Shown here piece by piece: positions 1 through 32,276 of a stretch of DNA of 32,276 nucleotides. The notes beneath the pieces were generated by a model. It searched no databases. It was not told the DNA's origin and saw nothing but the letters and a program-made list of their open reading frames with translations. The DNA lies in the IMG/VR virus record IMGVR_UViG_2703718849_000002, positions 1 to 32,276 of that record, one strand, 5' to 3'. How positions within the stretch are numbered: position 1 is the stretch's first letter; each line of letters begins with the position of its first letter. This DNA comes from a virus. Its lineage: Duplodnaviria > Heunggongvirae > Uroviricota > Caudoviricetes. Both the position numbers and the translations under genes were made by a program.

Positions 1-151
1 TCTCCTGTCAGTTAGCTTTGGTTGTGTGTGGGAGTCGTAGTCCTGAACGAAAACACCCCGCAATGGCACATTGGCAGCTAATCCGGATTCGCACTTCCTG
101 CCAATGCTTCGTTTCGTATCACACACACCAAAGCCTTCTGCTTTGAATGCT

Positions 152-182
152 GCCCTTCTTCAGGGCTTAATTTTTAAGAGCA
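152..182 (-). promoter_or_regulatory. nutL: nutL N-utilisation site: boxB hairpin (152-166, minus strand reads GCCCTGAAGAAGGGC) and boxA-like element (174-182)
   Basis: Minus strand of 1-200 matches the remembered lambda nutL/N-leader; SD ACAGGAGA lies at the very window edge, so the N start codon is just outside. Confidence 0.7.
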
Positions 183-222
183 TCACCTTCATGGTGGTTA
201 GTGCGTCCTGCTGATGGCTTAA

Positions 223-263
223 AATATACCTATAGGTAAAACTGCTGTCTATACCTGCAGGTA
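223..263 (-). promoter_or_regulatory. pL promoter with OL operators (palindromes TACCTATAGGTA 227-238 and TACCTGCAGGTA 252-263; candidate -10 TATATT at 223-228 and -35 TAGACA at 246-251 on minus strand)
   Basis: Repeated 12-bp palindromes of the form TACCTnnAGGTA, the same motif repeated at OR; promoter hexamers with 17-bp spacing overlapping the first operator. Confidence 0.55.
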
Positions 264-325
264 AATAAAATTGATGTGAGAGTTTACCTGCTTGAATTTT
301 CAGGTAATTAATTTTTTGGATTGAT

Positions 326-349
326 ATAAAAAAGCCCGCTTTGCGGGCT
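326..349 (-). terminator. Rho-independent terminator ending the cI operon (lambda t-imm analogue)
   Basis: GC stem AGCCCGC/GCGGGCT followed on the minus strand by a U-run, immediately after the stop of the 361-675 ORF. Confidence 0.7.
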
Positions 350-360
350 GAAAGGAGATG

Positions 361-675
361 TCAGAAGCTATTTGGATTGCTTGGCCATTGCGGCAATTTT
401 GATTCTACTGGGGTGTGTTTGGGTTTGAGTCCGTTTAAGTAGTCGAGGCGCTCAATGGCGCATTTATACATAGCAATCTGCTCTGATGACATGTCGTCGT
501 ATGACATGCCTTTGAACTTTTTAATTATCGATTCTGCCTCATGTATAAGGTGCTTCTTCCTCATGAGTTCAGCTGTATGCTTAGAGCTTACAGGAGATAA
601 CTTTGCCCATATGAAGCAGATGATTACAACAGCGACTACTATGCCGGGTATAAACATTTGCTGCTTTATCCTCAA
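361..675 (-). CDS. Hypothetical small membrane protein (one N-terminal transmembrane helix) co-transcribed with cI; sits where lambda has rexAB
   Basis: 104-aa ORF whose start overlaps the cI stop by 4 nt; hydrophobic stretch IPGIVVAVVIICFIWA; no family recognised. Confidence 0.6.
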   Translation of the reverse strand: MRIKQQMFIPGIVVAVVIICFIWAKLSPVSSKHTAELMRKKHLIHEAESIIKKFKGMSYDDMSSEQIAMYKCAIERLDYLNGLKPKHTPVESKLPQWPSNPNSF

Positions 676-1358
676 ACTTTTGGCAGATCGTCCTGGTCTA
701 CGTACCTGGTGTGTTTCACAATAGCTGAAACAAAATGCATTTTATCAACTTCTTCAACAGGAAGAGTGATTGGGCGGTGATCACTGTTTATGCTACTAAA
801 CTGATAATCACCGTCTCTTGTTTTGTTCATGATCTTTATCATGTTGTGACCGTCTTTGGTCCTTACAAAGACTTCATCACCTGGATGTACTGGCGTATTT
901 GGTTCAATAACAACATATTCTCCTGACTGAATCCTTGGCCACATGCTGTCACCCTTAACCTTCAGACCGTAAGCATCTTTATCGCCGCTGTAGATGCTTA
1001 ACCAACCGGATCTGAATTCAATCATATCCACTGAGCCATCAACTCCCAAAACGGCTTCACCAATTACCGGAACAAAACCCGCACGAACGTTACCCGCAAA
1101 CTCAAGATGGTCTGTAGCTCCAGCTTTACCATCTACAAGCATGTCCATCCATCCGCGTGGGAGATTAAAAGATTTTTCAATTAGTTCCATCATATCGTCA
1201 GCAATGCGTTTTTTTCCGCTTTTTCCTTCCGGATACAGCATTCTGGAAACGTATGATGGTTCCCTTTCTATTCGACGAGCCAACTCTGAGGCCTTTCCAT
1301 TACAGAATCGGTCTCTTATCTCTATCAGCCTTAGTCGTCTTTGTTCGTATTTATCCAT
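672..1358 (-). CDS. cI: cI-like prophage repressor (N-terminal HTH, C-terminal LexA/S24 self-cleaving peptidase domain)
   Basis: 228 aa; GDSM serine motif and downstream lysine typical of the LexA/cI S24 family; divergent from cro across an operator region. Confidence 0.85.
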   Translation of the reverse strand: MDKYEQRRLRLIEIRDRFCNGKASELARRIEREPSYVSRMLYPEGKSGKKRIADDMMELIEKSFNLPRGWMDMLVDGKAGATDHLEFAGNVRAGFVPVIGEAVLGVDGSVDMIEFRSGWLSIYSGDKDAYGLKVKGDSMWPRIQSGEYVVIEPNTPVHPGDEVFVRTKDGHNMIKIMNKTRDGDYQFSSINSDHRPITLPVEEVDKMHFVSAIVKHTRYVDQDDLPKV

Positions 1359-1378
1359 GATTTAATTCTATCTTTGAT

Positions 1379-1434
1379 TACCTGCCGGTAAATAACCTAT
1401 GGGTATTGATTTGCTTTTTACCTACAGGTAAACT
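1379..1434 (+). promoter_or_regulatory. OR operator region with three TACCTnnAGGTA-type sites (1379-1390, 1394-1405, 1419-1430) and PR (-35 TTGATT 1406-1411, -10 TAAACT 1429-1434)
   Basis: Three spaced palindromes between divergent cI and cro; promoter hexamers with 17-bp spacer overlapping the cro-proximal operator. Confidence 0.65.
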
Positions 1435-1466
1435 CACCTTATTCAACAACGGGAAGGAGATAGCAA

Positions 1467-1697
1467 ATGGAAGAACTCCGCTTGTATCTGAACTCCCTTT
1501 CACTGGAAGAGCAGAGAGAATTTGCCACCAAGTGCGGAACTTCTATCGGCTATTTGAGGAAAGCACTTAGCCGTAATCATGAATTGGGCGCAGCACTTTG
1601 TGTTCTGATTGAGAAGTTCAGCAATGGTGAAGTGACTCGCAAAGACCTTCATCCGGTTGATTGGGAAAGCATCTGGCCTGAATTAATGGCCGCTTAA
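1467..1697 (+). CDS. cro: Cro-like HTH regulator (YdaS/Cro family)
   Basis: 76 aa, first gene of the rightward operon from PR, good SD (GGAAGGAGA), HTH-like segment. Confidence 0.65.
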   Translation: MEELRLYLNSLSLEEQREFATKCGTSIGYLRKALSRNHELGAALCVLIEKFSNGEVTRKDLHPVDWESIWPELMAA

Positions 1698-1705
1698 GTT
1701 ATTAA

Positions 1706-1737
1706 CGCTCTTACACATCCCCGCCCTGAAAAAGGGC
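1706..1737 (+). promoter_or_regulatory. nutR: nutR: boxA (CGCTCTTAC, 1706-1714) and boxB hairpin (GCCCTGAAAAAGGGC, 1723-1737)
   Basis: Lambda-type boxA/boxB between cro and cII. Confidence 0.7.
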
Positions 1738-1813
1738 ATTACCAGAAACAAATCTCTATGGTTTTGCGTTTCTTTGCGAAGCCAACTCTATCTAATCATT
1801 AAGGAAATTATCT

Positions 1814-2095
1814 ATGGGTACTATTGCAACTAAAAGCAAGAAAGCGGCTCGCATCGAGTCAGCCTTGCTGAACAAACTGGCACTGATGGGGCAGAAGACA
1901 TTCGCTCGCGCGATGGGGGTTCCGGAATACCAGGTAAGCCGATGGAAGAATGGTTTCTTCTCGCAGGTAAGCATGATGCTGGCTGTTCTGGAATACGGAA
2001 TCGAAGACGATGAAATGGCTGAATTGACTAAGCGGCTTGCCGATTACCTGACAAAAGAAAAAGCCCCGAAGAACGGCGAATTCTTCGAGGCCTGA
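1814..2095 (+). CDS. cII: cII-like transcriptional activator of lysogeny
   Basis: 93 aa; ALRIESALLNK, QISRWK and SMLLAVLEWG-type motifs closely resemble lambda CII as remembered. Confidence 0.85.
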   Translation: MGTIATKSKKAARIESALLNKLALMGQKTFARAMGVPEYQVSRWKNGFFSQVSMMLAVLEYGIEDDEMAELTKRLADYLTKEKAPKNGEFFEA

Positions 2096-2129
2096 TGTAG
2101 AAAGACTGGATCAATCCACAGGAGTAATT

Positions 2130-2291
2130 ATGACAAAACGTAGTAAGAAATACCAGGAAAAAGAAGAGATTCGACCCCCTGATTCACCTGAGGGATTAGT
2201 GGTAGCCGCAGCAAATAACAGGGCGTTCGCAGAGCGCCTTGTTGGTGTTTACAGACTAGCCAAAGCAGGAGTGAAACATGGGCGTCGTTAA
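2130..2291 (+). CDS. Possible small basic protein (53 aa) between cII and the O gene
   Basis: ATG with SD (CAGGAGTAATT); overlaps the upstream candidate O start by 14 nt; not in the supplied track (under 60 aa). Confidence 0.3.
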   Translation: MTKRSKKYQEKEEIRPPDSPEGLVVAAANNRAFAERLVGVYRLAKAGVKHGRR

Positions 2292-3168
2292 GTTAGCTGA
2301 TTACAGGCATAACCCTGTACAACATCAGGAGGCATCCAGTATGGGGTATGTCTCTATACACCGCCAGTTTATGGACAGCAGGCTCTATAAGGACTCTCAG
2401 GCAGTACATCTTTGGCTTCACTTAATCCTCAAGGCTAATCACGAATCTACTGTCGTCAATACGGATATCGGTCCGATAACTGTTGATCGCGGTCAGATGA
2501 TAACTGGACGCCCGTCGCTGGTCAGAGAAACATTCATCCCCGACAACAAAGTTCGGAGCTTATTACGGACTTTTGAGTCGAAAGGGATGCTTAATATTTG
2601 CTCGATGGGGAAGAAATTTAGCCTGTTTACAATCGTTAAATATGACGATTTTCAGGCAAAAAATTGTCCAACGGTTGTCCAACGGTTGTCCAACGCAAAC
2701 ACCAGTAATGGCGCGGCTCTCAGCGGAGATTGTCCAACGGTTGTCCAACGGTTGTCCATAAACAATAATATAAATAATATCTCTAATACTGACGTATTAG
2801 AGAGTGCCACAGCAGACAAAAAGTCTGACAAGAAAAAACCTTCCGTTAGCTGTCAGGATGTTGTCGATGCTTACCACGAAATCCTTCCTGAAGCGCCAAG
2901 AATCCGCGCACTGAATGACAAGCGTAAAAACCAGATCCGAACGTTCTGGCGCAAAGCCGGAGTGATAACCCGACAGCTTGACGGGCATGGTTTTACGATG
3001 CAGGACTGGAGAAATTATTTGAGCTACGTAGGCGAAAATTGCCGATGGATGTTCGAAGAGCGTCCAAACCATCAACGCGGAACTGTCTGGCACAAAAAGG
3101 GATTTGATTTCCTGCTTAACGATAATACCTACCTGAAAGTTCGTGAGGGTGAACACGATGACCGATAA
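2278..3168 (+). CDS. O: Replication initiator protein (lambda O / P22 gene 18 analogue) containing the origin iterons; alternative start at 2341 has a perfect AGGAGG SD
   Basis: Position after cII; tandem iterons inside the coding sequence produce the CPTVVQRLSN protein repeats; followed by the helicase gene. Confidence 0.8.
   Translation: MGVVKLADYRHNPVQHQEASSMGYVSIHRQFMDSRLYKDSQAVHLWLHLILKANHESTVVNTDIGPITVDRGQMITGRPSLVRETFIPDNKVRSLLRTFESKGMLNICSMGKKFSLFTIVKYDDFQAKNCPTVVQRLSNANTSNGAALSGDCPTVVQRLSINNNINNISNTDVLESATADKKSDKKKPSVSCQDVVDAYHEILPEAPRIRALNDKRKNQIRTFWRKAGVITRQLDGHGFTMQDWRNYLSYVGENCRWMFEERPNHQRGTVWHKKGFDFLLNDNTYLKVREGEHDDR
2664..2759. repeat. Replication origin: two clusters of 11-bp direct repeats TTGTCCAACGG (3 copies at 2664-2695, 2-3 copies at 2730-2759) followed by an AT-rich stretch (2760-2800)
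   Basis: Read directly; same architecture as lambda ori (iterons inside O followed by an AT-rich unwinding element). Confidence 0.8.
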
Positions 3169-4594
3169 TTTTTATGCGCCGCCCCATAGCATCGAGGCAG
3201 AGCAGGCGGTGATTGGTGGATTGCTTCTGGATGATGACAGCAGTGAGCGCGTCCAGAAAGTTCTGGCGATGCTGAAGCCCGATTCATTTTACAGCCGACC
3301 ACACAAAATCCTTTTCGAAGAGATAACCAGAATGCACCGGGAGCAAAAGCCAGTAGATGGCCTGACGCTTTTCGATGAACTGGAGCGTAAATCGTTAACG
3401 GCGTCTGTTGGCGGTTTTGCTTATATCGCTGAGATCGCAAAGAACACGCCAAGCGCCGCAAACATCGTTGCCTATGCAATGCAGGTTCGCGAAACCGCAA
3501 TGGAACGCTACGCCATCAACCGCATGACTGAAGCGACGGAATTGCTCTATTCCCGCAACGGAATGACTGCAACGCAGAAGTACGAAGCTATTCAGGCGAT
3601 TTTCACGCAACTGACAGACCATGCAAAAACCGGATCGCGTCGCGGCCTTCGCTCATTTGGCGAGGTCATGGAAGACTGGGTTAGCGACCTTGAGAAGCGA
3701 TTTGACCCGTCAGGCGAACAGCGAGGAATGAGCACAGGCATCCCATCGCTGGACAGGATGCTGTCACCGAAAGGTCTGGTGAAAGGCTCTCTGTTTGTCA
3801 TTGGCGCTCGCCCTAAGATGGGGAAAACGACGCTATACAGCCAGATGGCAATCAACTGCGCAGTGCATGAGAAAAAGCCCGCTCTGATGTTCAGCCTTGA
3901 AATGCCAGGTGACCAGATACTGGAAAAACTGGTAGGGCAGAAGTCAGGTGTTAACCCGAATATTTTTTACCTTCCGGCGACAAATGACTCTGATGACGGC
4001 TATCAGGGTGATTACGATGGTGACTTCAACAGGGCGATCGAAACAGCCAATCGCTTGAGTGAAATCGACATGCTTTACATCGACGACACGCCGGGATTAT
4101 CTCTGGCTCAAATCGTCAGCGAAAGCCGTCGAATCAAGCGAGAAAAAGGATGTGTTGGCATGATTCTGGTCGATTACCTGACACTAATGACCGCTGAAAA
4201 GGCCGATCGCAACGACCTTGCTTACGGCATGATCACCAAAGGACTGAAGAACCTTGCCAAAGAGCTTGATTGCGTTGTTGTGCTTCTGACACAGCTTAAC
4301 CGCGCACTGGAAAGCCGAACCAATAAACGCCCATTACCAAGTGACTCACGAGATACAGGGCAGATTGAACAGGATTGCGATTATTGGGTGGGGATCCATC
4401 GTGAAGGTGCTTTTGATGACAGCGTTCCTCCTGGTGAAACCGAACTAATCCTTCGCCTCAATCGTCATGGCAATACCGGAACGGTGTATTGCATTCAGGC
4501 AAATGGCGCTATTTATGACACAGACCAACAGTCTGCTGAAATGCGCCGCCGTGAACGTGAGGAACCGCAGTCCAAGAAGAAAGGAGGATTCTGA
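3158..4594 (+). CDS. DnaB-family replicative helicase (P22 gene 12 type)
   Basis: Walker A GARPKMGKTT and DnaB-like N-terminal and RecA-like motifs; start taken at ATG 3158 (SD GAGGG), overlapping the O stop. Confidence 0.9.
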   Translation: MTDNFYAPPHSIEAEQAVIGGLLLDDDSSERVQKVLAMLKPDSFYSRPHKILFEEITRMHREQKPVDGLTLFDELERKSLTASVGGFAYIAEIAKNTPSAANIVAYAMQVRETAMERYAINRMTEATELLYSRNGMTATQKYEAIQAIFTQLTDHAKTGSRRGLRSFGEVMEDWVSDLEKRFDPSGEQRGMSTGIPSLDRMLSPKGLVKGSLFVIGARPKMGKTTLYSQMAINCAVHEKKPALMFSLEMPGDQILEKLVGQKSGVNPNIFYLPATNDSDDGYQGDYDGDFNRAIETANRLSEIDMLYIDDTPGLSLAQIVSESRRIKREKGCVGMILVDYLTLMTAEKADRNDLAYGMITKGLKNLAKELDCVVVLLTQLNRALESRTNKRPLPSDSRDTGQIEQDCDYWVGIHREGAFDDSVPPGETELILRLNRHGNTGTVYCIQANGAIYDTDQQSAEMRRREREEPQSKKKGGF

Positions 4595-4622
4595 TGACCA
4601 TCTACATCACTGAGCTAATAAC

Positions 4623-4655
4623 AGGCCTGCTGGTAATCGCAGGCCTTTTTATTTG
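4623..4655 (+). terminator. Rho-independent terminator after the helicase gene (tR2 analogue)
   Basis: 8-bp stem AGGCCTGC/GCAGGCCT with 8-nt loop, followed by TTTTTATTT. Confidence 0.7.
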
Positions 4656-4669
4656 GGGGAGAGTAAATC

Positions 4670-4876
4670 GTGGCTGAGTTTATGCTCGTCGCACTCAAAT
4701 GCGTTGGCGTTGGATGGATTCTTCTGACGTTTTTTATTGTTCTGCATAGCTACATTCGTCTTGTGAATGACGGTAAAGACCCATGGTATACGTTGTTTGG
4801 CGCTGCATTTGTCTGGGTGATTATCGGTGTTATGCCTGTCGCTGTAGCAAAAATGGCGTGGCGTTTTGTGAGTTGA
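4670..4876 (+). CDS. Hypothetical small membrane protein (two predicted TM helices); start is GTG 4670 or ATG 4682
   Basis: 68-aa ORF with two hydrophobic segments; SD GGAGAG upstream of the GTG. Confidence 0.5.
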   Translation: MAEFMLVALKCVGVGWILLTFFIVLHSYIRLVNDGKDPWYTLFGAAFVWVIIGVMPVAVAKMAWRFVS

Positions 4877-4893
4877 ACTGAGGGTAAGTATCG

Positions 4894-5208
4894 ATGGACG
4901 AATCAAGAAAGCAGTTTGAGGAATACGTTGCCAAAAAATTGAGATTACCATTCGAGATGATAACCGAGGCAAGAAATGGTGATAGGTACTTTGCATTTTC
5001 AAGCATGGATATTCGTCACTCCTTAAATGAGTGGTGGGCTTTATGGCAGGCATCGCGAGCAGCTATTGAAATAACCGCGCCAAAGTTTATCGACAGCAGA
5101 GAAGCATTAGCCAAAGGGTTTACTGTTGATTATTCCAATGGCTTCTGTGATGCAATGGATGCTTATGAGGAAAACATCCGCGCTGCTGGAGTCAAAGTGA
5201 AGGAGTGA
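4894..5208 (+). CDS. Hypothetical phage protein (104 aa)
   Basis: ORF with SD GAGGG, closely packed after the preceding ORF. Confidence 0.55.
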   Translation: MDESRKQFEEYVAKKLRLPFEMITEARNGDRYFAFSSMDIRHSLNEWWALWQASRAAIEITAPKFIDSREALAKGFTVDYSNGFCDAMDAYEENIRAAGVKVKE

Positions 5209-5210
5209 GT

Positions 5211-5375
5211 ATGAGCGCATACGAAGAAATCATGTTAGCCCTGCGATTCTTTTTCGGTGTGGAAGAAGATGAAAACGTAAATGAGATTATCTGGCAAGAC
5301 CATGACCCGATAGGGACTATTGCAGCTGCACTTGACGATTACAGGAGCGTAAGTGGTGAGGAAACTAACGTTTGA
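5211..5375 (+). CDS. Possible small acidic protein (54 aa)
   Basis: ATG 3 nt after the previous stop with SD AGGAG; overlaps the ninB start by 23 nt; not in the supplied track. Confidence 0.35.
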   Translation: MSAYEEIMLALRFFFGVEEDENVNEIIWQDHDPIGTIAAALDDYRSVSGEETNV

Positions 5376-5796
5376 ACTAAGAAGCCCCATCCATCAGCAG
5401 AACGCCATTCAAGCCATCCAGCAAATTCTTCCAGACCCAACCAAACCAATCGTAGTAACCATTCAGGAACGCAATCGCAGCTTAGACCAGAATCGAAAGC
5501 TTTGGGCTTGCCTTGGTGACGTCTCTCGTCAGGTTGAATGGCATGGTCGCTGGCTGGATGCAGAAAGCTGGAAGTGTGTGTTTACCGCAGCATTAAAGCA
5601 GCAGGACGTTGTTCCTAACCTTGCCGGGAATGGCTTTGTGGTAATAGGCCAGTCAACCAGCAGGATGCGTGTAAGCGAATTTGCGGAGCTATTAGAGCTT
5701 ATACAGGCATTCGGTACAGAGCGTGGCGTTAAGTGGTCAGACGAAGCGCGACTGGCTCTCGAATGGAAAGCGCGATGGGGAGACCGGGCAGCATGA
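5353..5796 (+). CDS. ninB: NinB (Orf) recombination mediator protein
   Basis: Near-identical over most of its length to lambda NinB as remembered (…[42 protein letters not shown]…). Confidence 0.9.
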
Positions 5797-5966
5797 TGCG
5801 ATGTGATCGGTGCGGTGAATGCAAAGAAGATAACCGCTTCAGACCAAATCAACCTTACTGGAATCGATGGTGTCTCCGGTGTGAAAGAACACCAACAGGA
5901 GTTTTACCACTACCGCAGGAAAAGGAGGACGTATGGCGAGACAGCGACGAAGTATCACCGACATAA
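5793..5966 (+). CDS. ninD: NinD-like small zinc-finger protein
   Basis: 57 aa from the ATGA overlap with the ninB stop; CxxC…CxxC pattern ([10 protein letters not shown] … CLRCE). Confidence 0.65.
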
Positions 5967-6109
5967 TCTGTGAAAACTGCAAATACCTTCCAACGAAACG
6001 CTCCAGAAATAAACGCAAGCCAATCCCAAAAGAATCTGACGTAAAAACCTTCAACTACACGGCTCACCTGTGGGATATCCGGTGGCTAAGACATCGTGCG
6101 AGGAAATGA
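5933..6109 (+). CDS. ninE: NinE protein
   Basis: 58 aa, [52 protein letters not shown] matches lambda NinE as remembered; not in the supplied track. Confidence 0.8.
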
Positions 6110-6111
6110 CA

Positions 6112-6495
6112 ATGGATTATTCACAGTTAAGTGATTTTGAAATTAACGTGGCAGTATTCGAAGCCATTCATAACGGATCACCGGATTACAAAGAAGGTGA
6201 GAATGGCGATATGGTGTTTATCTCATTTGAGGGAGACATTGTAAACGGAGACGCAGTTGAAGTAGAGGTTGAGCGCGGATCCTTTAACCCATGCGCAAAC
6301 CCAGCAGACGCATGGCCGATTATCACTGAAAACAACATCAGCATAATTTTAGACAATCCCTCAATGCCGTGCGCCACAGACAACGCAAGGGACTTGTTTG
6401 ATGATGCCGGACCGAATGTTGGTGTCGCATATGACAATCCACTCCGTGCCGCCATGATTGTCTTTCTCATGATGCAGGACGCTAATAATGCTTAG
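6112..6495 (+). CDS. NinX-like protein (DUF2591-type)
   Basis: Start chosen at MDYSQLSDFEIN directly after the ninE stop; position as in P22-type nin regions; family assignment from memory only. Confidence 0.5.
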   Translation: MDYSQLSDFEINVAVFEAIHNGSPDYKEGENGDMVFISFEGDIVNGDAVEVEVERGSFNPCANPADAWPIITENNISIILDNPSMPCATDNARDLFDDAGPNVGVAYDNPLRAAMIVFLMMQDANNA

Positions 6496-6664
6496 CCCAT
6501 CCCAATCCCTCCAATACCAGAAAGAAAGCGTCGAGCGGGCTTTAACGTGCGCTAACTGCGGTCAGAAGCTGCATGTGCTGGAAGTTCACGTGTGTGAGCA
6601 CTGCTGCGCAGAGCTGATGAGTGATCCGAATAGCTCAATGTACGAGGAAGAAGACGATGAATGA
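6488..6664 (+). CDS. ninF: NinF protein
   Basis: 58 aa, MLSPSQSLQYQKESVERALTCANCGQKLHVLEVHVCEHCCAELMSD matches lambda NinF as remembered; not in the supplied track. Confidence 0.8.
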   Translation: MLSPSQSLQYQKESVERALTCANCGQKLHVLEVHVCEHCCAELMSDPNSSMYEEEDDE

Positions 6665-7379
6665 GTTAATAAATGGCAATGCCATCAAAATGACAAGCAT
6701 TGAAATCGCTGAGTTGGTGGGTAAGCGTCATGACAATGTGAAACGTACCATCGAAACGCTGGCTAAAAATGGTGTTATCCGGCTTCCTCAAATTGAGGTT
6801 TCCGAAAGAATCAATAACTTAGGGTTCAATGTTCAGTACGAGCATTACGTCTTCGAAGGCGAACAAGGCAAGCGAGATAGTATTGTTGTTGTTGCCCAGT
6901 TGTCGCCAGAGTTCACCGCTCGCCTTGTTGACCGCTGGCGAGATCTTGAAGAAGCTGCGGTTAATATCCCCAAAACGCTACCGGAAGCGTTGCGCCTTGC
7001 TGCTGATCTTGCCGAGAAGAAAATGCAACTGGAAAACCAGCTCGCAATTGCCGCACCTAAAGTTGAGTTTGCCGATCGCGTTGGCGAGGCCAGCGGAATT
7101 TTGATTGGAAACTTTGCAAAGGTTGTTGGAATTGGTCCAAACAAACTGTTTGCGTGGATGCGCGATCACAAAATCCTTATTGCTTCAGGTTCCCGGCGCA
7201 ATGTGCCAATGCAGGAATATATGGATCGCGGCTATTTCACAGTGAAAGAAACAGCGGTCAACACAAATCACGGGATACAGATATCGTTCACCACAAAAAT
7301 CACCGGGCGTGGTCAACAGTGGCTGACCAGAAAGCTGCTCGATAACGGAATGCTGAAAGTAACAGGGGAGGCTGCTTAA
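6657..7379 (+). CDS. Phage antirepressor / regulatory protein (Rha-like N-terminal domain with KilA-C/Ant-type C-terminal domain)
   Basis: Start taken at MNELINGNAIK (6657); domain pattern recalled from Rha/Ant family proteins. Confidence 0.6.
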   Translation: MNELINGNAIKMTSIEIAELVGKRHDNVKRTIETLAKNGVIRLPQIEVSERINNLGFNVQYEHYVFEGEQGKRDSIVVVAQLSPEFTARLVDRWRDLEEAAVNIPKTLPEALRLAADLAEKKMQLENQLAIAAPKVEFADRVGEASGILIGNFAKVVGIGPNKLFAWMRDHKILIASGSRRNVPMQEYMDRGYFTVKETAVNTNHGIQISFTTKITGRGQQWLTRKLLDNGMLKVTGEAA

Positions 7380-7669
7380 TGGCTAATCTACGCAAAGAAG
7401 CACGCGGCAGAGAATGCCAGGTACGTATTTACGGCGTATGCAATGGCAATCCTGAAACTACAGTTCTGGCACATTACCGGATGGCTGGAATTTGCGGAAC
7501 GGGAATGAAGCCTGACGACCTGATCGGCGCATGGGCTTGTAGCGCGTGTCACGATGAAATCGACCGACGCACCCATAATCTCGACAACAAAGACGCCAGA
7601 CTTTACCACCTCGAAGGCGTGATCAGGACGCAGGCGATACTGTTGAAGGAGGGGAAGATTAAGCCATGA
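7379..7669 (+). CDS. YbcO-like protein (DUF1364; putative nuclease with Cys-rich metal site)
   Basis: 96 aa; ARGRECQVRIYGVCNGNPETTVLAH…CSACHDEIDRR closely resembles E. coli DLP12 YbcO as remembered. Confidence 0.7.
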   Translation: MANLRKEARGRECQVRIYGVCNGNPETTVLAHYRMAGICGTGMKPDDLIGAWACSACHDEIDRRTHNLDNKDARLYHLEGVIRTQAILLKEGKIKP

Positions 7670-8028
7670 ACGAATATCAGTTTGTGCTTCCATACCCGCC
7701 GTCGGTGAATACCTACTGGCGAAGACGGGGAAGTCAATACTACATCAGCGATAAAGGCCAGAAATACCGAAAAGACGTTCAGCAAATCATCCGCCAACTT
7801 AAGTTAGACATTTTCACCAAATCACGACTCCGCATCAAAGTCATCGCAGACGTTCCAGACTCCCGCCGCCGCGACCTCGATAACATCCTGAAAGGTTTAC
7901 TCGACTCACTTATCCACGCCGGATTTGCGGAAGACGACGAGCAATTCGATGACATTCGCGTAATTCGTGGCGTGAAAGTACCAGGCGGAAGGCTTGGAAT
8001 AAAAATCACCGAACTGGAGAACGCATGA
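7666..8028 (+). CDS. rusA: RusA Holliday-junction resolvase
   Basis: 120 aa; PPSVNTYW…RRRDLDN…GGRL motifs of the RusA family. Confidence 0.85.
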   Translation: MNEYQFVLPYPPSVNTYWRRRGSQYYISDKGQKYRKDVQQIIRQLKLDIFTKSRLRIKVIADVPDSRRRDLDNILKGLLDSLIHAGFAEDDEQFDDIRVIRGVKVPGGRLGIKITELENA

Positions 8029-8213
8029 ACGCCACAATTCAAACGATACCAGAGCTTCTTATCCAGACACGAGGCAATCAGACCGAAGTGGCAAAGATGC
8101 TTTCCTGCGCAAGAGGAACAGTGCTCAAGTACAACCGAGACGGCAAAGGCGAGCGTCATGTAATAGTTAACGGCGTCCTGATGGTCAAACAGGGCAAGAG
8201 GGGAAGACGATGA
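8025..8213 (+). CDS. ninH: NinH-like protein
   Basis: 62 aa; GNQTEVAKML…RGTV…NGVLMV resembles lambda NinH; immediately upstream of Q. Confidence 0.7.
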   Translation: MNATIQTIPELLIQTRGNQTEVAKMLSCARGTVLKYNRDGKGERHVIVNGVLMVKQGKRGRR

Positions 8214-8833
8214 GACTCGAAAGCGTAGCTAAATTTCATTCTCCAAAAAGCCCGATGATGAGCGACTCACCACGGGCCACGGCTTCTGACTCTCTTTCCG
8301 GTACTGATGTGATGGCTGCTATGGGGATGGCGCAATCACAAGCCGGATTCGGAATGGCTGCATTCTGCGGTAAGCATGAACTCAGCCAGAACGACAAACA
8401 AAAGGCTATCAACTATCTGATGCAATTTGCACACAAGGTATCGGGGAAATACCGTGGCGTTGCAAAGCTTGAAGGAAATACTAAGGCAAAGGTACTGCAA
8501 GTACTCGCAACATTCGCTTATGCGGATTATTGCCGTAGTGCCGCGACGCCGGGCGCAAGATGCAGAGATTGCCACGGTACAGGTCGTGCGGTTGATATAG
8601 CAAAAACAGAGCAGTGGGGGAGAGTTGTTGAGAAAGAATGCGGAAGATGCAAAGGCGTCGGCTATTCAAGGATGCCAGCAAGCGCCGCATATCGCGCTGT
8701 AACGATGCTAATCCCAAATCTTACTCAACCCACCTGGTCACGCACTGTTAAGCCGCTGTATGACGCTCTGGTGGTGCAATGCCACAAAGAAGAGTCAATC
8801 GCAGACAACATTTTGAATGCGGTCACACGTTAG
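8210..8833 (+). CDS. Q: Late-gene antiterminator Q (lambda type)
   Basis: 207 aa, matches lambda Q as remembered along its length including the Cys4 zinc-binding region. Confidence 0.9.
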   Translation: MRLESVAKFHSPKSPMMSDSPRATASDSLSGTDVMAAMGMAQSQAGFGMAAFCGKHELSQNDKQKAINYLMQFAHKVSGKYRGVAKLEGNTKAKVLQVLATFAYADYCRSAATPGARCRDCHGTGRAVDIAKTEQWGRVVEKECGRCKGVGYSRMPASAAYRAVTMLIPNLTQPTWSRTVKPLYDALVVQCHKEESIADNILNAVTR

Positions 8834-8875
8834 CAGCATGATTGCCACGGATGGCAACATATTAACGGCATGATA

Positions 8876-8911
8876 TTGACTTTTTGAATAAAGTTGGGTA
8901 AATTTGACTCA
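8876..8911 (+). promoter_or_regulatory. Late promoter pR-prime with qut site (-35 TTGACT 8876-8881, -10 TAAATT 8899-8904)
   Basis: Sequence matches the lambda pR-prime/qut region as remembered, directly downstream of Q. Confidence 0.75.
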
Positions 8912-8940
8912 ACGATGGATAAATGCACTCGTTAAATAAA

Positions 8941-8969
8941 GCCCTGAGTTAATAGCTCGGGGCTTTTTG
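8941..8969 (+). terminator. tR-prime rho-independent terminator (target of Q antitermination); implies a short, roughly 60-nt, 6S-like leader RNA
   Basis: Stem GCCCTGAG/CTCGGGGC with U-run, about 30 nt downstream of the predicted pR-prime start. Confidence 0.7.
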
Positions 8970-9266
8970 CGTTTTAAGCACGGCCTTTCTGAAAGCACAT
9001 CAAACCAAATACCAGACAGACCAAAATAATCACCTTATCCGCTGTGGTTACGGTGCGGTGTGCTTTGCATAAAAGAAAACCAGCTCAATGGCTGGCTTCG
9101 TGAAATCGGGTGGCAGGAGGTTGCGCTAACAACCTCATGCCGTTTTGCCCGTGCATATCGGTCACGAACAAATCTGATTACTAAACACAGTAGCCTGGAT
9201 TTGTTCTATCAGTAATCGACCTTATTCCTAATTAAATAGAGCAAATCCCCTTATTGGGGGTAAGAC

Positions 9267-9590
9267 ATGAAGATGCCAGAAAAACATGACCTGTTAGCCG
9301 CCATTCTCGCGGCAAAGGAACAAGGCATCGGGGCAATCCTTGCGTTTGCAATGGCGTACCTTCGCGGCAGATATAATGGCGGTGCGTTTACAAAAACAGT
9401 AATCGACGCAACGATGTGCGCCATTATCGCCTGGTTCATTCGTGACCTTCTCGACTTCGCCGGACTAAGTAGCAATCTCGCTTATATAACGAGCGTGTTC
9501 ATCGGCTACATCGGTACTGACTCGATTGGTTCGCTTATCAAACGCTTCGCTGCTAAAAAAGCCGGAGTAGAAGATGGTGGAAATCAATAA
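9267..9590 (+). CDS. S: Class I holin S (dual-start Met1-Lys2-Met3 holin/antiholin)
   Basis: 107 aa, essentially lambda S105/S107 as remembered; ATGAAGATG dual start. Confidence 0.9.
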
Positions 9591-10050
9591 TCAACGTAAG
9601 GCGTTCCTCGATATGCTGGCGTGGTCAGAGGGAACTGATAACGGACGGCAGAAAACCAGAAATCATGGTTATGACGTCATTGTTGGCGGAGAGCTATTCA
9701 CTGATTACTCCGATCACCCTCGCAAACTTGTCACGCTAAACCCCAAACTCAAATCAACAGCAGCCGGACGTTACCAGCTTCTTTCCCGTTGGTGGGATGC
9801 CTATCGTAAGCAGCTTGGCCTGAAAGACTTCTCTCCGAAAAGCCAGGACGCTGTGGCACTGCAACAGATTAAAGAGCGTGGCGCTTTACCGATGATTGAT
9901 CGCGGTGATATCCGTCAGGCAATCGACCGTTGCAGCAATATCTGGGCTTCACTGCCGGGGGCTGGTTATGGTCAGTTCGAGCATAAGGCTGACAGCCTGA
10001 TTGCAAAATTCAAAGAAGCAGGCGGAACGGTCAGAGAGATTGAGGTATGA
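9574..10050 (+). CDS. R: Endolysin R (lytic transglycosylase, lambda type)
   Basis: 158 aa, matches lambda R as remembered. Confidence 0.9.
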
Positions 10051-10505
10051 GCAGAGTAGCCGCGATTATCTCCGCTCTGGTTATCTGCATCATCGTCTGC
10101 CTGTCATGGGCTGTTAATCATTACCGTGATAACGCAATCGCCTACAAAGAGCAGCGCGATAACAAGGCCAGTGAACTGGAGAAGGCGAACGCCACCATCG
10201 CTGACATGCGGAAGCGTCAACGTGATGTAGCAGAACTCGACGCAAGATACACAAAGGAGCTTGCTGATGCTAACGCGACTATCGAAAGTCTCCGTGCTGA
10301 TGTTTCTGCTGGGCGTAAGCGCCTGCAAGTCGCCGCCACCTGTGCAAAGTCAACGACCGGAGCCAGCGGCATGGGCGATGGAGAAAGCCCAGGACTTACA
10401 GCAGATGCTGAACTCAATTATTACCGTCTCCGAAGTGGAATCGACAGGATAACCGCGCAGGTTAACTACTTGCAGGAATACATCAGGACGCAATGCCTTC
10501 GATGA
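10047..10505 (+). CDS. Rz: Rz i-spanin (inner-membrane component)
   Basis: 152 aa, N-terminal TM helix and coiled coil; lambda Rz-like. Confidence 0.85.
10261..10452 (+). CDS. Rz1: Rz1 o-spanin lipoprotein, embedded in the +1 frame of Rz
   Basis: Signal peptide with lipobox (LLGVSAC) followed by a Pro-rich mature region; fully nested in Rz. Confidence 0.75.
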
Positions 10506-10678
10506 TAGCGATAATTTTACTCATCATCCTTCACATCTGGCTCTGTAGACAGGATGGTGATCACTTCTGGAGTGAATCCAGATTAAACATCTCATTGCTG
10601 ATGCTTGATATTGAGCATCTTGCGCGCGGTAAGGGGCTGCGTTGAGATAAGAGCCAGTCATTACAAATACTAGGATTT

Positions 10679-10704
10679 AGCCTCGCATTTGCGGGGCTTT
10701 TTTA
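10679..10704 (+). terminator. Rho-independent terminator downstream of the lysis cassette
   Basis: Stem AGCCTCGC/GCGGGGCT with 4-nt loop followed by TTTTTT. Confidence 0.6.
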
Positions 10705-10848
10705 CATCTGCAGTAAACCGCGCATCGCAGCGCGTAACAATCCCGAGTCTTTCAGAAAGCTGAGCCTGAGAACTGCCGTATATGGTGGCGACCATCTCGG
10801 GGCGGCTTTTCTGTGCGAACAGGCTCATCTTTCTAAAAGGTAAACGCT

Positions 10849-11334
10849 ATGAATAACTTTGTTGAAATTACCTCAAGAATTGGTCGCATGTACCAAGATT
10901 TTCTTATAAGTGGAAAGGGGTCTGGCGACATCATAGAGGAAATTGACAAGCTAAGTGCAGAGCTGAGAAGGAATGGGTGTGTTAATTCTATCTTTTTTGA
11001 AACTTTGCTAAAGCAAGGCTTCATGTTTGACATGATTAATTACAACAAAGTCGCACCCAGTGCTTCGCAAAAATCATATGTGTACGTTCTGCATGCTGAA
11101 GATAGTGGGCTAACAAAAATAGGGTTTAGTCGCAGGGTTAATAAACGGATTTCAGAGATATCTCGCATGAGTGGTGGGAAGCTAAATCTAATTGCAAAGA
11201 TTCCGGCCGATAGAGAGCTTGAAACCAAATTGCACCAAAAATATTACAACTATAGGTCGCACGGGGAGTGGTTTAGTCTCAATCGTTGTCATTTGAAAGA
11301 GCTAAAAGAAATGCCTGGTAACGAACTGAAATAA
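10849..11334 (+). CDS. Moron gene: T5orf172/MUG113-type GIY-YIG-like domain protein (C-terminal half) with an N-terminal domain of unknown function
   Basis: 161 aa; C-terminal SYVYVL…KIGFSRR…RISE…H…EWF pattern typical of T5orf172 domains; visibly lower G+C than neighbours; flanked by non-coding DNA. Confidence 0.6.
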   Translation: MNNFVEITSRIGRMYQDFLISGKGSGDIIEEIDKLSAELRRNGCVNSIFFETLLKQGFMFDMINYNKVAPSASQKSYVYVLHAEDSGLTKIGFSRRVNKRISEISRMSGGKLNLIAKIPADRELETKLHQKYYNYRSHGEWFSLNRCHLKELKEMPGNELK

Positions 11335-11581
11335 TCCCCGGACTCACCAATTAACGGCAGTACCGCGAAACAACCCAAGCCAGTAAGTGGGGAAATAACA
11401 CTGGCAGCCACTGAAAGATGAACCTCCTGCCTTATGGCAAAAAAGATTCTTTGTGGTGGCGGACTGATGGAAAGACATCGGTTATTGCAGAGGCCATTCA
11501 ATGAGTGGTCTCGACAATGGCTTATACCCTACACGGGATAACTTAACTGATATCCCTTTTAACGGATAAACGGAGCCAACA

Positions 11582-11824
11582 ATGGCAGAGATTATTCCCA
11601 TGACTGAAGAACAGAAATTCCAGTTAGAGATTTACAAGCTGGTCATGAACCAGAACGCAGCCGCAGAGGAAGCATTTCAGTTCATTGGCACTGACGAACT
11701 GAAGCTTGAGCTATTCAAAATTCACTTCCAGTCAGGCGGCGCTAATTCAGATATCACGATCCGCACATTTGAAGCGGTACGTAAATCGAAGGAAGCGTTA
11801 GACCTGTTCACCACCGGAGCATAA
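11582..11824 (+). CDS. Hypothetical small protein immediately upstream of terS
   Basis: 80-aa ORF with SD (ACGGAGCC), ends 2 nt before the terS ATG. Confidence 0.5.
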   Translation: MAEIIPMTEEQKFQLEIYKLVMNQNAAAEEAFQFIGTDELKLELFKIHFQSGGANSDITIRTFEAVRKSKEALDLFTTGA

Positions 11825-11826
11825 AC

Positions 11827-12267
11827 ATGGCGCGCCCAACAAAGTATCAAGAGGCGTATGCCGAACAGGCACGCAAACTGTGCTTGCTGGGCTACACCGA
11901 TGCAGAGCTTGCTGATTTCTTCGAAGTTAGTGAGTCAACTATTAACAAGTGGAAGCTTGATTATCCTAAGTTTTCGGAGTCCGTAAAAAAGGGTAAGGCC
12001 GTCGCTGATGCAGAAGTTAGTGATCGTCTTTATCAACGCGCTATGGGCTTCGTGGCTCCAGACATCGATATTCGTGTTATTGAAAACAGAATTGTCGAAA
12101 CTCCGCTTGAGAAGTATTACCCGCCTGATACAACAGCTGCCATCTTCTGGCTTAAGAACCGACAGAAGGATAAATGGCGCGACAAGGTTGATCACGAGCT
12201 AACAGGCAAAGACGGCGGCGCAATTCAGATTGAAACATCACCGATGAGCACTCTATTCGGAAAATGA
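11827..12267 (+). CDS. terS: Terminase small subunit (Sf6 gp1-like, headful/pac type)
   Basis: 146 aa; C-terminal GKDGGAIQIETSPMSTLFGK matches the Sf6 small terminase as remembered; HTH-like N-terminal segment. Confidence 0.75.
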   Translation: MARPTKYQEAYAEQARKLCLLGYTDAELADFFEVSESTINKWKLDYPKFSESVKKGKAVADAEVSDRLYQRAMGFVAPDIDIRVIENRIVETPLEKYYPPDTTAAIFWLKNRQKDKWRDKVDHELTGKDGGAIQIETSPMSTLFGK

Positions 12268-13676
12268 CCTCGATTAATCCTATCTTTGAACCGTTCATTG
12301 AGGCGCATCGCTACAAAGTCGCCAAAGGCGGTCGAGGTAGCGGTAAGTCATGGGCAATTGCGAGGCTGCTTGTTGAAGCGGCGCGTCGGCAGCCTGTGCG
12401 TATTCTTTGCGCTCGTGAACTGCAAAACAGTATCAGCGATTCGGTAATCCGGTTGCTTGAAGATACCATAGAGCGGGAAGGGTATTCGGCTGAGTTTGAA
12501 ATTCAGCGTTCAATGATTCGTCATCTCGGAACGAATGCTGAATTCATGTTCTATGGCATCAAAAACAACCCGACGAAGATTAAATCGCTCGAAGGCATTG
12601 ATATCTGCTGGGTGGAAGAAGCGGAAGCGGTAACGAAGGAATCATGGGATATCCTGATACCAACCATCCGCAAGCCGTTTTCCGAAATATGGGTGAGCTT
12701 TAACCCTAAGAACATCCTCGACGATACCTATCAGCGATTCGTCGTAAATCCTCCCGATGATATTTGTCTGCTGACGGTGAACTACACCGACAACCCGCAC
12801 TTTCCTGAAGTTCTCCGTCTGGAGATGGAAGAGTGTAAACGCAGAAACCCGACACTGTATCGTCACATCTGGCTTGGTGAGCCGGTAAGCGCAAGTGATA
12901 TGGCAATCATCAAACGTGAATGGCTTGAAGCCGCAACCGATGCGCACAAGAAACTCGGATGGAAAGCGAAAGGTGCGGTTGTTTCTGCGCATGACCCGTC
13001 AGATACAGGGCCAGATGCTAAAGGTTACGCATCGCGTCACGGTTCGGTGGTTAAGCGCATTGCCGAAGGTCTGCTGATGGACATCAACGAGGGTGCTGAC
13101 TGGGCTACTTCGCTGGCGATTGAAGACGGCGCTGACCATTACCTGTGGGACGGTGATGGCGTCGGTGCGGGCCTACGCAGACAGACAACGGAAGCGTTCT
13201 CCGGCAAGAAAATCACCGCCACGATGTTCAAGGGAAGTGAATCGCCATTCGATGAAGATGCGCCGTATCAGGCCGGAGCATGGGCTGATGAAGTCGTACA
13301 GGGTGACAACGTTCGCACTATTGGTGATGTGTTCCGCAATAAGCGAGCGCAATTCTATTACGCGCTGGCTGACAGGCTGTATCTGACATATCGGGCGGTT
13401 GTCCACGGTGAGTATGCAGACCCCGACGACATGCTGAGTTTCGACAAAGAAGCGATAGGCGAGAAGATGCTGGAGAAGCTGTTTGCAGAACTGACGCAGA
13501 TTCAGCGCAAATTCAATAACAACGGGAAGCTGGAGCTAATGACTAAGGTCGAAATGAAGCAGAAGCTCGGTATTCCATCTCCTAACCTGGCTGATGCGCT
13601 GATGATGTGTATGCATTGCCCGGCATTGGTCCGCGAAGAAACAGAAATATACGTTCCCTCATCCTCCGGTTGGTAA
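12264..13676 (+). CDS. terL: Terminase large subunit (ATPase/nuclease)
   Basis: 470 aa; Walker A KGGRGSGKS; position between terS and portal. Confidence 0.9.
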   Translation: MTSINPIFEPFIEAHRYKVAKGGRGSGKSWAIARLLVEAARRQPVRILCARELQNSISDSVIRLLEDTIEREGYSAEFEIQRSMIRHLGTNAEFMFYGIKNNPTKIKSLEGIDICWVEEAEAVTKESWDILIPTIRKPFSEIWVSFNPKNILDDTYQRFVVNPPDDICLLTVNYTDNPHFPEVLRLEMEECKRRNPTLYRHIWLGEPVSASDMAIIKREWLEAATDAHKKLGWKAKGAVVSAHDPSDTGPDAKGYASRHGSVVKRIAEGLLMDINEGADWATSLAIEDGADHYLWDGDGVGAGLRRQTTEAFSGKKITATMFKGSESPFDEDAPYQAGAWADEVVQGDNVRTIGDVFRNKRAQFYYALADRLYLTYRAVVHGEYADPDDMLSFDKEAIGEKMLEKLFAELTQIQRKFNNNGKLELMTKVEMKQKLGIPSPNLADALMMCMHCPALVREETEIYVPSSSGW

Positions 13677-13678
13677 AC

Positions 13679-15805
13679 ATGGCAGAGACATTAGAGAAAA
13701 AACATGAGCGGATCATGCTCAGGTTTGACCGCGCCTATTCTCCACAGAAGGAAGTGCGCGAAAAGTGCATTGAAGCTACGAGGTTTGCTCGTGTCCCCGG
13801 AGGTCAATGGGAAGGAGCAACGGCGGCTGGAACTAAGCTTGATGAGCAGTTCGAGAAGTATCCTAAGTTTGAAATCAATAAGGTAGCAACTGAACTTAAC
13901 CGCATCATTGCAGAATACCGCAATAACAGAATAACCGTTAAGTTTCGTCCTGGTGACAGAGAGGCAAGCGAAGAGTTAGCCAATAAATTAAATGGTCTGT
14001 TCCGTGCTGACTACGAAGAAACTGATGGCGGTGAGGCTTGCGATAATGCATTTGACGACGCTGCTACTGGTGGTTTCGGTTGCTTCCGTTTGACGTCGAT
14101 GCTGGTCAATGAATACGACCCCATGGACGATCGTCAGCGTATTGCTATTGAACCAATATACGACCCGTCGCGCTCTGTGTGGTTTGACCCTGACGCTAAG
14201 AAGTACGACAAATCTGACGCGTTGTGGGCGTTCTGTATGTATTCGTTGTCACCTGAAAAATATGAGGCTGAATACGGAAAGAAACCTCCTACTTCTCTGG
14301 ATGTAACGTCTATGACCAGTTGGGAATATAACTGGTTTGGTGCAGATGTTATTTACATAGCGAAGTATTACGAAGTTCGTAAAGAGTCTGTTGACGTCAT
14401 CAGTTATCGACATCCAATCACTGGAGAGATTGCAACATACGACAGTGATCAGGTTGAAGATATTGAAGATGAACTGGCAATAGCTGGATTTCAGGAAGTG
14501 GCAAGGCGCTCAGTGAATCGCCGTCGTGTGTATGTATCCGTAGTGGATGGTGATGGTTTCCTTGAGAAAACTCGACGTATTCCTGGTGAGCATATCCCTC
14601 TCATCCCGGTTTATGGAAAACGCTGGTTCATTGATGACATTGAGCGTGTCGAAGGACATATTGCAAAAGCAATGGATCCACAGCGTTTGTACAACCTTCA
14701 GGTATCAATGCTGGCTGATACTGCAGCGCAAGACCCCGGTCAGATCCCTATAGTTGGCATGGAGCAAATTCGTGGACTTGAGAAGCACTGGGAGGCTCGC
14801 AACAAGAAACGACCAGCGTTCTTGCCGTTGCGCGAAGTGAGAGATAAATCTGGCAACATTATCGCTGGAGCTACCCCGGCAGGATATACACAGCCTGCGG
14901 TTATGAATCAGGCATTGGCTGCATTACTACAGCAAACCAGTGCTGATATTCAGGAGGTTACAGGCGGCAGTCAGGCCATGCAGCAGATGCCAAGTAATAT
15001 TGCTCAGGAAACGGTTAACAACTTGATGAACAGAGCAGATATGGCTTCGTTTATCTATCTGGACAATATGGCGAAAAGTCTTAAACGCGCTGGTGAAGTA
15101 TGGCTGTCAATGGCGCGTGAAGTGTACGGTTCAGAACGTGAAGTGCGCATCGTTAACGAAGATGGAAGTGATGATATCGCTGTCCTGAGCGCACAGGTTG
15201 TTGACAGGCAAACAGGGGCTGTTGTTGCGTTAAATGACCTTTCTGTCGGTCGATACGATGTGACGGTTGATGTTGGACCAAGCTACACAGCACGACGTGA
15301 TGCAACGGTTTCTGTACTGACAAATGTCCTTAGCTCTATGCTTCCAACAGACCCAATGCGTCCGGCAATTCAGGGTATTATTCTGGACAATATCGATGGC
15401 GAAGGCCTTGATGACTTCAAAGAGTACAACCGAAACCAACTGCTGATATCTGGCATTGCAAAACCACGCAATGAGAAAGAGCAGCAGATTGTTCAACAGG
15501 CGCAAATGGCAGCACAAAGCCAGCCAAATCCTGAAATGGTTCTCGCTCAGGCGCAAATGGTAGCAGCGCAGGCAGAAGCGCAAAAAGCAACTAACGAAAC
15601 TGCTCAAACTCAAATCAAAGCATTTACTGCCCAGCAGGATGCGATGGAGAGTCAGGCAAACACTGTCTATAAACTGGCTCAAGCCAGAAACATCGATGAC
15701 AAAGCAGTGATGGAGGCAATACGCCTTCTGAAAGATGTCGCCGAGTCACAACAACAGCAATTCCAGTCACCACCACAGTCTCCGGCAGACTTAATGCCGA
15801 GTTAA
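13679..15805 (+). CDS. Portal protein (P22 gp1-like)
   Basis: Start taken at MAETLEKK (13679) just after the terL stop; motifs such as GEHIPLIPVYG and RRRVYVS resemble the P22 portal. Confidence 0.9.
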   Translation: MAETLEKKHERIMLRFDRAYSPQKEVREKCIEATRFARVPGGQWEGATAAGTKLDEQFEKYPKFEINKVATELNRIIAEYRNNRITVKFRPGDREASEELANKLNGLFRADYEETDGGEACDNAFDDAATGGFGCFRLTSMLVNEYDPMDDRQRIAIEPIYDPSRSVWFDPDAKKYDKSDALWAFCMYSLSPEKYEAEYGKKPPTSLDVTSMTSWEYNWFGADVIYIAKYYEVRKESVDVISYRHPITGEIATYDSDQVEDIEDELAIAGFQEVARRSVNRRRVYVSVVDGDGFLEKTRRIPGEHIPLIPVYGKRWFIDDIERVEGHIAKAMDPQRLYNLQVSMLADTAAQDPGQIPIVGMEQIRGLEKHWEARNKKRPAFLPLREVRDKSGNIIAGATPAGYTQPAVMNQALAALLQQTSADIQEVTGGSQAMQQMPSNIAQETVNNLMNRADMASFIYLDNMAKSLKRAGEVWLSMAREVYGSEREVRIVNEDGSDDIAVLSAQVVDRQTGAVVALNDLSVGRYDVTVDVGPSYTARRDATVSVLTNVLSSMLPTDPMRPAIQGIILDNIDGEGLDDFKEYNRNQLLISGIAKPRNEKEQQIVQQAQMAAQSQPNPEMVLAQAQMVAAQAEAQKATNETAQTQIKAFTAQQDAMESQANTVYKLAQARNIDDKAVMEAIRLLKDVAESQQQQFQSPPQSPADLMPS

Positions 15806-15818
15806 CCAGGAGTAATCA

Positions 15819-16703
15819 ATGGAAAACGAACTGATCATCGACGGTCAGGTTATTGACCTGTCTGAAACACAGGAAAATGCAGAAGAAACCATCATCCAAA
15901 CAGAGTCACAGCCTGAGAATGAAAGCCAGGATGACAACGGAAAAGAGATGGCAACTGATCCTGAAAAAACCGAAGAGACACCAGAAGATTACGCCTTGCG
16001 TATTGGTGATGAAGAAATTCAGCTTAACGCTGACGATGATGATCACATTGACGGGCAACCTGCACCGCAATGGGTGAAAGATCTTCGCAAAGGCTTCAAA
16101 GAAACACAGAAAGAAAACCGTGAGTTGCGCCGCCAGCTTGAGGAAGCATTAGCCAAGCCTGCGGAACATCAGCAACCACAACCAGACGCTATTCCACCAA
16201 AACCGACTCTTGAGTCGTGTGATTATGACGAACAGGCGTTTGAACAGGCATTGACTGATTGGCATGAGAAAAAAGGCCGTGTCGAACAGCAGCAGCAACA
16301 AAAACTACGTCAGCAACAGGAATACCAACAGCGTTTCCAGCAAAGGGTAGAAGCGCATAAACAACGGGCAGCCAAACTTCCTGTGAAAGATTATCAGGAA
16401 ATGGAGGCCATTGTTCTTAGTGAGCTACCACCAATTCAGCAGGAAATCATCATTCACTGTGCAGACGAAGGCTCTGAACTACTCGCCTATGGCTTAGGTA
16501 AGAGCCAGCAATTACGCCAGCGTGTAGCCGCTGAGACAGATCCAATTCGCGCAGCATTCCTCTTGGGGCAGATTAGCAAACAGGTAAGCCTTGCTCCAAA
16601 ACCAAAGAAAGCCATCAAGCCAGAGCCGGAAGTACGTGGTGGCGGTGCTGATGCGAAACAAGACGAATTCAACAAATTATGCCCCGGCGCAAAAATAGAA
16701 TAA
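15819..16703 (+). CDS. Scaffolding protein (P22 gp8 analogue)
   Basis: 294 aa, acidic N-terminus, Q/E-rich helical region, basic C-terminus; located between portal and coat. Confidence 0.65.
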   Translation: MENELIIDGQVIDLSETQENAEETIIQTESQPENESQDDNGKEMATDPEKTEETPEDYALRIGDEEIQLNADDDDHIDGQPAPQWVKDLRKGFKETQKENRELRRQLEEALAKPAEHQQPQPDAIPPKPTLESCDYDEQAFEQALTDWHEKKGRVEQQQQQKLRQQQEYQQRFQQRVEAHKQRAAKLPVKDYQEMEAIVLSELPPIQQEIIIHCADEGSELLAYGLGKSQQLRQRVAAETDPIRAAFLLGQISKQVSLAPKPKKAIKPEPEVRGGGADAKQDEFNKLCPGAKIE

Positions 16704-16714
16704 GGAAAAGATAA

Positions 16715-25869: not shown

Positions 25870-28071
25870 ATGCCAGATATCACCGCAAATGTTGTGGTCA
25901 GCATGCCTTCGCAACTCTTCACTATGGCGCGTTCTTTTAAAGCCGTAGCCAATGGTAAAATTTATATCGGAAAAATTGACACTGACCCGGTAAATCCTGA
26001 AAACCAGATTCAGATTTATGTGGAAAACGAAGACGGCTCTCACGTTCCTGTATCCCAGCCAATCATCATTAACGCCGCTGGTTACCCTGTATATAACGGA
26101 CAGATTGCCAAATTCGTAACTGTGCAAGGCCATTCTATGGCTGTGTACGATGCGTATGGAGCGCGGCAATTCTATTTTCCTAATGTGCTGAAGTATGACC
26201 CTGATCAACTTGAACAGCGATTATCACTGCCTACAGCACCTGAGATTATAGGGGTATATCCATCAGGTAAATTAGCAGATGTATTAAATGATGTAACCCC
26301 GGAGCAATTCGGAGCTATCGGTGATGGGGTTGCTGACGATACGCAGGCATTAAAGGCTATGTTTAAATACATCAATGACATGCCGATTTCATTCACAGAC
26401 ACAGCAACAGAACTTAACCCCCACCTGGATGTGGCAGCAAAACGTGTTGTTTTGCGCGGCCTGTACATGCACACAGAGACAATCTTTATCCCTTCTGGGG
26501 TGCAGATTTTCCAGCCTGGATACTCTTATTTCCGCCGAAACGTGCAGCAAGGTTTTTACTTCAACCCTCCTTCTGGCGAAGGTAACATGGCTGCTGTAAG
26601 CACCTGTGTTTATTTGAAGTCTGGTAATACCTGGTATCTTAATTCTGACCCAATGTTACTTCCACATGGTGCACAGATAGATGACGGCACTATCCGCACA
26701 GGAGCCAGACACATTGATATTGAGAATCTTAGTATCATTACCAAGCCTGGAACCTTGCTTGGTTTACGCTGGCTAGGTGCAGCAGGATGCACAACTCGCA
26801 ATCTAAGTATTGGTGAGAACACACCAAGCAGCACAGCATCAACCGCCAGAATTCCTAAGGTCGGTATGCTTCACAGTATTGCTTGGGGCAGTGTTCACAC
26901 AACACCTAAGATTCTATACAAAACTCAAGGTGCTGTTTTCTACGAGCAAAACGGTGGTTCTGAGGTGAAAAACGCTTACATTGCTCGTCTTGGTCAGGAT
27001 TCAACTTATTCAGAACAGGTAATTTATAAACCGGAAGATTTTGACGAAACCGGCGATGTCGCAATTACACAGTACGGGCGCAGTTCTGTGCAGTTCAGGT
27101 ATTGTGTAACAGAAACATGCTCATTCATGTATGTTAACCAGGGTGATGCAGGAAGTAACGGCGGACTTAAGGTTGACGGTTGTCACATGGAAGCCACGGG
27201 TGGTAAGGCGAAACATTGTTTCTATATTATCAACTCGGACGCTGACATCCGTCTAAATGGTCTTTTCATTCAAGACGAAAGTATAGCAAACAGTTCAGTG
27301 GTCTACGTCAAGAGCTGCGTTAAGGGTCGTAGTGTTGTAGATATTCACGGTTACATGATGTTCAACGGTTACAGGTTCCTTGACGGCATAAACTCTGGAG
27401 CTGTAGTCAACATACGAAATCCCAACAATGGCCAGTTCCAGTATGGAAAACTTGGGAAATGGGATTTAGTTAATGAAGTTACAGGCATTTCACCTTCAAC
27501 GTTATACATCGACCCAGTTAACGGTAATGATGAAAATTGGGGTCTCAATGGAGCGCGTGGTCTAAAATCTTTGAAACATGCTGCCAAAATTTGCAGAATG
27601 CTTGAAATAAACGACGTTTACACCAACGCAGGAAGTATAAATTTAACGGAAGATACAGAGTTACCATCAGCCACAATTCGTGGCCTAGGCGGTATTGTGT
27701 GCAATGCTGATGGTAGTTTGATTGCATTGCGTAAAACGAATGTAAATCTGACGTTGAATGGAGGTGTAACAAGCCCTGCCGGGTATCACTTGATCAAAGT
27801 TGCCACCACTGAGCCAGTAAATGTAGTTTCCACTGGAGACATGACAACTACAACATCTGCTAATATCTTTCTGTTTCAAGCAAACGGTAATGTTGAATGG
27901 ACGCATAGGGCCGGTGGTGGCCTAGCCTGCTATCGATATGCCGGGACGCAGTCTGTATCGTTCTCGGCAGTGATTGGTTTGAATATCAGGTCTACAACCA
28001 GACCAGCTATAGATTCGACACCTGTATCTGGTAATGTTGTTACTAAATACTCTTCTATTTTGAACTCTTAA
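25870..28071 (+). CDS. Tailspike protein: conserved P22/Sf6-type N-terminal head-binding domain fused to a divergent beta-helix receptor-binding domain
   Basis: Start at [10 protein letters not shown] (25870); first ~110 aa resemble P22/Sf6 tailspike N-termini; the remainder carries a [15 protein letters not shown] pectate-lyase-like motif. Confidence 0.9.
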
Positions 28072-28073
28072 AA

Positions 28074-28097
28074 ATATAGACCCAGTAGGGTCTATAT
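28074..28097. terminator. Bidirectional terminator hairpin between convergent tailspike and gtrC
   Basis: Perfect 10-bp inverted repeat ATATAGACCC/GGGTCTATAT with 4-nt loop, A/T-flanked on both sides. Confidence 0.7.
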
Positions 28098-28101
28098 AAA
28101 T

Positions 28102-29514
28102 TTAACATTTATGTTCAAAGTCTATTACAAAAACATCACCTTTTCTCATTAGGGTAAGTATTTTATTCTTCTTTATAATTTCGAATGAACACATTTCAGA
28201 TATCACTTTATTGCGCATGCTTTTTTCAGGGTATGATTTGGAGCTTGCTATTCCATTAACCCTTAAGTAACTAACACCCCATGACCATGAATTAGACATG
28301 TAATTTGGAGATAATTTATATATTATAGGAAACTTTTGTGCTAGCTCATAGTATACCGGACTTCTTGGCATAGACCCATTAATTACAATTAATGGATCTT
28401 CTACTTTTAAAACATCACCCTGCACCAAGTTTATAACCTGAATCCTTCTTTGCTCATCAGCTTTTAGTGCAGATGCATATGAAGAGCAGAGCACAAAAGA
28501 AAAAAACAAAAGTATTGTGTACGACAACTTGATTAATTTATTAACTCTAATTCCGATAAAAATTAAAGGGATGTACAGCAACAGAGATATACCAACCGAT
28601 GTCCTGGGTGTAAACCATGGATCTGAGAGAATTAAATTAGAGCCAGGAGATATGATTATTGCCAAAATCGTGAAGAATACGGCAACAACTAAAGCGGAAT
28701 GGTTTTTTCTGTAAATAAAAAAGTTATGCAACACTGAAATAGACAAGATTGATATTAATGGAAGTAAATAGTAAAAATAACCACTGTTAAATAGTGGTAG
28801 TAAGATTATACTTATGAATTTCTCATAGTTATTAACTAATCCATGAAAAAAATGATCTATGCCAATTACTTCATCTCTTCCGTTGAAGTTTAGTGTCAAA
28901 TAATAAGACAGAAACTTGTATAATACAATAGACAATACAAAACTTAATAATGAGATAGATAAAAATTTTAGTGATTCAATTAATGAGTTTGATCCTTTGG
29001 TGACTGAATTTGCTGCTATAATTAATGCTGCTACTGGATATAAAAAAATACTGTTTTGATAAATAAAAAGAGAGATTAATAGAAGTGATGTGGATGAAAT
29101 TAAAAATGCAACATTATTCCCCTTGAAAATCAAAGGGATAAATACCAACAGGATTGATAATGATATTGGAAGAGAATCGAATCTGTATGATAAAATCTCA
29201 ATTGCCATTGGCGATGTTGCAATTATAGATGAAGATAATATCAATATATCATCATCTAAATTCATCGACTTAGAAAACAAATAGCCTACATATGTTAAAG
29301 TAATCACTGAAATTATTTGAGAAAATGGAAAAAAATCAGTAATAGGCGTGCCGAAAGTGATGATATTATAAATAAGGTCTGATAATGGTCTTCCGTCAAT
29401 AGCCCAACCATATCCCAAGTGAGATCTATTTATATCATCAACATAGTAATTACCACCAAGTATTATTGGCAAAATAAATGCCAGCGGTATCATGAGTAAA
29501 TATTTATTTTTCAT
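28102..29514 (-). CDS. gtrC: Serotype-specific O-antigen glucosyltransferase (GtrC / Gtr type-specific), polytopic membrane protein
   Basis: 470 aa with many hydrophobic segments; third gene of a gtrA-gtrB operon; strongly AT-rich. Confidence 0.7.
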
Positions 29515-30430
29515 TTTTAATATTCCTTATTATATATCGCGGCCTGTTTTTTGTTTCTATGTATATTCTTCCAATATACTCGCCAAGAACACCAATTCCT
29601 ATCAGCTGTACACCGCCAAGAAACAGAATTGATACCAAAATTGATGGGTAGCCACGAACAGGATTGCCAAACGCGACAGTATCAAAAATAAGCCACGTCC
29701 CATACAGAAACGACAGCCCTGCCACGAACAATCCTATATATGTCCACATGCGCAATGGAAAAGTTGAGAAACTGGTGATTCCTTCAAGCGCGAGATTCCA
29801 CAGCTTCCAGCCATTGAACTTGCTGTCACCAGCTATGCGTTCTGCGCGAGCATACTCGACGACGTCAGTCTTTCCACCAACCCAGCTAAGTATGCCTTTC
29901 ATAAACAGGTTGCGTTCAGGCATTGATTTAATGTTCTCAACCACTTCACGCGACATAAGCCGAAAGTCTCCGACGTTTTCCTCAATCTTCGGATTGCTTA
30001 TTTTATTGTGGAGCTTATAGAACCACTCAGCCGTTTTTCGCTTCAGTCTGCCATCCGTTGAGCGGTCAGATCGTTTAGCAAGCACCATATCAGCGCCTGC
30101 CTGCCATTTTTCAATCAGTTGAGGTATTACCTCAATCGGGTCTTGCAGGTCAACATCAATAGGAATAACAGCATCGCCTGTTGCATGGTCTAACCCTGCA
30201 AACAATGCTGGTTCTTTACCAAAGTTGCGCGTAAATGACAGCGGAACAACTAGCGGATCAGAAACAGCCAGAGCGTAAATTATTGACTCTGTAGAGTCTT
30301 TGCTGCCGTCATTTATGAAAACAATTTCCACCTCATATGGCTTCAACTCTTCGAATTCACGTACCGTTTTATAAAAAATTGGTATCGCTTCTTCTTCATT
30401 GAAGACAGGAACTACAAGAGATATCTTCAT
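29504..30430 (-). CDS. gtrB: Bactoprenol glucosyltransferase GtrB (GT2 family)
   Basis: 308 aa; GT2 motifs (VVPVFNEEE…, …NDGSKD…, DVDLQDP) and two C-terminal TM helices. Confidence 0.9.
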
Positions 30431-30789
30431 TTCGCATCCCTAAAGACAATGAACTTTGAATATACGAAACCGCACACCAGGCTGATGGCGGAGAAAGTGA
30501 TAAGGGTTAGCATCGGGGGAAGTGCGCATCTATCAGCAGCCCATCCAACAGTTGCACTCAGTGTTCCCATGAACCCGACATATAACATGTAGCGCATCGT
30601 TGTGGTCGATGCTTTGAATGTGAATCTTGCATTCGCGAAGAAGCTAAAACTCACAGCCACAACGAAACCTGCGAAGTTTGCCAGAGCCTGATTGGTATGC
30701 GCGGCATAGATACATACACCAAAAACCACCCAGTGTATAAGTGTGTTCAGCACACCAATCGAGGTGTACTTTGCAAATAGCTTTAACAT
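30427..30789 (-). CDS. gtrA: GtrA flippase for undecaprenyl-phosphate glucose
   Basis: 120-aa four-TM protein, highly similar to GtrA of serotype-converting phages as remembered. Confidence 0.9.
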
Positions 30790-30942
30790 TTATTTAATCA
30801 ATGAGTTCTGAAAGGCATGAAGTCTATCATCCAAGTCTCAATCGATCGATGACTTGCTATGGTTGATGAGACAAAACTGAGACAAACAAAGCTTTGCACT
30901 GGATTACAAGGCTTTGTGATATTCGATAGTTGTTAAGGCGGA

Positions 30943-32136
30943 TCACTCCACCTTTTCATCAATCCAATCCGCCCACCACTGCATCATTTCTCTGCGCTTA
31001 TCGAGATACTGAGCATGGTTGTAAATACCGCGCACAGATCCGCCGTTGGCATGTGCAAGTTGCACTTCAATGGCGTCGGCAGGCCATTCGTGCTCGTTCA
31101 TAATCGTGCTGAATTCATGCCTGAATCCGTGACCGCTTTCCAGACCTTCATAGCCGATTTGTTTGATCACAAGCAGTACCGCGTTCTCGCAGATTGGCTT
31201 CTTCTTATCGTTGCGCCCGGCAAAAACAAACTCTGAGACTGGTTTGGTTATTGAGCTTAGCGTAGTGAGAAGTTCAACCACCTGGTCTGACATAGGAACC
31301 ACATGAATTTTGCGGCCCTTCATCACACTGGCGTCGATAGTGATAATCCTGTTTTCAAAATCGACGTTCTTCCATTGCATGGAACGAAGCTCTTTCGTTC
31401 TTAGGGCTGTGTAGCGTAAAACTTTGGTCGCAATGAGCGATACGATACTTCCTGAAAATGTTGCAAGTGCTTTGTTGAATGCCGGGATCTGGTCTGCTGG
31501 AAGAAACGGGAAGTTCTTCTTGCGGTATCCCTTCATGGCGTCAGCAAGGTCAGGTGCCGGGTTATATTTAGCCCTACCAGTGACAATAGCGTAACGGAAA
31601 ACCTCGCCGCATCTTCTGCGGGCTTTGTTGGCTCGCTCCATTGCACCGCGATCTTCAAATCTGCGGATTACTTCCAGCAGTTGCATCGGCTCAATATCCT
31701 GAATTTCAAGGCCGCCAATGATAGGTAAAATGTCGTCGTCAAACATTTTTGCAAGTTCATTTGCATAGCCTACTGACCAGACTTGCTTCTTGTGCTCGTA
31801 CCATTCCTTGTAAATGGCGCTAAAGGAGTTGTTGTTAGACGAAGCCTTTTTCGCTTTTACCGGATCGATGCCAACCGAGATGTCTTTCCTCGCGGTCCAT
31901 ACTTTATCCCTTGCCTCCTGCAAAGTCATAAGCGGATATTTTCCGACGGTCAGGATTTTCTCCTTACCGTCAATCTTGTAGCGAAGCTGCCATACCTTTT
32001 TCCCTGACACAGGGACATAAAGGTACAGGCCATTACCATCGAGCAGGCGGTATGGTTTTTCTTTCGGCTTTGCTGCTTCAATCTGCTTAACGGTGAGCAT
32101 GGGTAAAAATCCGGTGGGTAAAATTATTTTATCCAC
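30943..32136 (-). CDS. int: Tyrosine integrase (P4-like family with N-terminal arm-binding DUF4102-type domain)
   Basis: 397 aa; N-terminal …YRLLDGNGLYLYV…, catalytic region with …HGFRHEF… and C-terminal tyrosine motif; adjacent to a tRNA 3' end. Confidence 0.9.
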   Translation of the reverse strand: MDKIILPTGFLPMLTVKQIEAAKPKEKPYRLLDGNGLYLYVPVSGKKVWQLRYKIDGKEKILTVGKYPLMTLQEARDKVWTARKDISVGIDPVKAKKASSNNNSFSAIYKEWYEHKKQVWSVGYANELAKMFDDDILPIIGGLEIQDIEPMQLLEVIRRFEDRGAMERANKARRRCGEVFRYAIVTGRAKYNPAPDLADAMKGYRKKNFPFLPADQIPAFNKALATFSGSIVSLIATKVLRYTALRTKELRSMQWKNVDFENRIITIDASVMKGRKIHVVPMSDQVVELLTTLSSITKPVSEFVFAGRNDKKKPICENAVLLVIKQIGYEGLESGHGFRHEFSTIMNEHEWPADAIEVQLAHANGGSVRGIYNHAQYLDKRREMMQWWADWIDEKVE

Positions 32137-32261
32137 TTTTTACCCGTCATGGAGTGCGGCTGTCAACGATCTGACGCGAACCATTACGAACTGTGAATCT
32201 ACGGAAGGCTTGATATTCAGGGGATTTTGCGGACTGGTACGGATGGGAGCGAACTGATAAA

Positions 32262-32276
32262 TGGTGTCCCCTGCAG
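32262..32276 (-). tRNA. 3' end of a tRNA gene truncated by the window edge (sequence consistent with tRNA-Arg, argW); prophage attachment site
   Basis: Window ends with TGGTGTCCCCTGCAG, the reverse complement of a tRNA acceptor/T-arm 3' end (…CTGCAGGGGACACCA); only 15 nt are visible. Confidence 0.5.

What the first reader, a model, noticed from the sequence alone, without database searches (positions are those of the whole stretch)
361..675. Uncharacterised membrane protein in the rexAB position, translationally coupled to the cI repressor
The 104-aa ORF starts on the cI stop codon (4-nt overlap) and is followed on the same strand by a hairpin plus U-run terminator (326-349), so it is the last gene of the lysogenic immunity transcript. 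In lambda this slot holds rexA/rexB, and in other lambdoid phages it commonly holds exclusion or abortive-infection genes expressed in the lysogen. The protein has one N-terminal TM helix followed by a charged helical domain, and I recognise no family for it. It is a candidate for a new single-protein superinfection exclusion or membrane-acting abortive-infection function.
Basis: partly seen in the sequence, partly recalled or inferred. Interest (0 to 1): 0.65.

Follow-up and report, generated by a model that had tools for sequence, protein, structure and literature searches.

The report
Unknown membrane protein gene after cI
The small gene behind the phage repressor cI is real and encodes a membrane-anchored protein of unknown function; its relatives always sit in slots where prophages keep genes that shut out other phages, so that role is likely here but untested.

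Summary
An ORF on the minus strand (361..675) follows cI (672..1358) and ends 11 nt before a hairpin-plus-U6 terminator (349..333). All of this lies between the OL and OR operators. The true start is almost certainly the ATG at 657 (98 aa), 14 nt after the cI stop and behind a GAGGA. The overlapping TTG is not the start.

The gene is coding. It has homologues at 29-48% identity with invariant H27, K34, E40-A41, M56, C66-A67, L71 and W91-P92, and close alleles show a synonymous excess only in this frame. It belongs to PHROG 10450 (unknown function) and has no Pfam, NCBIfam, PADLOC, PDB or fold match. RefSeq mostly leaves it unannotated.

Every member has one N-terminal TM helix with no K/R before it and 1-6 after it, which predicts a cytoplasmic helical-hairpin domain.

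The family occupies two prophage slots. Subfamily A follows cI in phages with different tail types. Subfamily B converges on ejection gene 16 of P22-like phages, where P22 keeps sieA. It is not homologous to SieA, RexB, BstA or HK97 gp15.

Best reading: a new family of lysogen-expressed, inner-membrane-tethered phage-exclusion proteins. The function is inferred, not shown. Interest is moderate.

The parts
361..657 (-). 98-aa protein-coding gene (ATG 657-655, stop 363-361), PHROG 10450 subfamily A. TM helix about residues 2-20, then a helical hairpin (helix to about 47, helix 58-76) and a W91-P92 tail.
658..675 (-). 18 nt between the mechanical TTG start (675) and the ATG. Holds the cI stop TGA (674-672) and a GAGGA Shine-Dalgarno (673-669) 11 nt before the ATG. 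Probably untranslated in this frame.
672..1358 (-). cI-type repressor with an S24 autopeptidase domain, of mEp043 immunity type. Upstream gene of the same transcript.
325..349 (-). Intrinsic terminator: 7-bp GC-rich stem, 3-nt loop, U6. It ends the cI-ORF transcript, like lambda tIMM.
223..264 (-). OL operators (226-239, 251-264) overlapping a pL-like promoter (TAGACA-17-TATATT, 251..223).
   Evidence: pL annotated in the mEp043 record
1365..1431 (-). OR operators (1378-1391, 1418-1431) and a pRM-like promoter (TTTACC-16-TAGAAT, 1392..1365). Its -10 ends 7 nt before the cI ATG, which implies a leaderless cI mRNA.
1826..1839 (-). TTGCN6TTGC box (CII binding, pRE) at the 5' end of cII on the opposite strand. 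A second likely source of cI-ORF transcripts when lysogeny is being established.
   Evidence: annotated in the mEp043 record

Best explanation
This is a genuine 98-aa gene and the last cistron of the cI immunity transcript. That transcript would start at pRM in the lysogen and at pRE during establishment, and it ends at its own terminator.

The product is a bitopic inner-membrane protein. A poorly conserved N-terminal helix anchors it, with the N-terminus outside. A conserved domain of about 75 residues (a helical hairpin plus a Trp-Pro tail) sits on the cytoplasmic face.

It belongs to a small enterobacterial phage family, PHROG 10450. The family moves as a cargo gene between two slots known for lysogen-expressed genes: after cI, and next to ejection gene 16 where P22 has sieA.

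The most likely function is protection of the lysogen against incoming phages. The cytoplasmic domain would bind, at the inner face of the membrane, either the DNA-delivery conduit of the infecting phage (ejection proteins or tape measure) or a host inner-membrane protein that phages need for DNA entry. That would block genome entry. This is the same kind of job as P22 SieA, HK97 gp15 or DicB, done by an unrelated protein.

Shown here: the gene is real, where it starts, its transcript context, its family and its two slots.
Inferred from sequence rules: membrane topology.
Inferred from position and analogy only: expression in lysogens and the exclusion function.
For: Gene reality:
- Homologues at 29-48% identity share invariant I3, H27, K34, I38, E40, A41, M56, C66, A67, L71, W91, P92.
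- Close alleles show a synonymous excess in this frame only.
- The exact protein is seen on 481 public contigs and further alleles on hundreds more, in E. coli and Shigella. It is present in 52 of 5426 complete E. coli genomes.

Transcript context:
- The cassette reads OL / terminator / ORF / cI / OR, with no terminator-like site between cI and the ORF.
- The same order, cI then the gene within 3-14 nt, is kept in three lineages whose cI proteins are 84-87% identical and in L048.

Cargo-like behaviour:
- The imm-mEp043 module carrying it occurs in a lambda-like siphovirus (mEp043), in this P22-like podovirus window and in a prophage with lambda-type early genes (L003).

Second slot:
- More than 30 subfamily B loci lie about 20 nt from the stop of gene 16, convergent with it. 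They are on the mnt strand, in N7 and L041 as the last gene of the run that starts with mnt.
- P22 sieA has exactly this position.
- No RYPxEA SieA motif was found in any locus examined.
- In relatives that lack the family, the slot holds other envelope cargo: lipoproteins, secreted proteins and proteins with about 2-4 hydrophobic segments.

Fast evolution:
- dN is 0.5-0.6, against 0.1 for the adjacent cI and cro.

Topology and domain:
- All 15 members have 0 K/R before the TM helix and 1-6 in the next 15 residues.
- Apart from M1 and I3, all invariant or nearly invariant residues lie outside the TM helix.
- The AlphaFold model built with the alignment has pLDDT 81, with helices 5-47 and 58-76.

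Literature:
- The cI-N interval is a hotspot that holds rexAB and bstA (PMC8585504).
[quoted passage not shown] Its escape mutations lie in the C-terminal regions of gp16 and gp20, and its conserved motif is predicted to be cytoplasmic (PMC10883804).
- HK97 gp15 is a small inner-membrane exclusion protein (PMC3594210).
Against: - There is no phenotype, expression or localisation data for any family member.
- Position-based inference is weak. These slots also carry cargo with other roles.
- Subfamily A travels with the immunity module in phages with different virion types, so a target specific to P22-type ejection proteins is not implied for the window gene.
- One phage carries both subfamilies (contig 2563366933_000009; L006 and L066). 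This fits different specificities but equally fits a non-defence role.
- Topology rests on the positive-inside rule alone.
- dS is saturated, so the rate comparison with cI could reflect cassette replacement rather than faster divergence.
Confidence: 0.4

Rival explanations
1. Abortive-infection effector, Rex-like in outcome. The membrane-tethered protein senses a product of the infecting phage and then collapses membrane function or otherwise stops growth, so the infected lysogen dies without releasing phage.
For: - It has the same slot and co-transcription with cI as lambda rexAB and BTP1 bstA (PMC8585504).
- It is membrane anchored.
- It evolves faster than its neighbours.
Against: - It is a single small protein with one TM helix, and no partner gene lies between cI and the terminator.
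- Apart from M1 and I3, no invariant or nearly invariant residue lies in the TM helix. A pore or channel former would be expected to conserve its membrane segment.
- Its relatives sit in the sieA slot, which is associated with entry exclusion rather than abortive infection.
- There is no PADLOC hit.
Confidence: 0.17
2. A lysogeny or host-physiology factor rather than a defence gene. The cytoplasmic domain would modulate a host inner-membrane protein for the prophage's own benefit. Candidates are FtsH/HflKC (which would affect CII/CIII-type decisions or induction), a transporter, or a stress or division component.
For: - It would be made together with cI from pRE and pRM, exactly when the lysis-lysogeny decision is taken.
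- It is tightly linked to one cI/cro type in subfamily A.
- Subfamily B lies on the mnt strand, in N7 and L041 as the last gene of the run that starts with mnt, another lysogeny-maintenance repressor.
- Its predicted position at the cytoplasmic face would put it next to FtsH, which is my own inference.
Against: - Phages that carry it also have a normal cIII.
- The gene is absent from most lambdoid phages, including P22, which has an empty cI-OL interval. It is therefore dispensable for the lysogeny circuit.
- It diverges much faster than cI and cro, which is unusual for a core regulator.
- It hops between two unrelated slots.
Confidence: 0.18
3. Not a functional gene: a chance ORF or decaying remnant in the spacer between cI and OL.
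For: - RefSeq PGAP leaves it unannotated in 29 of the 30 complete E. coli genomes listed.
- It has no domain hits.
Against: - The family is conserved across 29-48% identity with invariant motifs and intact frames.
- All 32 close copies compared are intact in this ORF.
- The synonymous excess is specific to this frame.
- Strong TAAGGAGG sites precede the subfamily B starts.
- The terminator lies after the ORF, not after cI.
Confidence: 0.02

Closest known systems
P22 SieA (superinfection exclusion A, types A-C; PHROG 7745)
   Same: - A prophage cargo gene encoding an inner-membrane protein.
- Subfamily B of the present family sits in the identical position, convergent with ejection gene 16 and between genes 16 and 9.
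- SieA's most conserved motif is predicted to be cytoplasmic, as is the conserved domain here (PMC10883804).
   Different: - No sequence relationship: hhalign probability 0.3%.
- SieA is 164 aa or longer with several TM helices and the motif FxRYPxEAxxFNK. This protein is 98 aa with one TM helix and no such motif.
- The window copy lies after cI, not next to gene 16.
Lambda RexA/RexB
   Same: It occupies the same slot between cI and OL, would be co-transcribed with cI, and is ended by a terminator just before OL.
   Different: - Rex is a two-protein system: the sensor RexA and the multi-pass channel-like RexB (as described in PMC8585504).
- Here there is one small single-pass protein with no similarity to either: no Pfam, PADLOC or PHROG match.
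HK97 gp15 (YebO-like exclusion cargo gene)
   Same: A small protein expressed from the prophage that inserts into the inner membrane, carried as a mobile cargo gene. Its proposed action is blocking DNA entry of incoming phages (PMC3594210).
   Different: - gp15 is related to the bacterial YebO family and sits in the tail operon.
- The present protein has no significant Pfam match, YebO included. All its relatives found are in phage or prophage contexts.
BstA (BTP1 and relatives)
   Same: It is encoded directly downstream of the prophage repressor and presumably shares the repressor's promoter (PMC8585504).
   Different: BstA acts at sites of phage DNA replication and comes with an aba self-immunity DNA element (PMC8585504). 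The present protein is membrane anchored, and the PADLOC scan found no defence-protein family.
PHROG 10450
   Same: Full-length match: E=1e-54, profile positions 1-98 of 98. Phage N7 ORF14 (subfamily B) matches the same PHROG with E=3e-52.
   Different: Nothing differs. However, the PHROG has no function or name, so membership says nothing about mechanism.

Membership tests
PHROG 10450 (unknown function) | Full-length profile match | tested here: met
   E=9.8e-55, residues 7-104 of the 104-aa form onto profile positions 1-98 of 98.
P22 SieA family | Sequence or profile homology to SieA | tested here: not met
   hhalign of the family alignment against P22 SieA gives probability 0.3%. The PHROG scan of the window protein matched 10450 and did not list the SieA PHROG 7745.
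P22 SieA family | Multi-pass inner-membrane protein of about 160-200 aa with the motif FxRYPxEAxxFNK (PMC10883804) | tested here: not met
   98 aa, one hydrophobic segment, next-best segment KD about 0. The motif is absent from the family alignment, and a six-frame RYPxEA search of the loci held at that point hit only P22.
P22 SieA family | Gene located between homologues of genes 16 and 9 | tested here: not met
   The window gene lies after cI. The window's 16-9 interval holds only an Mnt-like ORF. Subfamily B relatives do meet this feature.
P22 SieA family | Blocks DNA injection by P22-like phages | not testable with these tools
   Needs plating and DNA-entry assays.
Lambda RexAB | Position between cI and OL, co-transcribed with cI, followed by a terminator | tested here: met
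Lambda RexAB | Two genes: a sensor (RexA) and a multi-pass membrane protein (RexB), with sequence similarity to them | tested here: not met
   A single 98-aa ORF lies between cI and the terminator. It has no Pfam, PADLOC or NCBIfam match.
HK97 gp15 / YebO | Sequence relationship to the YebO family | tested here: not met
   The Pfam scan of the window protein at E<=1 found no family. Scans of all 15 family members listed no YebO match.
BstA | Match to the BstA defence-protein family | tested here: not met
   No family was found in the PADLOC scan even at E<=10. I did not check whether a BstA model is in that library. Only the position downstream of the repressor is shared.
Lysogen-expressed prophage cargo gene (general kind) | Sits in a repressor-independent or repressor-linked transcription unit of a prophage, with patchy distribution among related phages | tested here: met
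   It is present with imm-mEp043 in phages with different virion modules. P22 has an empty cI-OL interval. Relatives lie in a second slot.
Lysogen-expressed prophage cargo gene (general kind) | Actually expressed in the lysogen | not testable with these tools
   No RNA-seq or proteomics data are available here. Expression is inferred from the position behind cI.

The most novel reading that the evidence does not exclude
PHROG 10450 would be a new class of single-protein phage-exclusion factor with an unusual geometry. An N-out/C-in tether presents a small helical domain at the cytoplasmic mouth of the DNA-entry route. The domain plugs or mis-assembles the ejection-protein or tape-measure conduit, or blocks the host inner-membrane protein it uses, from the inside. 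The same module is redeployed in two prophage slots with diverged specificities. That would explain why one phage carries both paralogues, and why subfamily B was always found next to one gp16 C-terminal type, although some gp16 relatives of that type lack it.
Probability: 0.3. Interest if true: 0.6.

Novelty: new member of a known kind. Interest (0 to 1): 0.42.

Why it matters
The cI-N interval and the gene 16-gene 9 interval are the two classic places where lambdoid and P22-like prophages keep genes that protect the lysogen. A 98-aa protein family that moves between both, is unrelated to SieA, Rex, BstA or gp15, and is carried by about 1% of complete E. coli genomes is a cheap, well-defined candidate for a new exclusion mechanism.

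It would also add a third example, after SieA and HK97 gp15, for studying how DNA-delivery conduits cross the inner membrane.

There is a practical point too. RefSeq annotation skips the gene in most of the genomes listed here, so surveys of prophage cargo based on those annotations will miss it.

Tried and rejected
- Pfam, NCBIfam and PADLOC scans of the protein found nothing meaningful. A Pfam scan of all 15 family members also found nothing meaningful.
- A profile search against PDB sequences found only designed helical proteins, at E>0.7.
- The afdb50 library was not available.
- The word-indexed protein search with the single sequence found only near-identical copies. The exhaustive HMMER search was what revealed the family. 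Two 1300-aa hits there (P0008, P0010), with several matched stretches, were set aside as probably compositional; I did not examine them.
- I tested whether the 97-aa ORF in the window's own sieA slot (25488..25781) is a paralogue. It is an Mnt/Arc-type ribbon-helix-helix protein.
- I tested whether N7 ORF15, next to the subfamily B gene, is a SieA. There is no similarity and no motif.
- The genome-contig scan with the subfamily A alignment gave only one Escherichia locus, so the hosts of the 43%-identical relatives remain unknown.
- Literature searches for mEp043, phage N7 and cI-downstream genes found no functional work on this gene.
- Rfam found no RNA family anywhere in the window.
- I rejected the TTG-overlap start, and with it the N-in topology its Arg/Lys extension would imply.

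Full report
**What is in the sequence**

On the minus strand an ORF runs from a TTG at 675 to a stop at 361-363. It overlaps by 4 nt the end of a 228-aa ORF at 672..1358. That ORF is a cI-type repressor: Peptidase_S24 E=1.4e-17 and PHROG 4 'transcriptional repressor'.

Eleven nucleotides after the stop lies a 7-bp GC-rich hairpin followed by U6 (349..333). Folded as RNA it gives -12.6 kcal/mol, z = -3.3 against shuffles. No terminator-like site separates cI from the ORF. The single promoter-like match inside cI is within chance expectation.

The palindrome TTACCN4GGTAA occurs only four times in 32 kb: at 226-264 and 1378-1431, against 0.49 expected. The cI-ORF-terminator unit is therefore bracketed by OL and OR.

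- Left of OL are a pL-like promoter, a lambda/434-type nutL boxB and the N ribosome-binding site, 97.8% identical to phage 434.
- Right of OR come cro, cII (Phage_CII E=4e-30), an O-like initiator and a DnaB-type helicase.
- A pRM-like promoter ends 7 nt before the cI ATG.
- A TTGCN6TTGC box sits on the minus strand inside the start of cII, the canonical pRE position (also annotated in the mEp043 record).

This is the rexAB slot, and the ORF is the last gene of the immunity transcript.

**Where the gene starts**

The TTG that overlaps the cI stop is what a mechanical ORF finder reports. The evidence favours the ATG at 657-655, which gives 98 aa.

- PHROG 10450 is 98 positions long and aligns from residue 7 of the 104-aa form.
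- The original mEp043 annotation uses the ATG.
- Every homologue starts M/V-[YFW]-I-[PS].
- 9 of the 32 close copies counted have GTG instead of ATG at exactly this codon, which keeps start capacity.
- In relative L033 the TTG is out of frame.
- Subfamily B genes have TAAGGAGG 5-6 nt before the equivalent GTG/ATG.

In the window a GAGGA (673-669) overlaps the cI stop and lies 11 nt before the ATG. Comparison with L033 and L035 shows that the window's cI lost its last three codons to a new TGA. This is how the apparent overlap arose. Coupling to cI translation is plausible because the gap is only 14 nt, but it does not work through an overlapping start.

**Is it a real gene?**

Yes.

- The word-indexed search found only near-identical copies. 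An exhaustive HMMER scan found relatives at 33-43% identity, and a profile search added more.
- The 15-sequence alignment has invariant I3, H27, K34, I38, E40, A41, M56, C66, A67, L71, W91 and P92.
- Among 32 close copies, substitutions in the ORF frame are 10 synonymous to 9 non-synonymous, against 1:17 and 4:14 in the other two frames. All 32 copies are intact in this ORF.
- The exact 98-aa protein occurs on 481 public contigs, and sister alleles on hundreds more, in E. coli and Shigella. All are labelled 'hypothetical protein'.
- It is in 52 of 5426 complete E. coli genomes. RefSeq annotates only the S24 peptidase in 29 of the 30 rows listed.

**What the protein looks like**

- All members have one hydrophobic segment starting at residue 1-3. 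There is no Lys or Arg before it and 1-6 in the next 15 residues.
- By the positive-inside rule the N-terminus is outside and the remaining 75 or so residues are cytoplasmic. This is an inference.
- AlphaFold with the family alignment gives pLDDT 81 and pTM 0.60. A long helix (5-47) continues out of the membrane, followed by a loop, a second helix (58-76) and a tail that carries W91-P92.
- Apart from M1 and I3, every invariant or nearly invariant residue lies outside the TM helix. The helix looks like an anchor and the soluble domain like the working part.

**The family lives in two slots**

*Subfamily A.* This includes the window, phage mEp043, the E. coli and Shigella prophages, and metagenomic relatives L033, L035 and L048. 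It always follows an S24 repressor of the same type, within 3-14 nt, with divergent cro.

- The carrying phages differ in other respects. mEp043 is a lambda-like siphovirus with a tape measure and a J-like fibre.
- The window is a P22-like podovirus with gp7/gp20/gp16, a tailspike, gtrABC and int.
- L003 has lambda-type early genes: bet, gam, O, P and ren.
- The gene therefore travels with the immunity module, not with a virion type.

*Subfamily B.* This is 29-35% identical to the window protein. It is found in phages N7 and HZ41 and in more than 30 prophage or viral contigs of E. coli, E. fergusonii and Salmonella.

- It lies about 20 nt from the stop of ejection gene 16 and is convergent with it. 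It is on the mnt strand, in N7 and L041 as the last gene of the run that starts with mnt.
- P22 sieA occupies exactly that place.
- No locus examined contains the SieA motif.
- In gp16 relatives that lack the family, the same slot holds lipoproteins, secreted proteins or proteins with about 2-4 hydrophobic segments.
- One 38-kb viral contig carries both subfamilies (L006 and L066).

**Rate of change**

Between the three subfamily A lineages, cI is 84-87% identical and Cro 88-92%, but this protein only 42-48%. dN is 0.5-0.6 against about 0.1. dS is saturated, so cassette replacement cannot be separated from faster divergence. Either way, the gene changes much faster than the regulatory genes beside it.

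**Most likely function**

The gene sits behind the repressor, whose promoter is among the most highly transcribed in a lysogen (PMC8585504). Its relatives sit in the other classic slot for lysogen-expressed genes. Both slots are documented homes of phage-exclusion genes:

- rexAB and bstA after cI (PMC8585504);
- sieA between genes 16 and 9, where it blocks injection from the inner membrane, with escape mutations in the C-terminal regions of gp16 and gp20 (PMC10883804).

Small inner-membrane exclusion proteins such as HK97 gp15 are a known kind (PMC3594210).

I therefore rank first a lysogen-expressed, membrane-tethered exclusion factor. Its cytoplasmic domain would interfere with genome entry, either at the phage's own conduit or at a host inner-membrane protein used for entry. 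My confidence in that mechanism is 0.4.

- An abortive-infection role is less likely (0.17). The TM helix carries almost none of the conserved residues, and there is no partner gene.
- A role in lysogeny control or host physiology remains open (0.18).
- A non-functional ORF is effectively excluded (0.02).

None of these can be settled without experiments.

**Comparison with known systems**

It is a member of PHROG 10450, which has no function or name. It is not a member of the SieA, RexAB, BstA or gp15/YebO families, because defining features were tested and not met. It shares with them position, membrane location or proposed job, not ancestry.

**Verdict**

The start codon needs correcting. 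The gene is already deposited as a hypothetical protein but is uncharacterised and often unannotated.

In novelty it is a new member of a known kind: a prophage cargo gene that is a candidate superinfection-exclusion gene, from a new protein family. Interest is moderate (0.42). It is not surprising to a specialist, but it is a clean and cheap target that could yield a new exclusion mechanism.

Noticed in passing
window 1-229: The left end is a lambda/434-type pL leader: the N ribosome-binding site, and nutL boxB at 152-166, 97.8% identical to phage 434. The mEp043 match starts only at 119. A mosaic joint therefore lies inside the pL leader and joins a lambda-type N module to the mEp043 immunity module.
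   Followed up: partly
window 669-677 (minus strand): The window's cI ends three codons earlier than its 84-85% identical relatives in L033 and L035: a TGA in GTT-TGA-GGA-TAA, against VEED*/VDGI*. The old stop TAA is still visible 6 nt downstream. This change created the apparent TTG/TGA overlap.
   Followed up: yes
window 1358-1392 (minus strand): The pRM-like promoter TTTACC-16-TAGAAT has a -10 element that ends 7 nt before the cI ATG. This suggests a leaderless cI mRNA, as in lambda.
   Followed up: no
window 2652-2769: Two clusters of three 11-nt iterons (TTGTCCAACGG), 44 nt apart, lie inside the O-like replication gene (2278..3168). They are probably the replication origin. They also produce the repeated CPTVVQRLS peptide in the protein.
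   Followed up: partly
window 2061-2093 (minus strand): A 14-bp hairpin plus T-run lies on the minus strand at the end of cII. This is the position of the oop RNA terminator in lambda and P22.
   Followed up: no
window 25488-25781 (minus strand): The gene 16-tailspike interval, which is the sieA/immI slot, holds only a 97-aa Mnt/Arc-type ribbon-helix-helix ORF in this phage. No sieA, arc or ant homologue was seen in the ORFs listed around it, and no subfamily B paralogue is there.
   Followed up: partly
E. coli RefSeq genomes (H26-H55), e.g. L004 3696-4372: PGAP annotates only the S24 peptidase over this region in 29 of the 30 complete genomes listed. In the one exception (L003) it calls a 67-aa fragment from an internal ATG. 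A conserved 98-aa gene is thus mostly missing from these RefSeq annotations.
   Followed up: partly
L094-L111, about 3750-4500 (strand opposite to gene 16): In P22-like contigs whose gp16 resembles the type linked to subfamily B but which lack the family, the slot convergent with gene 16 carries other small envelope proteins. These include lipoproteins with a lipobox, secreted proteins, and proteins with about 2-4 hydrophobic segments. The slot appears to be a hotspot for envelope-directed cargo genes.
   Followed up: partly
L046 4920-5000 (phage N7, upstream of ORF14): A perfect 10-bp inverted repeat (CTGCATGATT ... AATCATGCAG) lies in the 80-nt gap just before the subfamily B gene. It could be an operator or an RNA hairpin.
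   Followed up: no
IMG/VR contig 2563366933_000009 (L006 and L066): A single 38-kb P22-like genome carries both the cI-linked subfamily A gene and the gene-16-linked subfamily B gene.
   Followed up: partly

Follow-up and report, generated by a model that had tools for sequence, protein, structure and literature searches.

A putative replication origin of 11-bp direct repeats within the initiator gene of an Sf6/HK620-like temperate phage

The O-like gene of the phage DNA analysed here (the window, 32,276 nucleotides) contains a compact array of 11-bp direct repeats, which raises the question of whether these repeats form the origin of replication of the phage and, if so, which of the known origin types they resemble. 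A preliminary description had placed an origin inside the O gene, and the comparative evidence agrees with it: the repeats lie in a gene for a phrog_345 initiator, and a gene for a DnaB-type helicase lies downstream. Judging from these comparisons, it is highly probable that positions 2664-2803 serve an Sf6/HK620-like (P22-like, lambdoid) temperate phage as its origin of replication, situated inside the phage's own initiator gene. The repeats have already been annotated and published as a putative origin, and finding them here correctly rediscovers an element that was known before. Sf6 (AF547987) has a putative rep_origin at 28385..28480, equivalent to window positions 2663-2758, HK620 gene O (AF335538) has a putative rep_origin at 10369..10464 that is joined from two pieces, and a putative ori is annotated in gene 18 of phage L (MW013503), whose six 11-bp TGTCCAACGGA repeats were described by Zaworski et al. 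2020 as the likely origin (PMC8022706). For the Sf6/HK620/L subfamily we found no experimental mapping of the origin, and the public records and papers use the words "putative" or "likely".

The gene order is cI-cro-cII-O-helicase-nin, as in a lambdoid phage. The two replication genes, and the two folded domains of the initiator, are as follows.

2278 to 3168, plus strand: replication initiator gene (ORF of 296 aa), corresponding to Sf6 gene 43, "O" of HK620 and HK022 and "gene 18" of phage L
2341 to 2655, plus strand: N-terminal winged-helix-like domain, residues 22-126, presumed to bind the iterons (hhalign, AlphaFold2)
2845 to 3165, plus strand: C-terminal domain, residues 190-296, presumed to recruit the helicase (AlphaFold2 pLDDT about 80-90 over residues 190-293)
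3143 to 4594, plus strand: DnaB-type replicative helicase gene of the P22 gp12 type (PF00772, E 3e-31; PF03796, E 3e-60; phrog_19, E 1.5e-137)

In a PHROGs search the initiator protein matches phrog_345, "replication initiation O-like", over residues 1-296 (E 5.8e-85). Searches of Pfam, NCBIfam and PDB sequences gave no match to it at threshold, so the family link is taken from PHROGs, tblastn and profile comparison. At the DNA level, all 891 bases of the gene show 99.0-99.3% identity to Sf6, HK106, mEp234, HK75 and others, while identity to ST160 and SE1 is 84.5%; the protein is 82.5% identical to that of phage L. The helicase ORF starts at 3143, and an ATG at 3158 corresponds to the annotated start of Sf6 gene 44; the 5' end of the helicase gene overlaps the 3' end of the initiator gene, and no loader gene intervenes. 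The same initiator type is carried by Stx-converting phages, including VT2-Sakai and Stx2 II, and replication of Stx phages is linked to toxin production (PMC7466680).

The array and the elements next to it all lie inside the part of the initiator gene that codes for a predicted disordered linker, the repeats beginning 8 bp past the KYDDFQ codons.

2664 to 2696, plus strand: iteron cluster 1, core TGTCCAA, made up of TTGTCCAACGG (2664-2674), TTGTCCAACGG (2675-2685) and TTGTCCAACGC (2686-2696)
2697 to 2729, plus strand: spacer of 33 bp, variable in sequence (minor-allele fraction 0.134) and fixed in length
2730 to 2762, plus strand: iteron cluster 2, made up of TTGTCCAACGG (2730-2740), TTGTCCAACGG (2741-2751) and the degenerate unit TTGTCCATAAA (2752-2762)
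2758 to 2788, no strand assigned: AT-rich tract beginning ATAAACAATAATATAAATAATAT, the presumed DNA unwinding element (nearest-neighbour duplex stability)
2780 to 2803, no strand assigned: perfect palindrome TCTCTAATAC-TGAC-GTATTAGAGA, with 10-bp arms and a 4-nt loop

The repeats reported earlier at 2664-2695 and 2730-2759 are present as described and lie far beyond chance. Tandem Repeats Finder returns both clusters with a period of 11 and a 100% match, the first at 2664-2695 (2.9 copies) and the second at 2730-2758 (2.6 copies). The five iteron copies with at most one mismatch all lie in 2664-2751, and no further copy at that threshold occurs on either strand in the rest of the 32-kb window. 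By hand arithmetic an exact 11-mer should turn up by chance about 0.015 times in 64.5 kb; the two-unit pattern TGTCCAANNNNTGTCCA is likewise found within the window at the array only. Cluster 1 does consist of three 11-bp units, as had been stated, but the third is not identical to the others and ends in C, and the spacer, given before as 34 bp, measures 33 bp (2697-2729). The layout is therefore 33+33+33 bp, with the cluster starts 66 bp apart, and the degenerate unit TTGTCCATAAA of cluster 2 extends into the AT-rich tract. Between 2200 and 3300 there are no DnaA boxes (TTWTNCACA), and GATC occurs only at 2485 and 2934, so that nothing points to a part played by DnaA or SeqA. Folding of the array brought out a small CAAC-G-GTTG dyad at the unit junctions; this dyad was dropped as a candidate element, since it is not conserved in phage L, which has ATGTCC units.

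In Sf6 and HK620 the whole element is essentially identical to that of the window. Phage L shares the 3+3 array (wTGTCCAACGG units), the AT-rich tract and the palindrome, and differs in the base that opens each unit and at 18% of the protein positions. The window thus has both the homologous initiator and the 3+3 array, 66 bp apart, of the Sf6/HK620/HK022/L type. Relatives of the initiator amount to at least 120 matches, and among the matches listed the period of 11 is kept in 67 of the 68 distinct relatives and the cluster-to-cluster lag of 66 bp in 64 of the 68, the four spacing exceptions being copy-number variants or single-cluster forms. The degenerate last unit of cluster 2 (the core, then T/C-AAAC-AAT) is present in all relatives.

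A first analysis of core conservation was discarded, since its sequences had been picked by their core, and it was redone with 63 distinct sequences chosen solely by an N-domain identity of at least 70%. In this set (n=63) the 42 core columns (TGTCCAA) have a minor-allele fraction of 0.0011 with third codon positions included, compared with 0.281 at third codon positions in the DNA for the N-domain, 0.165 in the 4-nt linkers that separate the cores and 0.134 in the 33-bp spacer, of which 29/33 columns are variable. Variation in the TGTCCAA core is lower by a factor of about 250 than at third codon positions, and this holds equally at all three codon positions. Because the 11-bp unit is read in three frames, protein coding cannot explain this conservation, and DNA-level purifying selection acts on the repeat cores.

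Could the repeats nevertheless be a matter of the protein, that is, a peptide of 22 residues (CPTVVQRLS...) present twice in a flexible linker, with no function in the DNA? The 66-bp unit does encode a repeated CPTVVQRLSN ... CPTVVQRLSI, and there are natural in-frame variants of 274, 296 and 318 aa with 1, 2 and 3 clusters, as would be expected from unequal crossing-over in any tandem duplication. We nonetheless regard a purely protein-level explanation as extremely unlikely. Eleven is not a multiple of three, so the three units fall in three frames and make no peptide repeat at that scale, and the invariance of the cores next to such variable third codon positions is left without a reason. 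The encoded segment is predicted to be disordered, the peptide varies freely (CPTVVQRLS, VPADYQQIT, VPTECQQSA, CPADVQPVS) against a constant period and spacing, and the homologous repeats of SPP1 are proven protein-binding sites.

If the cores are binding sites, the N-terminal domain of the initiator is the likely protein to occupy them. A 17-member profile of this domain matches SPP1 G38P in hhalign with a probability of 98.8% (E 1e-16, columns 1-106 against residues 4-113), and G38P is also matched in tblastn (E 1e-5). The Pfam model PF09681 (Phage_rep_org_N) is matched by 5 of the 17 relatives, with a best E of 9e-5, and gives no match to the window initiator protein. AlphaFold2, run on a shallow alignment of 31 sequences that are at least 72% identical, gives a helix/beta-hairpin pattern in residues 29-127, where the pLDDT is 72-91, and a pLDDT below 50 for residues 138-188, a predicted disordered linker between two confidently folded domains. 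A Foldseek search of this model against the PDB found no match at E <= 0.001; the weak matches (E >= 0.02) are nearly all winged-helix DNA binders, such as CodY, TubR, MarR and ArsR, a result that is compatible with a winged-helix domain and points to no specific relative.

The core itself varies with the N-domain cluster, the forms being TGTCCAA, TTACCAGC, GTGCCAAC, TGTCCAGC, AATCCAA, GGCCAAC, TTCCCAG and TGTCCGG; with the HK022-type initiator the repeats are TTACCAGCA. The C-terminal domain is swapped among relatives independently of the N-domain, one N-domain cluster being paired with about 10 C-domain clusters, lambda-P-partner types among them, and the palindromes, like the C-domains, are exchanged independently of the N-domain and core. 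These comparisons show the core sequence to be co-inherited with the N-domain through mosaic recombination. Homology and co-inheritance together suggest that the N-domain would bind the repeats.

Next to the array, the segment 2758-2788 is the least stable among all 20-bp and 30-bp duplex windows of the 32 kb, and GC content is 17.5% in 2760-2799. The motif ATAAACAAYAAT of this tract recurs, with its reading frame unchanged, in SPP1 oriL and in two relatives assembled from metagenomes. The "very AT-rich 40 bp" of the preliminary description is indeed AT-rich, but it comprises two elements, an AT-rich tract of about 30 bp and the palindrome at 2780-2803. The palindrome was absent from that description.

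As single-stranded DNA the palindrome has a folding energy of -7.5 kcal/mol (z about -5.4) on either strand. Across 19 distinct sequences its 9 inner pairs are 100% Watson-Crick and all 10 pairs change on both sides, the symmetry being kept in no fewer than 15 different stems. None of 500 shuffles came up to these values, and pairing in the slid controls was 28-46%. The alignment thus shows dyad covariation of the palindrome. Perfect palindromes can also stay perfect via template-switch correction, in which case the argument for selection on this element would weaken.

Palindrome and AT-rich tract might together be a transcription signal and no part of an origin, namely an intrinsic terminator of the minus strand (stem 2803-2780, followed by TATTATTTAT), or the AT-rich tract might be an internal promoter. 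A consensus scan does mark the minus strand at 2803-2780 as terminator-like, and within the repeats it flags weak promoter-like sequences, and the phage L record has minus-strand "terminator" features, one of which, by estimated coordinates, apparently lies over the palindrome. The scan, however, gives 1 terminator-like site where 1.3 are expected, and a stem with 3 G-C pairs out of 10 followed by a tail of mixed A and T would be a weak terminator. Among the 171 cells of the 9 inner pairs there is not one standard G-T (wobble) pair, which fits the symmetry of double-stranded or two-strand DNA better than an RNA stem, where G-U is tolerated; an Rfam scan of the whole window matched no family, and no antisense promoter in need of termination was identified. 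Since a transcription signal would also leave the iterons unexplained, and could coexist with origin function, we consider it very improbable as the explanation of this locus.

The origin of lambda is like that of the window in being placed centrally within the initiator gene, with the DNA-binding half on one side and the partner-binding half on the other, as is also the case for 434, 21 and the Stx-phage variants, and lambda and P22 both share with the window the order of repeats, AT-rich tract and inverted repeat. Lambda O recruits a P-DnaB complex, whereas the partner here would be a DnaB-type helicase of the phage. As the window initiator appears to be, that of lambda is modular, N-domain and iterons being matched in specificity; the four lambda iterons of 18-19 bp, each an inverted repeat bound by an O dimer, lie about 20-24 bp apart (PMC7466680), in contrast to the six asymmetric 11-bp direct repeats of the window. 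What the window has of the lambda type is the layout, and neither a PF04492 N-domain nor 18-20-bp dyad iterons. PF04492 (Phage_rep_O) does not match the window initiator and is weakly matched by 1 of the 17 relatives (E 5e-4), and against lambda O the N-domain has an hhalign probability of 0.5%, i.e. no detectable similarity. The claim of a difference from lambda, and of the distinct initiator specificity taken to follow from it, is correct and holds more strongly than was supposed.

A comparison with P22 gene 18, which had been suggested as a check, gave a contrast and not a match. P22 gene 18 (NC_002371, rep_origin 32840..32984) is like the window gene in its genome position, in the type of its helicase partner (gp12) and in a weakly similar C-domain, an alignment of 116 aa between the C-terminal parts of the window protein and of P22 gp18 having 25% identity (E 2e-4); P22 also has an AT-rich tract followed by a palindrome, ACCCCCT-AA-AGGGGGA. 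The P22 repeats, on the other hand, number four, are lambda-like with a length of about 20 bp and have dyad symmetry (ATTTACCAGATCGGTAAAAC), and the P22 N-domain is unrelated to that of the window. P22 gene 18 was therefore ruled out as the closest relative, being of a different origin type, while the genes of phage L, ST160 and SE1 that are labelled "gp18" are true relatives of the window initiator.

The origin with which the window element has most to be compared is oriL of SPP1, a 356-bp fragment that is bound by G38P and is sufficient for replication in vitro (PMC5737612; PMC6316719). In SPP1 gene 38 about five 11-bp repeats and an AT-rich tract (ATAAACAACAAT...) come right after the homologous domain. 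As in the window, the gene for the initiator itself holds the origin, immediately past that domain, direct repeats with an 11-bp period are followed by an AT-rich tract starting ATAAACAAYAAT in the same reading frame, and a DnaB-family helicase is encoded downstream. By sequence comparison, then, the N-domain (for all that PF09681 does not match the window protein) and the layout of repeats and AT-rich tract are shown to be homologous to those of an experimentally proven origin. SPP1 differs in the single unbroken run formed by its roughly five repeats (core AAAcGACAC), compared with the 3+3 clusters of the window, in having no palindrome past the AT-rich tract, and in its C-terminal domain. 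It also has a separate helicase loader, G39P (gene 39), between genes 38 and 40, whereas the window helicase gene follows the initiator gene directly; the three-gene module of organizer, loader G39P and helicase G40P is not present in the window. With no separate loader gene, the window system would be oriL-like at the origin-recognition step, yet a different module.

A further difference is that SPP1 G38P has a second binding site, oriR, where it has been proposed that forks stall and replication switches to the concatemeric mode (PMC6316719). Since oriR serves as a fork barrier and replication does not initiate there, an iteron array to which such a protein binds need not be a start site. 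The window array could accordingly be bound by the initiator for autoregulation or titration, or as an oriR-like fork-barrier or switch site, with the start elsewhere, and binding within the initiator's own gene could block transcription of its C-terminal half and of the helicase gene. Against this, the array adjoins the least stable duplex of the 32 kb, the defining partner of an initiation site; its layout fits SPP1 oriL, which initiates and lies inside gene 38, and not an intergenic site; no second array that would be the equivalent of oriR was found within the 32-kb window, which is part of the phage genome; and the genetics of phage L, in which the whole replication region and not single genes can replace that of P22, put the origin in the replication-gene region (PMC8022706). 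A bound array that is not the start is for these reasons quite unlikely, and we continue to favour an origin of replication.

How such an origin might work can be outlined in five steps. The winged-helix-like N-domain, a relative of G38P, would bind the TGTCCAA core of the six 11-bp direct repeats, and the two 33-bp clusters, held in a 66-bp (6 x 11) register, would allow a higher-order nucleoprotein complex to form. This complex, with negative supercoiling, would melt the neighbouring AT-rich tract at 2758-2788, and the C-terminal domain would then load the phage DnaB-type helicase onto the melted DNA without a separate loader. The palindrome at the far edge of the tract may act at the DNA level, probably by extruding as a hairpin or cruciform, and could bound or stabilise the bubble or provide a helicase-loading junction. 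We propose that the 66-bp register aligns the bound protomers on roughly one face of the helix. That the 11-bp period would have this effect was suggested beforehand and is a reasonable inference, with which the strict period and the 66-bp (6 x 11) spacing in relatives agree; with a helical repeat of 10.5 bp the two clusters would be offset by about 100 degrees, and a common face would require the DNA to be underwound or wrapped.

More tentatively, the two observations could be joined: the 11-bp-iteron origin may be a direct homologue of SPP1 oriL to which an enterobacterial palindrome has been added for loader-free helicase loading. Such a joint reading is possible rather than probable. For its first part, the shared N-domain, the 11-bp phasing and the ATAAACAAYAAT start may reflect a common origin type across phages of Firmicutes and Proteobacteria. 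For its second part, the palindrome, with arms of 9-10 bp, a T(A/G)A(C/A) loop, free sequence and strict symmetry, may travel with the helicase-recruiting half of the initiator, and an extruded hairpin or cruciform may be needed for loading of a DnaB-type helicase. Neither the oriL homology nor a role for the palindrome is stated in the records or papers searched; the Sf6, HK620 and phage L annotations mention no palindrome, no fixed 66-bp register and no relation to SPP1, and a literature search found no paper tying the 11-bp-iteron origin type to SPP1, which is no proof of absence.

While the main value of this work for the phage itself is one of annotation, in that its probable origin is identified, the comparisons also bear on the lambdoid phages as a group. 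The label "O" or "gene 18" covers two unrelated origin-recognition systems in these phages, one of the lambda/P22 type and one of the SPP1-G38P type. At least eight repeat cores, each with its own N-domain variant, are set on a fixed 11/66-bp scaffold and amount to a natural experiment on initiator specificity. The symmetric, sequence-free palindrome beside the presumed unwinding element is a candidate, open to test, for a step at which loader-independent helicase loading would depend on structure.

Overall, the window belongs to the P22-like phages and resembles Sf6 and HK620; Sf6 covers 74% of it at 97.3% identity. The repeats under study lie inside the gene for a 296-aa initiator, in the following setting.

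Genes around the initiator
672-1358, minus strand, S24-type repressor
1467-1697, plus strand, Cro-like protein
1814-2095, plus strand, CII
2130-2291, plus strand, 53-aa ORF (phrog_1331, E 4e-35)
2278-3168, plus strand, 296-aa initiator containing the repeats (phrog_345 'replication initiation O-like', full length, E 6e-85)
from 3143/3158, plus strand, DnaB-type helicase
beyond the helicase, further downstream, plus strand, nin-type genes

The last 14 bp of the 53-aa ORF are shared with the start of the initiator gene; its counterpart in the Sf6 record is named an HK97 gp53 homologue, and P22, HK022 and phage L have comparable 48-aa ORFs (orf48) ahead of their initiator genes. Comparison of the initiator with Pfam, NCBIfam and PDB sequences gave nothing at threshold.

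Elements of the putative origin
2664-2674 and 2675-2685, iteron units TTGTCCAACGG, cluster 1
2686-2696, third unit of cluster 1, TTGTCCAACGC
2697-2729, 33-bp spacer between the clusters
2730-2740 and 2741-2751, iteron units TTGTCCAACGG, cluster 2
2752-2762, degenerate third unit of cluster 2, TTGTCCATAAA
2758-2788, AT-rich tract
2780-2803, perfect palindrome TCTCTAATAC-TGAC-GTATTAGAGA, directly 3' of the AT-rich tract

The preliminary description had read this stretch as an origin of replication made of 11-bp iterons in two clusters and an AT-rich 40 bp. The iterons are borne out by the sequence and by Tandem Repeats Finder (period 11, 100% matches in both arrays), and the unit and spacer positions therefore give a 33+33+33 bp layout with the clusters in a 66-bp register. 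Across both strands of the 32 kb, the unit occurs five times at no more than one mismatch, always within the array and never outside it, and the two-unit pattern likewise has this single location. The virion-gene part has short tandem repeats of other periods (21, 21 and 10, with about two copies apiece) at 16135-16173, 21493-21534 and 21906-21931. The AT-rich claim holds for the first part: the region 3' of the iterons has a GC content of 17.5%, and by nearest-neighbour energies no 20-bp or 30-bp duplex in the entire window is less stable than 2758-2788. The second half is instead the perfect palindrome, which had been missed. The other least stable duplexes of the window all fall within a low-GC island at 28102-30789 (minus strand; 31-37% GC versus about 48%), which encodes a gtrA / gtrB / GtrII-type glucosyltransferase O-antigen modification operon and is flanked by a tailspike gene with a P22-type head-binding domain (25822-28071, plus strand) and a tyrosine integrase (30943-32136, minus strand).

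An AlphaFold2 model of the initiator, built on a shallow alignment of 31 sequences at least 72% identical, has a confident N-domain with a helix/beta-hairpin pattern (residues 29-127), a confident C-domain (190-293) and a low-confidence segment between them (138-188). Window 2664-2803, from the iterons through the AT-rich tract to the palindrome, codes for residues 129-176, and therefore the origin sits where the gene has the weakest protein constraint. Foldseek found nothing in the PDB at E <= 0.001; its weak matches (E >= 0.02) were nearly all winged-helix DNA binders, and the predicted N-domain fold is compatible with a winged helix, but no more.

The iteron element is not new, having been annotated and published before as a likely origin. 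The initiator gene shares 99.0-99.3% identity with those of Sf6, HK106, mEp234, HK75, IME10 and others, and by gene-start offset the Sf6 rep_origin (28385..28480) corresponds to window 2663-2758, with the text 'putative; repeat region reminiscent of the phage lambda origin; similar to phage HK620'. In the HK620 record, a rep_origin in two pieces lies at the same place, and that of phage L has a 'putative origin of replication'. Zaworski et al. name the six 11-bp repeats of L as the likely origin, set them against the four ~20-bp repeats of lambda and P22, and cite genetics in which the whole L replication region can replace that of P22 while single genes cannot (PMC8022706). No experimental mapping of the Sf6/HK620/L origin type was found. 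The reading of the element as a probable origin is supported.

Homologous regions were drawn from named phages, bacterial genomes and IMG/VR contigs (numbered within L001-L103); the 101 loci hold 68 distinct origin sequences, of which 67 have an 11-bp period and 64 a cluster lag of 66 bp. The sequences that depart from this are L022 and L023, distant metagenome-assembled relatives whose 5-6 units form one contiguous run, and L035 and L037, which are copy-number variants. In all enterobacterial relatives the AT-rich tract is followed by a perfect palindrome whose arms are 9-10 bp long and whose loop is 4 nt. The repeat sequence varies by lineage, the core being TGTCCAAC in the window, Sf6 and L, TTACCAGCA in HK022 and VT2-Sakai, GTGCCAACA in Klebsiella phi6.1 and Erwinia phage 59, TGTCCAGCC in CobraSix, and AATCCAA, GGCCAAC, TTACCAAC, TTCCCAGA or TGTCCGG in various prophages. 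In-frame variants with one cluster (-66 bp, 274 aa) or three (+66 bp, 318 aa) are both common beside the 296-aa form: the relative initiators P0001-P0022 have 318 aa and P0032-P0042 mostly 274, and 66-bp in-frame variation also occurs in the IMG/VR prophage contigs L037 and L052. The 4+3 and 3+2 forms, differing by 11 bp in either direction, come from two IMG/VR prophage contigs (L035, L045) with frameshifted initiators; these are probably dead prophages or assembly errors. We infer that the shape of the element is accounted for by 33 bp being the smallest length that is whole in both 11-bp units and codons; this would give clusters of three units, the 33-bp spacer and natural variants that differ by 66 bp and stay in frame.

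Conservation was measured in 63 distinct sequences, picked solely by N-domain identity of at least 70%. The minor-allele fraction is 0.0011 over the 42 core columns (TGTCCAA x 6) and the same at codon positions 1, 2 and 3, against 0.281 at third codon positions of the N-domain coding region, 0.165 in the 4-nt linkers separating the cores and 0.134 in the 33-bp spacer. As 11 is not a multiple of 3, each unit of a three-unit cluster is read in a different frame. The pattern is one that protein coding cannot generate, and indicates selection at the level of DNA.

N-domains, C-domains, repeat cores and palindromes were each clustered. One N-domain cluster, always with TGTCCAA, is combined with about ten C-domain clusters and about ten palindromes, while one C-domain cluster is paired with N-domains using TGTCCAA, TGTCCAG, TGCCAAC or TTACCAA. 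The O genes of HK022 (L004) and VT2-Sakai (L005) differ from the window in N-domain and repeats (66-67% whole-gene protein identity) but match it from the palindrome onward (window 2780-3168), and the HK022-like joint recurs in L011, L016/L020 and L019/L021. Erwinia phage 59 (L008), L014, L076 and L082 fuse a window-type N-domain and 11-bp iterons to another C-domain (…KGDKWGTADDLKAAEW…). Erwinia phage 59 and several prophages have a lambda-P-type partner gene, which in phage 59 is a loader gene replacing the DnaB-type helicase gene after the initiator. These exchanges place the recombination joints in the AT-rich tract, and the N-domain plus repeats behaves as a single specificity module, as expected if the N-domain binds the repeats.

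In inheritance, the palindrome goes with the initiator's C-terminal half, not with the iterons. It has the same position in L001-L103, with 9-10-bp arms and the loop T(A/G)A(C/A). Among 19 distinct sequences with at least 15 different stems, the inner nine pairs are Watson-Crick in every sequence, and each of the ten pairs has changes on both sides; none of 500 shuffles reached the observed pairing or covariation, and slid registers gave 28-46% pairing. There are no standard G-T wobble pairs in these inner nine pairs, and the evidence points to DNA symmetry over an RNA stem, with the caveat that template-switch correction could maintain perfect palindromes without selection. Folded as single-stranded DNA, each strand reaches about -7.5 kcal/mol (z about -5). 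In lambda and P22, too, the AT-rich tract is followed by an inverted repeat. The palindrome would play a structural part at the border of the unwound region. The annotations of Sf6, HK620 and L make no mention of it. On the minus strand (2803-2770), the palindrome followed by TATTATTTAT fits a simple pattern for intrinsic terminators, a weak resemblance with a T-rich tail, and by estimated coordinates one of the minus-strand 'terminator' features of the phage L record appears over it; this may be an artefact of origin composition.

P22 gene 18, once suggested for comparison, was ruled out as the closest relative: it has four lambda-like ~20-bp dyad repeats and an unrelated N-terminal domain, and weak similarity is confined to its C-terminal part (25% over 116 aa). 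The proposed difference from lambda stands, the N-domain profile having no detectable similarity to lambda O (hhalign probability 0.5%). The profile matches SPP1 G38P, the origin-binding protein, over its full length (hhalign probability 98.8%, E 1e-16; tblastn E 1e-5), and 5 of 17 relatives match PF09681 (Phage_rep_org_N). Immediately after the homologous domain, SPP1 gene 38 carries about five units of 11 bp (GAAACGACAGA, GAAACGACACG, AAAAAGACACG, AAAAAGACACA, GAAACGGATAA), and then an AT-rich tract whose first bases, ATAAACAACAAT, share their reading frame with ATAAACAATAAT of the window. G38P binds the repeats of oriL, the origin inside gene 38, with nanomolar affinity (PMC6316719), and a 356-bp oriL fragment is enough for replication in a reconstituted system (PMC5737612). 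The window element thus is probably homologous to oriL and would work like it at the recognition step. The modules are not the same, because SPP1 has a gene for the helicase loader G39P and no G39P-like gene lies between initiator and helicase in the window.

A possible mechanism, based on co-inheritance and homology, is that N-domains bind the six cores. The 11-bp/66-bp register would set them on roughly one face of underwound DNA, possibly in a higher-order complex, which together with supercoiling may open 2758-2788, the computed least stable duplex. The C-domain, which is observed to be exchanged independently together with its partner type, could then recruit the phage DnaB-type helicase from the next gene, and host primase and polymerase would finally take over, as they do in P22 and SPP1. 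To the annotated origin our analysis adds a G38P-type assignment instead of a lambda O type, a covarying palindrome, and family-wide evidence for selection at the DNA level and for an N-domain/repeat module.

Follow-up and report, generated by a model that had tools for sequence, protein, structure and literature searches.

What occupies the site where the replication genes of a lambdoid prophage meet its nin region, and when in the phage life cycle would it be expressed? We addressed this question in a 32,276-nt stretch of DNA (the window, meaning the whole of the DNA analyzed), which carries an Sf6/HK620-like (P22-like) prophage on an Escherichia coli contig. The region of interest is the replication/nin-region junction of the early-right (pR) operon of this prophage, an operon that reads cro–nutR–cII–O-like–helicase–tR2–ORF1-3–ninB (Table 1). 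The explanation that accounts best for the observations, and that we hold to be likely, is that ORF1, ORF2, and ORF3 are real accessory genes, gated by the terminator tR2, expressed as N-dependent delayed-early genes, and situated at a lambdoid mosaic junction.

The junction and its terminator

A first-pass annotation had described a helicase, a terminator, three small ORFs, and ninB at this place, and all of them were recovered where it had put them. It had also equated the position with the ren/ninA site of lambda, rightly so, as the lambda order is P–ren–tR2–ninB. The helicase, the equivalent of gene P and the final gene ahead of the junction, is 99 to 100% identical to its counterparts in HK620, Sf6, and mEp235. 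On the other side, ninB forms the right-hand limit of a variable slot; in RefSeq relatives, its start is the GTG equivalent to 5356. The genes in between are tightly packed: NinA, a mini-ORF missing from the earlier ORF description, overlaps ORF1 by 8 nt, ORF1 and ORF2 are 17 nt apart, ORF2 and ORF3 are 2 nt apart, and ORF3 overlaps ninB by 20 to 23 nt. Nin-region genes in general are non-essential, tightly packed, and mostly without an assigned function (PMC8022706).

Table 1. Features of the early-right region and of the tR2–ninB junction in the window
Feature	Position	Strand	Remarks
cI-like repressor	672-1358	-	pR repressor in the lysogen
cro	1467-1697		
nutR	1706-1737	+	boxA CGCTCTTA (1706-1713); boxB GCCCTGAAAAAGGGC (1723-1737)
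cII	1814-2095		
DnaB-like replicative helicase	3143-4594	+	Pfam DnaB_C, E 2.9e-60; DnaB, E 3.4e-31
NinA	4594-4677	+	27-aa hydrophobic mini-ORF MTIYITELITGLLVIAGLFIWGRVNRG; phrog_5907, E 1.3e-18 (residues 1-26 of 27)
Intrinsic terminator tR2	4623-4654	+	Scan, RNA fold, identity to lambda tR2
Shared ribosome-binding sequence	4655-4663	+	GGGGGAGAG; alignment of lambdoid junctions
ORF1	4670-4876	+	GTG start; 68 aa; phrog_1165, E 1.6e-39 (residues 1-68 of 68)
ORF2	4894-5208	+	104 aa; phrog_343, E 8.7e-28
ORF3	5211-5375	+	54 aa; phrog_1603, E 8.7e-31 (residues 1-53 of 54)
ninB (Orf-family recombination mediator)	5353/5356-5796	+	Pfam NinB, E 2.4e-54; phrog_72

The stem-loop at 4623-4646 has an 8-bp stem with six G-C pairs (AGGCCTGC and GCAGGCCT) and an 8-nt loop (TGGTAATC), is followed by the T-run TTTTATTT, and folds as RNA with -16.8 kcal/mol. 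A generic terminator scan found no overall enrichment (three sites versus 4.2 expected in shuffles); the 33-nt core, an exact match to lambda tR2, occurs once in the window versus zero times expected by chance. Hairpin and flanks are 100% identical to lambda (NC_001416), and in an alignment the tR2 sequence is invariant among lambda, HK620, Sf6, H-19B, HK022, and one E. coli prophage. It is embedded in a conserved block of ~95 bp, identical to lambda, that bears the label tR2 in the GenBank records of HK620 and Sf6. The strong terminator reported earlier at 4623-4655 is therefore present but is not a new one: by sequence identity, it is the textbook tR2 of lambda, whose maximal termination efficiency in vivo is ~0.9 (PMC4824070). 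A second terminator-like site inside ORF1 (4706-4731) has three G-C pairs, and since such sites are as numerous in shuffled sequence, we attribute it to chance.

The NinA frame contains tR2 and opens with an ATG that shares bases with the stop codon of the helicase (TGATG). The HK620 record calls it ninA, and the Sf6 record calls it gene 45, with the “bsq6 boundary sequence”; its start site is described as functional and “not weak” (PMC4824070). The conserved block ends on the right with the shared ribosome-binding sequence, up to which lambdoid sequences are identical and directly after which they diverge. This sequence serves whichever gene comes next—ORF1 here, with 8 nt from GGAG to the GTG start, ninB in lambda, and gp46 in Sf6.

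Predicted expression from the early-right operon

How would genes placed behind tR2 be transcribed? The nutR site lies between cro and cII and matches the Nutr annotated in lambda (NC_001416) exactly in both boxA and boxB, while a simple consensus scan predicted no sigma-70-like promoter in 4594-5375. With a lambda-identical nutR upstream in the operon and without a predicted internal promoter, ORF1-3 have good support as delayed-early genes whose expression depends on N; the same evidence, together with the identity of tR2, bears out the earlier proposal that the terminator implies dependence on N. The window reaches ~670 bp beyond the 3' end of the repressor gene, and the expected position of N falls outside it.

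The sequence, read in the light of established lambda biology, suggests the following course of events. In the lysogen, the cI-like repressor would hold pR repressed, and ORF1-3 would be silent because they have no promoter of their own. After induction or infection, nutR would load N onto RNA polymerase, letting the polymerase read through tR2, and ORF1-3 would be made as delayed-early proteins only with N carrying polymerase through the terminator; without N, ~10% leak-through past tR2 would be expected. Translation would then be coupled along the tightly packed genes.

A variable slot between tR2 and ninB

How constant is the content of this junction? In a survey of 113 loci chosen by the exact tR2 core alone (a raw count, duplicates kept), ninB follows tR2 straight away in 59, and the rest hold 200 to 1,280 bp of varied small genes; ORF1 is absent from about three-quarters of tR2-bearing loci. 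Where the cassette is present, it stands behind any of three replication modules—a DnaB-like helicase, a lambda-type P plus ren, or a toprim primase—and the mosaic joints fall at gene borders. Other membrane proteins can take the place of first slot gene, namely Sf6 gp46, a DUF4752 protein, and a 63-aa two-TM protein, the last without homology to ORF1 (hhalign probability 0.3%). At the ORF3 position, some relatives carry a homologue of the Lar restriction-alleviation protein (Pfam PF14354, E 1.9e-10). On this comparison of sequences, ORF1-3 are optional, interchangeable cassettes in a variable tR2–ninB slot. They are carried by many lambda-like E. coli and Salmonella prophages and reflect the usual mosaicism of phages rather than an element of a new kind.

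Nor are the three ORFs new in themselves. None had been recognized in the first-pass annotation, yet they belong to PHROGs 1165, 343, and 1603, and they or their relatives appear as hypothetical proteins in RefSeq and in the records of mEp235, HK022, and Sf6; their existence is already known and catalogued under that name. The exact combination in the window (the helicase, class A ORF1, this ORF2 variant, ORF3, and a lambda-type ninB) was absent from the complete E. coli genomes and GenBank phages searched, where coverage in a single place reached at most 90%, in one E. coli genome, and at most 74% in the phages.

The third ORF has the closest tie to a neighbor. ORF3 is strongly acidic (13 acidic and two basic residues; pI 4.05), with a predicted three-helix fold (AF2 pLDDT 82.7), and starts at ATG 5211 with an AAGGAG Shine-Dalgarno sequence 5 nt upstream, an alternative in-frame GTG lying at 5205. 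Its homologues form 24 clusters, in Escherichia, Salmonella, and Cedecea. A search by ORF3 homology recovered 49 loci, in most of which the gene directly adjoins or overlaps the ninB that follows it, and it does so beside two NinB types, 99% and 43% identical to that of the window. It is also the most constrained of the three (dN/dS 0.16 to 0.35), and the cluster as a whole is located between replication and recombination genes. These observations would suit a role of ORF1-3 as replication or recombination helpers, with ORF3, for instance, assisting or regulating NinB (Orf), to which it would be translationally coupled, and ORF1 a membrane tether of replication or injection complexes. However, most lambdoid phages, lambda, P22, and HK620 among them, have a ninB but no ORF3, and of 5,426 E. 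coli genomes only 26 contain ORF3 DNA; unrelated genes (Sf6 gp49 and the Lar homologue) occupy the same pre-ninB position; and ORF1, standing behind three unrelated replication modules, is not bound to one replisome. We thus regard a helper role as improbable.

ORF1, a small membrane protein behind a repressed promoter

Could ORF1 act in the lysogen, as an exclusion factor or a toxin? The protein (pI 9.0) has two hydrophobic segments: the Kyte-Doolittle average exceeds 1.6 for 19-residue spans that begin at residues 1-14 and at residues 39-46. TM helices are predicted at about residues 11-31 and 40-60, joined by the short loop VNDGKDPW and followed by the basic C-terminal tail KMAWRFVS. The topology is probably N-in/C-in; ORF1 would form a two-helix hairpin in the inner membrane, its conserved TM2 and basic tail lying at the cytoplasmic face. 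Its homologues form 61 clusters, all from Escherichia or Salmonella. The exact protein is present on at least 999 contigs, and its DNA has matches in 420 of 5,426 complete E. coli genomes (~8%).

Many characterized prophage exclusion proteins and small toxins, such as P22 SieA, HK97 gp15, and GhoT, are likewise small membrane proteins. The size of ORF1, its two TM helices, and its frequency in E. coli prophages could accordingly be taken to mean that ORF1, alone or with its neighbors, is made by the lysogen as a superinfection exclusion factor or a toxin-like membrane peptide and would block incoming phage or kill the infected cell, in line with the exclusion factors or toxin-like peptides suggested in the first-pass annotation. 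Expression in the lysogen is a requirement of classical prophage exclusion and toxin-antitoxin genes, though, and the location of ORF1 in a cI-repressed pR operon, right behind tR2 and with no promoter-like site in 4594-5375, argues against such expression. PADLOC returned no match for ORF1, there is no antitoxin-like partner, Rfam models found no RNA family over positions 1-12000, and, as noted, the gene is missing from most tR2-bearing loci. We consider the proposal very unlikely; nothing that we tested favors it, and no PADLOC, Pfam, or NCBIfam model matched, the only Pfam hit of ORF1 being a sub-threshold one to T4SS_pilin (14.9 bits versus a cutoff of 26.6).

Two further identities were considered and rejected. 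A type I or type V toxin is disfavored by the genomic position, by the same lack of a promoter and of an RNA family in those intervals and by the lack of any match to a toxin-antitoxin or defense model. Class II holins and pinholins are proteins of ~70 aa with two TM helices, encoded in the late lysis cassette beside the endolysin and bearing a highly charged C-terminal cytoplasmic domain. ORF1 lies in an early operon, lacks these hallmarks (its C-terminal tail has only eight residues and two basic charges), and matches no holin model in Pfam; the lysis genes presumably correspond to a putative small-ORF block at 9267-10505, ~4.4 kb downstream of ORF1.

Coding status of the three frames

Are the three frames genes at all? 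Each is preceded by a correctly spaced Shine-Dalgarno sequence, and in all three the third codon position is the most variable. In 102 of the 103 loci, ORF1 is exactly 68 codons long, even in a class with 51 to 56% identity (44 to 49% amino-acid divergence), and its dN/dS is 0.33 to 0.63, with 0.43 overall and 0.22 in TM1. In ORF3, entropy is 0.745 at the third codon position versus 0.25 to 0.30 at positions 1 and 2, and dN/dS is 0.16 to 0.18 where pS exceeds 0.1.

ORF2 (pI 5.25) has no hydrophobic segment and is predicted to be soluble and all-helical (AF2 pLDDT 74), so that ORF2 and ORF3 would both be small cytoplasmic helical proteins. In alignment, ORF2 consists of the anchors MDESRKQFE, W..WQASRAAIE, and IRAAGxKVKE with two swappable internal segments between them, and intragenic mosaic joints fall at 4923-5044 and 5072-5176. 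Its dN/dS is 0.36 to 0.75. The invariant anchor residues are encoded by two to four synonymous codons, which points to conservation at the amino-acid level. The family is large: a deep profile search reached 809 representatives at 50% clustering, and nearly all of the 373 homologues listed have a precomputed match to PF26207. A relative with 65% identity carries the RefSeq name “phiTE_015 family protein,” and in another, of 236 aa, the N-terminal module is fused to DUF551, itself without known function. When run against ORF2 and five homologues, the copies of Pfam and NCBIfam used here gave no match even at E ≤ 10, and PADLOC gave none for ORF2.

The loss of conservation that would have been expected of meaningless frames was thus not seen—the frames are kept, with dN/dS from 0.16 to 0.75—and by these sequence criteria ORF1, ORF2, and ORF3 are genuine protein-coding genes. 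Part of the conservation has another character. In the ORF1 tail, pS (0.12) and pN (0.11) are alike, indicating conservation partly at the nucleotide level, and such conservation of the ends of ORF1 and ORF2 fits recombination linkers and function equally well. The notion that ORF1-3 are tolerated spacer frames, conserved only as recombination “boundary sequences,” could draw on these gene ends, which coincide with mosaic joints, on the fairly high upper dN/dS values of ORF1 and ORF2 (0.6 to 0.75), and on the HK620 GenBank record, which leaves the ORF1 homologue unannotated, but it is scarcely credible against the constant length of ORF1, the third-position variability, the synonymous codons of ORF2, the low dN/dS of ORF3, and the ribosome-binding sites. 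A long antisense ORF (134 aa, 4649-5053), rejected as a gene, shows no such constancy, its length in relatives ranging from 40 to 144 aa.

Possible functions

What might the three proteins do? PHROGs 1165, 343, 1603, and 5907 all carry the label “unknown function.” Searches of ORF1-3 against Pfam, NCBIfam, and PADLOC gave no match above threshold, and what appeared below it was noise (T4SS_pilin, an antiporter subunit, and, for ORF3 in PADLOC, a PglX fragment at E 0.02); profile searches of PDB sequences yielded nothing credible, and no fold match suggesting a function was found. Literature searches on phiTE_015, PF26207, L0091/933W, the RefSeq accessions, and the mEp235 locus tags retrieved no papers, and those on the nin region, hot spots, and anti-defense retrieved nothing on the tR2–ninB slot. 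A paper on the Tai system concerns different loci.

Position and analogy form the basis of a tentative proposal, to which we give somewhat less than an even chance: ORF1-3 may be non-essential conflict genes of lytic growth, serving counter-defense or host modulation or the early exclusion of competing phages. ORF1 would then bind a membrane-located target, ORF2 would bear a swappable specificity segment, and ORF3 would be an acidic inhibitor. A more specific version is doubtful, though conceivable. It would make the tR2–ninB junction a dedicated, N-gated hot spot for counter-defense and competition genes, fired only on commitment to lytic growth. ORF1 and the other small membrane proteins found in its place would neutralize a membrane-acting abortive-infection or exclusion system, or block the entry of rival DNA; the swappable internal segments of ORF2 would be target-specificity modules; and ORF3 would be an acidic inhibitor at the place where other phages hold the Lar anti-restriction homologue.

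The value of the locus is modest and practical. About 8% of complete E. coli genomes contain ORF1 DNA, and more than 800 clusters at 50% identity make up the ORF2 family. Because none of the three has an assigned function or a fold relative, and because their slot elsewhere holds an anti-restriction homologue, ORF1-3 are cheap, well-defined candidates for screens of counter-defense or early superinfection exclusion. Tractable phages—HK620, mEp235, and HK022—hold close relatives.

Comparison with known systems

How does the junction compare with characterized phages? The tR2/ninA block of lambda, annotated also in HK620, Sf6, and P22, has the same hairpin, T-run, and flanks (ATGACCATCTACAT...GGGGGAGAG), the same overlapping 27-aa NinA ORF, and the same place between the last replication gene (or ren) and the nin genes. 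In lambda, ren precedes the block and ninB follows it directly, whereas in the window a DnaB-like helicase precedes it and three extra genes follow; judged by sequence, there is no difference of substance between the two blocks themselves.

The closest counterparts of the cassette are mEp235 gp46-47, HK022 gp58-60, Sf6 gp46-49, orf69-71 of Stx2-converting phage 86, and the RefSeq prophage proteins WP_000229810/WP_000229119, WP_000344572, and WP_001277269. They share with the window the families (PHROGs 1165, 343, and 1603), the order, and the tight packing, but are annotated solely as hypothetical proteins. One IMG/VR contig (L019/L103) has an identical arrangement at 98.8% nucleotide identity.

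Among genes with an assigned role, lambda Ren and the Lar family come from the same neighborhood as ORF1-3—directly upstream of tR2, lambda has a gene annotated “Ren-like exclusion protein”—and all are small, non-essential early genes. ORF1-3 nevertheless have no detectable homology to Ren or Lar, and ORF3 lacks the zinc-ribbon CPFCG motif of Lar. T4 Imm, a small protein of the inner membrane that appears soon after infection, blocks the entry of superinfecting phage DNA. ORF1 is a temperate-phage protein, unlike Imm, and the comparison is a functional analogy only: both are small, with predicted membrane helices, and ORF1, like Imm, would be made early in the lytic program rather than from a prophage. 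By this analogy, ORF1 may act in exclusion during early lytic growth, as T4 Imm does.

Identity of the prophage and gene order

The window is a P22-like (Lederbergvirus-type) prophage in E. coli. Over its first 25 kb, the Shigella phage Sf6 is 97% identical across 74% of the sequence and HK620 is 96% identical across 66%; the exact ORF3 protein occurs in a single record, from E. coli (WP_187643007.1). The terminator and three small ORFs that the first-pass annotation read between the helicase and ninB all lie where it placed them, and the NinA mini-ORF is missing from its list.

Features of the early region and of the stretch between the helicase and ninB
Feature	Position	Strand	Details
cI-like repressor	672-1358	minus	
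cro	1467-1697		
nutR boxA	1706-1713		CGCTCTTA; between cro and cII
nutR boxB	1723-1737		GCCCTGAAAAAGGGC; between cro and cII
cII	1814-2095		
O-like initiator	2278-3168		
DnaB-like helicase	3143-4594		
Region studied	4594-5375		NinA to ORF3
NinA mini-ORF	4594-4677		27 aa, hydrophobic; matches phrog_5907
tR2 hairpin	4623-4646		stem AGGCCTGC/GCAGGCCT, 8-nt loop, then TTTTATTT
ORF1	4670-4876	plus	68 aa; two hydrophobic segments; pI 9.0; GGAG 8 nt upstream of GTG start
ORF2	4894-5208	plus	104 aa; no hydrophobic segment; pI 5.25; GAGGG 9 nt upstream of ATG
ORF3	5211-5375	plus	54 aa; 13 acidic and 2 basic residues; pI 4.05; AAGGAG 5 nt upstream of ATG
ninB	5353-5796		more nin-type genes beyond

A conserved junction carrying tR2 and NinA

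What precedes the small ORFs? Alignment revealed a ~95-bp block, from ATGACCATCTACAT to GGGGGAGAG: the window, lambda, HK620, Sf6, H-19B, and one prophage of E. coli have it in identical or near-identical form, and in HK022 only the part from the hairpin rightwards is shared; the hairpin, T-run, and GGGGGAGAG are invariant in all seven aligned sequences. GenBank labels the block "tR2" in HK620 and Sf6, and its mini-ORF ninA or, in Sf6, gene 45, noted there as "bsq6 boundary sequence". Judged by this sequence identity, on which the case for a terminator rests, the window terminator is lambda tR2, a standard model terminator. The hairpin folds at -16.8 kcal/mol (RNA fold); a generic terminator scan gave no enrichment over shuffles and by itself is little proof. 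A second terminator-like hairpin with T-run inside ORF1 (4706-4731) has a weak stem (three G-C pairs, G-T pairing allowed) and, the scan total being no higher than in shuffles, was set aside as probably due to chance.

NinA starts at the stop codon of the helicase (TGATG); its frame spans the terminator and extends 8 nt into ORF1. Lambda tR2 has a maximal efficiency of ~0.9 in vivo and retains most of it despite lying within the short NinA ORF, whose translation start is "not weak"; a terminating ribosome closer than ~27 nt is reported to suppress it (PMC4824070). In the window, the helicase stop lies 28 nt from the first hairpin base, right at this distance, so translation of the upstream gene could modulate read-through. 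Directly past the right end of GGGGGAGAG the sequences part ways: lambda continues with ninB, Sf6 with gp46, and the window, HK620, and H-19B with ORF1. The conserved block, carrying tR2, NinA, and a common ribosome-binding site, is thus a shared junction that supplies this site to whichever gene comes next.

When would the genes behind it be expressed? The window boxA and boxB are identical to the annotated lambda Nutr, and a consensus scan predicted no sigma-70-like promoter in 4594-5375. The nin region takes its name from the N-independent growth that follows deletion of its terminators, and pR is repressed in lysogens. Given this established lambda biology, the nutR identity, and the lack of a predicted internal promoter, ORF1-3 should stay off in the lysogen and act as delayed-early genes once N-modified polymerase passes tR2, with ~10% leak-through otherwise. 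The dependence on N antitermination proposed in the first-pass annotation is therefore soundly reasoned; the N gene lies outside the window, and we infer the N step.

Three conserved small genes

Each ORF is preceded by a well-spaced Shine-Dalgarno sequence, read from the sequence, and has a full-length PHROG match (1165 for ORF1, 343 for ORF2, and 1603 for ORF3; E 1.6e-39 to 8.7e-28). These PHROGs are all labeled unknown function; the ORFs, none of which had been recognized at first, were already catalogued as hypothetical genes. Comparison of the two ORF1 classes gives a dN/dS of 0.43 (0.22 in TM1); the values are 0.16-0.35 for ORF3 and 0.36-0.75 for ORF2, where non-homologous internal segments raise them. 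Codon-position entropy in ORF3 is 0.745 at the third position vs. 0.25-0.30 at positions 1 and 2. Three short ORF2 anchors (MDESRKQFE, W..WQASRAAIE, and IRAAGxKVKE) keep their amino acids through two to four synonymous codons per site and remain conserved at the protein level around mosaic segments. These patterns of conservation indicate that ORF1, ORF2, and ORF3 are real genes. An antisense 134-aa ORF (4649-5053, minus strand) across ORF1 and part of ORF2 was rejected as not conserved (40-144 aa in relatives).

ORF1 homologues form 61 clusters, exclusively from Escherichia or Salmonella. Of 103 loci, 102 have an ORF1 of precisely 68 codons, among them a second class of only 51-56% identity. 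Invariant residues group in the loop (K36) and in TM2 and the tail (I52, G53, P56, V57, A58, A60, K61, M62, A63, W64, and F66). The protein would form an N-in/C-in inner-membrane hairpin, with a short neutral-to-acidic loop facing outward and a basic tail and the conserved TM2 end at the cytoplasmic face. Its final eight codons are near-identical at the nucleotide level (pS 0.12, pN 0.11), and a recombination linker fits this conserved 3' end as well as selection does. A 96%-identical homologue between ninA and ninB of HK620 (AF335538, L002 1671-1874) is unannotated in GenBank; that of mEp235 (L001 1719-1877; 56%-identity class) is annotated only as a 52-aa short form, and RefSeq prophage annotations give the 68-aa form. 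Among 5,426 complete E. coli genomes, 420 carry ORF1 DNA (full length in 228) and 26 carry ORF3 DNA, all annotated as hypothetical protein.

Pfam, NCBIfam, and PADLOC, in the model sets searched, yielded no significant match for ORF1-3, and a literature search on these proteins found nothing. ORF2 homologues have a precomputed PF26207 match, and RefSeq calls one relative "phiTE_015 family protein"; the literature search found neither name in a paper. The ORF2 family (809 representatives at 50% clustering, E <= 0.001) consists chiefly of stand-alone proteins of 85-105 aa, with one N-terminal module fused to DUF551. AlphaFold2 models ORF2 as six helices (pLDDT 74) and ORF3 as a three-helix bundle (pLDDT 82.7) with disordered last residues (pLDDT 49).

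A variable slot between tR2 and ninB

The same cassette stands behind three unrelated replication modules: the DnaB-like helicase (window), lambda-type P plus ren (H-19B), and a toprim primase (E. coli MS 198-1 and AF46). Mosaic joints relative to relatives fall at gene borders (4594, ~4677, 4876/4894, 5212, and 5357), with two more within ORF2 (4923-5044 and 5072-5176). ORF2 residues ~11-50 are replaced by unrelated sequence between 98%-identical flanks in some relatives (E. coli AF46, L005), as is the C-terminal third in HK022 and Sf6, relatives otherwise 98% identical on both sides. From the alignments, these internal segments look like swappable specificity segments. The arrangement recurs unchanged in one IMG/VR contig (L019/L103), at 98.8% identity; among the GenBank phages and complete E. 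coli genomes searched, none has the exact combination.

How often is the slot filled? For a less biased view, we sampled 120 viral contigs picked solely by the exact 33-nt tR2 core. Counted per contig without dereplication, 113 have ninB within reach; in 59 of these it directly follows tR2, the lambda and P22 arrangement, and the others hold 200-1280 bp of small genes. Occupants include the ORF2 family, Sf6 gp47 and gp49, and the ORF1 family, which always starts directly behind tR2. Sf6 gp46, with an N-terminal TM anchor, also takes this first position, as does a DUF4752 protein with an N-terminal TM (L163, L176; offset 46). Also present are a two-TM protein of 63 aa (MSMSRRSSFLGFVIF...) and a very hydrophobic ORF of 60 aa; small membrane ORFs lie ~490-590 nt past the tR2 core in L175, L182, L196, L210, L241, and L253, and at offset ~782 in L196 and L210. 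Homology to ORF1 was found in none of the 63-aa, DUF4752, 60-aa, and gp46 proteins.

Directly before ninB, ORF3's position in the window, some relatives (L155, L187, L204; also L144, L161, L173) carry a restriction-alleviation protein of the Lar family (80 aa; PF14354, E 1.9e-10, above threshold); encoded on the same strand as tR2, it starts 280-676 nt beyond the tR2 core. Its C-terminus, ASQRSNQK, matches the extension of 62-aa Salmonella ORF3 variants; both therefore overlap the same ninB type. ORF3 abuts and overlaps ninB in most of 49 loci found by ORF3 homology, and its C-terminal EETNV (5353-5375), encoded by the ninB 5' end, recurs in the unrelated Sf6 gp49 and HK022 gp60, because ORF3 and gp49 both overlap that end. 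This tail of ORF3 is a side effect of the recombination joint. The variable slot here holds three real genes, ORF1-3, which are optional and translationally packed.

Possible roles

What might such genes do? We tentatively suggest, at rather less than even confidence, that they serve conflict during lytic growth, in counter-defense, host modulation, or early competitor exclusion, since the slot is optional and rapidly reshuffled, a Lar homologue holds the same position in relatives, and small membrane proteins recur in first position. A rival reading casts ORF1-3 as replication or recombination helpers, which would suit the coupling of ORF3 to ninB, but ninB usually occurs without ORF3. The exclusion factor or toxin-like peptide raised in the first-pass annotation is disfavored as a lysogen-expressed function: its place in the operon and the lack of a predicted promoter or an antitoxin count against it. 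Frame conservation and codon-position patterns exclude that the ORFs are non-genes.

Published accounts describe nin-region genes as dispensable and tightly packed, most of them with no known function (PMC8022706; PMC2629481). The junction, the textbook terminator, and the hypothetical genes were already known. ORF1-3 are of value chiefly as defined candidates for functional screens. A role in conflict is also suggested by lambda, in which the order is P - ren - tR2 - ninB and a ren-annotated exclusion gene thus lies on the other side of tR2.

Follow-up and report, generated by a model that had tools for sequence, protein, structure and literature searches.

A putative HkbL–T5orf172 fusion protein encoded at a variable late-operon position between the lysis and packaging genes of P22-like phages

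The T5orf172 domain was reportedly defined by Iyer, Koonin and Aravind in 2002 within a set of shuffled domains that also comprises KilA-N, Rha, Bro-N, ORF11CD3 and P63C. In phage lambda the accessory gene bor lies between Rz and the packaging genes, i.e. at a map position equivalent to that of the gene described here, where it is encoded on the opposite strand, is transcribed in the lysogen from a promoter of its own and gives rise to a lipoprotein. The T5orf172 protein Odn (origin-directed, gp88) of phage ICP1 consists of an N-terminal targeting domain, a RepA_N domain copied from its satellite target, followed by the C-terminal T5orf172 domain; its gene has its own annotated promoter, and its target is the PLE replication origin. 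odn is a phage-encoded accessory gene beside an antirepressor-type gene, and the activity of the protein is lost in the E180A mutant (PMC8263062). T5orf172 homing endonucleases are found in ICP1, T5-like and other phages (Barth, Dunham and Seed 2023); they are sporadically distributed, often in the vicinity of a terminase gene and at boundaries of genetic exchange, and 87% of them contain at least one zinc-finger domain (CapR, DUF723 or DUF4397; PMC10448857).

The DNA analysed here (the window, 32,276 nucleotides of a virus of the class Caudoviricetes) carries a T5orf172-type gene behind the lysis genes, preceded by a terminator and a conserved leader:

10679–10708, + strand: intrinsic terminator with an 8-bp stem (6 G-C pairs), a 4-nt loop and a following TTTTTT
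10703–10848, + strand: conserved leader, common to phages with different genes in this slot
10849–11334, + strand: cassette ORF of 161 aa with ATG start; allele-specific segment 10854–11331

A preliminary description of this DNA had named a single 161-aa ORF on these coordinates, and it is present, on the + strand and with an ATG start. The cassette ORF is the same gene as gene 68 of Salmonella phage epsilon34 (99.6–100% nucleotide identity), and epsilon34 gene 68, g341c gene 64 and the RefSeq protein WP_001058931.1, which is named 'GIY-YIG nuclease family protein', are identical to it in kind; PHROG 4284 matches the protein over its full length (E 1e-75). Judged from these matches, the cassette ORF is an already catalogued accessory gene of P22-like phages, although it goes undiscussed in the epsilon34 genome paper (PMC2629481). 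In both phages the gene follows Rz/Rz1 and gp67 together with the same terminator and leader, whereas the downstream backbone differs, with a CUS-3-type terS in the window and gp70 and gp71 in epsilon34. Other occupants of the site can be regarded as positional alleles, as Rha of P22 (orf201) and HkbK of HK620 (KilA-N + ORF11CD3) share the late-operon slot and the leader with the cassette ORF, but are DNA-binding/antirepressor-type proteins, whereas the cassette protein is of nuclease type. Unlike lambda bor, the cassette gene shares its strand with the late genes, lacks an evident promoter and codes for a nuclease-type product. It resembles odn in being accessory.

The surroundings of the cassette ORF are made up of the following elements:

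10493–10645, + strand: conserved 50-aa ORF (epsilon34 gp67/Sf6 gp65) with a hydrophobic N-terminus, overlapping the end of Rz
11332–11479, + strand: downstream linker (segment D), common to Rha, KilA-N, Sf6-type, Huey and HF4s phages
11480, no strand: junction of a second variable slot, empty in the window (BLAST breakpoints 11479 and 11481)
11582–11824, + strand: DUF2560/P22 Orf80 gene (PF10834, E 3e-42; phrog_571), between the cassette and terS
11827–12267, + strand: terS, terminase small subunit (phrog_309, E 2e-67), start of the packaging module

The preliminary description had treated about 1.1 kb (1076 bp) as one inserted unit, with the ORF bracketed by 343 and 247 bp of plain non-coding DNA. 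These flank lengths are arithmetically right; the single unit is not borne out, as only the 478-bp ORF body differs from Sf101, CUS-3 and HK620. Homology with the Rha phages Sf101 and CUS-3 and with the KilA-N phage HK620 reaches position 10853 and resumes at 11332 (11345 for HK620), so that the comparison with Rha and KilA-N phages leaves the ORF body as the only allele-specific part. Compared with Sf6-type phages, the window has an extra unit that extends from about 10668 to 11344 and comprises terminator, leader and ORF, and in Sf6 and 611R6 the slot is without a gene. Nor are the flanks plain non-coding DNA, since they contain the 50-aa ORF, the structured leader and a stretch labelled as a gene remnant in epsilon34, where a misc_feature denotes a remnant resembling the N-terminus of ST64T orf118 (equivalent to about 11434–11517, i.e. 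running past the end of segment D). The 50-aa ORF matches phrog_11822 over its full length (E 9e-38) and has a CDS annotation in the records of epsilon34, Sf101 and Sf6 and in RefSeq records of E. coli. Segment A, which carries it, is 97–99% identical regardless of the cargo, as is segment D with 98.5–98.6%. By these matches the 50-aa ORF is part of the common backbone and lies outside the variable cassette. At the junction of the second slot, Sf6, Huey and 611R6 contain a gp66-type gene. Two antisense ORFs in the upstream flank (10670–10828 and 10524–10661, both on the − strand) have no family support in Pfam or PHROG and are probably not genes.

The insert had also been placed between the lysis cassette and terS; the DUF2560/Orf80 gene, a conserved backbone gene, lies between it and terS. 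The terS gene of the window is 98.4% identical to that of CUS-3. In some relatives a gene labelled 'HNH homing endonuclease' is terS, which looks mis-annotated and is no evidence for an endonuclease in the slot. Comparison of the Rz–terS junction across relatives reveals both presence/absence and allelic polymorphism, as expected for an accessory gene rather than a conserved core gene, and the cassette ORF is one allele of a swappable late-operon cargo position between the lysis and packaging genes. In other phages this position holds Rha, KilA-N together with a separate HkbL gene, or ANT-type genes, in each case preceded by the same terminator and hairpin leader.

With 39.1% G+C the cassette ORF is poorer in G+C than the window (mean 47.0%, sd 4.7, windows of 486 bp); 5.3% of such windows are equally AT-rich, and the only other stretch of this kind is the gtrABC region. 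A hand count of about 40% for the first 120 nt agrees with the measured 39.2%. AT-richness of the whole region, as originally proposed, applies to the ORF but not to the leader (50.8%) or segment D (49.7%), with segment A being slightly low (43.8%). Likewise, the term moron suits the gene with respect to its G+C content and its absence from Sf6/611R6, but it does not suit the 1.1-kb block as a whole, and no sigma-70-like promoter belonging to the gene was found. Among 5426 complete E. coli genomes, 58 contain the ORF body, 55 of these with at least 99% identity, whereas 2691 contain parts of the cassette flanks. Among 337 matching phage records five, representing three phages, carry the ORF. 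Between Salmonella phages and the E. coli prophage the ORF is 99.6–100% identical, the adjacent Rz 85–92%. All five complete copies in the viral-contig set are intact 161-aa ORFs, and no sign of gene decay was found in this set; a lone 75-aa copy, at first sight a truncation, is cut off by the end of its contig. These data suggest a sporadic distribution and recent spread.

Such a pattern might also be produced by a free-standing homing endonuclease, whose N-terminal domain would recognise a site near the Rz–terS junction of phages lacking the gene and whose T5orf172 domain would cut there, so that the gene would be copied into the site when the break is repaired from the genome carrying the endonuclease. 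Patchy presence among close relatives, near-identity of the ORF on divergent backbones, low G+C content and the intactness of all complete copies are in line with this explanation, and so is the terminase gene found in 35% of T5orf172 homing-gene neighbourhoods (PMC10448857). The cassette gene shares with the T5orf172 homing endonucleases the nuclease family, the sporadic occurrence and the location near terminase genes at boundaries of genetic exchange (PMC10448857), and its catalytic-type residues are intact. Moreover, the targeting domain comes first and the T5orf172 domain last, as in Odn and the ICP1 homing endonucleases. Nevertheless, we consider homing unlikely: phages with another allele mostly carry a different gene behind the common leader, exchanged precisely at the ORF boundaries, instead of an empty site, and distant homologs reside in antirepressor-type islands under Arc repressors. 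The protein itself, as discussed below, also lacks what most homing enzymes of this family possess.

The C-terminal half of the cassette protein contains the nuclease-type domain:

11077–11310, + strand: T5orf172/MUG113 nuclease-type domain, aa 77–154
11083–11085, + strand: key codon Y79
11116–11124, + strand: key codons K90-I-G92
11146–11148, + strand: key codon R100
11221–11223, + strand: key codon E125

The pattern YVYVL...KIGFS...R...E...H...EWF, from which this domain had been proposed, is present, and both Pfam models match aa 77–154 above their gathering cut-offs, MUG113 (PF13455) with 50.1 bits (cut-off 22.3, E 4e-13) and T5orf172 (PF10544) with 39.2 bits (cut-off 20, E 1e-9). The predicted fold is of the GIY-YIG-type (beta-beta-alpha-beta-alpha), and Y79, R100 and E125 are unchanged across 67 aligned homologs. 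Because profile matches, predicted fold and conserved catalytic-type residues agree, membership of this half in the T5orf172/MUG113 family of the GIY-YIG superfamily is supported. Relative to Odn, the Tyr, Lys-x-Gly, Arg and Glu positions align, with Y79, R100 and E125 corresponding to Y127, R148 and E180. The conserved residues and the likeness to this tested relative (about 24% domain identity, hhalign probability 79%) suggest that the cassette protein may be an active nuclease. Canonical GIY-YIG nucleases (I-TevI, Slx1/HIGLE, the UvrC N-domain, Eco29kI, PD-T4-3) have YIG as second motif, whereas the cassette protein has KIG, as do other T5orf172 proteins, and its C-terminal R-x-H-G-E-W-F motif is family-specific. 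At the sequence level the domain has no significant match to any PDB chain: a profile search with alignment A2 gave no match, and with alignment A4 the sole match was T4 EndoII, in register but insignificant (E 1.2).

The conservation of these residues also bears on the idea that the protein is a regulator rather than a nuclease, i.e. a functional equivalent of the Rha, KilA-N and ANT alleles that uses T5orf172 as a binding module and binds DNA or a repressor, for instance to induce other prophages or satellites in the manner of an antirepressor. Slot, leader and regulation are the same as those of Rha, KilA-N and ANT genes, in immI-like islands the gene is accompanied by Arc, Bro-N, Rha and KilA-N genes, and T5orf172 was first predicted to bind DNA from its association with Bro-N and KilA-N (summarised in PMC8096241). 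However, the residues expected for catalysis (Tyr, Arg and Glu) are invariant in the 67 homologs, with the Glu aligning to the residue essential for cleavage in Odn, and the cassette protein has no sequence similarity to Rha or HkbK, so that we regard a purely regulatory function as quite improbable.

The N-terminal part, about 70 aa that the preliminary description had left unassigned, can now be identified as an HkbL-type (phrog_875) domain by BLASTP and PHROG comparison, and a possible partner is encoded elsewhere in the window:

10849–11052, + strand: N-terminal three-helix domain, aa 1–68, homologous to the free-standing 85-aa HkbL (phrog_875)
6621–7379, + strand: Rha-N + ANT/KilAC protein in the nin region (Pfam ANT, E 8e-33; Phage_pRha, E 2e-8)

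AF2 predicts helices at residues 3–21, 25–41 and 47–68 with a pLDDT of about 90, and the domain lies outside the coverage of any Pfam model. It is 33% identical to HkbL of HK620 over aa 5–59 (BLASTP, E 6e-12), phrog_875 matches the cassette protein at aa 2–60 (E 1.4e-6), HkbL in turn matches phrog_4284 (E 4e-6), and an alignment of 12 sequences of the domain and HkbL proteins is free of gaps; all other profile matches are to generic helical bundles only. On the strength of these comparisons the domain is homologous to HkbL, a link that is new in the present analysis. It was made via PHROG profiles and pairwise comparison and not by tblastn, which with the 75-aa N-domain found only identical copies in phage genomes, the search being too insensitive. 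HkbL, HK97 gp61 and mEp235 gp60 (phrog_875) occupy the same genomic slot behind the same leader, but have about 85 aa and a basic C-terminal tail in place of the nuclease domain. Other fusion partners of the HkbL-type domain did not emerge clearly, as the 120 of 146 matches listed are essentially all free-standing proteins of about 85 aa. A few longer matches among these 120 look like gene-calling run-ons.

The free-standing HkbL gene directly follows a KilA-N or Rha gene in eight out of eight contexts. Of the fused genes, that of L016 overlaps a Rha gene and that of L015 is directly followed by a KilA-N gene, and no adjacent KilA-N or Rha gene is found in the window, L012, L013, L021 and L024, so that there a partner may act in trans or is perhaps not needed. 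In the window, the ORF is directly preceded by the leader, and the closest Rha-type gene, listed above, is 3.5 kb away. Its product is 44% identical (E 6e-45) to a Rha+ANT protein of Rouxiella, the gene of which directly precedes a free-standing HkbL gene. We infer from this that the Rha-N + ANT/KilAC protein is a candidate trans partner, and the gene linkage leads us to guess that the N-terminal domain has a docking role. Odn differs here, its N-terminal domain being RepA_N as compared with the helical HkbL-type domain. The same holds for the homing endonucleases: the cassette protein, which is much smaller, contains no zinc finger (CapR, DUF723, DUF4397), HTH or other known DNA-binding domain in our searches, whereas 87% of phage T5orf172 homing endonucleases carry a known DNA-binding domain (PMC10448857), and a bundle of long helices whose free-standing form partners KilA-N and Rha genes also argues against site recognition in homing.

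As to expression, the rho-independent terminator claimed upstream of the ORF is present. The terminator scan places the hairpin proper at 10679–10698 with the T-run next to it, and a terminator is also annotated in epsilon34 and at the corresponding position of mEp235, and is kept in Huey and HF4s despite other cargo. In the leader, a hairpin (10748–10840) pairs UCUUU (10748–10752) with the ribosome-binding site AAAGG (10836–10840); its inner G+C stem (10775–10779 with 10802–10806) is followed by TTTTCTGTG (10807–10815) and looks like a second terminator. The leader folds with -68 kcal/mol (z -3.84), none of 200 shuffled sequences being equally stable, and all 27 unique variants fold alike. 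In the alignment 92.3% of cells are paired, compared with 43–58% in slid controls, and there are four compensatory pairs, although the sequences are closely related, the compensatory changes stem mainly from one lineage and the search pattern fixed the basal stem. No Rfam family matches the leader. Its identity to the window is 97% in Rha phages, 84% in HK620, 70% in Duffyella and 93% in L012, even though the protein of the latter is only 61% identical. Downstream of the leader, 120 viral contigs carry no cargo other than Rha, KilA-N or ANT-like genes or the cassette gene (Rha-type 85, KilA-N-type 19, T5orf172 6, Rha/ANT/KilA-N-like 8).

A scan for the sigma-70 consensus, the only promoter type covered, detected no promoter-like site between terminator and ORF; from 10400 to 11900 its single, weak site precedes the terminator, and shuffled sequence gives more such sites. 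In all nine contexts examined the gene lies on the late-operon strand, six times between lysis and terminase genes and three times in tail-region islands. Lack of a sigma-70-like promoter and location on the late strand argue against autonomous expression in the lysogen and, consequently, against a classical prophage defence gene, a function suggested initially. As a defence or superinfection-exclusion nuclease, the protein would be made in the lysogen and destroy incoming phage DNA, but the gene is situated behind terminator-like hairpins, its ribosome-binding site is sequestered, and P22 rha, in the same slot, is described as a late-operon gene (PMC4936722). PADLOC-DB v2 yields weak matches to candidate families, PDC-S57 (E 4e-4, nuclease domain only) and PDC-M64B (E 0.03), and NCBIfam yields none. 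A role in defence is considered very unlikely.

Taken together, the best reading, which we favour tentatively and at somewhat less than an even chance, is that of a nuclease which is expressed late and under tight gating, is targeted by a partner and serves in phage–phage competition. With no promoter of its own and one or two terminators upstream, the cassette gene would depend for its transcription on Q-antiterminated late transcripts and thus on lytic growth, and pairing of the leader hairpin with the ribosome-binding site would hold translation back. The HkbL-type domain may then serve as targeting/docking module that probably binds a KilA-N- or Rha-type DNA-binding protein, the candidate in the window phage being the Rha-ANT protein, whereupon the T5orf172 domain would nick or cut DNA. 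The most likely use would be not the protection of the lysogen but competition between mobile elements, i.e. with co-infecting relatives, resident prophages or satellites. One may go further and speculate, with considerable doubt, that the HkbL-type domain is a docking module dedicated to coupling effectors to KilA-N/Rha/ANT DNA-binding proteins, and that fusion to T5orf172 creates a split, partner-guided nuclease. The common terminator together with the leader that sequesters the ribosome-binding site would then be the hallmark of a polymorphic, tightly gated 'late warfare' locus in lambdoid phages. The fusion would then be a split version of the known Bro-N/KilA-N–T5orf172 fusion proteins, and the alleles of the locus, whether antirepressor-type or nuclease, would act on co-resident prophages, satellites and co-infecting relatives.

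As first stated, the finding adds little, since the gene was already deposited and annotated as belonging to the GIY-YIG family, and the Rz–terS site was already known to vary among P22-like and lambdoid phages. What the comparison contributes is that a dedicated structured leader is found at a very common enterobacterial prophage locus, the flanks of which are present in about half of the complete E. coli genomes, and that the N-terminal domain ties a nuclease-type protein to the uncharacterised HkbL family, whose free-standing genes are strictly coupled to KilA-N and Rha genes. Should the nuclease be active and rely on a partner for guidance, the cassette would provide a simple test system for the late role of the Rha, KilA-N and Bro class and, if this is true, a T5orf172 nuclease of temperate enterobacterial phages would join the examples from Vibrio phage ICP1.

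A P22-like prophage of the Lederbergvirus type makes up the window. Repressor and cII come first, then the genes for replication, the nin genes, Q and the lysis genes (holin, endolysin, Rz/Rz1); the region studied here separates these from DUF2560/Orf80, terS, terL, portal and the other virion genes, after which come Mnt, tailspike, gtrABC and integrase. Over positions 10300-11900 the window shares 98% identity with the Salmonella phages epsilon34, g341c and NM-3. The ORF between Rz/Rz1 and terS equals epsilon34 gene 68, which is named 'GIY-YIG nuclease family protein' in RefSeq, as are its copies in E. coli (e.g. WP_001058931.1). The ORF as such is thus a known gene, already deposited and annotated in public records, and strictly its detection here is a second sighting; gene 68 is not discussed in the epsilon34 genome paper (PMC2629481).

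Other parts of the prophage may be mentioned in passing. An Arc/Mnt-type repressor (25488-25781, minus strand) stands alone just before the tailspike gene (25822-28071), with no ant gene, i.e. the 'ant moron' (immI region) is reduced to mnt. The gtrA/gtrB/gtrC-type O-antigen glucosylation cluster (genes 28102-30789, minus strand) adjoins tailspike and integrase (30943-32136), a serotype-conversion module resembling that of epsilon34. Two records labelled 'E. coli DH5alpha' contain the studied region (NZ_CP026085.1, NZ_CM135829.1), and for NZ_CP026085 a full P22-like prophage was confirmed, with match identity (99.2%) and bit score equal to those of E. coli W (NC_017664 / NC_017635). A P22-like prophage of this kind is not expected in K-12 derivatives, so the strain label may be wrong.

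The region contains the following elements:

10493-10645, plus strand: 50-aa ORF, phrog_11822 (E 9e-38), annotated in many records including RefSeq
10703-10848, plus strand: leader of 146 bp from terminator to ORF, with a hairpin at 10748-10840 and the ribosome-binding site AAAGG at 10836-10840
10849-11334, plus strand: 161-aa ORF with ATG start, preceded by AAAAGG eight bases upstream

The 161-aa ORF is present as given in the preliminary description, as is the upstream terminator, a hairpin at 10679-10698 whose eight-pair stem has six G-C pairs and leads into a T-run; the epsilon34 record annotates this terminator as rho-independent. The flanks of 343 and 247 bp have the right lengths, but their reading as non-coding fails upstream, where the 50-aa ORF lies; this putative gene overlaps the end of Rz, has a hydrophobic N-terminus and is conserved in P22-like phages (epsilon34 gp67, Sf6 gp65). 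The low G+C content, put at about 40%, holds as well, with 39.2% for the first 120 nt, 39.1% for the whole ORF and 40% at third codon positions, compared to a window mean of 47.0% (sd 4.7 in 486-bp windows, of which just 5.3% are as low). The sole other region as AT-rich is 27726-29836, the gtrABC cluster, which is the AT-richest stretch of all, with G+C falling to 26.7%.

The proposed 1.1-kb insertion is instead an ORF-sized cassette in a modular linker, as revealed by BLAST comparison of positions 10001-12400 with nine relatives. In the Rha phages Sf101 and CUS-3 and in HK620, which carries KilA-N hkbK plus hkbL, homology extends to 10853, i.e. five bases into the ORF, and returns at 11332 (the stop codon) in Sf101 and CUS-3 and at 11345 in HK620; P22 has rha (orf201) in the same slot, with the same point of resumption. 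Huey and HF4s match as far as 10702, terminator included, and have different genes beyond it, and Sf6 and 611R6 diverge at 10667, have a short, distinct, gene-less linker and rejoin at 11345. The Rz-terS junction thus shows the presence/absence polymorphism that had been sought, with a slot that is empty in Sf6 and 611R6 and holds other cargo in Rha and KilA-N phages. A second slot, at 11480, is empty in the window, whereas Sf6, Huey and 611R6 have a gp66-type gene in it. A 35-aa ORF (11434-11541, plus strand) overlaps sequence to which the epsilon34 record ascribes similarity to the ST64T orf118 N-terminus. Some public labels appear doubtful: terS of 611R6 (L008 2603-3043) is called 'HNH homing endonuclease', and two slot genes of Huey (L007 1928-2428, 2663-3043) are called 'anti-CRISPR protein', their best PHROG families, 872 and 322, having no known function.

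Linker segments are 97-99% identical irrespective of cargo, and parts of the linker occur in 2691 of 5426 complete E. coli genomes. The ORF body is found in 58 of the 5426, always on the chromosome and at >=99% identity in 55. Between Salmonella phages and an E. coli prophage it is 99.6-100% identical, whereas the neighbouring Rz gene reaches just 85-92%, which fits a recent horizontal spread of the cassette.

The C-terminal half had been assigned to T5orf172/MUG113, and Pfam profiles of both families match aa 77-154 above their gathering cut-offs (MUG113, E 4e-13; T5orf172, E 1e-9). With a threshold of E 0.001, an exhaustive profile search yielded 17,130 cluster representatives, almost all of which match the T5orf172-type domain only. 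In a 67-sequence alignment the catalytic-type residues are conserved, Y79, K90, I91, G92, R100, E125, G139, W141 and F142 being invariant and H129, R136, H138 and E140 nearly so, and the AlphaFold2 models are of high confidence, with a pLDDT of 91.5 for the full protein and 94.8 (pTM 0.85) for aa 70-161 alone. Eco29kI, UvrC and T4 EndoII are among the lower-ranked matches. In a profile-sequence comparison the ORF aligns to Odn, the origin-directed T5orf172 nuclease of Vibrio phage ICP1 (hhalign probability 79%, E 1.6e-5), pairing Y79/Y127, K90/K138, G92/G140, R100/R148 and E125/E180, and the exchange E180A in Odn abolishes cleavage in vitro and in vivo (PMC8263062). Profile scores, fold, conserved residues and the Odn alignment therefore agree with T5orf172 family membership on all computationally testable features, and catalysis is predicted. 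Less probably, the ORF may encode a regulator with no catalytic activity, one that is equivalent to the other alleles of its slot.

The N-terminal ~70 aa, formerly unassigned, are homologous to HkbL of HK620, a free-standing 85-aa protein (phrog_875, E 1.4e-6; BLASTP, 33% identity, E 6e-12), and HkbL in turn matches phrog_4284, the family of the ORF. The multiple alignment of both is gapless, and free-standing HkbL has a basic tail where the fused protein runs on into T5orf172. In the AlphaFold2 model aa 1-68 fold into three long helices, and the linker between these and the nuclease domain is of lower confidence; structure searches with this domain returned generic helical bundles only. The matches listed from a domain-profile database search consist almost entirely of free-standing proteins of ~85 aa from enterobacterial prophages, which lack a Pfam annotation.

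The genomic neighbourhood of HkbL links it to antirepressor-type genes, at loci that include:

L004 2373-2630: hkbL of HK620
L010, L011 and L027-L031: further free-standing HkbL loci; four different genomic positions in all
6621-7379, plus strand: intact Rha-N + ANT/KilAC antirepressor-type protein in the nin region of the window

In all eight independent contexts (HK620, mEp235, Klebsiella phage RAH1, Rouxiella, Trabulsiella and three Enterobacter prophages) the gene for free-standing HkbL directly adjoins, or extends into, the 3' end of a gene of the KilA-N+ORF11CD3, KilA-N+P63C or Rha+ANT type, at sites including a tail-region island (RAH1), a P22-type immI island (Rouxiella) and a position just before Nu1 (Trabulsiella). 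From gene order, HkbL and its KilA-N/Rha neighbour look like a conserved, uncharacterised two-gene module. Two-domain homologs are found in several settings: those with ~61% identity between Rz and terS of other lambdoid lineages (L012, L013), more distant ones flanked by lysis and terminase modules of unrelated type (L021, L024), and others in tail-region islands (L015, L016, L020). In L016 the start of the two-domain gene overlaps the end of a Rha gene, with Arc, Arc and Bro-N upstream, and in L015 it neighbours a KilA-N+P63C gene, together with Arc and Bro-N genes. The Rha-ANT protein of the window is 44% identical to the one preceding HkbL in Rouxiella; its gene is immediately followed by a YbcO-family putative nuclease (7379-7669, plus strand), and in one E. 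coli relative, NZ_CP026085, a KilAC-domain antirepressor gene at the corresponding place in the nin region is frameshifted.

The leader is more conserved than its cargo (93% identity in L012, where the protein has 61%; 70% in Duffyella). The RNA of 10668-10860 folds with -68 kcal/mol, compared to -52.5 ± 4.0 for shuffled sequences (z -3.84; 0 of 200 as stable), and the base of the long hairpin pairs with the ribosome-binding site. The inner G+C stem, followed by TTTTCTGTG, looks like a second terminator. At least 120 loci in viral contigs contain both invariant ends of the leader. Among the 120 matches listed, the leader is followed by a Rha-type gene in 85 cases, a KilA-N-type gene in 19 and T5orf172 in 6; in 8 more the encoded protein is a different one whose N-terminus resembles Rha, ANT or KilA-N, and 2 lack an ORF. 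The long hairpin, pairing of the ribosome-binding site included, is predicted for each of the 27 unique leader variants folded. Paired cells make up 92.3% of the leader alignment (43-58% with partners slid), and compensatory changes are seen at four pairs (11 cells, a level that none of 500 shuffles attains), values to be read with the close relatedness of the sequences, the origin of most compensatory changes in one lineage and a basal stem fixed by the search pattern. An Rfam search with the leader gave no family match, and no sigma-70-like promoter was found between terminator and ORF.

The ORF lies on the late strand, and we infer that it is expressed solely from the Q-antiterminated late transcript, with the leader hairpin holding down its translation. 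P22 rha is likewise a late-operon gene, IHF-regulated and harmful to phage growth if misregulated (PMC4936722). The HkbL-type domain would target or dock the protein, probably via a KilA-N- or Rha-type partner, and the T5orf172 domain would cut DNA while the phage grows lytically, competition with other mobile elements being the most plausible use. Least favoured among the alternatives is a nuclease that is expressed in the lysogen and serves in defence, because the expression context is unfavourable and no convincing PADLOC match was obtained.

Odn is the closest characterised relative, followed by the T5orf172 homing endonucleases of ICP1 and T5 (PMC8263062, PMC10448857). All share the nuclease domain, the order with the targeting domain first and T5orf172 last, and a tendency to sit near terminase genes at genetic-exchange boundaries, and the ORF may itself be an autonomous homing endonuclease. 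However, it lacks their RepA_N or Zn-finger DNA-binding domains and, unlike them, is an allele of antirepressor-type genes. In ICP1 (L019 7828-9961) Odn (ORF88) is divergent from the Bro-N/ANT 'anti-repressor' gene ORF89, which has a small downstream partner, ORF90; the Odn-ORF89 arrangement echoes the association of T5orf172 and antirepressor-type genes in enterobacterial phages. None of the published papers found describes the HkbL relationship, the strict HkbL-KilA-N/Rha pairing or the cargo-specific structured leader, and it is these three features that give the region some value for follow-up.

Follow-up and report, generated by a model that had tools for sequence, protein, structure and literature searches.

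A prophage tailspike of Escherichia coli combining an Sf6-type head-binding domain with a CBA120 TSP1-type body predicted to cut O-antigen

The last late gene of an Sf6-like prophage raises two related questions, namely, where its receptor-binding domain came from and which surface polysaccharide of the host this domain addresses. The gene lies in a 32,276-nt stretch of DNA (hereafter, the window) and was described in a first-pass annotation as encoding a mosaic tailspike, in which a conserved head-binding domain is joined to a divergent beta-helix receptor-binding domain. This layout was borne out by homology, by a structural model and by a break in sequence similarity, and our analysis established the domain architecture of the protein, its homology and fold, the conservation of its catalytic residues, the borders and horizontal spread of its cassette, and its genomic surroundings. 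We consider it highly probable that this is the tailspike of a temperate Sf6-like phage (Lederbergvirus, P22-like) residing at argW in E. coli, with a TSP1-type body that is predicted to cut an E. coli O-antigen.

The tailspike ORF, which comes from the E. coli contig LOPC01000021.1, consists of 733 codons without internal stops (Table 1). A longer in-frame ORF (749 aa) starting at ATG 25822 was considered and dropped because the ribosome-binding site suits the start at 25870, residue 1 of the protein initiated there coincides with residue 1 of both Sf6 gp14 and the PF09008 profile, and the public gene call is likewise 733 aa long. At the nucleotide level, the prophage backbone shares 97% identity with Sf6 across 74% of its initial 25 kb, and the late operon is complete and also 97% identical to that of Sf6. 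Within this operon, the tailspike gene comes last, after the genes for the ejection proteins gp7, gp20 and gp16 and a remnant of immI, and is followed by conversion genes and int. The end of the window matches the attachment region at argW (tRNA-Arg); no complete tRNA was found in the window.

Table 1. Features of the tailspike gene and its surroundings (window coordinates; residue numbers refer to the 733-aa protein)
Feature	Position	Strand	Basis or remark
Mnt/Arc-type repressor, 86 aa (reduced immI region)	25488..25748	-	PF03869/PF11423; upstream of tailspike
Shine-Dalgarno GGAG	25859..25862	+	7 nt 5' of ATG 25870; read from sequence
Tailspike gene, 733 aa	25870..28071	+	ATG 25870, TAA 28069-28071; WP_061357754.1 / KXR18026.1
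Head-binding (tail-hub attachment) domain, aa 1-113	25870..26208	+	PF09008; N-termini of Sf6 gp14 and P22 gp9
Neck/linker, aa 114-129	26209..26256	+	contains the left recombination junction
Main right-handed beta-helix, aa 121-520	26230..27429	+	TSP1 D3, residues 166-562; 43% identical
Exchanged receptor-binding cassette, aa 130-733	26257..28071	+	blastn, 91-94% nt identity to three phage types
GDG..DDT motif, aa 146-164	26305..26361	+	near N-terminal start of beta-helix domain
Glu415	27112..27114	+	TSP1 catalytic Glu456; alignments
His439-Met-Glu441	27184..27192	+	TSP1 His481 and catalytic Glu483; alignments, PMC3966878, PMC7506556
Non-helical insert between beta-helices, aa 521-581	27430..27612	+	TSP1 residues 563-623; 44% identical
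Second, C-terminal beta-helix, aa 582-732	27613..28065	+	TSP1 D4; 30% identical
10-bp hairpin in the tailspike/gtrC convergent gap	28074..28098	.	U5 follows on minus-strand transcript; terminator-like
gtrC-like, serotype-specific O-antigen glucosyltransferase, 470 aa	28102..29514	-	PF14264; phrog_4829, E=8e-91
gtrB, bactoprenol glucosyltransferase	29504..30430	-	PF00535; yfdH, 93-96% nt identity
gtrA, flippase	30427..30789	-	PF04138; matches yfdG
IntS-type integrase	30943..32136	-	gtrAB and intS match yfdG, yfdH and intS at argW

The attribution of the first ~110 residues to a P22/Sf6-like head-binding domain held up throughout. The PF09008 (Head_binding) profile is matched over all of its 113 positions (1-113/113) with an E-value of 2.8e-66 and a score of 221 bits (cutoff, 24), and 102 of the 113 residues (90%) are identical to the N-terminus of Sf6 gp14 (PDB 7SG7), with about 71-73% identity to the N-terminus of P22 gp9 (PDB 1LKT/2VKY). 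In the proposed mechanism, this domain would dock the spike onto the tail hub. In megablast, P22-like phages and 1,100 E. coli genomes cease to match at nucleotides 338-359 of the gene, that is, at residues 113-120. These matches and those of the gtr genes described below are far beyond chance.

The rest of the protein belongs elsewhere. A phmmer search against PDB aligned aa 125-729 with aa 169-767 of the tailspike TSP1 of phage CBA120 (4OJ5, E=9.4e-139), blastp gave 40% identity to the same protein over 610 aa, and the tailspike matches phrog_18484 (E=2.8e-142). A Foldseek search with an AF2 model yielded TSP1 chains as all of the top matches (E=7e-43, TM 0.72), followed, far behind, by other tailspike beta-helices. 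The model is a monomer; its pLDDT lies at 75-94 in the greater part of the body, drops in aa 371-480, where E415, H439 and E441 are located, and is below 50 in the poorly predicted N-terminal domain. With the TSP1 domain limits taken from the published description (PMC3966878), the receptor-binding body is, on the alignments and the model, a TSP1-type double beta-helix of the right-handed parallel fold. The protein is thus an ordinary case of modular exchange among tailspikes. In a Pfam search, the window tailspike showed no match to PF18668 (Tail_spike_N), and because this domain is missing, the protein is not a TSP1 orthologue, the homology being confined to the body. No characterized tailspike with high identity over the full length was found; the best characterized match, TSP1, is 40% identical and limited to the C-terminal 605 residues. 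The receptor domain, which the first-pass annotation could not assign to a known specificity, can be placed in a family, which is TSP1-type (PDB 4OJ5, phrog_18484).

The first-pass annotation also singled out a pectate-lyase-like motif. The string itself is present without any difference at residues 146-164 and aligns with TSP1 residues 190-208 (QYNAVGDGIADDTSKLKEM); the label, however, is weak, given that the Pfam search with the window tailspike produced no match to PF12708 at E<=1. Close relatives score 16-18 bits for this profile (E 0.002-0.009), below the gathering threshold of 27 bits, and membership of the pectate lyase family was rejected on these grounds. What remains is a weak resemblance in the cap that closes the beta-helix N-terminally.

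In the literature, TSP1 is treated as a glycosidase that has a pair of glutamates (PMC3966878, PMC7506556), and its residues D313, W380, Y411, E456, H481 and E483 correspond to D271, W339, Y370, E415, H439 and E441 of the window tailspike. All six residues of this catalytic cluster are kept in every close family member; the W, the Y, the H and the second Glu are invariant across all 24 aligned sequences (24/24). By homology, E415 and E441 would sit in an inter-subunit cleft together with H439, Y370, W339 and D271, and the chemistry is likely to be hydrolysis rather than lysis, as judged from the reference enzyme. The proposed substrate-assisted mechanism would imply an N-acetyl-hexosamine at the cleavage site. 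The TSP1 double mutant E456A:E483A lost halo activity, whereas E456Q:E483Q was still active, and TSP1 produced halos on a lawn of O157:H7, the O-antigen of which is not that of its host (PMC7506556). The latter two results indicate that the mechanism and substrate range of the reference enzyme itself are not fully settled. We infer trimer formation, enzymatic activity, an O-antigen substrate and the serogroup for the window tailspike. Cleavage would let the virion work down to the outer membrane, and since it would bring the virion there, the receptor domain is proposed to set the host serogroup.

The borders of the exchanged segment could be mapped by comparison with three lytic-phage spikes that carry the same receptor body: P0004 (833 aa), at the gp17 position of T7-like phages; P0126 (778 aa), from G7C-like phages; and P0129 (1103 aa), from the TSP cluster of Ackermannviridae. 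All three come from virulent phages that are known from metagenome assemblies only. Protein similarity to these homologues begins at aa 114 and DNA similarity at nt 26257, and in the alignment with them the left junction falls within a conserved neck motif, E(L/I)IG.(Y/N)PSG. The cassette of 1.8 kb is thus bordered on the left at codon ~124-130 and on the right exactly after the stop codon. The three proteins differ from the window tailspike in their anchors, which consist of PF03906 plus PF18668 in P0004, PF18668 alone in P0126, and PF18668 preceded by a long N-terminal extension in P0129, so that every lytic phage carrying the cassette has PF18668. Because their receptor bodies are 93-94% identical to that of the window tailspike in amino acid sequence (91-94% in nucleotide sequence), they almost certainly share its predicted specificity. 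The cassette would have entered the Sf6-like phage by recombination.

Beyond these carriers, relatives are scarce. Neither megablast nor distant blastn searches found the receptor domain in 5,426 complete E. coli genomes, and none of 50,697 deposited phage records contains one with more than 41.5% identity; given its absence from both the genome and the phage sets, none of the isolates whose host is known carries the window subtype. Two conserved peptides used as queries detected no relatives among GTDB species-representative genomes, and a scan of IMG/VR detected a relative in a single contig, another prophage. At 50% identity, the TSP1 fold family as a whole amounts to about 21 clusters in a set of 1.84 billion representatives (E<=1e-30). 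The named carriers of the window subtype are all E. coli. Divergent E. coli alleles are saturated at synonymous sites (pS 0.77-0.87) and have dN of about 0.15, which indicates purifying selection on a working protein. We put forward as a plausible, tentative proposal that the receptor subtype (the 50%-identity cluster P0008) represents an E. coli O-antigen specificity that characterized depolymerases leave uncovered; that it circulates in at least four unrelated lineages (Sf6-like prophages and T7-like, G7C-like and Ackermannviridae phages); that its companion in prophages is a matched, equally rare GtrC acting on the same O-antigen; and that two old allele lineages, saturated at synonymous sites and 80-83% identical in amino acid sequence, recombine inside the beta-helix as well as at domain borders.

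The same data bear on the notion that the gene is an inactive relic of a defective prophage or encodes a binding-only spike without enzymatic activity. Such an interpretation would fit the lack of roughly 7 kb of the early-left region from the contig; we nevertheless consider it extremely improbable, in view of the intact ORF with its ribosome-binding site, the full retention of the catalytic cluster, the strong purifying selection, the near identity of the late operon to that of Sf6, and the presence of a near-identical cassette in lytic phage genomes, where function is required.

The proximity of the tailspike gene to a gtr operon, pointed out previously, is evident: gtrABC begins 30 nt past the tailspike stop codon and occupies positions 28102-30789 on the minus strand, convergent with the tailspike gene and near int/att. 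The hairpin in the gap between the converging genes folds with dG of -15 kcal/mol and a z-score of about -4.8 on both strands; a consensus scan for terminators did not list it. The gtrC gene has a GC content of 27-33%, its product shares no more than 27% identity with any GtrC from a deposited phage, and blastn found no match to it in the 5,426 complete E. coli genomes. In all three occurrences seen (3/3), GtrC of the window type adjoins the receptor domain of the window type. In lysogens, gtrABC would glucosylate the O-antigen targeted by the spike, thereby blocking superinfection, and we infer a functional link between the tailspike and the Gtr proteins. An obligatory linkage is ruled out by a 91%-identical tailspike that is encoded next to int, without gtr genes, in other prophages.

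Homology and genomic context together suggest that the receptor domain sets O-antigen specificity. A different surface polysaccharide, such as a K capsule, an O-antigen capsule, colanic acid or ECA, is quite unlikely to be the substrate. There is a precedent for a capsule-specific spike among P22-like phages, the CUS-3 endosialidase, which possesses the same type of head-binding domain; the O157:H7 halos suggest a second substrate for TSP1; and phrog_8280, annotated as colanic-acid degrading, matches the window tailspike, although over aa 1-167 only. Against this, the sole receptor assigned to the TSP1 fold family is an O-antigen, the adjoining operon is devoted to O-antigen glucosylation and includes a rare GtrC seen only there, and a relative from S. 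Minnesota prophages fits the O-group of its host. This relative (e.g., WP_065348408.1; cluster P0012; 725 aa) resembles the window tailspike in having PF09008 and a TSP1-type body and differs from it in being of another subtype and from another host species. It is reported to have led to the host assignment of TSP1 (PMC10791037), and the residence of this P22-like spike, 59% identical to the TSP1 body, in S. Minnesota prophages shows that the TSP1 family follows the host O-antigen.

If the substrate is an O-antigen, it might be the one that TSP1 itself recognizes, namely, that of Salmonella Minnesota O:21 (PMC8432352, PMC10791037); grafting of aa 150-770 of TSP1 onto another phage transferred the S. 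Minnesota host range (PMC9965104). The host would then be either an E. coli with a (near-)identical polysaccharide or Salmonella. The fold and the catalytic residues are indeed those of TSP1, and the two proteins, 40% identical in more than 95% of the body, would fall into one RBP subtype under the rule of >=30% identity and >=60% coverage (PMC10408124). Furthermore, EP75 TSP1 and HK620 gp9, which are 45% identical, cleave closely related O18 variants (PMC8217332). However, receptor-sharing subtypes are 75-100% identical according to Sorensen et al. (PMC8432352), and with 40% identity overall and 30% in the C-terminal helix, the specificity of TSP1 is not transferable to the window tailspike. 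Moreover, the named carriers of the subtype all come from E. coli, and the spike from S. Minnesota prophages is much nearer to TSP1, at 59% identity, than it is to the window tailspike, at 46% over the full length. We therefore regard O:21 specificity as rather unlikely and favor a distinct E. coli O-antigen, possibly one that is chemically related to Salmonella O:21. A literature search recovered neither a usable O:21 structure nor an E. coli counterpart; the search for the serogroup found no paper naming the assembly, the contig or the locus-tag prefix, and the 10-kb flanks on the contigs of close relatives did not reach the rfb locus.

Conceptually, these observations add nothing new, since it is already well established that tailspikes exchange modules and that such exchange is paired with genes for O-antigen conversion. 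They do show that the TSP1 fold family, which is small, reaches beyond Salmonella O:21 to E. coli, and they provide a clean natural case of cassette borders, set by the neck motif at the left end and by the stop codon at the right end. The predicted O-antigen depolymerase module is already present on at least four phage chassis and, once the serogroup is known, could serve as a part for host-range engineering, tailocin retargeting and serotyping reagents.

Among characterized systems, the window tailspike combines features of two. CBA120 TSP1 (ORF210, AEM91896.1; PDB 4OJ5/4OJ6/4OJL/4OJO/4OJP), a Kuttervirus tailspike, is homologous to it over the body from end to end, with the same order of D3 helix, insert and D4 helix; in TSP1, however, the domains TD1/TD2 (PF18668) plug into the branched complex of Ackermannviridae, whereas the window protein has PF09008, and the host is Salmonella rather than E. 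coli. Conversely, Sf6 gp14 (an endorhamnosidase; PDB 7SG7, 2VBM) and P22 gp9 share the phage type, the gene position and the head-binding domain with the window tailspike, but similarity to it is undetectable after residue ~116; they have a single beta-helix with another active site and cleave the O-antigens of Shigella flexneri Y and Salmonella O4/O9, respectively, and Sf6 carries oac in place of gtrABC. Movement of the beta-helix module between temperate P22-like and virulent multi-spike phages, with lineage-specific anchors, has been described (PMC8217332, PMC10791037, PMC10408124). Precedents for receptor domains common to Lederbergvirus and Kuttervirus are P22 gp9 with Det7 TSP3 and HK620 gp9 with EP75 TSP1, which differ from the present case in that their O-antigen targets are experimentally established. 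Pas et al. reported conserved flanking DNA motifs among lytic genera only, whereas here the left junction of a prophage tailspike lies in the conserved ELIG.xPSG neck motif.

The receptor-binding body of the tailspike, the part that follows the head-binding domain and neck, is best classified from its sequence as a TSP1-type module with predicted hydrolase activity. A phmmer search of PDB sequences matched residues 125-729 to residues 169-767 of tailspike 1 (TSP1, ORF210; PDB 4OJ5) of phage CBA120 (E=9.4e-139), the PHROGs search placed the protein in the same family as TSP1 (phrog_18484, E=2.8e-142), and blastp gave 40% identity between the two bodies. In the Foldseek comparison of the AlphaFold2 model with the PDB, the best six hits were TSP1 chains (E about 1e-42, TM 0.72), with the remaining beta-helix spikes many orders of magnitude below. 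The pLDDT of this model is 75-94 over most of the body and lower at residues 371-480, where E415, H439 and E441 are located, and the N-terminal domain is poorly predicted. The first-pass annotation could not assign the body to a known specificity; these four lines of evidence place it in a family. The equivalents of the TSP1 subdomains D3 (166-562), insert (563-623) and D4 (624-769; PMC3966878) all can be delineated in the window protein (see the table). The family has few members: among 1.84 billion representatives at 50% identity, a complete HMMER search retrieved 21 proteins at E<=1e-30, rising to 34 at E<=1e-10. No relatives were found among the GTDB species representatives, and IMG/VR contributed a single contig.

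Coordinates of the tailspike gene, its parts and the adjacent features
Feature	Position	Strand	Remarks
GGAG	7 nt 5' of the tailspike ATG		
Tailspike ORF	ATG 25870 to TAA 28071	+	733 aa
Pectate-lyase-like 19-residue string	aa 146-164		near the N-terminal start of the beta-helix domain; aligned with TSP1 QYNAVGDGIADDTSKLKEM
D3 equivalent	aa 121-520		43% identical to TSP1
Insert equivalent	aa 521-581		44% identical to TSP1
D4 equivalent	aa 582-732		30% identical to TSP1
Hairpin	28074-28098		perfect 10-bp inverted repeat ATATAGACCC / GGGTCTATAT, between convergent tailspike and gtrC
GtrC-family glucosyltransferase	28102-29514	-	GC 27-33%, very AT-rich

This body is joined to a head-binding domain of the P22/Sf6 type, so that the mosaic architecture initially proposed is supported and its N-terminal part can be stated exactly: PF09008 matches residues 1-113 over the full profile (E=2.8e-66), 102 of these 113 residues are identical in Sf6 gp14, and megablast matches to P22-like phages end at nt 338-359 of the gene, as do those in 1,100 of the 5,426 complete E. 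coli genomes. The DNA encoding the domain (25870-26208) is 87.5% identical to Sf6, compared with 93.5% for IME10 and 91.9% for HK620, against 97% between the backbone and Sf6; the N-terminal module thus appears to come from a P22-like lineage other than that of the remaining late operon.

The window is the complete contig LOPC01000021.1 (32,276 bp) of E. coli assembly GCA_001576235.1. Shigella phage Sf6 matches its first 25 kb at 97% nucleotide identity across 74% of the length, and the late operon follows the P22-like order (scaffold, coat, gp4, gp10, gp26, gp7, gp20, gp16), succeeded by an mnt-type repressor, the tailspike, gtrCBA and an IntS-type integrase. The end of the window matches the argW attachment region; no complete tRNA was found in the window. 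In public annotation, the tailspike product (WP_061357754.1 / KXR18026.1) is only 'hypothetical' or 'phage head-binding domain-containing protein'. Between gene 16 and the tailspike, the immI region (25403-25869) contains a single gene, for an mnt/arc-type repressor (25488-25748, minus strand); in the P0001-type prophage, which carries a 91%-identical tailspike allele, this interval holds mnt, arc, an Ant-like gene (PF10547/PF10548) and an HNH gene.

For TSP1, Chen et al. proposed an unusual active site consisting of the adjacent Glu456/Glu483 pair in an inter-subunit cleft (PMC3966878), with His481, Tyr411, Trp380' and Asp313' nearby (PMC3966878; PMC7506556). In the mutagenesis of Greenfield et al., E456A:E483A abolished halo formation and E456Q:E483Q still formed halos (PMC7506556). 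By alignment, the window equivalents of E456, E483, H481, Y411, W380 and D313 are E415, E441, H439, Y370, W339 and D271; all six positions are kept in every close relative, and the Trp, Tyr, His and second Glu are invariant across all 24 aligned sequences. The enzyme is expected to act by hydrolysis, which may be substrate-assisted, rather than by beta-elimination. The string originally labeled pectate-lyase-like is indeed present, but the label is weak because PF12708 has no match in the window protein and reaches only 16-18 bits in relatives, below the cutoff of 27.

Comparison of tailspike alleles (window 26470-27870; E. coli prophage loci L014, 5674-7875, and L009, 8001-10202) points to recombination within the fold. 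The L014 prophage, whose tailspike allele is 86% identical, matches the window at 100% nucleotide identity over the 2.5 kb 5' of the gene and at 98-100% from inside gtrC to the initial portion of gtrB (99.6% protein identity for GtrC); between nt ~600 and 2000 of the tailspike gene, identity is 64-75% at the nucleotide and 80-83% at the amino acid level, with saturated pS (0.77-0.87) and dN of about 0.15. The L009 allele (P0001) is 97-100% identical to the window until nt ~1275 and about 70% thereafter, the switch lying inside the main beta-helix and not at a domain border. Taken together, these patterns suggest two old allele lineages shuffled by recombination inside the beta-helix under purifying selection, which argues that the proteins are functional. 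Past gtrA, the L014 locus (10594-15875) encodes a peptidase S11 (PBP5/6-type), GyrI-like, FUSC family and DUF496 proteins, with no integrase there; these chromosomal-looking genes suggest another insertion site or loss of int.

The tailspike does lie directly beside the gtr operon, as first noted: the two are convergent and 30 nt apart. The intervening hairpin is stable on both strands (dG about -15 kcal/mol, z about -4.8), is followed by U5 in the gtrC transcript alone, and was not called by a consensus terminator scan. Genes gtrA, gtrB and intS are of the common yfdG/yfdH/intS type. The window GtrC shows at most 27% identity to any GtrC among 50,697 deposited phage records, and blastn, distant mode included, found no gtrC match in the 5,426 complete E. 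coli genomes. All three occurrences found of this GtrC type adjoin this tailspike receptor-domain type; the P0001 allele directly adjoins int without gtr genes, so the link is frequent, not obligatory. By analogy with P22-like and Shigella serotype-converting phages, Gtr modification would block the window tailspike.

The O-antigen that TSP1 recognises on Salmonella Minnesota is O:21, a finding of Plattner et al. 2019 that PMC8432352, PMC10791037 and PMC11721090 cite, and grafting TSP1 residues 150-770 onto another phage conferred the S. Minnesota host range (PMC9965104). In a large protein collection, we found a 725-aa P22-like tailspike, with identities of 59% to the TSP1 body and 46% to the window protein, in S. 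enterica prophages, the named ones mostly of serovar Minnesota, along with one Citrobacter portucalensis member; this supports the possibility that spikes of this fold family follow the O-antigen of their hosts. Every named carrier of the window's own subtype is E. coli. An identity of just 40% is too low to carry the TSP1 target over to the window protein. Both the receptor domain and gtrC are absent from all 5,426 complete E. coli genomes; among the 50,697 deposited phage records, no receptor domain exceeds 41.5% identity.

The same body, at 93-94% amino acid identity, recurs in three lytic-type settings: at the T7 gp17 tail-fibre position of T7-like metagenomic genomes of ~40 kb, behind a PF03906 + PF18668 N-terminus (P0004); as the first gene (1103 aa) in a cluster of four spikes, on an Ackermannviridae-type contig of 153 kb (P0129); and as a 778-aa protein with another spike beside it, on a G7C/N4-like contig of 71 kb (P0126). 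The cassette DNA is 91-94% identical to the window from nt 26257/26258 to nt 28074-28085, and junction alignment with the three lineages shows sharp borders, on the left at the neck motif E(L/I)IG.(Y/N)PSGKLADV (codons ~124-130; window 26240-26260) and on the right directly 3' of the TAA stop (window 28069-28074), after which every genome carries a hairpin of its own. In the study of Pas et al. 2023 (PMC10408124), flanking recombination motifs were confined to lytic genera. Cluster and homology searches turned up two more N-terminal anchors joined to this body or a close relative of it, in P0123 (735 aa; short novel N-terminus plus PF18668) and P0007 (828 aa; residues 1-224 match tail-fibre family phrog_6921), which brings the anchor types that carry the receptor module to at least six. 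The window protein is an uncharacterised modular Lederbergvirus tailspike of a well-known type, with a receptor domain that virulent phages share. Such sharing has been treated systematically (PMC10408124), and the precedents include the pairs P22/Det7, HK620/EP75 and S. Minnesota prophage/CBA120.

Follow-up and report, generated by a model that had tools for sequence, protein, structure and literature searches.

Serotype conversion by gtr operons follows a standard pathway in which GtrB acts first, then GtrA, and then a type-specific transferase (PMC7685785, PMC3688519). In the gtr operons of Salmonella and phage P22 that undergo phase variation, the region ahead of gtrA contains a pair of overlapping OxyR motifs with four GATC sites in them (PMC3688519). 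The P22 operon encodes a GtrC of family I, which specifies the O:1 factor, a glucose on the O-antigen galactose. Gtr cassettes alter the immunodominant O-antigen and thus affect serotyping, recognition by vaccines and antibodies, and phage host range, and the type-specific Gtr enzymes that have been linked to a structure are far less numerous in E. coli than in Shigella or Salmonella. We analyzed a window of 32,276 bp, which is an entire E. coli contig and contains part of an Sf6/HK620-like Lederbergvirus prophage, from cI to int. We conclude that this prophage very probably carries a functional gtrABC serotype-conversion cassette, which is expressed in the lysogen and adds a glucose side-branch to the O-antigen.

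An earlier note on this DNA had described a gtrABC operon at 28102-30942, between the tailspike gene and int, and both its coordinates and its placement proved exact. All three genes lie on the minus strand. gtrA (30427-30789) encodes a small polytopic membrane protein of 120 aa, a putative Und-P-glucose flippase; gtrB (29504-30430) encodes a GT2 bactoprenol (Und-P) glucosyltransferase of 308 aa with two C-terminal TM helices; and gtrC (28102-29514) encodes a protein of 470 aa (KXR18027.1 / WP_061357755.1) that is predicted to be a type-specific glucosyltransferase of GT-C fold. The remainder of the interval (30790-30942) is the 153 bp spacer between gtrA and int, which reaches the integrase stop codon. 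The reading frames overlap, by 4 nt (ATGA) between gtrA and gtrB and by 11 nt between gtrB and gtrC, with an AAGGA Shine-Dalgarno sequence 9 nt ahead of the gtrC ATG, as in translationally coupled genes. Pfam searches identified the neighboring genes as a tailspike with a P22 head-binding domain (25870-28071, plus strand) and a tyrosine integrase (int, 30943-32136, minus strand). The true start of the tailspike gene is the ATG at 25870, which gives a protein of 733 aa that matches those of other isolates, and not the ATG upstream at 25822. PADLOC models of antiphage defense did not match GtrA, GtrB, or GtrC.

The closest phage overall is Sf6, which matches the first 25 kb of the window at 97% identity over 74% of that length. 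The gene order in L001-L003, three further E. coli assemblies, is mlaA-yfdC-int-gtrA-gtrB-gtrC-tailspike, and in K-12 it is yfdC, tRNA-Arg, intS, yfdG, yfdH, yfdI; comparison with these assemblies and with K-12 shows that int adjoins gtrA in the integrated prophage. The adjacency of yfdC and int in L001-L003, taken with the K-12 neighborhood, suggests that the prophage lies on the argW side of the E. coli chromosome. A search of the window for tRNA genes found none, because the contig ends 140 bp past int, before argW would be reached.

GtrA matched the Pfam family GtrA_DPMS_TM (PF04138) at 52.4 bits (gathering cutoff 26.1) and was 96.7% identical to K-12 YfdG, 90-91% identical to the GtrA proteins of SfI, SfII, SfIV, and SfV, and 80% identical to that of P22. 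GtrB matched Glycos_transf_2 (PF00535) over residues 4-167 at 108.8 bits (cutoff 23.3) and was 88-92% identical to the GtrB proteins of the same four Sf phages, P22 (88%), and K-12 (YfdH, 89.5%). It also matched the solved structure of Synechocystis GtrB (5EKP) end to end (residues 2-303, E 9e-90), and its C-terminal hydrophobic peaks fall at residues 231-249 and 264-286. The flippase and bactoprenol glucosyltransferase roles that the note had given these two proteins are thus upheld by near identity to characterized proteins and by Pfam scores above threshold. Of 5,426 complete E. coli genomes, 751 carry this gtrAB scaffold. In the window, the two genes have a G+C content of 0.43-0.46. Similarity to other gtrB genes fades from 5' to 3' and is gone in the final 40-60 nt of the gene, which is where G+C content steps down and homology with other gtr operons ends; the opposite boundary of the cassette is the hairpin that separates gtrC from the tailspike gene.

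The G+C content of gtrC is 0.304, compared with 0.483 elsewhere in the contig, and is the minimum among all 1413 bp intervals of the contig (mean 0.470, SD 0.040; approximately 4 SD below the mean). As the characterized type-specific gtr genes that we measured are all AT-rich (0.28-0.38), the note was right both in its estimate by eye of roughly 30% and in taking such a composition as the usual signature of a type-specific gene. Its proposal that this third gene is of the serotype-specific glucosyltransferase kind agrees with the sole Pfam match of GtrC, to Glucos_trans_II (PF14264; 81.2 bits against a threshold of 30, residues 20-319), the family of GtrII and P22 GtrC. Profile comparison by hhalign showed P22 GtrC to be homologous over its full length (probability 100%, E 4e-68, 474 aligned columns), and the two proteins have the motifs VDDxGRS, GRPLSD, ENLSYRxDSL, YQ, and PRV in common. 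On these comparisons, GtrC belongs to the P22-GtrC branch of Glucos_trans_II.

The blastp comparison with known type-specific enzymes that had been proposed as a check identified P22 GtrC as the closest characterized enzyme, at only ~25% identity, so its acceptor and linkage should not be transferred to GtrC; this agrees with the caution that the modification cannot be called from sequence. Among phage database proteins the top match was from Cronobacter phage ENT47670 (27%), followed by P22 GtrC. GtrII is only remotely related (blastp E 0.01; hhalign E 1.6e-12), and opposite the DD motif it has no acidic residues. Neither GtrI, GtrIV, GtrV, K-12 YfdI, nor HF4s GtrC gave a significant blastp match, and hhalign detected no relationship to GtrV or K-12 YfdI (E 0.13). 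Homology to the Shigella enzymes GtrI, GtrIV, and GtrV was accordingly ruled out as a source of function.

The GtrC allele is rare within E. coli. DNA nearly identical to gtrC was found in none of 50,697 phage records and in 0 of the 5,426 complete E. coli genomes, so these collections hold no annotated twin that could lend the gene a function. In a collection of 5.8 billion proteins, GtrC fell into a single cluster at 99% identity, which comprised 15 E. coli sequences. The nearest relatives beyond this cluster were from Hafnia paralvei (48%), Enterobacter roggenkampii (34%), and Cedecea neteri (29%), and the wider family amounted to 1,030 clusters at 50% identity (E <= 1e-3), most of them of full-length proteins of 470-500 aa. 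The Hafnia, Enterobacter, and Cedecea relatives are encoded in gtr(A)-gtrB-gtrC operons that are convergent with phage tail-fibre or tailspike genes. These operons sit on phages of differing morphotypes.

The AF2 model of GtrC (pLDDT 96) has a GT-C glycosyltransferase fold. Both the model and the hydropathy profile give approximately 11 TM helices, in keeping with the polytopic membrane protein that had been noted in the gtrC position, followed by a C-terminal alpha/beta domain of ~100 aa; the predicted multi-TM architecture is that of the GT-C class. In an alignment of 100 homologs, D26, D27, and D113 were invariant, with D26-D27 (100/100) directly after TM1 (residues 8-25), and R30, R42, Y152, Q153, R304, C442, and C470 were nearly so. 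GT-C enzymes usually have their catalytic signature as an acidic pair in the first external loop; D26/D27, predicted to lie in that loop, and D113 are likely to be the catalytic and donor-binding residues. Taken together with the positive-inside rule, the helices of the model and the hydropathy profile suggest a topology of 11 TM helices with a cytoplasmic N terminus and a C terminus on the outside. In such a topology every conserved residue would face the periplasm, the short loops that contain K or R would be cytoplasmic, and the periplasm would also hold the C-terminal alpha/beta domain and its conserved Cys pair. A Foldseek search with the model gave no match under E 0.02, and its high-probability matches were STT3, ALG3, and Pmt4; a sequence search of the PDB gave no match. 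We thus found no close solved structure for the GtrC family.

We compared the cassette across isolates. A disrupted reading frame elsewhere had been named as grounds for refuting the operon's function, and the result was mostly favorable: gtrA, gtrB, and gtrC are open in 4/4 isolates (the window and L001-L003), but in one further isolate, which encodes EIX8809432.1 and EIX8807666.1, gtrC is divided over two contigs, as residues 1-183 and 220-470, which reflects either an assembly break or an insertion. Across the pairs formed by L001-L003, the gtrC genes show 18 synonymous and 0 nonsynonymous differences. The gtrC gene of the window has 7-11 differences, among which are four private amino-acid changes (S140, L182, H224, and S235); all four are in variable columns of the alignment, and the invariant residues are all kept. 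In all isolates compared, the gtrC allele lies beside one and the same type of tailspike, and gtrABC is intact even where the tailspike gene is frameshifted. gtrC is >99% identical between isolates, whereas the adjacent tailspike gene is a mosaic with blocks that are only 64-67% identical. The body of the tailspike is ~41% identical to CBA120 TSP1 (4OJ5) and to Kuttervirus TSP1 homologs, which is too distant to name the receptor O-antigen, and we rejected that approach. A literature search with the protein and assembly accessions returned no match for the host serogroup.

A generic sigma-70 scan upstream of gtrA called no promoter, and the candidate that we favor scored below its threshold. 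By positional homology to P22, the gtr promoter would lie at 30821-30849 (minus strand), with a -35 hexamer TCGATC (30849-30844), a 17-nt spacer, and a -10 hexamer TAGACT (30826-30821). The GATC within this -35 element is at -58 from the gtrA ATG. The P22 gtr promoter has the identical -35 hexamer, spacing, and GATC position, and its -35 element overlaps GATC-4 (PMC3688519).

Using P22 as a positive control, we located its four GATC sites at -135, -122, -71, and -58. The window contains the site at -58 and one at -155 within the int stop region; the four-GATC Dam/OxyR signature is absent upstream of gtrA, where the window lacks the ~77-bp block in which P22 has its other three sites. SfI, SfII, and K-12 likewise lack this module. 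We therefore rejected Dam/OxyR phase variation of the P22 type, and because the module is missing, expression of the operon is probably constitutive and not phase variable.

Between the convergent stop codons of the tailspike gene and gtrC lies a hairpin (28074-28097) with a perfect 10-bp stem, ATATAGACCC-AGTA-GGGTCTATAT. Its folding energies are -15.9 and -14.5 kcal/mol (z -3.9 and -4.5), 0/200 shuffled sequences were equally stable, and a T-run follows it on the gtrC strand. In L001 and L002, a compensatory change from A-T to C-G preserves the stem. This hairpin is likely to be a bidirectional terminator. A weaker hairpin past the int stop codon (30886-30917, minus strand; stem ACAAAGC/GCUUUGU in both the MFE and centroid structures) has a z-score of only -1.6, and the annotation of SfII marks the homologous stretch as a putative rho-independent terminator. 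We suggest with low confidence that it is an int terminator or an insulator upstream of the gtr promoter.

In the mechanism that we propose, GtrB would move glucose from UDP-glucose onto undecaprenyl phosphate at the cytoplasmic face of the membrane, and GtrA would carry the resulting Und-P-glucose to the periplasmic face. There GtrC, as a GT-C enzyme, would use Und-P-glucose to place a glucose side-branch on one specific sugar of the host O-unit. Expression in the lysogen is expected because the operon appears to be served by a weak promoter and a terminator of its own and runs in the direction opposite to the late operon. The modified O-antigen would be a poorer receptor for the O-antigen-specific tailspike of the phage itself and for similar phages, and would present an altered serological epitope. 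Different evidence bears on the parts of this mechanism. That the sugar is glucose is suggested by the 88-92% identity of GtrB to characterized enzymes; that the acceptor is O-antigen is suggested by homology to P22 GtrC and by co-inheritance with an O-antigen-type tailspike; and the precedent of P22 and the Sf phages points to phage exclusion, the block to superinfection that the earlier note had foreseen.

A cassette that is intact could still be phenotypically silent, as phage cargo that hitchhikes in a strain that is rough, lacks the acceptor sugar or linkage, or expresses the operon negligibly. A promoter that matches the consensus poorly would fit such a state, as would the private nonsynonymous changes in gtrC of the window and the persistence of gtr remnants (the yfdGHI locus) in K-12, which is rough and makes no O-antigen. 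There is also precedent for silence, as some GtrC families of Salmonella gave no detectable change in LPS (PMC3688519). However, the private changes spare every invariant residue, the other three isolates differ synonymously only, and gtrABC has stayed intact where the tailspike is frameshifted. The constant pairing of the allele with one O-antigen-type tailspike is also what would be expected if the phage receptor is the polysaccharide that Gtr modifies, and we consider a silent cassette unlikely.

The same pairing, and the convergent arrangement of gtrC with the tailspike gene, argue against the idea that GtrC decorates another glycan, such as enterobacterial common antigen, the LPS core, or capsule, or that the sugar is not glucose. 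Systems built from a GT2 enzyme, a flippase, and a GT-C enzyme act on a wide range of glycoconjugates, and their sugar can be one other than glucose (PMC11127046, PMC11194591); at 25% identity to any characterized enzyme GtrC leaves room for such a role. However, GtrB closely resembles the Shigella and Salmonella phage enzymes shown to make Und-P-glucose, and GtrC falls in the family of P22 GtrC, an O-antigen glucosyltransferase, which makes a different glycan or sugar very improbable. A third reading, in which the gene in the gtrC position encodes an O-antigen acyltransferase (of the Salmonella GtrC family II/BTP1 type or the Sf6 Oac type) or a translocase, draws on the acetylase gene oac that Sf6 carries near int, which we take to occupy exactly the gtrC slot, and on the label "GtrC-like O-antigen conversion translocase" borne by many homolog records. 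GtrC has no match to Acyl_transf_3 or SGNH at E <= 0.01, and its GT-C fold, the acidic pair that is invariant in the first loop, and its single Pfam match all point to a glycosyltransferase. The absence of an Acyl_transf_3 domain in the Pfam search led us to reject the acyltransferase reading, and we give this third reading almost no weight.

Under the preferred reading, in which the cassette is a working O-antigen glucosylation system, the locus is otherwise a textbook example of gtr with no new mechanism; it is distinctive only in its rare and divergent GtrC allele, the lack of a phase-variation module, and an unusual chimeric tailspike partner. We raise as a tentative and rather doubtful suggestion that the rare allele adds glucose at a position or in a linkage to which no gene has so far been assigned in E. 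coli. The allele could be the missing determinant of a side-branch, or it could create an unrecognized O-subfactor. If this suggestion is correct, the near identity of gtrC beside a mosaic tailspike would be the mark of a cassette that has spread recently among diverged phages with the same O-antigen target. An intact, uncharacterized allele that comes with its own tailspike is a convenient system in which to map an O-antigen side-branch to a gene and to test self-exclusion.

The known systems resemble the locus to different degrees. In Cronobacter phage ENT47670, a GtrC-like protein is 27% identical to GtrC over its full length (blastp E 4e-48) and is encoded in a gtrA-gtrB-gtrC operon that adjoins int, but that protein is uncharacterized, comes from a phage of another host genus, and is encoded by a much less AT-rich gene (G+C 0.41). 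K-12 CPS-53/KpLE1 (intS-yfdG-yfdH-yfdI, at argW) has the same neighborhood, mlaA-yfdC-tRNA-Arg-int, and the same gene order; in contrast, its third gene, yfdI, is unrelated to gtrC, and it is a decayed remnant, whereas the window holds the cI-to-int part of a prophage with structural genes.

SfI, SfII, SfIV, and SfV (gtrA-gtrB-gtr[type]) have gtrAB genes with ~85% nucleotide identity and 90-92% protein identity to those of the window, a short regulatory region that is conserved to about -130, and, like the window, no four-GATC signature. As in the window, the conserved gtrAB pair is followed by a type-specific third gene that is AT-rich and unrelated. The Sf phages differ in that GtrI, GtrIV, and GtrV have no detectable similarity to GtrC and GtrII has only a distant one, in that their neighboring genes encode tail fibres where that of the window encodes a tailspike, and, for SfI, in the annotation of attP between int and gtrA.

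In P22, attP presumably also lies between gtrA and int. The P22 operon differs from the window in its GtrC, which is so divergent that acceptor and linkage need not agree, and in its phase variation and its four GATC sites in OxyR motifs, where the window has only the one at -58 and lacks the ~77-bp module. In other respects the likeness is close. P22 and the prophage in the window are both P22-like podoviruses with gtrABC between int and the tailspike gene, the three genes have the same order and overlapping frames, GtrA and GtrB are 80% and 88% identical, gtrC is AT-rich in both (0.32 in P22 and 0.30 in the window), and both core promoters have a -35 element, TCGATC, with its GATC at -58.

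The tailspike gene of the window (25870-28071, plus strand) was compared in 150-nt blocks with its counterparts in two other E. coli isolates that carry the same gtrC (L002:11444-13645 and L003:11444-13645). Between isolates, nucleotide identity per block ranged from 64-67% up to 99-100%, and the codon differences in each pair were mostly synonymous (172-242 synonymous versus 62-105 non-synonymous). This pattern indicates that the tailspike gene is a mosaic between isolates. The final 150 nt of the gene are 99-100% identical between isolates, and the adjoining gtrC (28102-29514, minus strand) is >99% identical between the same isolates. Together, gtrC, the terminator hairpin (28074-28097), and the 3' end of the tailspike gene look like a block that was shared recently and that lies on diverged tailspike backgrounds.

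In a third isolate (GCA_032285765.1; L001:11444-13760), the tailspike frame is shifted past the head-binding domain, and the gene caller gives only one 570-aa C-terminal ORF, beside which gtrABC is intact. This arrangement would fit a decaying prophage that has kept its conversion cassette, or else a sequencing error. Within the cassette, gtrB of L002 (L002:9084-10011) contains an internal block of ~320 nt (about columns 628-950 of A1, an alignment that includes the window and L002) with 64 substitutions, 49 of them synonymous, and flanks identical to the window, which points to recombination inside gtrB. A further copy of this gtrC is split over two contigs, as residues 1-183 (P0013, EIX8809432.1) and residues 220-470 (P0011, EIX8807666.1), with 36 codons absent between the two partial records. 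Because their accession numbers are adjacent, both records probably come from a single E. coli assembly, and the split could reflect an IS insertion or merely an assembly break.

In the window, the interval that separates the tailspike gene from the last injection-protein gene contains a single gene, for an Arc/Mnt-type repressor (25488-25781, minus strand, a 97-aa ORF), and the same interval in L003 holds ant, arc, mnt, and extra genes, including one for a SocA_Panacea domain protein. Unlike the L003 ant, which precedes the tailspike gene, the Ant-like anti-repressor of the window (6621-7379) is placed in the nin region. A 134-aa ORF on the minus strand (4649-5053), opposite to the flanking DnaB-like replication gene and ninB, had no match in Pfam, PHROG, or PADLOC and may be a moron without assigned function. 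Upstream of the terminase region, the 161-aa product of a plus-strand gene (10849-11334) carries a T5orf172/MUG113 (GIY-YIG-like) domain and has a marginal PADLOC match to the candidate system PDC-S57 (E 4e-4). The contig runs from the cI-like repressor (672-1358, minus strand, within the first 1400 nt) to 140 bp past int (32137-32276), and therefore the window lacks argW, the two att sites, and the early-left operon to which xis belongs.

ORF calling puts the tailspike start at 25822; homologs support 25870 instead, which gives a protein of 733 aa. Residues 1-116 form a head-binding domain of the P22/Sf6 type. Among phage records, no receptor-binding body was closer to that of the window tailspike than the TSP1 group: residues about 125-729 share 41% identity with the tailspike TSP1 from CBA120, a myophage of the genus Kuttervirus (PDB 4OJ5, E 9e-139), and with the Salmonella-phage homologs of this TSP1. 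The window tailspike is a chimera across phage families.
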